From positions 60,001 through 92,000 of the forward strand of contig CAURWT010000003.1 in assembly GCA_963528875.1 (NCBI GenBank): DNA of 32,000 nucleotides, given 5' to 3'. Position 1 is the stretch's first letter. Every line of letters begins with the position of its first letter. A model generated the notes under the pieces. The model saw only the letters and a program-made list of their open reading frames with translations. It was not told the origin of the DNA and made no database searches. Below, piece by piece: positions 1-32,000 of this stretch. The translations under genes were made by a program, and so were the position numbers. Source of the DNA: an uncultured Candidatus Saccharimonas sp. (GTDB lineage: Bacteria > Patescibacteriota > Saccharimonadia > Saccharimonadales > Saccharimonadaceae).

Positions 1-2
1 TT

Positions 3-278
3 GGGGGGTTAAAACTTGATGACCGAGCGGCCGACTTGGCCGTTACGATGGCGATTGCTTCGGCGGCCGCAAAGCGAAAACTCTCTGACGGTGTAGTAGT
101 TTTTGGTGAAGTTGGCTTGGGTGGTGAAATTCGAACAGTGATTCAAGCTGAAAGAAGAATCTCTGAAGCAAAGAGGCTTGGATTTAACAATGTTCTTGCT
201 CCAAAAAAATCTTCGAAAGATAACATCGTGACATCTGTTCGTGATTTGCGAGAAGCTTTAATTAAATATTTACAATAA
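3..278 (+). CDS. radA: DNA repair protein RadA/Sms, C-terminal fragment (5' end lies outside the window)
   Basis: The frame is open from the window edge. Translation GGLKLDDRAADLAVTMAIASAAAKRKL...GEVGLGGEIRTV...RISEAKRLGF resembles the Lon-like C-terminal domain of RadA. A yacL-like PIN/TRAM gene follows, as in many radA loci. Confidence 0.85.
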   Translation, partial: GGLKLDDRAADLAVTMAIASAAAKRKLSDGVVVFGEVGLGGEIRTVIQAERRISEAKRLGFNNVLAPKKSSKDNIVTSVRDLREALIKYLQ

Positions 279-286
279 AGGAAAGT

Positions 287-1174
287 ATGGAAACATTTTT
301 ACTATTTTTAATTTTATTTATTGTGTGCGGAATTTGGTTTGATTCGAAAAATGATAAACCGTTGATTTCAAAAACAAAAAAACAAGTATTGGTTGATACA
401 TCAATTTTAATTGATGGCCGATTTTTAGCAGTAGCAAGAACTGGATTTATTAATTTTGATATTCTGATTCCGCGGAGTGTAGTTGGTGAGCTTCAAATTT
501 TGGCGGATGGTGGCGATGATGAAAAACGAGTTCGTGCAAGATATGGCTTGGATATTATTTCAGCTCTTCAAAATGAAGAAAAAATAACTGTAAGCATTTT
601 GGCGGATGGAAATTCTGCGGCAGAAGGGGTGGATAATCGTTTGATTTCGCTAGCTAAAAAAATGAATGCTAATATCTTAACGGCAGATTACAACTTGAAT
701 AAAGTTGCAAAAGTTGAGGGAATTGAAGTTTTAAATATTAATGAGCTAGTGCAGTCGGTTCGTGCAGATTATTTACCGGGCGAAAAAATTATGCTTGAAA
801 TTACTCAAAAAGGTAATGAGAAAAAACAAGGAATTGGGCATTTACCAGATGGCACGATGGTTGTAGTTGAGAACGGCGAAGGATTGATCGGCACGATTAG
901 TGAAGTTGAATTTATTCGTTCACTTCAAACTGCCGCAGGGAAGATGATGTTTGCGCGACCTGCTGGTGTTAAGGTTTCGAAAGTTGAGACTCAAAAGAGT
1001 AAAGGGCGAGCGCCAGTTTTAAAAAATGCAACAGGCGAAAAAAAATCGAAAGAATCTTCTAAAAAATCAAAAAATATTAAGCAGAATTCGAAATCTAAAA
1101 CTAAAACTCAAACTCGTCATCGAACTCAAAAAACAGTAGAAGACAGTTTAGTTAAGCTTGCTAATCGTGATTAG
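287..1174 (+). CDS. PIN/TRAM domain protein (YacL-like) with N-terminal TM helix and lysine-rich C-terminal tail
   Basis: N-terminal hydrophobic helix, then a PIN-like segment (VLVDTSILIDGRF...NRLISLAKKMNANILTADYNLNKVA) and a TRAM-like segment (GEKIMLEITQKG...GIGHLPDGTMVVVENGEGLIG). The last ~60 aa are K/S/T-rich low complexity. Confidence 0.75.
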   Translation: METFLLFLILFIVCGIWFDSKNDKPLISKTKKQVLVDTSILIDGRFLAVARTGFINFDILIPRSVVGELQILADGGDDEKRVRARYGLDIISALQNEEKITVSILADGNSAAEGVDNRLISLAKKMNANILTADYNLNKVAKVEGIEVLNINELVQSVRADYLPGEKIMLEITQKGNEKKQGIGHLPDGTMVVVENGEGLIGTISEVEFIRSLQTAAGKMMFARPAGVKVSKVETQKSKGRAPVLKNATGEKKSKESSKKSKNIKQNSKSKTKTQTRHRTQKTVEDSLVKLANRD

Positions 1175-1177
1175 CAG

Positions 1178-1206
1178 TTGAACTTTTGAGGTTTTTTTGC
1201 TAAAAT
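1178..1206 (+). promoter_or_regulatory. Sigma70-type promoter for ppa: TTGAAC, 17 nt spacer, TGcTAAAAT
   Basis: TTGAAC at 1178-1183 and an extended -10 (TG at 1198-1199, TAAAAT at 1201-1206). An SD-like AAAGGAAA precedes the ATG at 1230. Confidence 0.6.
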
Positions 1207-1229
1207 TAAAGAATAAAAGAAAGGAAAAT

Positions 1230-1760
1230 ATGGCAGATTTTAATAAAATTTTAACTCCTGGTGATTATAAAAATGGAATTATTAATGTTGTGGTTGAAAT
1301 CCCAACTGGCTCAACTCATAAAATTGAATGGAACCGCGATTTGGCCGTAATGCAGCTTGACCGTGTCGAGCCAAAAGCTTTTGCGAAGCCAACGAATTAT
1401 GGTTTTATTCCGCAAACTTTGGATGAAGATGGTGATGAGCTTGATGTTTTACTTATTACAAATGACCCACTTACAACTGGAATTTTCTTGGAAGCACGAA
1501 TCTTGGGTGTAATGAAATTCGTTGATGATGGAGAAGTTGACGACAAAATTATTGCCGTGCCTGCTGATGACCGTGATACTGGAAATGCTTATAAAACTTT
1601 GGCTGATTTACCAGAGCAACTTATTAAACAAATTGAATTTCACTTTAATCACTACAAAGATTTGAAAAAAGCTGGAACTACGAAAGTTGAAAAATTTGGC
1701 GACATTGAAGAAGCAAAAGAAGTTATTGCAGAATCAATTGCACGCTGGAACGAGAAATAA
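1230..1760 (+). CDS. ppa: Inorganic pyrophosphatase, family I
   Basis: Motifs IEIPTGS.HKIEW, YGFIPQTLDEDGDELDVLL and DDKIIAVP are typical of soluble family I PPase. ATG 1230 is preferred over the annotated upstream start because it has an SD and a promoter at 1178-1206. Confidence 0.9.
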   Translation: MADFNKILTPGDYKNGIINVVVEIPTGSTHKIEWNRDLAVMQLDRVEPKAFAKPTNYGFIPQTLDEDGDELDVLLITNDPLTTGIFLEARILGVMKFVDDGEVDDKIIAVPADDRDTGNAYKTLADLPEQLIKQIEFHFNHYKDLKKAGTTKVEKFGDIEEAKEVIAESIARWNEK

Positions 1761-1820
1761 TTATTGATTGAAATTGGGCTTACGGGCTTGATTTTGAGGA
1801 TTAAAATAATATAAATAAAA

Positions 1821-1838
1821 ACTGAGCGTATGCTCAGT
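1821..1838. terminator. Bidirectional rho-independent terminator between ppa (+) and the orphan minus-strand gene
   Basis: Perfect hairpin ACTGAGC-gtat-GCTCAGT, flanked by an A-run upstream and a T-run downstream. Confidence 0.75.
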
Positions 1839-2609
1839 TTATTTTTTTTGATTTCTATCAGTCTCCATTTTGCTGGAGATAATATTATTAAAGATTGAGT
1901 AGATAGGCTTGTTATTTTTTACTATTAATAGCTTAAGGTAACCTTCTTCGACTCTTATTTTTCTTATGTCTTTCAATAAATCGTCTGTTATTTCAGATCT
2001 ATTAATTATAACATAACTAAACTCATCATCTTTTAGATAGTGCTTTATTGACGCTAGAGATGTTTCGTCGTCAGCAGATAAGTTTCTCACTATAGATCCA
2101 CTAGCAAAAAATGGTAGGTATCCTTGTTTTGTATGGGATAATATTCTACTCTTATTTTCTCGGAAGATGCAAACTTTGGTATTCTTTACTATCTTAAGAT
2201 ATTCTTCCGAGAACTTATTCCTTATGTTATCCTTTCTGCTAATACACTCTTTTTTTGTAGAGCAGCTATTATTCTCGAAATTAGCAGTCTTTTGGTACTC
2301 AAACGTAATCTCTGAAGGATTTTCTGTTTGAATAATTCTATAATCTTCACTTTCGTCTAGCCCGATTGCAGAACTGGCTAGCTTTTGCATATTGGCTATA
2401 AGACTATAAATCGCCTCTACTTTTTGTTCTAGTAGGGTAAGCTTTTCAAGTATTTTGGTACATTCAAATGCTGGAACCATTTTTTCATCAGCAGATGGCT
2501 TAGCCGTTTTGTTCTGATCGTCGCTAATGTTGCATTCTGACCTAATAACTTCTTTCAGCGCATACAGAAGGACGCTGTCTAATTCTTCTATTTGACTTTT
2601 TTGTGCCAT
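1839..2609 (-). CDS. Hypothetical protein (256 aa), orphan minus-strand gene, no recognisable family
   Basis: Long ORF with a strong SD (GGAGGTG) 7 nt upstream of ATG 2609. The N-terminal part looks helical or coiled-coil, and the C-terminal ~120 aa has an alternating beta/alpha pattern. GC is visibly lower than in the neighbours. Confidence 0.7.
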   Translation of the reverse strand: MAQKSQIEELDSVLLYALKEVIRSECNISDDQNKTAKPSADEKMVPAFECTKILEKLTLLEQKVEAIYSLIANMQKLASSAIGLDESEDYRIIQTENPSEITFEYQKTANFENNSCSTKKECISRKDNIRNKFSEEYLKIVKNTKVCIFRENKSRILSHTKQGYLPFFASGSIVRNLSADDETSLASIKHYLKDDEFSYVIINRSEITDDLLKDIRKIRVEEGYLKLLIVKNNKPIYSIFNNIISSKMETDRNQKK

Positions 2610-2691
2610 ATTTAGCACCTCCCTGAAATATTTTTAGAAAATCAGTTAAGGTTCGACTTTCGTATTTTCATATATTATAATATTTATCTAT

Positions 2692-2737
2692 AAAAGTCAA
2701 GTGAAATAATTGACTTTTTTTGGAATTTATGTATAAT
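2692..2737 (+). promoter_or_regulatory. Divergent promoter region: 9-bp perfect inverted repeat whose arms are the two -35 boxes, plus the rel -10
   Basis: AAAAGTCAA (2692-2700), 9 nt, TTGACTTTT (2710-2718). TTGACT at 2710-2715, 16 nt spacer, TATAAT at 2732-2737, then ATG at 2744. On the minus strand, TTGACT (reverse complement of 2695-2700) is followed by a TATAAT/TAATAT box around 2672-2679. Confidence 0.6.
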
Positions 2738-2743
2738 TAATAT

Positions 2744-4300
2744 ATGGAAAAGGCAGAAATCTTGAGAATTGCGAAACCGTTTTATTCGGCGGAAGATATA
2801 AAAAGACTAGAAAAAGCAATTGAATTCGCAACCGAAAAACATAAAGGACAGATGCGAAAATCTGGTGAAGAATATATAACGCACCCATTAAAAGTGGCTA
2901 GCTTTTTGGTTGAATGGGGAATGGATATCGACACAGTTGTTGCTGGTGTTTTGCATGATGTTGTGGAAGATACTGAAACTCCCCTTGATGAAATTGCTGA
3001 AAATTTTGATGATGATATTGCGTTTTTGGTTGATGGTGTAACTAAAGTCGGTAAAGCACGTGCTGGAATGGGGAATCTTGAAACCTATTTGCCTCAAACT
3101 AAAGACAACCTTTCGAAATTGTTGATTGCTGTTGGGCAAGATGTGCGAGTGGTGATTATTAAGTTGGCCGATAGATTGCATAATGTTCAAACTTTGCAAT
3201 ATATGTCGCCTGAAAAACAGAAAAAAATCGCTCGTGAAACTTTGGATGTTTTCGCAAGAATCGCCGATCGCTTGGGAATGGGGCGAGTTCGAATGCAAAT
3301 GGAAGAACAAGCTTTTTTGTATTTAAACCCAAAAGAATATAAACGGCTTGAAAATGAAATTCGAAAGCGTCTTGGTAAAAGTACACGAAAACTAGGAAAA
3401 GTTCGAGAAGAGGTTGAGCAGGAATTGAAAAAGGCTGGTTTAGATTTTGAAATTTCTGGCCGCGTAAAAAGTGTTTATTCGCTTCATAAAAAATTAAAAA
3501 AGACAAAAGGTGATATTGACCGAGTTTATGATTTGATGGCTTTGCGGATTATTGTAAATTCGAAAGACGATTGCTATCGTGTTCTGGGGATTTTGCATTC
3601 GATTTATAAACCAATGATTGAACGAATCAAGGACTATATTTCAATGCCAAAGCCAAATGGCTATCAGTCACTTCACACAACGGTGATCACTCCTTCAAAA
3701 CTGATTGCAGAGTTTCAAATTAGAACTCGCGATATGCATGAATTTGCCGAGCGCGGTTTGGCGGCAAGTTTTCATTATCATGAACAAAAATCGAGTAAAG
3801 ATTACATTTCTGGAGCTACTTCGAAAAAGCGGAGTGAAGTTAAAGGTAATGGCGGGCTTTCGAATGAATTGCAATGGATTGTTCAACTCCAAGATGTGGC
3901 GCAACGCTTAAGAGATGGTGAGGAAATTGACCCAGAGCAGCTTCAGATTGATATTTTTGGTGATAGAATTTTTGTTTATTCGCCAAAGGGTGATATTTAT
4001 AATCTACCAGAAGGCGCATTACCGCTTGATTTTGCTTATATGGTACATAGTGATATCGGTAAACATGCTTATGCTTTTCGGGTTAATGAGAAAATTCACG
4101 CTTTCGATAAGCCACTTGAAAAAGGTGATGTTGTTGAGGTTTTGACGCGAAAAAATTCTGAGCCAAAAATTGATTGGCTGGAATTGGTAAAAACTTCGCA
4201 CGCAAGGATTAAGCTCCGTTCACAACTTCGCCAAAGGGGTGATTTAGAGCCGATTAAAAATGCAGAGGCAATTAAAGCAAGAAAATCCAACGAGAAATAG
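2744..4300 (+). CDS. rel: Bifunctional (p)ppGpp synthetase/hydrolase, RelA/SpoT homologue, short form ending just after the TGS domain
   Basis: HD hydrolase motifs (HPLKVA...GVLHDVVEDT), synthetase motifs (LRIIVNSKDDCY, GYQSLHTTV, EFQIRTRDMH) and a TGS domain (IFVYSPKGDIYNLPEGALPLDFAY...GDVVEVLT). At 518 aa there is no room for the usual C-terminal ZFD/ACT(RRM) region. Confidence 0.9.
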   Translation: MEKAEILRIAKPFYSAEDIKRLEKAIEFATEKHKGQMRKSGEEYITHPLKVASFLVEWGMDIDTVVAGVLHDVVEDTETPLDEIAENFDDDIAFLVDGVTKVGKARAGMGNLETYLPQTKDNLSKLLIAVGQDVRVVIIKLADRLHNVQTLQYMSPEKQKKIARETLDVFARIADRLGMGRVRMQMEEQAFLYLNPKEYKRLENEIRKRLGKSTRKLGKVREEVEQELKKAGLDFEISGRVKSVYSLHKKLKKTKGDIDRVYDLMALRIIVNSKDDCYRVLGILHSIYKPMIERIKDYISMPKPNGYQSLHTTVITPSKLIAEFQIRTRDMHEFAERGLAASFHYHEQKSSKDYISGATSKKRSEVKGNGGLSNELQWIVQLQDVAQRLRDGEEIDPEQLQIDIFGDRIFVYSPKGDIYNLPEGALPLDFAYMVHSDIGKHAYAFRVNEKIHAFDKPLEKGDVVEVLTRKNSEPKIDWLELVKTSHARIKLRSQLRQRGDLEPIKNAEAIKARKSNEK

Positions 4301-4310
4301 AAAAAATAAA

Positions 4311-4332
4311 AAGACATTCAGGCGAATGTCTT
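4311..4332. terminator. Bidirectional terminator between rel (+) and a small minus-strand ORF
   Basis: Perfect 9-bp hairpin AAGACATTC-aggc-GAATGTCTT, with an A-run before and a T-run after. Confidence 0.8.
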
Positions 4333-4347
4333 TTTTGCTAAAGATTT

Positions 4348-4539
4348 TTACTTATTTTTTTCTTCAAGTTTTATTATTTTATCTCTATTACTATGTACTT
4401 CAACCATTGTATTCCAATAATTTTCTTCAGAGCCTTTGTAGTGCCAAATAAATAATCCAGTTAATATAGTTAACCATATAAAAGCTAACATTATTAATGA
4501 AATAATTACAATATCTTTTTTACTTTGTGGCTTTTTCAT
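4348..4539 (-). CDS. Small membrane protein (63 aa), hypothetical
   Basis: AAAGGAG SD 7 nt upstream of the ATG. One clear TM helix (IVIISLIMLAFIWLTILTGLFIW). Bounded by the 4311-4332 terminator. Confidence 0.5.
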   Translation of the reverse strand: MKKPQSKKDIVIISLIMLAFIWLTILTGLFIWHYKGSEENYWNTMVEVHSNRDKIIKLEEKNK

Positions 4540-4717
4540 ATATTCTCCTTTATGTTAAAAATGAGTAATTTTAAGTCTTACTCAGGAATATCGTAGTTTC
4601 TAAAATAATTTTTTGATTTTCATTCGAAAATCCTTTTTGAAATTTACTATTTGTTAATCTCTATATTAACGCAACAATATTAGCATAAGCTTAATTGAAA
4701 GTCAACGATTTTAAATC

Positions 4718-5787
<1,070 letters not shown>

Positions 5788-5795
5788 GGAGTAAA

Positions 5796-6251
5796 ATGAA
5801 GATTTTTCTTGGCGCGGATCACAGAGGTTTCTATCTTAAAGAAAAAGTTTTTGAATATCTAAAAAAAGCCGGATATGATGTTGAAGATATTGGCGGATTT
5901 GAATATGACCCAAATGATGACTTTCCGGAATTTGCACGTGTGGCAGTTTCAAAAATTCGCGCCAATGAAAAAGATGACCCGCGGGCGATTTTGATTTGTG
6001 GCGGAGCACAGGGGATGGGAATAGCGGCAAACCGATATAAAGGTATTCGTGCATCTGTTGTTTGGGAGCCAGAAGAAGCTAAATGGACTCGCAATGATAA
6101 TGATAGCAACATAATTTGTTTACCTGCCCGCGTTTTCGATAAAGATGAGGCTGAAGCTAAGTGGAAAGAAACAGTTGATGTTTGGCTAAAAACTCCATTT
6201 GCAGCTGCTCCAAGATTTGTAAGAAGAAATAAACAGATTGATGAGGTATAG
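5796..6251 (+). CDS. rpiB: Ribose-5-phosphate isomerase B (RpiB/LacAB family)
   Basis: MKIFLGADHRGF...ILICGGAQGMGIAANRYKGIRAS matches the RpiB fold and size (151 aa). Confidence 0.85.
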   Translation: MKIFLGADHRGFYLKEKVFEYLKKAGYDVEDIGGFEYDPNDDFPEFARVAVSKIRANEKDDPRAILICGGAQGMGIAANRYKGIRASVVWEPEEAKWTRNDNDSNIICLPARVFDKDEAEAKWKETVDVWLKTPFAAAPRFVRRNKQIDEV

Positions 6252-6899
6252 ATGTCGATAATAACACCAGCAATTTTAGCAACTAATCCAGATGAATATA
6301 AAGCTCAAGTTGAGGCAATTTTTCCTTTTGCGGAAAGAGTTCATATTGACGTAACAGATGGTAATTTTGCGCCCAATTTAACATTGCCCGAAACACAAAT
6401 TTGGTGGCCCCAAGAATGGAAGGTTGATATTCATATGATGGTTGCTCGCCCAAGCGAGCATATTGATACAATTATTCAGCTTAATCCAAATATGGTTATT
6501 TTTCATGCTGAAGTAGAGGAAGATTTGGTGCCAATTTTCGAAAGGCTTAAAAATGAAACAATGATTAAACCTGGTTTAGCTTTACTTCGTTCAACTGTTC
6601 CAGAAACTGTCGCGCCCGCAATTCAGGCAGCTGAGCATATTTTGATTTTTAGCGGAAATTTAGGTGAAATGGGCGGTCATGCAAGTATGATGCAACTCGA
6701 GAAGATTCGCTTAATTAAAAAGATTAACAGTAATGTTGAGATTGGCTGGGATGGCGGAGCTAATCTTTCAAATATTTTCAATTTGGCGCAATCTGGTGTT
6801 GATGTTGTAAATGTTGGTTCGGCAATTATGAATTCACAAAATCCCGAACAAAGCTATAAGCAGATGGAAGCTGAGCTTAACCGAAAAGGGGCAATTTAA
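6252..6899 (+). CDS. rpe: Ribulose-phosphate 3-epimerase-like protein (divergent)
   Basis: HIDVTDGNFAPNLT and DIHMMV motifs parallel the Rpe HVDVMDGHFVPNLT and DVHLMV motifs. Length is 215 aa, and the start directly abuts the rpiB stop. Confidence 0.7.
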   Translation: MSIITPAILATNPDEYKAQVEAIFPFAERVHIDVTDGNFAPNLTLPETQIWWPQEWKVDIHMMVARPSEHIDTIIQLNPNMVIFHAEVEEDLVPIFERLKNETMIKPGLALLRSTVPETVAPAIQAAEHILIFSGNLGEMGGHASMMQLEKIRLIKKINSNVEIGWDGGANLSNIFNLAQSGVDVVNVGSAIMNSQNPEQSYKQMEAELNRKGAI

Positions 6900-6901
6900 A
6901 A

Positions 6902-7870
6902 GTGAATTTGCCAAAAATTCTTTCAATTGGAGCAGCTACCCAGGATGTTTTTTTGAGCAATTCACCTGAATTTCGTTTGATTTCAATGGCGGAAAACCAA
7001 GATGTAGTTGAATTCCAGCTCGGTTCAAAAATTGATATTCAAAATATTGAGATTTCGAGTGGCGGTGGCGCCACTAATGCTGCAACAACTTTTGCGAGGC
7101 AAGGTTTGATTTCAAGTTTTATGGGTGTGGTTGGAAAAGACTCTTCGGGCGAACAAATTTTAAAAATGCTTGATGAAGAATCTATTGATACTTCGCGTGT
7201 TGAATTTTCAAAAAGATTTAACACAGATTATTCAACTATTATTTTAGCACCAAATGGTGAACGAACGATTTTAACTTATCGTGGCGCCTCGGAACATATC
7301 TACGCTGAAAATTTTGAATTAAAATATGGTGAATTTGATTGGATTTATGTTTCGAACTTAGCTGGTAGATTTGATGCGCTTCTAAAAATTTTTAAAGAAG
7401 CTATAAAAAAGGGTACAAAAATAGCATGGAACCCCGGCAAGAAAGAGCTCCAAGAGCCTGAAAAAGTTCGAACTCTACTTCAAGATATTGAAATTTTAAT
7501 TGTAAATAAAGAGGAGGCGAGTTTAATTTTTGAGGGAGTCTCTGCTGAGGAACTGGTTCGAAATGCTTGTAGTTTTGTGGAGGCTGTAATTTTAACGGAT
7601 GGAGCGAATGGTGTTTGGGCGGCTTCTGATGGTAAAATTATTCGTGCTGGAATGTATGAAGATGTACCATCGCTAGATAGGACTGGTGCTGGTGATGCAT
7701 TTGGCTCAGGTTTTGTGAGCCAGTGGGCTCAGGGTGCTGATATTAAAGAAAGTATTTTATTCGCCAGCGCAAATTCAACATCAGTAATTCAATATATGGG
7801 CGCAAAAAAAGGGATTTTATATAAAAATGCTAAGCTTCATTCAATGCCAATGCAGGAGATTCAGCTATGA
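6902..7870 (+). CDS. PfkB-family carbohydrate/nucleoside kinase (ribokinase-like)
   Basis: GGGATNAA N-terminal motif and the C-terminal DRTGAGDAFGSGF signature of the PfkB/ribokinase family. GTG start 3 nt after the rpe stop. Confidence 0.8.
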   Translation: MNLPKILSIGAATQDVFLSNSPEFRLISMAENQDVVEFQLGSKIDIQNIEISSGGGATNAATTFARQGLISSFMGVVGKDSSGEQILKMLDEESIDTSRVEFSKRFNTDYSTIILAPNGERTILTYRGASEHIYAENFELKYGEFDWIYVSNLAGRFDALLKIFKEAIKKGTKIAWNPGKKELQEPEKVRTLLQDIEILIVNKEEASLIFEGVSAEELVRNACSFVEAVILTDGANGVWAASDGKIIRAGMYEDVPSLDRTGAGDAFGSGFVSQWAQGADIKESILFASANSTSVIQYMGAKKGILYKNAKLHSMPMQEIQL

Positions 7871-8319
7871 AAAGTTATAAGCTCTCGGAATTACTCGGAT
7901 TGAGAGGTGCTTATGAAAGAAAATTTGATTTTGGTGTTTCGAAAATAGAAGCTAAAAAACCAGAGTTAAAAAGTGTTTCGGCTCAAATTATGGCGGAGTT
8001 GTATCGAAAATCACATAATATTGAGAGAAAGCTGGGGTTTTCTGGTGATAGTATTTTGATGATTGAAGCTTTTTCGGCTTTAATTAATCATCTGAATGAT
8101 GAAGAATTTTGGGCTGAATTTGGTAATGCAATATTTTTTGCAGAAGATGGTTTGGTTTCAGCAAACAAAAAAGATGTTGAAAAAAATAAAAGAATAATGA
8201 ACTTGGCTGAACATTCAAAAACTTTTTTCGAAAAAGAATTAAAACAACAAATTATTGAGAAATATCAGCAGGAATTTTCGAATTATTCAATCAAGCAAAT
8301 AGAAGAAAAATTATTTTAA
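7867..8319 (+). CDS. Hypothetical protein (150 aa), helical, no recognisable family
   Basis: ATGA start/stop overlap with the pfkB-family gene implies translational coupling. The ORF fills the gap in the operon exactly. Confidence 0.6.
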   Translation: MKSYKLSELLGLRGAYERKFDFGVSKIEAKKPELKSVSAQIMAELYRKSHNIERKLGFSGDSILMIEAFSALINHLNDEEFWAEFGNAIFFAEDGLVSANKKDVEKNKRIMNLAEHSKTFFEKELKQQIIEKYQQEFSNYSIKQIEEKLF

Positions 8320-8329
8320 AAGGAGAAAA

Positions 8330-8938
8330 ATGAGATATCAAATTTGTGTTTCGGGAGCGGCAACGGGTGATAGTGTTTTAGCTTCACGAGATTTAGCTTT
8401 TAGGCTCGGGCAAGAGATTGTTCGGCAGGGGAAAATTCTAACAACTGGCGCAACGGTTGGCCTACCGCACCACGCAGCTTTGGGTGCAGTAAGCGTTAAG
8501 GGGCGAACCGGATTAAGCATTGGTTTTTCGCCCGCTTCAAGTTTTCGCCAGCATGTTAATACATATAAATTACCGTTTAAGCCTTTTGATTATATTAATT
8601 TTACGGGAATGAGCTATGTTGGGCGTGATACGCATTTGGTGCTTTCGAGTGATGCGGTGATTACGGTTGGTGGTCGAATGGGCTCGCTTCACGAACTTGC
8701 AACTGCTTTGGAATCTCGCAAGGTTTGTGGTGTTTTGCTTGGAAGTACCGCTTTGGCGGATTATGTTCCAACACTTTTGCAGAATGTTGAAGCTCCGGGA
8801 ACGAAAGATATAATCTACGATAACAATCCAGAACGGCTCGTTCGAAAAGTGATTGCAAGGCTAGATGAAAAAAATGCAGATTTTATTGCACCACGAGATG
8901 ATGAACATCTTTCAGAAAAGCGCGCTGGAAACGGATGA
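8330..8938 (+). CDS. LOG/TIGR00725-like (SLOG superfamily) Rossmann-fold protein
   Basis: The layout ICVSGAATG...LGQEIVRQGKILTTGATVGLPHHAALGA...SSDAVITVGGRMGSLHELATAL parallels the LOG/TIGR00725 GGGxG...(P)GGxGTxxE architecture. AAAGGAG SD present. GC is clearly higher than in the neighbours (about 53% in a 60-nt spot count). Confidence 0.6.
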   Translation: MRYQICVSGAATGDSVLASRDLAFRLGQEIVRQGKILTTGATVGLPHHAALGAVSVKGRTGLSIGFSPASSFRQHVNTYKLPFKPFDYINFTGMSYVGRDTHLVLSSDAVITVGGRMGSLHELATALESRKVCGVLLGSTALADYVPTLLQNVEAPGTKDIIYDNNPERLVRKVIARLDEKNADFIAPRDDEHLSEKRAGNG

Positions 8939-8950
8939 AATATTTTAGAA

Positions 8951-8972
8951 CTGCTCAATTTGGGCAGTTTTT
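8951..8972 (+). terminator. Rho-independent terminator ending the gap operon
   Basis: Hairpin CTGCTCA-att-TGGGCAG (one G.U pair) followed by TTTTT. Confidence 0.6.
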
Positions 8973-8976
8973 AAGC

Positions 8977-9006
8977 TTGACTTCTTGTAGCGAGGAATGC
9001 TATAAT
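8977..9006 (+). promoter_or_regulatory. Promoter for the pilin gene: TTGACT, 18 nt spacer, TGcTATAAT, placed 6 nt from the ATG (leaderless layout)
   Basis: TTGACT at 8977-8982, TG at 8998-8999, TATAAT at 9001-9006, ATG at 9013. No SD. Confidence 0.65.
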
Positions 9007-9012
9007 CAAGAT

Positions 9013-9534
9013 ATGAAAAAGCATAATCTTTATCGGGGTTTTACGATTATTGAGGTTGTTTTAGTTCTTGCAATTGCTGGATTAATATTTATAATGATAT
9101 TTCTTGGGTTGCCAGTTTTACAACGCTCACAGAGAAACGAACAAAGAAAAAGAGACATGGGTGAAATTGCTGGAGCTATACAAAACTATCGATCGGCGAA
9201 TAAAGGAAGGATGCCAGAATCTTTTGAAAGTATCAAACCGTATATCAGGCAAGATATACGAGATCCTGATGGTGATGAATATGATATTGAAATCGATAGA
9301 TACGTTACCTATGGCAATATGGATACAAAAAACAGAAAAGCTAAGTTTGAATACCATATTAAGACTTATCATGGTAAAACTCAAGTTCGTATACATAAGG
9401 GATCGAGATGTGCCGAGGATGAAGGCTATATTTATCATGATGTGAAAGAAGGTCATGCAGCTGTTACTTTTAGATTAGAATCTGGAGATGGAAGTACTAC
9501 GCAAGGAGGTCATTACTACTGCTTAGATATTTAG
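9013..9534 (+). CDS. Type IV pilin / pseudopilin (prepilin-type N-terminal cleavage/methylation domain)
   Basis: Short basic leader MKKHNLYRG followed by FTIIEVVLVLAIAGLIFIMIFLGL, the class III signal G|FTxxE. There is a C-terminal Cys pair (GSRCAED ... YYCLDI). The upstream ATG at 8935 is rejected because a terminator and promoter lie between it and 9013. Confidence 0.85.
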   Translation: MKKHNLYRGFTIIEVVLVLAIAGLIFIMIFLGLPVLQRSQRNEQRKRDMGEIAGAIQNYRSANKGRMPESFESIKPYIRQDIRDPDGDEYDIEIDRYVTYGNMDTKNRKAKFEYHIKTYHGKTQVRIHKGSRCAEDEGYIYHDVKEGHAAVTFRLESGDGSTTQGGHYYCLDI

Positions 9535-9539
9535 CTTTC

Positions 9540-9568
9540 TTGCATTCTATCCAAAAATATTATAAAAT
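9540..9568 (+). promoter_or_regulatory. Promoter for uvrB: TTGCAT, 17 nt spacer, TAAAAT, placed 7 nt from the ATG (leaderless layout)
   Basis: TTGCAT at 9540-9545, TAAAAT at 9563-9568, ATG at 9576. No SD. Confidence 0.5.
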
Positions 9569-9575
9569 ATAAATA

Positions 9576-11552
9576 ATGAAATATCGCGAGTTTAAGTTAA
9601 AATCAAAATATCAACCCACAGGTGATCAGCCACAAGCAATTTCGCAATTAGTTGAAGGCTTAAAAAATGGTGAGTGTGAACAAACTTTGCTTGGTGTAAC
9701 TGGTTCGGGCAAAACTTTTACAATGGCGAATATTATTCAGGCGGTTCAAAAGCCAACTTTAATTTTGGCGCATAATAAAACTCTTGCTGCACAGCTTTAC
9801 AGTGAATTTAAAAAGTTTTTCCCTGAAAATGAAGTTCATTATTTTGTGAGCTATTTTGATTATTATCAGCCTGAAGCTTACATTGCCAGTACAGATACAT
9901 ATATCGAGAAAGACTCACGAATTAATGAAGAAATCGAAAAACTCCGCCATGCCGCAACCGAGGCACTTTTAACTCGAAGCGACACGATTATTGTTTCGAG
10001 TGTGAGTTGTATTTATGGCATCGGTTCGCCGGCGAGTTATATGCAAATGGCGCTTCATATTAAGCCTGGAATGCGATATAATCGTGAGAAGTTTTTGCGA
10101 CACCTGAAAGATATTCAATATGAGCGAAATGATGTGGATTTTGCACGTGGAACTTTTCGGGTTCGTGGTGACACGGTTGATATTTTTACGGCTGGCTCAG
10201 ATTTAGCGGTGCGAGTGGAATTTTTTGGTGATGAAATTGACCGCTTGATTATATTGAATCCACTTACGGGCGAAATTCTAGAAAAGCCACAGTTTTTTGA
10301 TATTTTTCCAAATTCACATTATGCTACGCCAAAGGAAATTATTGATCGAGCGATTCCACAAATTGAGAAGGAATTTTATGCACGCCACGAATATTTCGAA
10401 AAAAATAAGAAGTTTTTGGAAGCTCAACGCCTAACACAGCGCACTAAATATGATCTTGAAATGCTCCGCGAAACTGGTTTTGTCAAAGGTATCGAAAATT
10501 ACACGCGCTATTTAACTGAGCGTTCGGCTGGTGAACAACCGGCAACTTTGCTTGATTATTTTCCTGATGACTTTTTGCTTTTAGTTGATGAATCGCATAT
10601 GACTTTACCGCAAGTTCGTGGAATGTTTAATGGCGACCGTGCTCGCAAAACAGTTTTGGTGGATAATGGCTTTCGTTTGCCATCTGCTCTCGATAATCGG
10701 CCGCTAACTTTCGAAGAATTCTATAAACATATCAATCAGGCGATTTACGTTTCAGCAACTCCTGGTGATTTTGAACTCGAACATTCACTAAAACCAGCTC
10801 AGCAGGTAATTCGCCCAACAGGTTTGCTTGATCCTAAAATTGAAGTTCGAAAAATTGAAGGTCAAGTTGATGATTTGATGGAAGAAATTCGAAAGCGAAT
10901 TTCGAAAAATCAGCGTATTTTAGTGACGACTTTAACTAAGCGGATGGCGGAAGATCTGAGCGGATTTTTAGAAGAAAATGGTGTAAAAACGGCATACATT
11001 CATAGCGAAATTGACACGTTGGAGCGTGGTGATATTTTGCGTGATTTGCGCAGTGGCGTTTATGATGTTTTGGTAGGAATTAACCTTTTGCGTGAAGGCT
11101 TGGACTTGCCAGAGGTTAGTTTGGTTGCAATTATGGATGCCGATAAAGAAGGCTTTTTGCGCTCAGAAAGTGCGTTGATTCAAACAATTGGGCGGGCGGC
11201 TCGGCATGAGGATGGCAAGGTGATTATGTATGCTGATAAAATTACACGCTCAATGAAACTTGCAATTGATGAAACGAACCGTAGGCGAGAGATTCAGCAA
11301 AAATATAATTTCGAAAACGGAATTACGCCAAAAAGTGTGGCTAGTGAGATTGGTGAAGGTTTGCGTGCGATTATTCCGCAAAAAGATAAAAAACCAAAAT
11401 TGGATTTGCGAAAAATTCCGCGTGAAGAGTGGGAAAATTTGGTGCAAGATTTAACAAATCAAATGAATCTTGCAAGCGCAAACTTACTTTTCGAAGAAGC
11501 GGCAGATTTGCGCGACCAGATTGCGGAAATTCGAAAGAAGATGGCGAAATAG
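9576..11552 (+). CDS. uvrB: Excinuclease ABC subunit B
   Basis: GVTGSGKT Walker A, DESH box (LLVDESHMT), helicase motifs and a C-terminal UVR domain ([16 protein letters not shown]). Confidence 0.97.
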
Positions 11553-11559
11553 GAAATTT

Positions 11560-11715
11560 ATGAAATTTATTAATCAAAAAGACAAGAAAGTTTTTAAAAT
11601 AATTGCGGTTTTGTTGCTCATCTTATGGAATTTAATTCTTTCGGCTGGAGTAATTTTTCTTCACCAAAGAATTAATAACGATATTAAGACTTCGGGCGAA
11701 ATTAATGTCGCTTAA
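11560..11715 (+). CDS. Small membrane protein (51 aa), hypothetical
   Basis: ATG 8 nt after the uvrB stop. One TM helix (IIAVLLLILWNLILSAGVIFL). Weak SD. Confidence 0.35.
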   Translation: MKFINQKDKKVFKIIAVLLLILWNLILSAGVIFLHQRINNDIKTSGEINVA

Positions 11716-11777
11716 ATGAATTTAATAAACGAGCTAAATCAACGAATCGAAAAACTTGAGAAAAAATAAACTCAGAG

Positions 11778-11800
11778 ACTTCCAATTTTTGGAAGTTTTT
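11778..11800 (+). terminator. Rho-independent terminator after the uvrB unit
   Basis: Hairpin ACTTCCA-atttt-TGGAAGT followed by TTTT. Confidence 0.7.
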
Positions 11801-11802
11801 AC

Positions 11803-11831
11803 TTTAAAAATCTTTCGAAAAGTGATATACT
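11803..11831 (+). promoter_or_regulatory. Promoter for the gatCAB operon: TTTAAA, 17 nt spacer, TGaTATACT, placed 7 nt from the ATG (leaderless layout)
   Basis: TG at 11823-11824, TATACT at 11826-11831, ATG at 11839. No SD. Confidence 0.5.
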
Positions 11832-11838
11832 TAAGTGT

Positions 11839-12132
11839 ATGGAAAAAATATCAAAAGATGAAGTTAAACACTTGGCAGAACTTTCGAGCATTTCGCTAAG
11901 TGAAGAAGAAATTTCGAATCTTCAAACTGATTTGGGGAATATTGTTGAATATATCGAGCAACTTAGCGAATTAAACACAGATGGCGTTGAACCAACTTAT
12001 TCGGTTTCAAAAAATCAAAATATTTGGCGAGAAGATAAAATTGATGATTGTGGTGTGAAACGAGATGAGCTTTTAAAGTTAGCGGGTGAAAATGTTGAAG
12101 ATAATCAGGTAAAAGTTCCAAAGGTTTTATAG
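11839..12132 (+). CDS. gatC: Asp-tRNA(Asn)/Glu-tRNA(Gln) amidotransferase subunit C
   Basis: 97 aa. The sequence VKHLAELSSISLSEEEI...L..IVEYIEQLSELNTDGVEPT is typical of GatC, and it sits directly upstream of gatA. Confidence 0.9.
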   Translation: MEKISKDEVKHLAELSSISLSEEEISNLQTDLGNIVEYIEQLSELNTDGVEPTYSVSKNQNIWREDKIDDCGVKRDELLKLAGENVEDNQVKVPKVL

Positions 12133-12139
12133 GAGAATT

Positions 12140-13540
12140 ATGACGAGTATTTTTGAAATTAGAGAGCAAGTTTTATCTGGAAAGAAAACTACAGTTGAGT
12201 TTGTTAAAGAAGCTATTTTGAAGGCAAAAAATGCTGAAAAATTCAATGCTTTTACGAGCTTGACCGAAGAGAGAGCTTTAGCGCGAGCGCAAGAAATTGA
12301 TGATAAGATTTCAAAAGGTGAAGAAGTTGGTGAGCTTGCAGGTGTTCCTTTTGTGGCGAAGGATAATTTTTTAGTATTTGGCTCACCTTCAACAGCCTCA
12401 AGTAAAATGTTGAAGGATTTCGAAACACCGATTCAAGCGACTGCAGTTGAAAAACTTGAAAAAGCTGGTGCAATTTGCATTGGAAAATCAAATTTGGACG
12501 CTTTTGCTCATGGTGGTTCAACCGAGAATTCAGCTTTTGGTGTAACTAAAAACTCAGTTGATGAAACGCGGGTTGCGGGTGGCTCATCTGGTGGTTCGGC
12601 GGTAATTACTGCGCTTGATATTGTACCATTTGCGCTCGGAACTGATACTGGAGGTTCAATTCGCCAGCCGGCAAGTTTTAACGGTGTCTATGGTGTAAAG
12701 CCAACTTATGGCACAGTTTCACGATTTGGTGTAGTGGCGATGGCTTCTTCAACTGATACAGTTGGTGTTTTTGCAAAAACTGCTAAAGAAAGTGACCTCG
12801 TGATGCGCATTATGGCTGGTCTTGACGCGCGTGATGCAATGACTTTGCCTGATTTTTGGCAAGAAGAGCAAGTCCCAAAAAAGGCAAAAATTGGAATAGT
12901 TAAAGAATTTCTCGATGAAGGTGTTGACCCAGAAGTTCGAAAAATAACTGAAGATTATATTGAAAAAATGCGAAAAGCTGGGCATGAGATCGTGGAAGTT
13001 TCTCTACCGATGAGTAAATATTCGCTTGCTATCTATTATATTATTGTTCCAGCTGAAGTTTCTTCAAACTTAGCACGATATGACGGAATTCGCTATGGCT
13101 TGCGTTCAAAATCCGCTCAAAACTTGAGTGAAGTTTTTGGCAAGTCTCGTGATGAAGGTTTTGAAGCCGAGAATAAACGCCGAATCATGATTGGCTCATA
13201 TGTGCTTTCGAGTGGATTTTATGATGCATATTATCTAAAAGCTCAAAAAGCGCGAACTTTATTAATTGATGAGTTTAATAAGCTTTTCGAAGAAGTTGAT
13301 TTTTTGATTGGCCCTGTTGCACCAACTCCAGCTTTTAAAATTGGTGAAAATATTCATGATCCAGTAAAAATGTATCTAGCTGATATCTTGAGCGTACCGG
13401 CTTCACTTGCTGGACTTCCTGCGGTTTCTGTTCCAGCTGGGAAAACTGAAAATGGCTTACCTGTTGGTGTTCAAATTATTGGAAAAATGGAATCGGACGC
13501 AAAAATTCTAGCTTTAGCTGATGAATTGGAGAAAAACTAA
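12140..13540 (+). CDS. gatA: Asp-tRNA(Asn)/Glu-tRNA(Gln) amidotransferase subunit A
   Basis: Amidase signature GGSSGGSA, plus GTDTGGSIRQPA and the KDN motif. Confidence 0.95.
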   Translation: MTSIFEIREQVLSGKKTTVEFVKEAILKAKNAEKFNAFTSLTEERALARAQEIDDKISKGEEVGELAGVPFVAKDNFLVFGSPSTASSKMLKDFETPIQATAVEKLEKAGAICIGKSNLDAFAHGGSTENSAFGVTKNSVDETRVAGGSSGGSAVITALDIVPFALGTDTGGSIRQPASFNGVYGVKPTYGTVSRFGVVAMASSTDTVGVFAKTAKESDLVMRIMAGLDARDAMTLPDFWQEEQVPKKAKIGIVKEFLDEGVDPEVRKITEDYIEKMRKAGHEIVEVSLPMSKYSLAIYYIIVPAEVSSNLARYDGIRYGLRSKSAQNLSEVFGKSRDEGFEAENKRRIMIGSYVLSSGFYDAYYLKAQKARTLLIDEFNKLFEEVDFLIGPVAPTPAFKIGENIHDPVKMYLADILSVPASLAGLPAVSVPAGKTENGLPVGVQIIGKMESDAKILALADELEKN

Positions 13541-13953
13541 TGGATTTAGTAATTCTTTCGGTTTCTATTTTGATTTGTGCTGGCCTTTTGTTTTTCTTTA
13601 TTGGAATTACAAAAACTGAAAAAATACAACTTGATAAATTAAAGTTTCAGGGCGATTGGCTAAAAATAGAAAATTCAATCAAAAAAGATGAACCTGCAAC
13701 TTGGCACTTGGCGTTAATTAATGCCGATAAACTTGTTGATACAGCGATGCGGGAGCTTCGAATTTCCGGCCAAACGATGGGTGAGCGGCTGAAGAATTCA
13801 AAAGATAAATTTTCAAGCCCGAATTCAATCTGGCACGCCCACAAACTTCGAAATGTGGTTGCACATGAGAATGATGCACAAATTAATTTCGACCAAACTC
13901 GCCGAGCAATGAATAGTTTTAAACAAGCTTTGAAAGATTTAGGAGCAATTTAA
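13540..13953 (+). CDS. Membrane-anchored hypothetical protein with a HEPN-like R-N-x-x-x-H motif, embedded in gatCAB
   Basis: TAATG overlaps with the gatA stop and with the gatB start. N-terminal TM helix (LVILSVSILICAGLLFFFIGI), then a ~100-aa helical domain ending in ...IWHAHKLRNVVAHENDAQI.... This fits the HEPN Rx4-6H motif with N after R and resembles DUF4145-type HEPN tails. Confidence 0.6.
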   Translation: MDLVILSVSILICAGLLFFFIGITKTEKIQLDKLKFQGDWLKIENSIKKDEPATWHLALINADKLVDTAMRELRISGQTMGERLKNSKDKFSSPNSIWHAHKLRNVVAHENDAQINFDQTRRAMNSFKQALKDLGAI

Positions 13954-15470
13954 TGGAAGATATTTTAAAAAAATATGAAATGACAATTGGGATTGAGTGC
14001 CATGTTCAGTTAAAAACTAAAACCAAGCTTTTTAGTGGAAGTGATAATGACGCGCGAGAAAAATCGCCGAATGAAGCAACTTCGCCAATTGATTTTGGTT
14101 TGCCAGGAATGTTGCCAGTTTTAAATAAAGAGGCGGTTCGCCTAGCTGTGCGAGCTGGAAAGGCATTAAATGCAAAAATTGCCAATGTGAGCCGATTTGA
14201 TCGTAAACATTATTTTTACCCAGATTTACCAAAGGGTTATCAAACGTCGCAACTTTATCAGCCGATTATTGGCGAAGGAGAGATTATTGCGCCACTTCCT
14301 AGCGGCGGTGAAGTAAAAGTTCGAATTGAACATGCTCATCTCGAAGAAGATGCTGGAAAGCTAACTCACTTTGGCGACCATTCTTTGGTTGATTTAAATC
14401 GAGCCGGAACTCCTTTAATTGAAATTGTTTCGATGCCTGATATTCATTCAGCTGAGGAGGCGCGAGCATATGCTGAAGAATTACATAAGCGAATGGTCTT
14501 TGCAGATGTTACAAACGGTGATTTATATCAAGGAAATATGCGTTTTGATGTGAATATCTCAGCGCGAAAAATTGGCGATGAAAAGCTTGGAACGCGAACT
14601 GAAATTAAGAATTTAAATAGTTTTAGAAGTGTTGAACGTGCAGCTCAATATGAATTCGAGCGCCAAGTGAGATTGCTTGAAAAAGGTGAGAAAATTAAGC
14701 AGGAAACTCGCGGTTGGCTTGACGACGAGCAAAAAACAGTTTCGCAACGAAGTAAAGAAGAGGCTCAAGATTACCGATACATGCCCGATCCAGACATCCC
14801 GCCGATTGTTTTAAGTGATGAAGAAATTTCGAAAATGCAAGCGCAATTTCCAATTATGCCAGATTATTTCCGTAAAAAATTTAGTGTTTTTGGGCTTGAT
14901 AGCTCTGTAGTTGAGTACGCTTTGAGCGATTATCGAATCGCAGAATTGCTCCTTGCAACTTGGGGTGATGGTCCTTGGGGGAAATCTCAAAGTGAACTTT
15001 ATAATTCTGCAGAAATTGAGGGCTACACTCTTGAAGAGCACAAAGAAAACATGAAGCGAATTTTCAACTGGTTTGCATCAACTCCAAGTGAAGAGCTTGA
15101 TTTAGAAAAACTTTATAAAGGTTATCTTGGTCCTCGTCGATTGACTCTTTTAGCTCATTTAGTTCAGGAAAAGAAAGTAAGCTCTAATGGTGGTCATCAA
15201 ATTTTCTTAGCAATGCTTGATGATGAAAATCTAGAGTTTATGCCAGAAAAGATTGCTGAAAAAATGAATTTACTTCAAGTTTCAGATGAGGGTGCTATTG
15301 CAAAAATTGTTGATGAAGTAATGAGTGATGCAGCTTCACAAAAAGCGATTGAAGATATTCGAAGCGGTAACGATAAAGCAATTGGTTTTTTGGTTGGTCA
15401 GATTATGAAAAAGTCGCAAGGTAAGGCGAATCCAGCTTTGGCACAAAAATTGATTCGTGAAAGGTTATAA
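13953..15470 (+). CDS. gatB: Asp-tRNA(Asn)/Glu-tRNA(Gln) amidotransferase subunit B
   Basis: Motifs YEMTIGIECHVQL, FDRKHYFYPDLPKGYQ.SQ and HLEEDAGK, plus a C-terminal GatB/YqeY domain (GFLVGQIMKKSQGKANP). Confidence 0.95.
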   Translation: MEDILKKYEMTIGIECHVQLKTKTKLFSGSDNDAREKSPNEATSPIDFGLPGMLPVLNKEAVRLAVRAGKALNAKIANVSRFDRKHYFYPDLPKGYQTSQLYQPIIGEGEIIAPLPSGGEVKVRIEHAHLEEDAGKLTHFGDHSLVDLNRAGTPLIEIVSMPDIHSAEEARAYAEELHKRMVFADVTNGDLYQGNMRFDVNISARKIGDEKLGTRTEIKNLNSFRSVERAAQYEFERQVRLLEKGEKIKQETRGWLDDEQKTVSQRSKEEAQDYRYMPDPDIPPIVLSDEEISKMQAQFPIMPDYFRKKFSVFGLDSSVVEYALSDYRIAELLLATWGDGPWGKSQSELYNSAEIEGYTLEEHKENMKRIFNWFASTPSEELDLEKLYKGYLGPRRLTLLAHLVQEKKVSSNGGHQIFLAMLDDENLEFMPEKIAEKMNLLQVSDEGAIAKIVDEVMSDAASQKAIEDIRSGNDKAIGFLVGQIMKKSQGKANPALAQKLIRERL

Positions 15471-15845
15471 GTGGAAGAAAAATTTGAATTTCAAGCTAAT
15501 TTTAATGGCGATAAAAATATTGCTGGTAGTTTGATTTTTTCAGCTAGTGGGATAGAGTTCTATGAAGATTTTGCTCTATCTCGCCCACTTGAGATCTATC
15601 TAAAACCGAATGAAATTCAAGAGATTAATTTTATTGATACTGCTGACGAAGTTTATCAGCCGGGAATTTTTCGAATTCTATTTTTAGGAATGTTAGCTTT
15701 TGGCCGCCCAAAAAATTGGCAGAAAAAATCTTGTCGAATTGAGGTTGAAATGCTCGATGGAAATCTTTATTATTTTACTATAAATGGATATTCTTCATTG
15801 GATATTCGAACTCAAGTAAACAAGATTGTGTCGGGATATTTTTAG
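15471..15845 (+). CDS. Hypothetical protein (124 aa)
   Basis: GTG start immediately after the gatB TAA. No recognisable family. Mixed beta-rich sequence with one hydrophobic stretch (GIFRILFLGMLAF). Confidence 0.45.
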   Translation: MEEKFEFQANFNGDKNIAGSLIFSASGIEFYEDFALSRPLEIYLKPNEIQEINFIDTADEVYQPGIFRILFLGMLAFGRPKNWQKKSCRIEVEMLDGNLYYFTINGYSSLDIRTQVNKIVSGYF

Positions 15846-15862
15846 ATTTTTTCAAAAAACTA

Positions 15863-15891
15863 TTGACATAAGAATTATTTTATGGTAAAAT
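15863..15891 (+). promoter_or_regulatory. Consensus promoter: TTGACA, 17 nt spacer, TGgTAAAAT, for the DUF948/YtxH-like pair
   Basis: TTGACA at 15863-15868, TG at 15883-15884, TAAAAT at 15886-15891. An A-rich leader of ~55 nt and a GGAGAAG SD precede ATG 15953. Confidence 0.7.
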
Positions 15892-15952
15892 ACAAAATAG
15901 ATTTGAATAAAATCAAAAAAAATAAAATAAAAAAAATTAAAAAAGGAGAAGA

Positions 15953-16210
15953 ATGAGCTCGGCTGCAGAAATATTAGTTGTTTTTCTTTCTATAGCTCTT
16001 GCAGTTTTCATCACGCTTGGAATTGTTACTTTTATTCTAGTAATTCGTGTAACTCGCCAAATTGGTGATGTTGCAGAAAAAATGCAAAATATAACAGCAA
16101 GTATTGATGGAATCGCACAAAATGTCGCTCAGGTGACTTCACCGATAATCATCGGAAAAACAATTTTTGACATTTTTAATAAATTTAAAACTAAAAAGGA
16201 GAAAAAATAA
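15953..16210 (+). CDS. Small membrane protein, DUF948-like
   Basis: N-terminal TM helix, then a helical tail. It is paired with and overlaps (TAATG) a YtxH-like gene, as in the Firmicutes ytxG/ytxH arrangement. Confidence 0.5.
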   Translation: MSSAAEILVVFLSIALAVFITLGIVTFILVIRVTRQIGDVAEKMQNITASIDGIAQNVAQVTSPIIIGKTIFDIFNKFKTKKEKK

Positions 16211-16548
16211 TGAGTAAAAAATTTGGATTAGGATTAGCTGTTGGTGCTTTAGTTGGTGCAGTTGCTGGAATTTTAACCGCTCCTAAAAGTGGCGAAGAAA
16301 CTCGAAAAGATTTAAAATTAAAAGCTAAAAAAGTTGCTGATGTAGCTACTCAAAAAACCGGTGAAGTTGCTGAAAACGCAGGAGAATTTGTTGAAGAAAC
16401 TAAAGAAAAAGTTACTGAATTTGCCGAAGGTGCTAAAAATAAAACTGGTGAAGTTGTAGAAAATGCAAAAAAAGAAGCTGGTAAAATTCAAAAACGTGCC
16501 CTAAATACTTTCGAAGGTGCTAAAAAAGGTTTTGAAAAGAAAGTTTAA
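16210..16548 (+). CDS. YtxH-domain protein (general-stress-like, Gly-zipper TM helix plus repetitive helical region)
   Basis: GLGLAVGALVGAVAGILTAPKSGEETRKDLK is the characteristic YtxH N-terminus. The rest consists of K/E-rich helical repeats. Confidence 0.7.
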   Translation: MSKKFGLGLAVGALVGAVAGILTAPKSGEETRKDLKLKAKKVADVATQKTGEVAENAGEFVEETKEKVTEFAEGAKNKTGEVVENAKKEAGKIQKRALNTFEGAKKGFEKKV

Positions 16549-16554
16549 TTATAG

Positions 16555-16585
16555 AAAATCGCTCAATCGAATTTGAGCGATTTTT
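16555..16585. terminator. Bidirectional terminator between the YtxH-like gene (+) and tyrS (-)
   Basis: Perfect 11-bp hairpin AAATCGCTCAA-tcgaat-TTGAGCGATTT with flanking A and T runs. Confidence 0.85.
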
Positions 16586-16591
16586 ATTTTA

Positions 16592-17800
16592 CTAGTCAAT
16601 GAGTGTGAAACTATTTTTACCTTTTTTGAGTAGGCCCTTTTCAGTTATTCGAATATCCTCTTGGAGTTTATTGCCGTTAAATGAAATTGAATTTGCTGAA
16701 ATTAACCTTTTGGCCTCACCTTTACTGTTAGCTAATTTTGTTTCGATCAATATTTCGCTAACAGTTTTATCTTTTGGAGTTACAGGAATTTCATATTTTA
16801 ATACTTCGATTTCAGCTTTAGTTAGATTTTCGAAAGCTTTTCCACCAAAGAGGACTTCTGTCGCAGAAATTACATTTTTTGCAACTTCTTCGCCATGAAC
16901 AATTTCTACAACATTTTTTGCTAATGCTTTTTGAGCAATTCGCAAGTGCTGATTCTCCTGATGATTTTTTTCGACTGTTTCAATCTCTTCTTTCGAAAGT
17001 GTTGTTAGAATTTTTAAGTATTCGAAAACACTTTGATCATCTGAGTTAAGAAGGAATTGATACATTTTGAATGGTGATGTTTTTGAAGCATCAAGCCATA
17101 AAGCTCCACCTTCTGACTTGCCGAATTTTCGGCCAGTTGAACGATTAATAAGGAGTGGTGCTGTCATTGCAAAAACTTCAGCGCCTTCTTTCTTTCGAAT
17201 TAAATTTACACCAGAAAGTAAATTTCCCCACTGATCGCTTCCTCCGATTTGAAGTGAAACGCCGTTATTTTTGTATAAATACCAAAAATCATAACCTTGA
17301 AGAAGAGTATAAGTAAATTCCGCAAAACTTAATCCGCTGCCATTATTTATTCTACTTTTGAAAAAATCTCGGCTTGTTAACTCCGCCATATTGAAATTTT
17401 TACCAATATCACGTAAAAAAGGTATTAACTCTATTTTCGAAAGCCAATCCGCATTATTTACCACTTCAAAATTTTGCCCAGCAAAAAGTTTCGAAACCTG
17501 AGATTTAAGAGCTTCGGTATTTTTAGCGACTATTTCAGGCGAGAGGAGTTGGCGCTCTTCAGTATCGCGCATATCACCAATCATTCCAGTACCACCACCA
17601 ATTAGAAGAACTACTTTGTGACCATGATCAAGAAATCGCCTAACCATCATATAAACACTTAAATGACCAATATGAAGGCTATCAGCGGAAGGATCAGCGC
17701 CAAGATAGATAGTTCGCTTTTCACCATCTAAAACTTTTGAATCTTGAAAAGTGGTTTGATTCCAGAAACCACGCCATTTTAGCTCCTCTGATAACTTCAT
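16592..17800 (-). CDS. tyrS: Tyrosine--tRNA ligase
   Basis: HIGH motif (SLHIGHL), KMSKS variant (KFGKS), GGSDQWGN, and a C-terminal S4-like domain. Confidence 0.95.
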   Translation of the reverse strand: MKLSEELKWRGFWNQTTFQDSKVLDGEKRTIYLGADPSADSLHIGHLSVYMMVRRFLDHGHKVVLLIGGGTGMIGDMRDTEERQLLSPEIVAKNTEALKSQVSKLFAGQNFEVVNNADWLSKIELIPFLRDIGKNFNMAELTSRDFFKSRINNGSGLSFAEFTYTLLQGYDFWYLYKNNGVSLQIGGSDQWGNLLSGVNLIRKKEGAEVFAMTAPLLINRSTGRKFGKSEGGALWLDASKTSPFKMYQFLLNSDDQSVFEYLKILTTLSKEEIETVEKNHQENQHLRIAQKALAKNVVEIVHGEEVAKNVISATEVLFGGKAFENLTKAEIEVLKYEIPVTPKDKTVSEILIETKLANSKGEAKRLISANSISFNGNKLQEDIRITEKGLLKKGKNSFTLID

Positions 17801-17884
17801 TTACTCTCCCATTATTATATTTTATTATTAACTATATTAACACAAAAAAAGCTTTTTTTCCAGTATTATAAAAATTAAAAAATC

Positions 17885-17913
17885 TTGAAAACCATAAGCA
17901 ATTGCGGTATAAT
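17885..17913 (+). promoter_or_regulatory. Promoter for the PBP gene: TTGAAA, 17 nt spacer, TATAAT, placed 10 nt from the ATG
   Basis: TTGAAA at 17885-17890, TATAAT at 17908-17913, ATG at 17924. No SD, so the leader would be at most a few nt. Confidence 0.5.
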
Positions 17914-17923
17914 TGAGTGTAAT

Positions 17924-20674
17924 ATGGATAGAAGAAGAATGCTCAATAAAGATGGGAAATCTGTTGAAAAACGAACTGCTTCAAAAAAAGCGAGTTCACT
18001 AAAAAAACAGAATAACCTAAGTTTATATACAAATTTGGCTCATCGAAGGAAAGAAAAGAAAGATTCAAAAGCTCGTGAGCGAGCAGAGTATCTTGCAAGT
18101 CTACCAAAAGACCCAGTGAAGAGATTTTTTTATCGTCTTCATCCAAAACGAGTTTTAAAGTATTGGTTTAGTAAGCGCGGTTTATTTATGGCTTTAAAAA
18201 TTTCCGCAGTACTTATTGTTGTTACTGTGGTTGGAATCGCAGCAGCTTTTGCCTACGTTTCGAAAGATTTAAATCAAATCAAACCAGAAGAATTAGCTAA
18301 GAGAGTTCAGACTACAGTTTCGAAATACTATGATAGAAATGGCGAGCTTTTGTGGGAGGATAAGGGTTCTGGTGACTATAAGTTAGTTGTTGATAATTCT
18401 GAGATTTCAGACTATGTTAAAAAGGCAACCGTTGCTATTGAAGATCGAGATTTTTACAAGCATAAGGGTGTCGATTTAACTGCGATTATTCGTGCTTTTG
18501 TAAATAATTTTAGAGGTGGAGCAACTCAGGGTGGTTCAACCTTGACGCAACAGCTTATTAAACAGGTTTATTTCTCTAACGAATCTAGCGATCGTGGACT
18601 TAGCGGAATTCCACGAAAAATTAAAGAGATGATTCTTGCGGTTCAAGTTGAACAAATGTATAATAAAGACCAAATTCTTTCATTATATTTGAATGAATCT
18701 CCATATGGTGGCCGTCGAAACGGAGTTGAATCTGGTGCACGAACTTATTTTGGCAAAAGTTCGAAAGATTTAACTTTGGCTGAGGCCGCATTATTAGCTT
18801 CTATCCCTAATAATCCAGCAGTTTATAATCCATATAATATAAGTTATAATAAGAGCTTGATTGAGCGTCAGCATAAAGTTTTGAATGATATGGTTTCTTG
18901 TGGATTTATTACTGAAAAAGAGGCTAAAGAAGCTAAAGAATTCGATATTCTTGCAACAATTAAGCCAGAAAAAGATCAGTATACAAACATTAAGGCACCA
19001 CATTTTGTTCAAGAGGTTAAAAAGAGACTTGAAGAAAAACTTGGTGTTAAGGTTGTTGGTGCTGGTGGCCTAACTGTTAAGACTACGGTTGATTTAAAGG
19101 CTCAATCTATTGCTGAAAATGCCGTTAATGCTGGTGCTAAAACTTTGTATGTTAGTGGCGCTGATAATATTGCTATGACATCTGTTGATGTTGCAACTGG
19201 GCAAGTTATCGCTCAAGTTGGATCGGTTGATTATAATAAAGCTGGCTATGGTCAAACCAATGCTTCAACTTCATCTCTTGACCCGGGCTCAAGTATTAAG
19301 CCTATTGTTGATTATGCAGCTTTGTTTAATAAGAAGGATACCGTTTATACGCCAGGGACAATTTTGAAGGACGAAAATATCGATTCGCAATATTGTAATG
19401 GAACATATGGGGCTTGTCAGCTAAGAAATGCTTCGAAACAATTTTACGGTAGTGTACCAATTAGATTCAGCCTTGGAAACTCTTTAAATATTGCAGCAGT
19501 TAAATCGTTGAGTATTGTTGGTGTTGATGAAGGTTTGAGTGTTGCGCAACAGCTTGGCGATAAATCTTATTGTAAAAATAGTAATGCTGGTCTTTCTGCC
19601 GCAATTGGCGGTGGATGTTCGGTTCATCAGGATGAGCACACAAATGCTTTTGCATCTATTGCACGAGGCGGTGTTTATAAAGAATTAACATATTTTACTG
19701 AAGTTAAAAATTCATCAAATCAAAAGATTTTTGAGTGGAAAGATGAATCAAAACATGTGATTGATTCGCAGGCCGCATATGAATTGACCGATATTCTTGC
19801 TGATCCAAGTGCTCGAACAACTACGTTTGGTGGTCAAAGTCGAAGTTATGGATTTACGGTTCCTGGGGTTTGGACAGCTTCGAAAACCGGAACAACAGAT
19901 AACGGAAAAGGTGCTGCCAAGGACTCTTGGATGATGAGCTATTCTCCTGTGGTTGCAACAGGTGTTTGGAGCGGAAATCATGACGGTCGAGCTTTACGCT
20001 CTCCTGACAACAGCCCTGTGCGTAGAGTGATTAATGAATATATGCGTGATGTTCACCATCAAGTTTATGCTTCTAATGGTAAATGGAAATCTGGTGATAA
20101 AATTGAAAGACCATCTGGAATTCGAAATTGTACAATAAATGGTAAGAATGATATTTGTCCATCTTGGTGGGATAAAAATAAAACCGGTTCAGTATCAAGA
20201 GAAATTGAGTTCGATAGTATTTCGAAGAGGAAAGCAACTAAATGTACACCAGAATCTACTCGAGTTAAACTAACTGTTTTCGAAACAACCGATCCAGTCT
20301 CTAAAAAGAAAACAATAACGGCACCAGAAGGTTATAATGTAAATGAAGAAGACAATATCCATAACTGTTCAGATTCACAACCATCCATCTCGAGTGTTTC
20401 ATACTCAAGGCATGCAAATTCAAATACTTACCGAATAAATATAAATATTGCAAAGGGGAATTTCGATATAACTTCGGTCGTGGTTAAGGTTGATAGTGCA
20501 ACAATTAGTACTGCTCTCCCAACTGGAAACACACTCTCAACAGATTATACGTTTAATAAAGCTGGTCAAAATATTACAGTTGAAGTTACTGACTCTGGTG
20601 GGTATAAAATTTCCAAAAGTTATACAGGGCCTTCCTCGATAAGTACGGAAAATACAACGGGTTCTTCAAGCTAA
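17924..20674 (+). CDS. Class A penicillin-binding protein (GT51 transglycosylase plus transpeptidase) with basic N-tail and ~200-aa C-terminal extension
   Basis: GT51 motifs EDRDFYKHKGVD and GGSTLTQQL. Transpeptidase motifs SSIKP (SxxK), SLN and KTGT. One TM helix (ISAVLIVVTVVGIAAAFAYV). ATG 17924 is preferred over the annotated upstream non-ATG start. Confidence 0.9.
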   Translation: MDRRRMLNKDGKSVEKRTASKKASSLKKQNNLSLYTNLAHRRKEKKDSKARERAEYLASLPKDPVKRFFYRLHPKRVLKYWFSKRGLFMALKISAVLIVVTVVGIAAAFAYVSKDLNQIKPEELAKRVQTTVSKYYDRNGELLWEDKGSGDYKLVVDNSEISDYVKKATVAIEDRDFYKHKGVDLTAIIRAFVNNFRGGATQGGSTLTQQLIKQVYFSNESSDRGLSGIPRKIKEMILAVQVEQMYNKDQILSLYLNESPYGGRRNGVESGARTYFGKSSKDLTLAEAALLASIPNNPAVYNPYNISYNKSLIERQHKVLNDMVSCGFITEKEAKEAKEFDILATIKPEKDQYTNIKAPHFVQEVKKRLEEKLGVKVVGAGGLTVKTTVDLKAQSIAENAVNAGAKTLYVSGADNIAMTSVDVATGQVIAQVGSVDYNKAGYGQTNASTSSLDPGSSIKPIVDYAALFNKKDTVYTPGTILKDENIDSQYCNGTYGACQLRNASKQFYGSVPIRFSLGNSLNIAAVKSLSIVGVDEGLSVAQQLGDKSYCKNSNAGLSAAIGGGCSVHQDEHTNAFASIARGGVYKELTYFTEVKNSSNQKIFEWKDESKHVIDSQAAYELTDILADPSARTTTFGGQSRSYGFTVPGVWTASKTGTTDNGKGAAKDSWMMSYSPVVATGVWSGNHDGRALRSPDNSPVRRVINEYMRDVHHQVYASNGKWKSGDKIERPSGIRNCTINGKNDICPSWWDKNKTGSVSREIEFDSISKRKATKCTPESTRVKLTVFETTDPVSKKKTITAPEGYNVNEEDNIHNCSDSQPSISSVSYSRHANSNTYRININIAKGNFDITSVVVKVDSATISTALPTGNTLSTDYTFNKAGQNITVEVTDSGGYKISKSYTGPSSISTENTTGSSS

Positions 20675-20681
20675 AAATAAA

Positions 20682-20706
20682 ACTACTCCTGATGGGGTAG
20701 TTTTTA
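20682..20706. terminator. Bidirectional terminator between the PBP gene (+) and a small minus-strand gene
   Basis: Hairpin ACTACTCC-tgat-GGGGTAGT (one G.U pair), with an A-run before and a T-run after. Confidence 0.7.
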
Positions 20707-20991
20707 TTATCGCCGATTTTGCATCGCATTTATAATAGATTGGATAAAGTCACCAATTCCGCCCGGAATGTTAACAAAAAAGTTAAGAATCCAAATTAAT
20801 AAGAAGATTAGAACTGTTGCACCAATAGCGCTACCGAATCCAAAAGCTATTCCGCGAAAGAAATTAACTTTATAAATCGTCCAGCGACTTGGATATATAT
20901 CGTTAAAAACTTCTTCAAGCAAACCAATTTGAGCTCCGCGTGCATTGTCGTCGGCCAGTTTTTTTGCAGATTTTTTTAGAATTTTATTCAT
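20707..20991 (-). CDS. Small membrane protein (94 aa), possibly DUF5665-like
   Basis: Two hydrophobic helices (FFRGIAFGFGSAIGATVLIFLLIWILNFF). The family name is from memory and is not verified. Confidence 0.5.
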   Translation of the reverse strand: MNKILKKSAKKLADDNARGAQIGLLEEVFNDIYPSRWTIYKVNFFRGIAFGFGSAIGATVLIFLLIWILNFFVNIPGGIGDFIQSIINAMQNRR

Positions 20992-21032
20992 CGGAATTAT
21001 TTTAACATAAATATTCTAAAAACGCAAGCGCT

Positions 21033-21061
21033 TTGATTTTATTGAGAGATAGTGATAAAAT
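21033..21061 (+). promoter_or_regulatory. Promoter for the mutase-pepN unit: TTGATT, 17 nt spacer, TGaTAAAAT
   Basis: TTGATT at 21033-21038, TG at 21053-21054, TAAAAT at 21056-21061. An AAGGAG SD precedes ATG 21085. Confidence 0.6.
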
Positions 21062-21084
21062 AGATATAGAAGGAGTTGGATTAA

Positions 21085-22845
21085 ATGAGCGAAGAATTAA
21101 TAAAAGCCAAATCTAATTTATCGAAGTTAGCTTTCGAAAATTTACAAAAGTGGCTTTTAGATGAAAAATATCATGAATTTAAAGCGCAAATTTTGAATTT
21201 AATCAAAAACGAAAATTGGGATGAGCTTGAGGACTCATTTTTTAAAATTTTGGAATTTGGTACGGCTGGCCGACGTGGGAAAGTTGGTGTTGGCTCTAAC
21301 CGCATTAATTTAGTTACAATTTCAGAAAGTGCACAGGCTCTCGCAAATTATTTAAAATCGCTTAATATTAATTCACCAAGTGTTGCAATTGCTTGGGATG
21401 TTCGAAATTCCTCTTGTGAGCTTTCGAAAAAATGTGCTGAAATTTTAGCCACAAATAATATTGAAGTTTTTTATTTCGATACTCCACGCTCGACTCCAGA
21501 ATTATCTTTCACAGTTCGAAATCTTAAAACTTCAGCGGGAATTGTGATTTCAGCTAGCCATAATCCTCCAAAAGATAATGGAATTAAGATCTACTGGAAT
21601 GATGGCGCACAAATTTCAGCTCCACACGATAAAAAATTAATGAAAATTGCTAAAAATATTGAAGAATTTAAAACTGGTAATTTTGATGAATTTGTAAAAA
21701 ACGGTAAAATTAAAATTTTGGGTGAAGAAAACGACTATTTTTATATCAAGGCTAATGCAAAATTATCTTTATCGAAAAATAGAAATGTAAAAATTGTTTT
21801 TTCACCAATTCACGGAACTGGAACAACGAATTTATTAAAAACTCTTCAGTTTGCGGGTTTTGAAAATATCATTCTTGTTGATAAGCAGATGAATTTTGAT
21901 GGTAATTTTTCAACGCTTCAAGATAGAAAACCAAATCCGGAAAATCTTTCTGCAAATAGAATGGCGATTTTAAAATTAAGAAAAGAACAAGCAGATATTG
22001 CTCTAACGACCGACCCAGATGCTGACCGAATTTGCGTAATGAGTCTTGAAAAAAATGGAGAGGTTCGAAGTTTTTCGGGCAATCAAACTGCAATTTTGGT
22101 AGCTGATTATATTCTTTCAAAGAAACAAAAGGATCGAAATAAATATACTGAACTTTATTTTGGGAATCGTGACTTTATTTGCAAAAGTTTTGTGACTACT
22201 GATATGCTAAATGTTTTAGCTAAAAAATATGGCGTCAAAATTTATGACGATTTGCTGGTCGGGTTTAAATTTATTGGTAAAAAAATATTACAAAAAGAAG
22301 CACTTGGAGAAAAATTCATTGCTGGATTTGAAGAGAGCCTTGGCGGGCTCATTGGCTCACAGACTAGAGATAAAGATGCCGCAACAATTGGATTGATGAT
22401 AGCCGAGCTTGCATCGGAGTTAAAGCTTAAAAATCAAACTTTGGGTGAGAAGCTTGATGAAATTTATGCTGAAAATGGATATTTTGTTGAAAAGACCGAA
22501 TCTCTTGAATTTAGCAGCGCTGAAGGATTTGCAAAAATGCAAGAAATTATGCAAAAAATACGAATTGGAAATAAAAATTTTAGTGCATTAAAAATACGAG
22601 ATTTCGAAAATTTAAGTGAGTTAGATTTTTCAACAAATAAAAAAAATAGTTTTAAAATGTTGGAAAATGGAAATGCGGTAAGTTTTATTTTCGATTCAGA
22701 AGATAGAAGAATTACGATTCGACCAAGCGGAACTGAGCCAAAAATGAAAATTTATGCTCAATGGCGTTTCGAAAATAAACAAGATTGTGTGAAGATTGAG
22801 AATATTTTAAGTGATTTTAAGGAGAAGATTTTAAATGAGTGTTAA
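21085..22845 (+). CDS. Phospho-sugar mutase (alpha-D-phosphohexomutase family, PgcA/PGM2-like)
   Basis: FGTAGRRG, the active-site loop SASHNPPKDNGIKIY, the metal loop TDPDADR, and GEESLG-like FEESLGG. Confidence 0.85.
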   Translation: MSEELIKAKSNLSKLAFENLQKWLLDEKYHEFKAQILNLIKNENWDELEDSFFKILEFGTAGRRGKVGVGSNRINLVTISESAQALANYLKSLNINSPSVAIAWDVRNSSCELSKKCAEILATNNIEVFYFDTPRSTPELSFTVRNLKTSAGIVISASHNPPKDNGIKIYWNDGAQISAPHDKKLMKIAKNIEEFKTGNFDEFVKNGKIKILGEENDYFYIKANAKLSLSKNRNVKIVFSPIHGTGTTNLLKTLQFAGFENIILVDKQMNFDGNFSTLQDRKPNPENLSANRMAILKLRKEQADIALTTDPDADRICVMSLEKNGEVRSFSGNQTAILVADYILSKKQKDRNKYTELYFGNRDFICKSFVTTDMLNVLAKKYGVKIYDDLLVGFKFIGKKILQKEALGEKFIAGFEESLGGLIGSQTRDKDAATIGLMIAELASELKLKNQTLGEKLDEIYAENGYFVEKTESLEFSSAEGFAKMQEIMQKIRIGNKNFSALKIRDFENLSELDFSTNKKNSFKMLENGNAVSFIFDSEDRRITIRPSGTEPKMKIYAQWRFENKQDCVKIENILSDFKEKILNEC

Positions 22846-25366
22846 TCGATTAGCGGAAAAATTTAAGCCCGAACATTATGAATTAAAGCTTGATTTAATG
22901 CAAGCAAAAAATCGTGAATTTAATGGAATCGTTGATATTTTTGGTGAGATTAATGATGAAAAAGAAATTTCGCTTCATTCGAAAGATTTAGAGATCAAAA
23001 ATATTACTTCTGTTAACGATATAAAATTGAACTTTTCGAAAGCTGAAAATGATGAAATTTTAGTGAATATTGAAAAACTTAACTTTAAAAAAGGTGATAA
23101 AATCCAACTTAAAATTGAGTTTTCTGGTAAAATAACAGATGCAATGCATGGATTATATCCTTGCTACTATAAAGAAAATGGTGAGAAAAAAGAGCTTTTT
23201 GCAACTCAATTTGAAAGTCATCATGCTCGTGAGGTTTTTCCGTGCATTGATGAGCCTGAAGCGAAGGCAACTTTTTCGTTAGAGATTAAAGCTTTGAGTG
23301 ATCTTGAAGTTTTGTCGAATACTGAAATTATTGAAAAAAATGTAAATAGTAATATTCAACAGGTTAGATTTGCTAAAACGCCAAAAATGTCAACATATTT
23401 ATTAGCCTTTGTATTGGGTGATTTTCAACGAGTTTCGAAAAAGACTAAAAGTGGTGTGGAAGTTTCGGTTTTGGCAACAAAAGCTCAAAAGTCTGAATTA
23501 ATGGAATTTCCACTTAGTTTTGCAGTGCGGGTTTTAGAATTTTATGAAGATTTTTTTGGTCAAAAGTTCCCGCTTTCAAAGTGCGACCATATTGCTTTGC
23601 CAGATTTTTCTAGTGGCGCAATGGAAAATTGGGGCTTAATTACTTATCGTGAAACTGCATTGCTCGCTGGTAAAAATTCCTCAATATCTTCAAAAAAATA
23701 TGTTGCGTTAGTGATTGCGCACGAAACTTCACACCAATGGTTTGGAAATCTTGTAACAATGAAATGGTGGGATGAGCTTTGGCTAAATGAATCTTTCGCA
23801 ACGATGATGGAATATTTAGCAACTGACGCTTTAGAGCCGAAATGGAGAATTTGGGAAGAATTTGCAGTTAACGAAGCGGTTTTAAGTTTGCGCCGTGATG
23901 CAATTGATGGTGTTCAGGCGGTTCATGTTCCAGTTCATCATCCAGATGAAATTAGTACTATTTTTGATGGTGCAATTGTTTATGCAAAGGGTGCTCGCTT
24001 AATGAATATGCTTCGAAAATATGTTGGGAACGATGCATTTCGAAAAGGTTTACAATTATATTTTGATAAGTTTAAATATCAAAATACAATTGGCGATAAT
24101 TTATGGGATTGTTTGAGCGAAGCTTCTGGCAAAAATGTCGCAGATTTTATGAATCCTTGGCTTTTTAAAAGTGGCTATCCGAGTGTTTTGGCTGAAGAAG
24201 ATGGTGAAGAATTAAAATTATCGCAAAAGCAATTTTTTATTGGTGAAGGTAAAGATAGTGGGCGAATTTGGCCAATTCTACTTGGCTCAAATCAAAATAA
24301 TTTGCCTGAGATTATGGATTCGAAAGATTTAACTTGCAAGAAAAGTCCAGATTTTGTTCAGCTGAATCGAGGGAATGTTGCTCATTTTATTACAAATTAT
24401 AGCCAAAATCTTTTCGAAAATTTGCTCGAAAAGGTTAGAAATGGTGATTTAGACACAATTTCCCGCCTTCAAATTCTTCAGGAACGTTCTTTGCTTTCAC
24501 GCGGTGGTGAAATTCCAAGTGTTGAGCTGCTGCGAACTTTACAGAGTTATGATAAAGAAACTTCTTTAACGGTTTGGGATATGATTAGTCTTTTAATTGG
24601 CGAATTGAAAATTTTTATTAATGAAGATTCTGAAAGTTCGAAAAAAATGAAAAAATTTGTTGGCAATTTAGCTCAAAATGAATTTGAAAAACTTGGATTC
24701 GTTAAAAAAACTGGCGAAGACGAAGAAGACACGCAAAAACGTAGCTCAATTTTAGCGCACATGATTTATGCTGAAAATAAAAAAGCTATCTCAGACGCTT
24801 TAGATATTTTCGAAAATTCGCAGAATATGGAAGATATTGATTCGGAAATTCGAAGTTTAATTTTAACTGCAAAGATTCGCTTTGAAGAATCTCCAGAATT
24901 AGTGCAAAAAATGCTCGAAAGTTATAAGAACACTTCAAATGTTGATTATCGAGATGATATTATGGTGGCTTTAACTTCAACTAAAAATATTCAAACTGGT
25001 GAAATGCTTCTTGAAAAAATGCTTGAAAATGACATAATTAGAACGCAGGATATTTTAAGCTGGTATGTTCATTTACTTCGAAATTTGAAAACTCGAGAGC
25101 TAGCATGGAAGTGGCTACGTGAAAATTGGAAATTAATTGAGGAAAAATTTGATGGCGATAAAAGTTATAATGACTTTCCGCGATATTCAGGCGCGATCTT
25201 GCGAACCGAGAAACAGCTCCAAGAATTTAAAGAGTTTTTTGATCCTCTAAAAAGCGACCCAAGCTTAACTAGAGCGATCGAGATGGGTGAGAGAGAAATC
25301 GCCGGGCGAGTTGATTTGATTAAGAGAGACAAAGCAGCTATTGATAAATTTTTACAAAATCTTTAA
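22835..25366 (+). CDS. pepN: Aminopeptidase N, M1 zinc metallopeptidase family
   Basis: GAMEN exopeptidase motif and the HETSHQWFGNLVTMKWWDELWLNESFA zinc site (HExxH-x18-E). C-terminal ERAP1-like helical domain. Overlaps the mutase gene by 11 nt. Confidence 0.92.
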   Translation: MSVNRLAEKFKPEHYELKLDLMQAKNREFNGIVDIFGEINDEKEISLHSKDLEIKNITSVNDIKLNFSKAENDEILVNIEKLNFKKGDKIQLKIEFSGKITDAMHGLYPCYYKENGEKKELFATQFESHHAREVFPCIDEPEAKATFSLEIKALSDLEVLSNTEIIEKNVNSNIQQVRFAKTPKMSTYLLAFVLGDFQRVSKKTKSGVEVSVLATKAQKSELMEFPLSFAVRVLEFYEDFFGQKFPLSKCDHIALPDFSSGAMENWGLITYRETALLAGKNSSISSKKYVALVIAHETSHQWFGNLVTMKWWDELWLNESFATMMEYLATDALEPKWRIWEEFAVNEAVLSLRRDAIDGVQAVHVPVHHPDEISTIFDGAIVYAKGARLMNMLRKYVGNDAFRKGLQLYFDKFKYQNTIGDNLWDCLSEASGKNVADFMNPWLFKSGYPSVLAEEDGEELKLSQKQFFIGEGKDSGRIWPILLGSNQNNLPEIMDSKDLTCKKSPDFVQLNRGNVAHFITNYSQNLFENLLEKVRNGDLDTISRLQILQERSLLSRGGEIPSVELLRTLQSYDKETSLTVWDMISLLIGELKIFINEDSESSKKMKKFVGNLAQNEFEKLGFVKKTGEDEEDTQKRSSILAHMIYAENKKAISDALDIFENSQNMEDIDSEIRSLILTAKIRFEESPELVQKMLESYKNTSNVDYRDDIMVALTSTKNIQTGEMLLEKMLENDIIRTQDILSWYVHLLRNLKTRELAWKWLRENWKLIEEKFDGDKSYNDFPRYSGAILRTEKQLQEFKEFFDPLKSDPSLTRAIEMGEREIAGRVDLIKRDKAAIDKFLQNL

Positions 25367-25370
25367 ATTT

Positions 25371-25399
25371 AAAACCGACCATATTCAACGGTCGGTTTT
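25371..25399. terminator. Bidirectional terminator between pepN (+) and the COG0523 gene (-)
   Basis: Perfect 10-bp hairpin AAAACCGACC-9 nt-GGTCGGTTTT. Confidence 0.85.
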
Positions 25400-25402
25400 A
25401 CT

Positions 25403-26500
25403 TTATTTTGATAAAAAGAATCTTTCGAAATTTACCATATTTTGTGGTGTGATTTCATCTGGGTTTTTATCTTCTAGATCGCTTAACTTTGCAAGAATTT
25501 TAGCTTTATCAATTTTAGAGCCGATTAGAACGAGTTCAGTTTTTGGCGTTTCATCTTTCCAATCTTCGCTGTAAATATCAATAGTTTTGCCAACTAGCTG
25601 AACTATATATTTCTGCTCGTACCCTTTCATTCCAAAGTAGCAAATTCCTTTCATTCGAAAAAGATTTTTAGGTAAATTATCAAGAAAACTTAGGAATTTT
25701 TGAGGATTTAGTGGTTTTACCGTTTCGAAAGCCAAAGATTGAAATTGGTTGTGGATGTGGTCTTTGTGATCATGCTCGTGTTCTTCATTTTTCTCTTTAT
25801 TCTTTTGATCTGATTTTTGCCAAGAAAAAATTAAATCAGGATTAATTTTTGAGTTTTGACTTTCAATAATTGGTGAATTTGGGTTTAATTTTCTAATGAA
25901 TTCACGAATTTCTTGAATTTTATTTTTTGAAATTAAATCGGTTTTATTTAAAACAATAATGTCGCTCGCTTTGAGACATTTTTTAAAATGTGTTGGAAAA
26001 TCTTTCTTGGAATTTTCGAAATTTTGAGCGTCGATTAAATAAATATTTCCACCAAAATAAGAATATTGATTGCCAGAATATTGCAGAGTTTTAAGCAAAT
26101 CGTAAGGTTCAGCAATTCCACTGGCTTCAATTATGATTGCATCAAGCAGCGAATCTTTATTTGCTAATTTCGAAAGCGGTTCGCTCAATCCGTTATCGCC
26201 AATCATACAGCAAATACAGCCATTGCTAAGCTCAATTTTTTGCTCATTGATCCCATTAGAAATCAATTTACTATCGATATTTATTATGCCAAAATCATTC
26301 ACGATTGCGCCAATTTTTAGATTTGGGCTTGATTTTAAAATGTGGTTTAAAAGTGTGGTTTTGCCTGAGCCTAAAAAGCCAGAAATCATTATAACTGGAA
26401 TTTTTCGATTTTTTTGTTTTTTTGCTTTAATTTCTGTTTTTGAAAAATCATCAAAAATATCTTTCGAAAAGTTTGAAATGTCAAAATCTTCATTATTCAT
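25403..26500 (-). CDS. COG0523-family (CobW/ZigA/YeiR-like) G3E GTPase, putative metal chaperone
   Basis: P-loop GFLGSGKTT, the CxCC motif (NGCICCM), a His-rich stretch (EEHEHDHKDHIH) and the CobW C-terminal domain. Confidence 0.88.
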   Translation of the reverse strand: MNNEDFDISNFSKDIFDDFSKTEIKAKKQKNRKIPVIMISGFLGSGKTTLLNHILKSSPNLKIGAIVNDFGIINIDSKLISNGINEQKIELSNGCICCMIGDNGLSEPLSKLANKDSLLDAIIIEASGIAEPYDLLKTLQYSGNQYSYFGGNIYLIDAQNFENSKKDFPTHFKKCLKASDIIVLNKTDLISKNKIQEIREFIRKLNPNSPIIESQNSKINPDLIFSWQKSDQKNKEKNEEHEHDHKDHIHNQFQSLAFETVKPLNPQKFLSFLDNLPKNLFRMKGICYFGMKGYEQKYIVQLVGKTIDIYSEDWKDETPKTELVLIGSKIDKAKILAKLSDLEDKNPDEITPQNMVNFERFFLSK

Positions 26501-26530
26501 AAAACCAGTTTAACAGATTTTTAGAAAGCC

Positions 26531-26588
26531 TGCAAGATTTGCATTTTTAGAGAATATATGGTATAATTTGGAAGTTGCATTTTTGCAA
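26531..26588 (+). promoter_or_regulatory. Strong promoter (TTGCAT, 17 nt spacer, TGgTATAAT) bracketed by two TGCAA/TTGCA palindromes (candidate operators)
   Basis: TGCAA-gat-TTGCA at 26531-26543 overlaps the -35 (TTGCAT 26539-26544). TG at 26559-26560, TATAAT at 26562-26567. TTGCA-tttt-TGCAA at 26575-26588 lies at or just after the predicted +1. Confidence 0.55.
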
Positions 26589-26618
26589 AGAAATTTTAGA
26601 AAGATGAGGTGGAATCTT

Positions 26619-27377
26619 ATGAAGATTTCAAAAATTGTGATAATGAAAAACCTAAATAATGGTAAGAGCGAAGAAGTTAAGTTAGGCACGAAAGAAATTC
26701 GTGAATTTAACTTTCCAAAAAAAGCCTATATTATCAATAAGGTATTTATTGATAATATGTGGCTAAAAATTGCAGTTCTTGTGTGGTTTTTGGTCTTGAG
26801 CGCTTTATTGATAGTTGCAAAAATTAGTCAGAGTTATGGATTTTTATCAATATTAATATTGATAAGCTTAATAACCATAACGATTGTTGCTAATTTTCAA
26901 ATCGCTAGATTATACTTCTTCAGTGAGGAGGAAAATTGCAACATCGAGAAAAGGTTGTTAATCAGATGGGCGTGGGCTTCTACTGAAGGAATTGAATTGC
27001 CTGAGAACACGGAAGCAGAGGAGAGATGCTATGACTTTTTGAAGAAAGTTTTCGAAGAGATAAATAAATTCGCAATCAGATTTTATTTTTCTCATTTAGC
27101 TTTTGCTTTAACTTTATTGCTTATGGCAACAATGCTTTTAATAGCTGAAAGTCAGCCAGATGAAAGAGCGTCTATTTTTGTCGTAGTGGCATGGATTTTT
27201 ACGGAGTTTTACTTCTGGAAGATCCGTTGTTTAATCAGAGCAAAAGAGAAAATGCACTATAATGTTGCTACAAGAGTTAATGATGGTAATGGTAATACTT
27301 CTTTCTTCTTTTCACTAAATGGCAATTACGCCATTGAAGAAGAGATTAGCTTGATCTTCAAAGATTGCACTTTTTAG
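26619..27377 (+). CDS. Hypothetical integral membrane protein (252 aa, about 4 TM helices)
   Basis: GAGGTGG SD 5 nt upstream of ATG 26619. TM pairs at about residues 47-100 and 160-205, separated by a ~55-aa acidic soluble loop. No recognisable family. Low GC. Confidence 0.65.
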   Translation: MKISKIVIMKNLNNGKSEEVKLGTKEIREFNFPKKAYIINKVFIDNMWLKIAVLVWFLVLSALLIVAKISQSYGFLSILILISLITITIVANFQIARLYFFSEEENCNIEKRLLIRWAWASTEGIELPENTEAEERCYDFLKKVFEEINKFAIRFYFSHLAFALTLLLMATMLLIAESQPDERASIFVVVAWIFTEFYFWKIRCLIRAKEKMHYNVATRVNDGNGNTSFFFSLNGNYAIEEEISLIFKDCTF

Positions 27378-27391
27378 TTAATAAAAAACTT

Positions 27392-27425
27392 AGCCTTGCT
27401 AAATATGCAGGGTTTTCTTTTTTTT
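27392..27425 (+). terminator. Probable terminator between the two unknown genes
   Basis: Hairpin (AG)CCTTGC-taaatat-GCAGGG(TT) with G.U pairs, followed by a T-rich run TTTTCTTTTTTTT. Confidence 0.45.
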
Positions 27426-27433
27426 CGAAAATC

Positions 27434-27442
27434 TGGTATAAT
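27434..27442 (+). promoter_or_regulatory. Extended -10 promoter element TGgTATAAT for the second unknown gene
   Basis: TG at 27434-27435, TATAAT at 27437-27442. The -35 is weak. A GGAGG SD at 27463-27467 lies 8 nt before ATG 27476. Confidence 0.55.
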
Positions 27443-27475
27443 ATTTATATTCTACACATTTTGGAGGTAATAAAA

Positions 27476-28192
27476 ATGTTATATGAAGTTCTTTTTAAAG
27501 AGGAAAGCGAAGATTATTTGCGTCTCCGTCCATTAGTATCAGACACTCGGAGAGCGTTAAAAGCAATCAGTGATTGTGATATTGAAGAGTTACAGAATGT
27601 TTTATATATCGCAGAAAATTTTCATAGCAATAATAAGTATGATAAAGACTATGAAATTATGCGAGATAAGCTGCAGAGAATTTTGGATTTTATAAAAAAA
27701 TTTAATGAACACTTCAATAGAAGTGTTGATAAAAATTCTCTGAAGATTCTGGAATATAAAGAATCTGCCATTGTTGAAAATATCATCAGCTTAATCACGC
27801 AAGATGATCAGCTTGGATTTGAAGAGGCTGTGGTAATTCTCCAATCATTAAAGCCTATTGTTGATAGGCTAGTTATTAGAAGTGAAGAGCCAATGGCCAA
27901 TATTTATTCCACAGGATTGGATATCTGTGAAAGATATAATACCTATGGTATGAATTTTGCGATTATTATCAGTAGCAATTGCAAATGGTCTATCGAGTAT
28001 TTTATAAGAGGATGTAATCCTCGTCTTGACAACATAGTTAAAAATGGTATTTCTTCGATTTTACGTTCGAAGAAAGAAATAAAAAAACTCGATAATGGGT
28101 TAAAGAAAGATATAAAACTAGCCTATAAAGCTCTTGTTGAAAAAAAATATAGGTTTAGTCTAGTCGAGAGATACCGTGCTTTGTTTTTATAA
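27476..28192 (+). CDS. Hypothetical soluble protein (238 aa), predicted all-helical, no recognisable family
   Basis: Perfect GGAGG SD and its own promoter. The upstream part of the annotated ORF (27365-27475) spans the terminator and promoter, so ATG 27476 is preferred. Very low GC in places (about 20% in one 60-nt spot count). Confidence 0.65.
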   Translation: MLYEVLFKEESEDYLRLRPLVSDTRRALKAISDCDIEELQNVLYIAENFHSNNKYDKDYEIMRDKLQRILDFIKKFNEHFNRSVDKNSLKILEYKESAIVENIISLITQDDQLGFEEAVVILQSLKPIVDRLVIRSEEPMANIYSTGLDICERYNTYGMNFAIIISSNCKWSIEYFIRGCNPRLDNIVKNGISSILRSKKEIKKLDNGLKKDIKLAYKALVEKKYRFSLVERYRALFL

Positions 28193-28195
28193 TCT

Positions 28196-28219
28196 AGAGT
28201 CCCTTCGGGCTCTTTTTTA
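28196..28219 (+). terminator. Rho-independent terminator after the unknown two-gene cassette
   Basis: GC-rich hairpin GAG(T)CCC-ttcg-GGGCTC-like stem followed by TTTTTT. Confidence 0.65.
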
Positions 28220-28220
28220 T

Positions 28221-28249
28221 TTGACTTTAAACTTGAAATTTGATAAAAT
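28221..28249 (+). promoter_or_regulatory. Promoter for rnj: TTGACT, 17 nt spacer, TGaTAAAAT
   Basis: TTGACT at 28221-28226, TG at 28241-28242, TAAAAT at 28244-28249. A leader of about 70 nt follows. Confidence 0.65.
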
Positions 28250-28270
28250 AAGAATACTAAAATATTACTT

Positions 28271-28306
28271 GTTCGAAAAATCCGACCTAAAAATAACTTT
28301 TCGAAC
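28271..28306 (+). promoter_or_regulatory. 9-bp perfect inverted repeat (stem-loop) in the rnj 5' leader
   Basis: GTTCGAAAA (28271-28279), 18 nt, TTTTCGAAC (28298-28306). Each arm contains a TTCGAA hexamer. Confidence 0.5.
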
Positions 28307-28326
28307 GCTTTAATTTAAGGAGAAAA

Positions 28327-30402
28327 ATGACTGATAATTTTAATGAGAAGCAGGCTCGGAAGCGTGCTAACTTGCAGAAAAAAGCTCAAGATTTGCAAAA
28401 AAATCGAGATAAATATGTTGGGAATGCTAAAAAAGAAAGTAGCGAGAAGAACGCAAAAATCGCTCAAAAAGCTAAGAATATTTCAAAGCAAACTCGAGTT
28501 CAAAAATCTGACGCTAAAAAGGTGAATTTGCCAACAACAACGCGTCGTGGTGCGGTTGTGCGAGCTCAACGAATGATTTCGAATGATATCAATATGCGCG
28601 CAACTCAGCACATTGTTAATATTCCTGTTAATAAATCACTTTTTAACGGTTTTAATGGCGAACAGTTAACAGCTTCGAAATTGAAAAAACTTCGCCCAGA
28701 AAAGGATAGTGTGCGAGTAATTCCGCTCGGTGGCTTGGGTGAATTTGGAATTGGTAAAAATATGTTCGCAATTGAATATATGGATGAAATTTTAGTGATT
28801 GATATGGGCTCTATTTTTCCAAATGAAGACTATCCTGGTGTGAATTTCATGACACCAGATATCACTTATCTAAAAGATAATATGCATAAAGTTAAGGCTG
28901 TTGCATTTACACACGCTCACCTTGATCATATTGGTGCTGTCCGCCAGCTTTTACCTGAATTTGGAAATAATATTCCAATTTATGCAACCGATTTCACGAT
29001 TGGAATGATTAAACGCCAGATGGAAGAGGCGGTTGTTGAAGTTTCGCCAAATTATCAAATTGTTGATCCATTTAAGCATGAGCAAATTAGAATTTCGAAA
29101 TATATGACGCTTGAATTTGTGCATGTTTTGCACTCGATTCCTGGCTGTGTAGCAATGGTTATTCGTACACCAAATGGGAATATTGTTCATATGGGTGACT
29201 GGCGTTTCGAAAACGATCCTGTTGATACTCAATTCGATCTCCCACGACTTGCTGAAATTGCACAAACCGAAGGTGTTGATTTGTTGATGAATGAAAGTAC
29301 GAATATTGATACACCAGGAACGCACCCACACAGTGAATATTCAATTGGTGAAAGTGTTGGTGAAGTGATGACAGCGTATCCGCATGCACGATTGATTTTT
29401 TCTTGTTTTTCAAGCCAGATTTACCGCCTACAATTAATTTTAGATGAAGCAGTAAAACATGACCGTAAGGTTGCGTTTGCTGGATTCTCAATGATTAATG
29501 CGATTGAAATTGCGTTAAGATCGCGAAAAATTAAAGTTCCAAAAGATGTTATTGTAAAAATGGAAGATATCGTGAAGCTTGATGATTCGAAAGTCACAAT
29601 TGTCTGCACTGGCTCTCAGGGTGAATTAAACGCTGTTTTGAATCGAATGGCGACTGGCGCTCACCGATTTGTTAAAATTAAAGCAACAGATGTTGTGATA
29701 TTTTCTTCGAGTCCGATTCCGGGAAATGAGCCACGTGTGGCTTCGACTGTTGACGGGCTCTTGCGGGAAGGTGCTGGTGTAATTCAGCACGGTCGCGGTC
29801 ATTATCATGGCATTGGTCCACTCCATCTTTCAGGGCATGCTTACTACGATGACCACGTTCGATTGGTAGAAACTATTCGCCCAAGAAATTACCTCCCAGT
29901 TCATGGTGAATTTTACATGCTTCAACATAATGCTGAAATGGCGCAGAAAGTTCTTGGGTTAAAACGAGAAGAGATTCTTGTTGCTGACAGCGGTGATATC
30001 ATCGAGCTTACAAAAGAAAAGAAAATTAAAAAAGGTGGTCGTGTTCATGTTGGTTCAATTCTTTATGATAACACTGGAAATACGGTTCATGATGCTGTTG
30101 TGAAAGACCGCTTGCATATTTCAACTGAAGGTATTTTCATTATCGTGCTGACAATTAGCAAGAAAACTGGCCGACTTCTTAAAACGCCGGATGTAATTTC
30201 GCGTGGATTTGTCTATCTAAAAGATAGTGAAGAATTGATTGGTAAAATTCGTCATTATTTGCGAATTAAAATCGACCGCGAAGTTGAACGAAAAGTTGAA
30301 ATTGCTGACATGAAACAAGAAATCAAAGATGATATTTCTCACCTATTGTTTGATTCGACTGGTCATACGCCAATTGTTATTCCTGTTGTAAATAAAGTTT
30401 AA
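28327..30402 (+). CDS. rnj: Ribonuclease J (beta-CASP metallo-beta-lactamase RNase) with a ~125-aa lysine-rich N-terminal extension
   Basis: Canonical start-like VRVIPLGGLGEFGIGKNM at about residue 128, the HAHLDHIG motif, beta-CASP and C-terminal domains, and an AAGGAG SD. Confidence 0.92.
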   Translation: MTDNFNEKQARKRANLQKKAQDLQKNRDKYVGNAKKESSEKNAKIAQKAKNISKQTRVQKSDAKKVNLPTTTRRGAVVRAQRMISNDINMRATQHIVNIPVNKSLFNGFNGEQLTASKLKKLRPEKDSVRVIPLGGLGEFGIGKNMFAIEYMDEILVIDMGSIFPNEDYPGVNFMTPDITYLKDNMHKVKAVAFTHAHLDHIGAVRQLLPEFGNNIPIYATDFTIGMIKRQMEEAVVEVSPNYQIVDPFKHEQIRISKYMTLEFVHVLHSIPGCVAMVIRTPNGNIVHMGDWRFENDPVDTQFDLPRLAEIAQTEGVDLLMNESTNIDTPGTHPHSEYSIGESVGEVMTAYPHARLIFSCFSSQIYRLQLILDEAVKHDRKVAFAGFSMINAIEIALRSRKIKVPKDVIVKMEDIVKLDDSKVTIVCTGSQGELNAVLNRMATGAHRFVKIKATDVVIFSSSPIPGNEPRVASTVDGLLREGAGVIQHGRGHYHGIGPLHLSGHAYYDDHVRLVETIRPRNYLPVHGEFYMLQHNAEMAQKVLGLKREEILVADSGDIIELTKEKKIKKGGRVHVGSILYDNTGNTVHDAVVKDRLHISTEGIFIIVLTISKKTGRLLKTPDVISRGFVYLKDSEELIGKIRHYLRIKIDREVERKVEIADMKQEIKDDISHLLFDSTGHTPIVIPVVNKV

Positions 30403-30411
30403 TCTGTTTCG

Positions 30412-30440
30412 AAAATCGCTCAAAACGGGCGATTTTTTAT
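30412..30440 (+). terminator. Rho-independent terminator after rnj
   Basis: Hairpin AAATCGC-9 nt-GCGATTT followed by a T-run. Confidence 0.65.
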
Positions 30441-30452
30441 TATTAACAAAAA

Positions 30453-30481
30453 TTGAAAAAAACTCCAAAAGATGCTAAAAT
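30453..30481 (+). promoter_or_regulatory. Promoter for recG: TTGAAA, 17 nt spacer, TGcTAAAAT, placed 6 nt from the ATG (leaderless layout)
   Basis: TTGAAA at 30453-30458, TG at 30473-30474, TAAAAT at 30476-30481, ATG at 30488. No SD. Confidence 0.6.
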
Positions 30482-30487
30482 TTAGTA

Positions 30488-32000
30488 ATGAATTTAAATT
30501 CTTCGTTAGGTTTAGTAAAGGGCGTTGGTGAAAAAACGCTCGAGAAACTCGAAAGTGTTAATTTGCGAACTGTTGGTGATATTTTGGAGTTTTTTCCGCG
30601 AAAATATGAGGATTTCGCAAGCTTAACCAGTCTGAGCGAAATTAAGCCGGGGAAGGTTCTTTTTAAAGCTTATGCCGAAAAAGTTTCGATGCGTCGAGTT
30701 CGGCGTGGAATGACAATAACCGAGGCGATTTTAACTGATGGAAAAGAGAAAATTAAAGCAATTTGGTTTAACCAGCCGTATCGCGTAAAACAGCTTCAGG
30801 ATGAAGAAGAATTTTTCTTTTCGGGAAAATATGAATTTAACTATAATCGTTATCAAATTACGAATCCGAGTTTAATGAAGCGTGAAGAATTGCCAAAAAA
30901 TCAAAATTTTTCAGGTAAAGATGGCGAAATTGTACCGATTTATCCGCAAAAAAAAGGTTTAAAAACTGAAACAATTCGAAAGATTTTAACAGAATTAAAA
31001 CCAATGATGAAGATTCTGCCTGAAACTTTGCCTGAAATTATTGTTCGAAAAGAAAAACTGATTTCACACGCACAAGCAATTGAATGGGCACATTTTCCTG
31101 GTTCGCCAGAAGAATTTAATTTGGCACTTGAACGGCTTGCTTTTGATGAAATTTTTGAATTAATTTTGGCCGCAAAATTAAATAAAATTGAGAATGAGCA
31201 ACTTCGTGGATACAATATCGAGCCAAAAATTCAAGATGTGAGGCAATTTGTTGAAAAGCTACCTTTTAATTTGACGCAATCGCAAAGGCTTGCTTCTTGG
31301 GAGATTATGCAAAATATGAGTCAGGATTTTCCGATGAATCGACTTTTGCAGGGCGATGTTGGCTCTGGAAAGACGACCGTGGCGGCAATTGCGGCATTGA
31401 ATGCGGTAAAAAATGGTTATCAAGTGGCAGTTTTTGCGCCAACTGAAATTCTTGCACAGCAATTGGCTGAGAATTTTTCAAAAACTTTGGCTTGGAGCGA
31501 TATTTCGATTGGCTTTCTTTCAGGAAAGGTAAAAGGAAAGGCTCGTAAAACACTTTTCGAAAATCTAAAAAATGGTAATCTTGATATTTTGGTCGGTACG
31601 AGTGCGATTATTCAAGAAAAAGTGGAATTTTCGAATCTTGGTTTAGTGATTATTGATGAACAGCATCGTTTCGGTGTTGCTCAAAGGCAAAAAATTCTTG
31701 AAAAATCTCACCAAAAAATGCCACATTTACTTGCAATGACTGCTACGCCAATTCCAAGGTCGTTGCAATTAACACTTTTTGGTGATTTGAGTATTTCAAT
31801 ATTGAAAGAAAAGCCTGAAGGGAGAAGGCCAGTTCAGACTGAAATCATTTCACCAGCTTCTCGTGCACCGATGAACGCAAGGATTAAAACTGAAATTTCG
31901 AATGGACGGCAAGTTTTTGTAATTGTTCCGGCAATTCAAGAAGGAAAAAACGAGGAAATTAAAAGTGTTGAGGCGGAATTTAAACGATTGAAACGTGATT
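30488..32000 (+). CDS. recG: ATP-dependent DNA helicase RecG, N-terminal ~504 aa (3' end lies outside the window)
   Basis: The frame is open from ATG 30488 to the window end, so it is absent from the ORF track for lack of a stop. Motifs: LVKGVGEKTLEKL, a wedge/OB region, Walker A QGDVGSGKT, DEQH box VIIDEQHRFG, and MTATPIPRSL. Confidence 0.9.
   Translation, partial: MNLNSSLGLVKGVGEKTLEKLESVNLRTVGDILEFFPRKYEDFASLTSLSEIKPGKVLFKAYAEKVSMRRVRRGMTITEAILTDGKEKIKAIWFNQPYRVKQLQDEEEFFFSGKYEFNYNRYQITNPSLMKREELPKNQNFSGKDGEIVPIYPQKKGLKTETIRKILTELKPMMKILPETLPEIIVRKEKLISHAQAIEWAHFPGSPEEFNLALERLAFDEIFELILAAKLNKIENEQLRGYNIEPKIQDVRQFVEKLPFNLTQSQRLASWEIMQNMSQDFPMNRLLQGDVGSGKTTVAAIAALNAVKNGYQVAVFAPTEILAQQLAENFSKTLAWSDISIGFLSGKVKGKARKTLFENLKNGNLDILVGTSAIIQEKVEFSNLGLVIIDEQHRFGVAQRQKILEKSHQKMPHLLAMTATPIPRSLQLTLFGDLSISILKEKPEGRRPVQTEIISPASRAPMNARIKTEISNGRQVFVIVPAIQEGKNEEIKSVEAEFKRLKRD

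Follow-up and report, generated by a model that had tools for sequence, protein, structure and literature searches.

Several bacterial specificity loci keep diverse alleles in a conserved frame, for example the staphylococcal agr groups, the streptococcal comCD pherotypes and the pneumococcal blp bacteriocin/immunity loci. The immunity proteins against pore-forming colicins and the T7SS membrane-toxin immunity arrays consist of small polytopic N-in/C-in proteins, with the specificity located in the transmembrane (TM) helices. Arrays of immunity genes vary in copy number. In the Kiwa system, the 4-TM protein KwaA has beta elements inside the cell and is paired with a soluble protein; its outside loops are short, and the C-terminus together with an internal loop forms its intracellular domain (PMC11785009). 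The combination of a 4-TM protein with a soluble partner is also found for RexB and Sbash gp31, where the logic proposed is that a sensor activates a membrane effector (PMC6426596).

Here we analysed a cassette of two genes, A and B, from an uncultured Candidatus Saccharimonas sp. The window, meaning the whole stretch of DNA analysed, had 32,000 nucleotides. As proposed by the earlier note on this DNA, two open reading frames were found on the forward strand between a COG0523 GTPase gene and the RNase J gene, each with its own extended −10 promoter and Shine-Dalgarno sequence, and each followed by a terminator hairpin (Table 1). A scan of positions 25300–28600 recognized 5 terminator-like sites, vs 1.5 ± 1.4 in shuffled sequences. 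The promoters of A and B were 76% similar over 37 nt. Judged from these signals, A and B each have a promoter to themselves, and a terminator separates the two genes.

Table 1 Features of the cassette and its flanks, in window positions.
Feature	Position	Strand	Remarks
COG0523/CobW gene (cobW)	25403–26500	−	Upstream flank of cassette
cobW–A intergenic region with gene A promoter	26501–26618	.	Promoter scan
Gene A −35 box TTTGCA	26538–26543		Promoter scan
Gene A extended −10 box TGGTATAAT	26559–26567		10/12 matches with TG in promoter scan; +1 predicted a few nt 3' of the box
Palindrome/hairpin TTGCA-N4-TGCAA	26575–26588	+	8 nt 3' of gene A −10 box
Gene A Shine-Dalgarno GAGGTGG	26606–26612	+	6 nt 5' of ATG; from sequence
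Gene A	26619–27377	+	252-aa membrane protein; ORF call, hydropathy and charge
Terminator-like hairpin 3' of gene A	27392–27414, with T-run to 27424	+
Gene B extended −10 box TGGTATAAT	27434–27442	+	Inside conserved island between two variable genes
Gene B Shine-Dalgarno GGAGG	27463–27467	+	From sequence
Gene B	27476–28192	+	238-aa cytoplasmic all-alpha protein; ORF call, AF2
Terminator hairpin AGAGTCCC-TTCG-GGCTCT 3' of gene B	28196–28213, with T-run to 28223	+
RNase J gene (rnj)	28327–30402		Downstream flank of cassette

We read about 30 complete related Saccharibacteria loci, and in every one the pair lay between cobW and rnj. The order in the complete loci of the relatives was always pgm-pepN-cobW(−)-A-B-rnj-recG, and two deeper clades had in the same slot a further gene, C, between A and B, giving A-C-B (L017) or A-C1-C2-B (L021, L042–L047). 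C encoded a second two-hairpin membrane protein and varied in copy number, with either one gene or two paralogues in tandem that shared 43% identity. A and C were rejected as paralogues of one another (hhalign probability <1%). All copies examined were intact (20/20 for A and 18/18 for B). Together with the invariant residues and the conserved promoters and terminators described below, this indicates that A and B are functional genes. The pair was single-copy: in line with the earlier note, neither an integrase nor flanking repeats were found, and there was no second copy of the cassette. No relatives were detected on phages, plasmids or viral contigs (IMG/VR, INPHARED, PLSDB), and a phage or plasmid origin was rejected on this basis.

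From hydropathy and charge, A was predicted to be N-in/C-in, with four TM helices at residues ~48–67, 75–95, 156–175 and 185–204. TM1–3 were strong and TM4 weaker on the Kyte-Doolittle scale. A K/R-rich N-terminus of ~47 aa preceded the two hydrophobic hairpins. The predicted outside loops had only 7 and 9 aa, and the cytoplasmic parts would include an acidic loop of ~60 aa (13 D/E vs 9 K/R) and a C-tail of ~48 aa. The AF2 model of A was of low confidence (pLDDT 47) and was left out of the fold search, so that the topology is derived solely from hydropathy and charge. B was all-alpha and soluble, with 15 helices (AF2 pLDDT 87, pTM 0.84). The earlier note had pictured A as a 4-TM protein of two hairpins with a cytoplasmic N-domain and an acidic loop, and B as soluble and all-helical, and both descriptions stand. 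At 90% identity, A fell into 75 clusters and B into about 107; A also had distant relatives, with 22–32% identity. In the alignments, 48 residues of A and 51 of B were invariant, and neither protein had conserved His/Cys clusters. Many B alleles carried a variable-length acidic (SE/SEI)n insert in a loop near residue 135, absent from the window allele; the unit of the (SE)n repeat is 6 nt long, and the reading frame is kept.

The earlier note could not assign A or B to a family, and neither could we. Searches of A, B, C and their distant relatives against Pfam, NCBIfam, PADLOC and PHROGs gave no family, only scattered sub-threshold TM noise (e.g., S_4TM matched 1/26 members, E=0.022). Against PADLOC-DB v2, A, B, C and the sister-clade relatives of A and B matched 0 families at E≤1. 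A PDB sequence-profile search with A1 and A2 gave no match. For the B model, Foldseek against PDB and BFVD found no fold match, only generic helical look-alikes such as 14-3-3 (TM ~0.3, E≥0.1). HMMER, run exhaustively over 1.84 billion proteins, retrieved only 10 relatives of B. No description of the locus was found in the literature, where ‘hypervariable’ in connection with Saccharibacteria concerned 16S regions or host proteins. A and C as membrane families, and the confidently modelled all-alpha fold of B, are new targets for structural and functional work.

In its layout, and only there, the cassette resembles Kiwa, with two genes for a small 4-TM membrane protein and a soluble cytoplasmic partner. 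The likeness may extend to the tiny outside loops of A, as predicted from hydropathy and charge, and to beta-hairpins placed at its cytoplasmic N- and C-termini by the low-confidence model. However, there was no PADLOC sequence match, and B is all-alpha without a Pfam match, whereas KwaB has a Rossmann fold plus DUF4868. A and B also have separate promoters and a terminator between them, and they are universal, fixed and hypervariable, not patchy. The RexAB systems (lambda RexA/RexB; Sbash gp30/gp31) share with the cassette a 4-TM protein and a cytoplasmic protein of ~250–280 aa, again as a likeness of layout only. They differ in gene order, which is reversed in A/B, and in DUF4747, which B lacks. 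The cassette lies among housekeeping genes, is not prophage-encoded and has no phage relatives, and there is no evidence of channel activity.

The DNA around the two genes was strongly conserved. Among 12 genomes, pairwise diversity was ≤0.04 across 26380–26579, and the cobW–A intergenic region was almost invariant. This 118-bp divergent region, common to A and cobW, was 76% identical even between clades with A proteins ~25% identical. As to a partnership with the COG0523 gene in zinc homeostasis, the adjacency of cobW and A is uninformative, because the whole pgm–recG block is syntenic. In the A–B spacer (27420–27459) diversity was 0.05, vs 0.2–0.48 on either side. The terminator-like hairpin and T-run 3' of A were conserved among relatives, and diversity was back to ≤0.03 directly past the terminator of B. 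The palindrome 3' of the gene A −10 box could be, from its sequence, an operator or else a stem-loop at the 5' end of the mRNA. At the same site the sister clade had TTACTC-GAAA-GAGTAA, in which 2/5 pairs changed on both sides with pairing kept, in a comparison of two independent lineages only. Both stems were weak (−4.4 and −5.9 kcal/mol). An upstream palindrome, TGCAAgatTTGCA (26531–26543), was dropped as a candidate operator, as it overlapped the −35 box and was not conserved in other clades. The window contained no Rfam family and no tRNA.

Within this frame, both genes were highly variable. Protein identity was 57–90% for A and 53–96% for B, compared with 91–100% for the flanks, and nucleotide identity was 0.58–0.85 in the cassette interior and 0.90–0.99 in the flanks. 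The dN was 0.167 for A and 0.175 for B, 8–30 times higher than in the flanks (0.005–0.022), and dN/dS was 0.37 and 0.30, respectively (flanks 0.02–0.10). Four-fold-site divergence was 0.227 for A, 0.286 for B and 0.154–0.186 for the flanks, and synonymous divergence in the cassette reached up to 4 times the flank value. Diversity switched on at the 5'UTR of A, off in the A–B spacer, on again in B, and off past the terminator of B. In no window of A or B did pN exceed pS, the peaks being 0.75–0.95, so positive selection is not demonstrated; over all sliding-window comparisons, pN/pS peaked at 0.75–1.02 and was never clearly >1; residues 158–195 of A, TM helices included, had 0.8–0.95.

The sister clade had two classes of A alleles, 42–43% identical and with a dS of about 1.0, in genomes with a flank dS of 0.14–0.28 and flank proteins 97–100% identical. 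There the TM segments of A varied and the cytoplasmic loop was conserved. The sister-clade B proteins were much less variable (89–99% identity), showing that the diversification of B is not general. Clonal strains had identical alleles, which speaks against rapid switching, and the 32-kb window contained no partial copies or template-like repeats. On these grounds, to which the in-frame (SE)n repeat adds, programmed hypervariation (DGR, silent cassettes, phase variation) was rejected for the 32-kb window. Six of the 19 MAG contigs were broken inside A or B, taken as a sign of within-sample polymorphism.

The alleles of both genes were recombination mosaics (PHI p=0.001; Rm at least 62 in A and at least 64 in B). 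Segment-wise distance correlations fell with distance, reaching only 0.05–0.36 from A to B, and the Mantel r of A vs B was 0.33, driven partly by clonal pairs. Going by these alignments, A and B are shuffled almost independently, which disfavours a cognate toxin/immunity pair. A toxin-immunity or polymorphic toxin pair was rejected on the weak A-to-B correlations, including this Mantel r, and on the absence of toxin and secretion domains. Of the traits expected under balancing or diversifying selection, the locus had a diversity well in excess of its flanks, alleles of greater age than these, and recombination, but pN/pS did not clearly exceed 1. With agr, comCD and blp the locus has in common that it is fixed in position between flanks that hardly differ, that its deep allele classes predate the genome around them, that its alleles are mosaics made by recombination, and that polytopic membrane proteins are involved. 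It differs from them in having no kinase, peptide precursor, protease or transporter. Further, A varies in parts that point to the cytoplasm or lie within the membrane, and not in outward-facing ones, and its alleles have no tight link to those of B.

On balance, we lean toward reading the cassette as a clade-specific module for conflict or recognition that is inherited vertically and whose diversity is kept by selection. That selection and not drift maintains this diversity is probable, and the chances that the role is one of conflict or recognition are about even. The extreme allelic diversity in a near-invariant frame, which the earlier note could not see, is independent support for some role of this kind. 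More specifically, and tentatively, A-(C)-B might be an unrecognised Saccharibacteria-specific conflict or recognition system, with folds without known relatives and alleles under negative frequency-dependent selection. We think it unlikely that A and B jointly serve as sensor and effector against phage.

According to the preferred reading, A and B would be vertically inherited core genes, confined to a small set of Saccharibacteria from the human mouth that have low GC and small genomes. The ancestral cassette would have been A-C-B in the fixed cobW–rnj slot, with C lost in the clade of the window. The cassette is always present and intact under invariant promoters, with coding sequences that are highly diverse. 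Its old allele lineages are shuffled by homologous recombination, with the invariant flanks and the conserved A–B spacer as the probable anchors, and A and B thus assort almost independently. The product would be a membrane-anchored module under negative frequency-dependent or arms-race selection. In it, A (and C) may act as a 4-TM sensor or effector, variable in its TM helices, its cytoplasmic loop and its tail, and B would be its putative cytoplasmic helical partner, in a layout analogous to KwaA/KwaB or RexB/RexA. Counting against a conflict module, the cassette is universal and fixed beside housekeeping genes, while most defence systems are patchy and located in islands, and it matched no PADLOC model.

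Alternatively, A and B could be weakly constrained, lineage-specific envelope or housekeeping proteins, without conflict function, under relaxed purifying selection and with occasional import of diverged alleles. Relaxed constraint plus such import could explain much of the pattern. Mean dN/dS was 0.30–0.37 and sliding windows never clearly exceeded 1, the genes are universal, single-copy and fixed among housekeeping genes under constitutive-looking promoters, clonal strains share identical alleles, and defence or toxin domains are absent. However, the amino-acid divergence, up to 47% in B and 57–58% in sister-clade A, exceeds what neutrality would allow given a flank four-fold divergence of 0.05–0.19. 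The dS values of up to 4 times those of the flanks, the boundaries of diversity falling exactly at the transcribed gene limits in every comparison, and intergenic DNA far more conserved than flank synonymous sites also argue against it. So does the number of clusters at 90% identity, ~75 for A and 107 for B, in a lineage with RNase J ≥96% identical throughout. We consider this explanation rather unlikely.

Improbable, in our assessment, is that A (and C) are immunity-type membrane proteins against membrane-targeting toxins (competitor bacteriocins or host effectors), with an intramembrane specificity and B as an accessory cytoplasmic factor. The variation of A includes TM helices (158–195), the sister-clade TM segments vary beside a conserved cytoplasmic loop, and C is present in one or two copies. 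Like the colicin and T7SS immunity proteins, these would be small polytopic N-in/C-in proteins, with tandem copies and variation between strains. The explanation also fits the Esx-secreted effectors with which actinobacterial hosts act on Saccharibacteria (PMC13622651). However, no toxin gene was found nearby and no similarity to known immunity families was detected, the outside loops of A have just 7–9 aa, and A has large cytoplasmic parts.

The GC content was 0.311 for the cassette region, 0.327 for A and 0.314 for B, in a window of 0.357; the other genes of the window had a mean of 0.361 (sd 0.034), including cobW with 0.302, pepN with 0.339 and rnj with 0.386. GC3, with a mean of 0.256 over the window, reached or exceeded that value in A (0.352) and B (0.276), so the small GC deficit comes from the amino-acid composition (low GC1) and not from foreign codon usage. 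The earlier note had placed the neighbours at 40–43% GC, which was wrong, and had taken the low GC of the cassette as a sign of acquisition; cobW is lower still, the composition is ordinary, and the pair sits at the cobW–rnj junction across the whole lineage, with no occurrence elsewhere, a pattern that by the earlier note's own terms speaks against its reading. A recent insertion of a low-GC accessory cassette (toxin/immunity, Abi or defence island) between cobW and rnj would agree with the slightly low GC and with orphan proteins having their own promoters and terminators, but is very improbable, as GC falls within the spread among the genes and GC3 shows no deficit, the slot is the same in all relatives and two deeper clades, there is no tRNA, integrase, flanking repeat, second copy or relative on phages, plasmids or viral contigs, and the alleles of A are not tied to those of B in the way of cognate pairs.

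With genomes of ~0.7 Mb, Saccharibacteria, which are ultra-small epibionts, should have a use for nearly every gene that they have retained. A locus that is always kept, with invariant promoters and dozens of deep recombining alleles, is a PCR-addressable candidate for strain-level specificity toward phage, toxin or host. The invariant flanks permit amplicon typing of alleles straight from saliva or plaque metagenomes, which would make frequency-dependent dynamics testable without cultivation. If A-(C)-B is indeed a conflict or recognition system, it would set which phages, toxins or bacterial hosts an epibiont strain withstands or exploits.

Between cobW and rnj we found two intact, expressed-looking genes, A and B (all 20 copies of A and 18 of 18 copies of B were intact, with 48 and 51 invariant residues, respectively). 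An M1 aminopeptidase gene lies upstream of this cassette and the RNase J gene downstream. The earlier note had described two ORFs, each with its own -10 box, Shine-Dalgarno sequence and terminator-like hairpin, a protein A with two TM hairpins and an acidic loop, and a helical B; all of this was confirmed (hydropathy and charge for A, structure model for B). The N-terminus of A (~47 aa) is K/R-rich and is followed by two hydrophobic hairpins, separated by a 60-aa loop with 13 D/E versus 9 K/R; a positive cluster starts the C-tail. The positive-inside rule predicts a cytoplasmic location for both termini and the large loop, with only 7 and 9 residues facing outward. The structure model of A was unreliable (pLDDT 47), and that of B was a confident 15-helix all-alpha protein (pLDDT 87, pTM 0.84). 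Many B alleles had an in-frame 6-nt (TGAAAG-type) tandem repeat encoding (SE/SEI)n in the helix 8-helix 9 loop (locus L038:3301-3380; columns ~140-172 of A2, the alignment of B homologues). Its copy number varied, giving B proteins of 245, 261 and 265 aa in genomes sharing nearly one A allele; the window allele lacked the repeat.

Coordinates of the cassette, its signals, the cobW flank and the additional gene C (window positions, or locus:positions for relatives)
Feature	Position	Strand	Remark
COG0523/CobW GTPase	25403-26500	-	flank of cassette
Extended -10 box of A	26559-26567		TGGTATAAT
Shine-Dalgarno of A	26606-26612		GAGGTGG, strong
Gene A	26619-27377	+	ORF, 252 aa
Hairpin (T-run follows) 3' of A	27392-27414		terminator-like
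Extended -10 box of B	27434-27442		TGGTATAAT
Shine-Dalgarno of B	27463-27467		GGAGG, strong
Gene B	27476-28192	+	ORF, 238 aa
Hairpin (T-run follows) 3' of B	28196-28213		terminator-like
Gene C copies	L017:772-1668; L016:3776-4672; L021:4531-5124 and 5329-5886; L042-L047		185-298 aa

The A and B promoters were alike over 37 nt (76% identity; window 26531-26567 vs 27406-27442), both ending in TGGTATAAT. Directly 3' of the -10 box of A is a palindrome, TTGCA-N4-TGCAA (window 26575-26588), whose sister-clade counterpart was TTACTC-GAAA-GAGTAA, with two compensatory pair changes. It is possibly a stem-loop at the mRNA 5' end or else an operator; a stem-loop would be notable given the RNase J gene nearby. 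One allele family had an A-B spacer ~270 bp longer (L033:3795-4160, - strand), which held a degenerate second TGgTATAA promoter copy and a 37-codon ORF (MQKRDILLKPTFLGLGSHLTETRRTAFIICLSFFSFL) with a hydrophobic tail, without a clear Shine-Dalgarno sequence.

Housekeeping genes fill the rest of the window (1839-25366 and past 30402), including RelA/SpoT, GAPDH, RpiB, Rpe, a PfkB kinase, UvrB, GatCAB, TyrRS, a transglycosylase PBP, phosphoglucomutase, PepN and, after rnj, RecG. No tRNA or Rfam families were detected in the 32 kb. CobW has a His-rich stretch (EEHEHDHKDHIH). A 112-aa ORF at 16210-16548 had an extreme GC3 (0.08, window mean 0.256) and gave no Pfam match. The low GC previously ascribed to the cassette was not borne out: the G + C content was 0.311 in the cassette region, 0.357 in the whole window and 0.302 in the adjoining cobW, and the GC3 of A (0.352) and B (0.276) was not below the window mean.

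Neither A nor B had a match in Pfam, NCBIfam, PHROGs or PADLOC, the last being a check proposed in the earlier note. Their profiles found nothing among PDB sequences, and Foldseek gave no meaningful match for the B model in PDB and BFVD (best E 0.1, TM ~0.3, a generic helical protein). As the earlier note had said, neither protein could be assigned to a family. An exhaustive HMMER profile search over 1.84 billion representative proteins recovered only 10 relatives of B, three of them full length. Homologues of A formed 75 clusters at 90% identity; all were full length, with identities of 56-91%, and a profile search added relatives of 263-293 aa at 22-32% identity, in which no Pfam domains were found. 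IMG/VR viral contigs, GenBank phages and PLSDB plasmids had no A/B relatives, and no account of the locus was found in the literature. C, a third cassette gene of deeper clades, had no match in Pfam and PADLOC. The A, B and C families are outside every library searched, B with a confidently modelled but unmatched fold.

Scanning one genome per species gave 19 loci, most from Candidatus Saccharibacteria or 'Ca. Saccharimonas sp.' records; the sample names of further contigs indicate human oral metagenomes. G6 is described as the clade with the lowest GC and smallest genomes (PMC8386444). The low GC fits small, low-GC oral clades, and a placement there is tentative. The order pgm-pepN-cobW(-)-A-B-rnj(-recG) was common to every complete locus, and this slot was also occupied by the cassette in two deeper clades. 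One (L017 and L016, CobW 74% identical) has C between A and B, as a 298-aa protein with beta-rich stretches and two TM hairpins. The other (L021 and L042-L047) has A(270)-C1(197)-C2(185)-B(177), with C present once or twice. Both have A, B and C proteins that are true but distant mutual homologues (24-30% identity); relatedness between C and A was not detectable, and C was absent from the window clade. The same slot being used in two deeper clades, the clade-specific cassette is ancestral and vertically inherited, and C was lost in the window clade.

Two stretches of C are conserved, GRxLPVFEN at its N-terminus and IRAPK...WLIFP.D.YPAVAF, alongside a TM hairpin and a second hydrophobic region; the tandem copies were 43% identical to each other. 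Just after C1 in L021 (5091-5177), the last 29 codons of the A-like gene recur with 86% identity, apparently a remnant of the tandem duplication behind C1 and C2. In one MAG (L016:4766-7281) the cobW-A segment was inverted relative to C-B-rnj, and was followed by a piece from the C-terminus of a large serine recombinase (DUF4368, E 2e-21); this is either a real rearrangement beside the cassette or a misassembly.

In related species, RNase J was 96-99.9%, CobW 91-98% and PepN 89-97% identical to the window, A 57-90% and B 53-96%. The A and B identities were uncoupled across genomes (90 and 62% in L001, 66 and 96% in L013, 58 and 87% in L012). Nucleotide identity was 0.90-0.99 over 20.6-30.5 kb, falling to 0.66-0.83 only at ~26600-28100, and four contigs with an identical CobW protein had other cassette alleles (nucleotide identity down to 0.58). 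Pairwise diversity across 12 genomes closely tracked the gene boundaries: it was ≤0.04 over the A promoter (26380-26579), rose to 0.2-0.48 from the A 5'UTR on and throughout A, dropped to 0.05 at the terminator and B promoter (27420-27459), reached 0.13-0.29 across B and was back to ≤0.03 directly 3' of the B terminator. The cobW-A intergenic region was 76% identical even between clades with A proteins ~25% identical. Six of the 19 MAG contigs (L003, L008, L009, L017, L018, L019) terminated inside A or B, an expected assembly effect if alleles co-exist within one sample.

By the Nei-Gojobori method (nine genomes), dN was 0.167 for A, 0.175 for B and 0.005-0.022 for the flanking genes, dS was 0.43, 0.68 and 0.21-0.29, and dN/dS was 0.37, 0.30 and 0.02-0.10, respectively. 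As a check independent of dN, four-fold sites of codons with identical first two bases diverged by 0.227 in A and 0.286 in B (maximum 0.54), and by 0.154-0.186 in the flanks (maximum 0.28). Two classes of A allele in the sister clade were 42-43% identical (dS ~1.0), in genomes whose flanks had a dS of 0.14-0.28 and protein identities of 97-100%; C2 was 59-73% identical with a dN/dS of 0.53-0.77 (three genomes), and B varied only mildly (89-99% identity). Amino-acid divergence of this size could not have built up at the locus itself in the span that the flanks record, even with neutral evolution; therefore, the alleles either predate the genomes carrying them or came in from diverged relatives. 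Sliding-window pN/pS reached 0.75-0.95 at A 119-137 (cytoplasmic loop), A 158-195 (TM3-TM4), A 206-232 (C-tail) and B 165-194, and 1.02 at the C-terminus of the sister-clade A. It was never clearly >1 in these proteins, so that positive selection was not demonstrated.

Recombination was significant by PHI for A, B and both together (p=0.001, the floor with 1000 permutations). The four-gamete test gave minima of 62 events in A and 64 in B (12 genomes), numbers that recurrent mutation may inflate. Correlations between segment-wise distance matrices showed A to be a mosaic (N-terminus vs TM1-2, r=0.10) and B 61-238 to act as a single block (r=0.84-0.90). The conserved A-B spacer is evidently a third recombination anchor. 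A segments correlated with B segments only at r=0.05-0.36, which speaks against a toxin and its immunity protein co-evolving as cognate partners. Strains with ~100% identical flanks had identical A and B, indicating no rapid switching, and neither silent cassettes nor template repeats were found within the window. Strains otherwise ~100% identical to the window had short patches at 93-98% identity (4501-5100, 16201-16500, 19201-20400 and 28001-28500, one covering the B 3' end and the rnj start), the mark of recent imports by homologous recombination within a near-clonal population.

The cassette coding sequences, unlike the regulatory DNA, are thus exceptionally diverse, old and recombining. 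Selection has probably maintained this diversity. Conflict (phage, toxins) or recognition usually lies behind a pattern of this kind, and we give a role in either an even chance. Variation in A falls in the TM helices and the cytoplasmic segments, with the tiny outside loops comparatively conserved. This makes a role as surface antigen unlikely and agrees better with an antagonist inside the cell or the membrane. The main rival is that A and B are an envelope or housekeeping pair specific to the lineage, under weak constraint and with imported alleles, which we consider possible but doubtful. Somewhat unlikely, too, is a phage-directed sensor-effector pair. Kiwa has a 4-TM protein, KwaA, with a beta-barrel built from its intracellular loop and C-terminus, and a soluble KwaB (PMC11785009); RexAB and Sbash gp30/31 also combine a 4-TM protein with a soluble partner (PMC6426596). 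The likeness to A and B is an analogy only, and membership in Kiwa or RexAB failed on every testable sequence or domain feature. Immunity to membrane toxins would agree with the TM-centred variation, the tandem copies of C and the Esx effectors that hosts use against Saccharibacteria (PMC13622651), and is nonetheless improbable. The acquired island suggested earlier is essentially excluded, the cobW-rnj slot being kept in all complete loci and both deeper clades, a conservation that the earlier note itself had named as grounds against it.

A locus of maintained diversity in a conserved frame is a phenomenon well known elsewhere; here the components are new and the mechanism presumably so, and therefore the novelty is at the system level. 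Rather than an acquired defence island, the cassette offers a testable candidate, with sharp boundaries, for strain-level specificity in uncultivated human oral epibionts.
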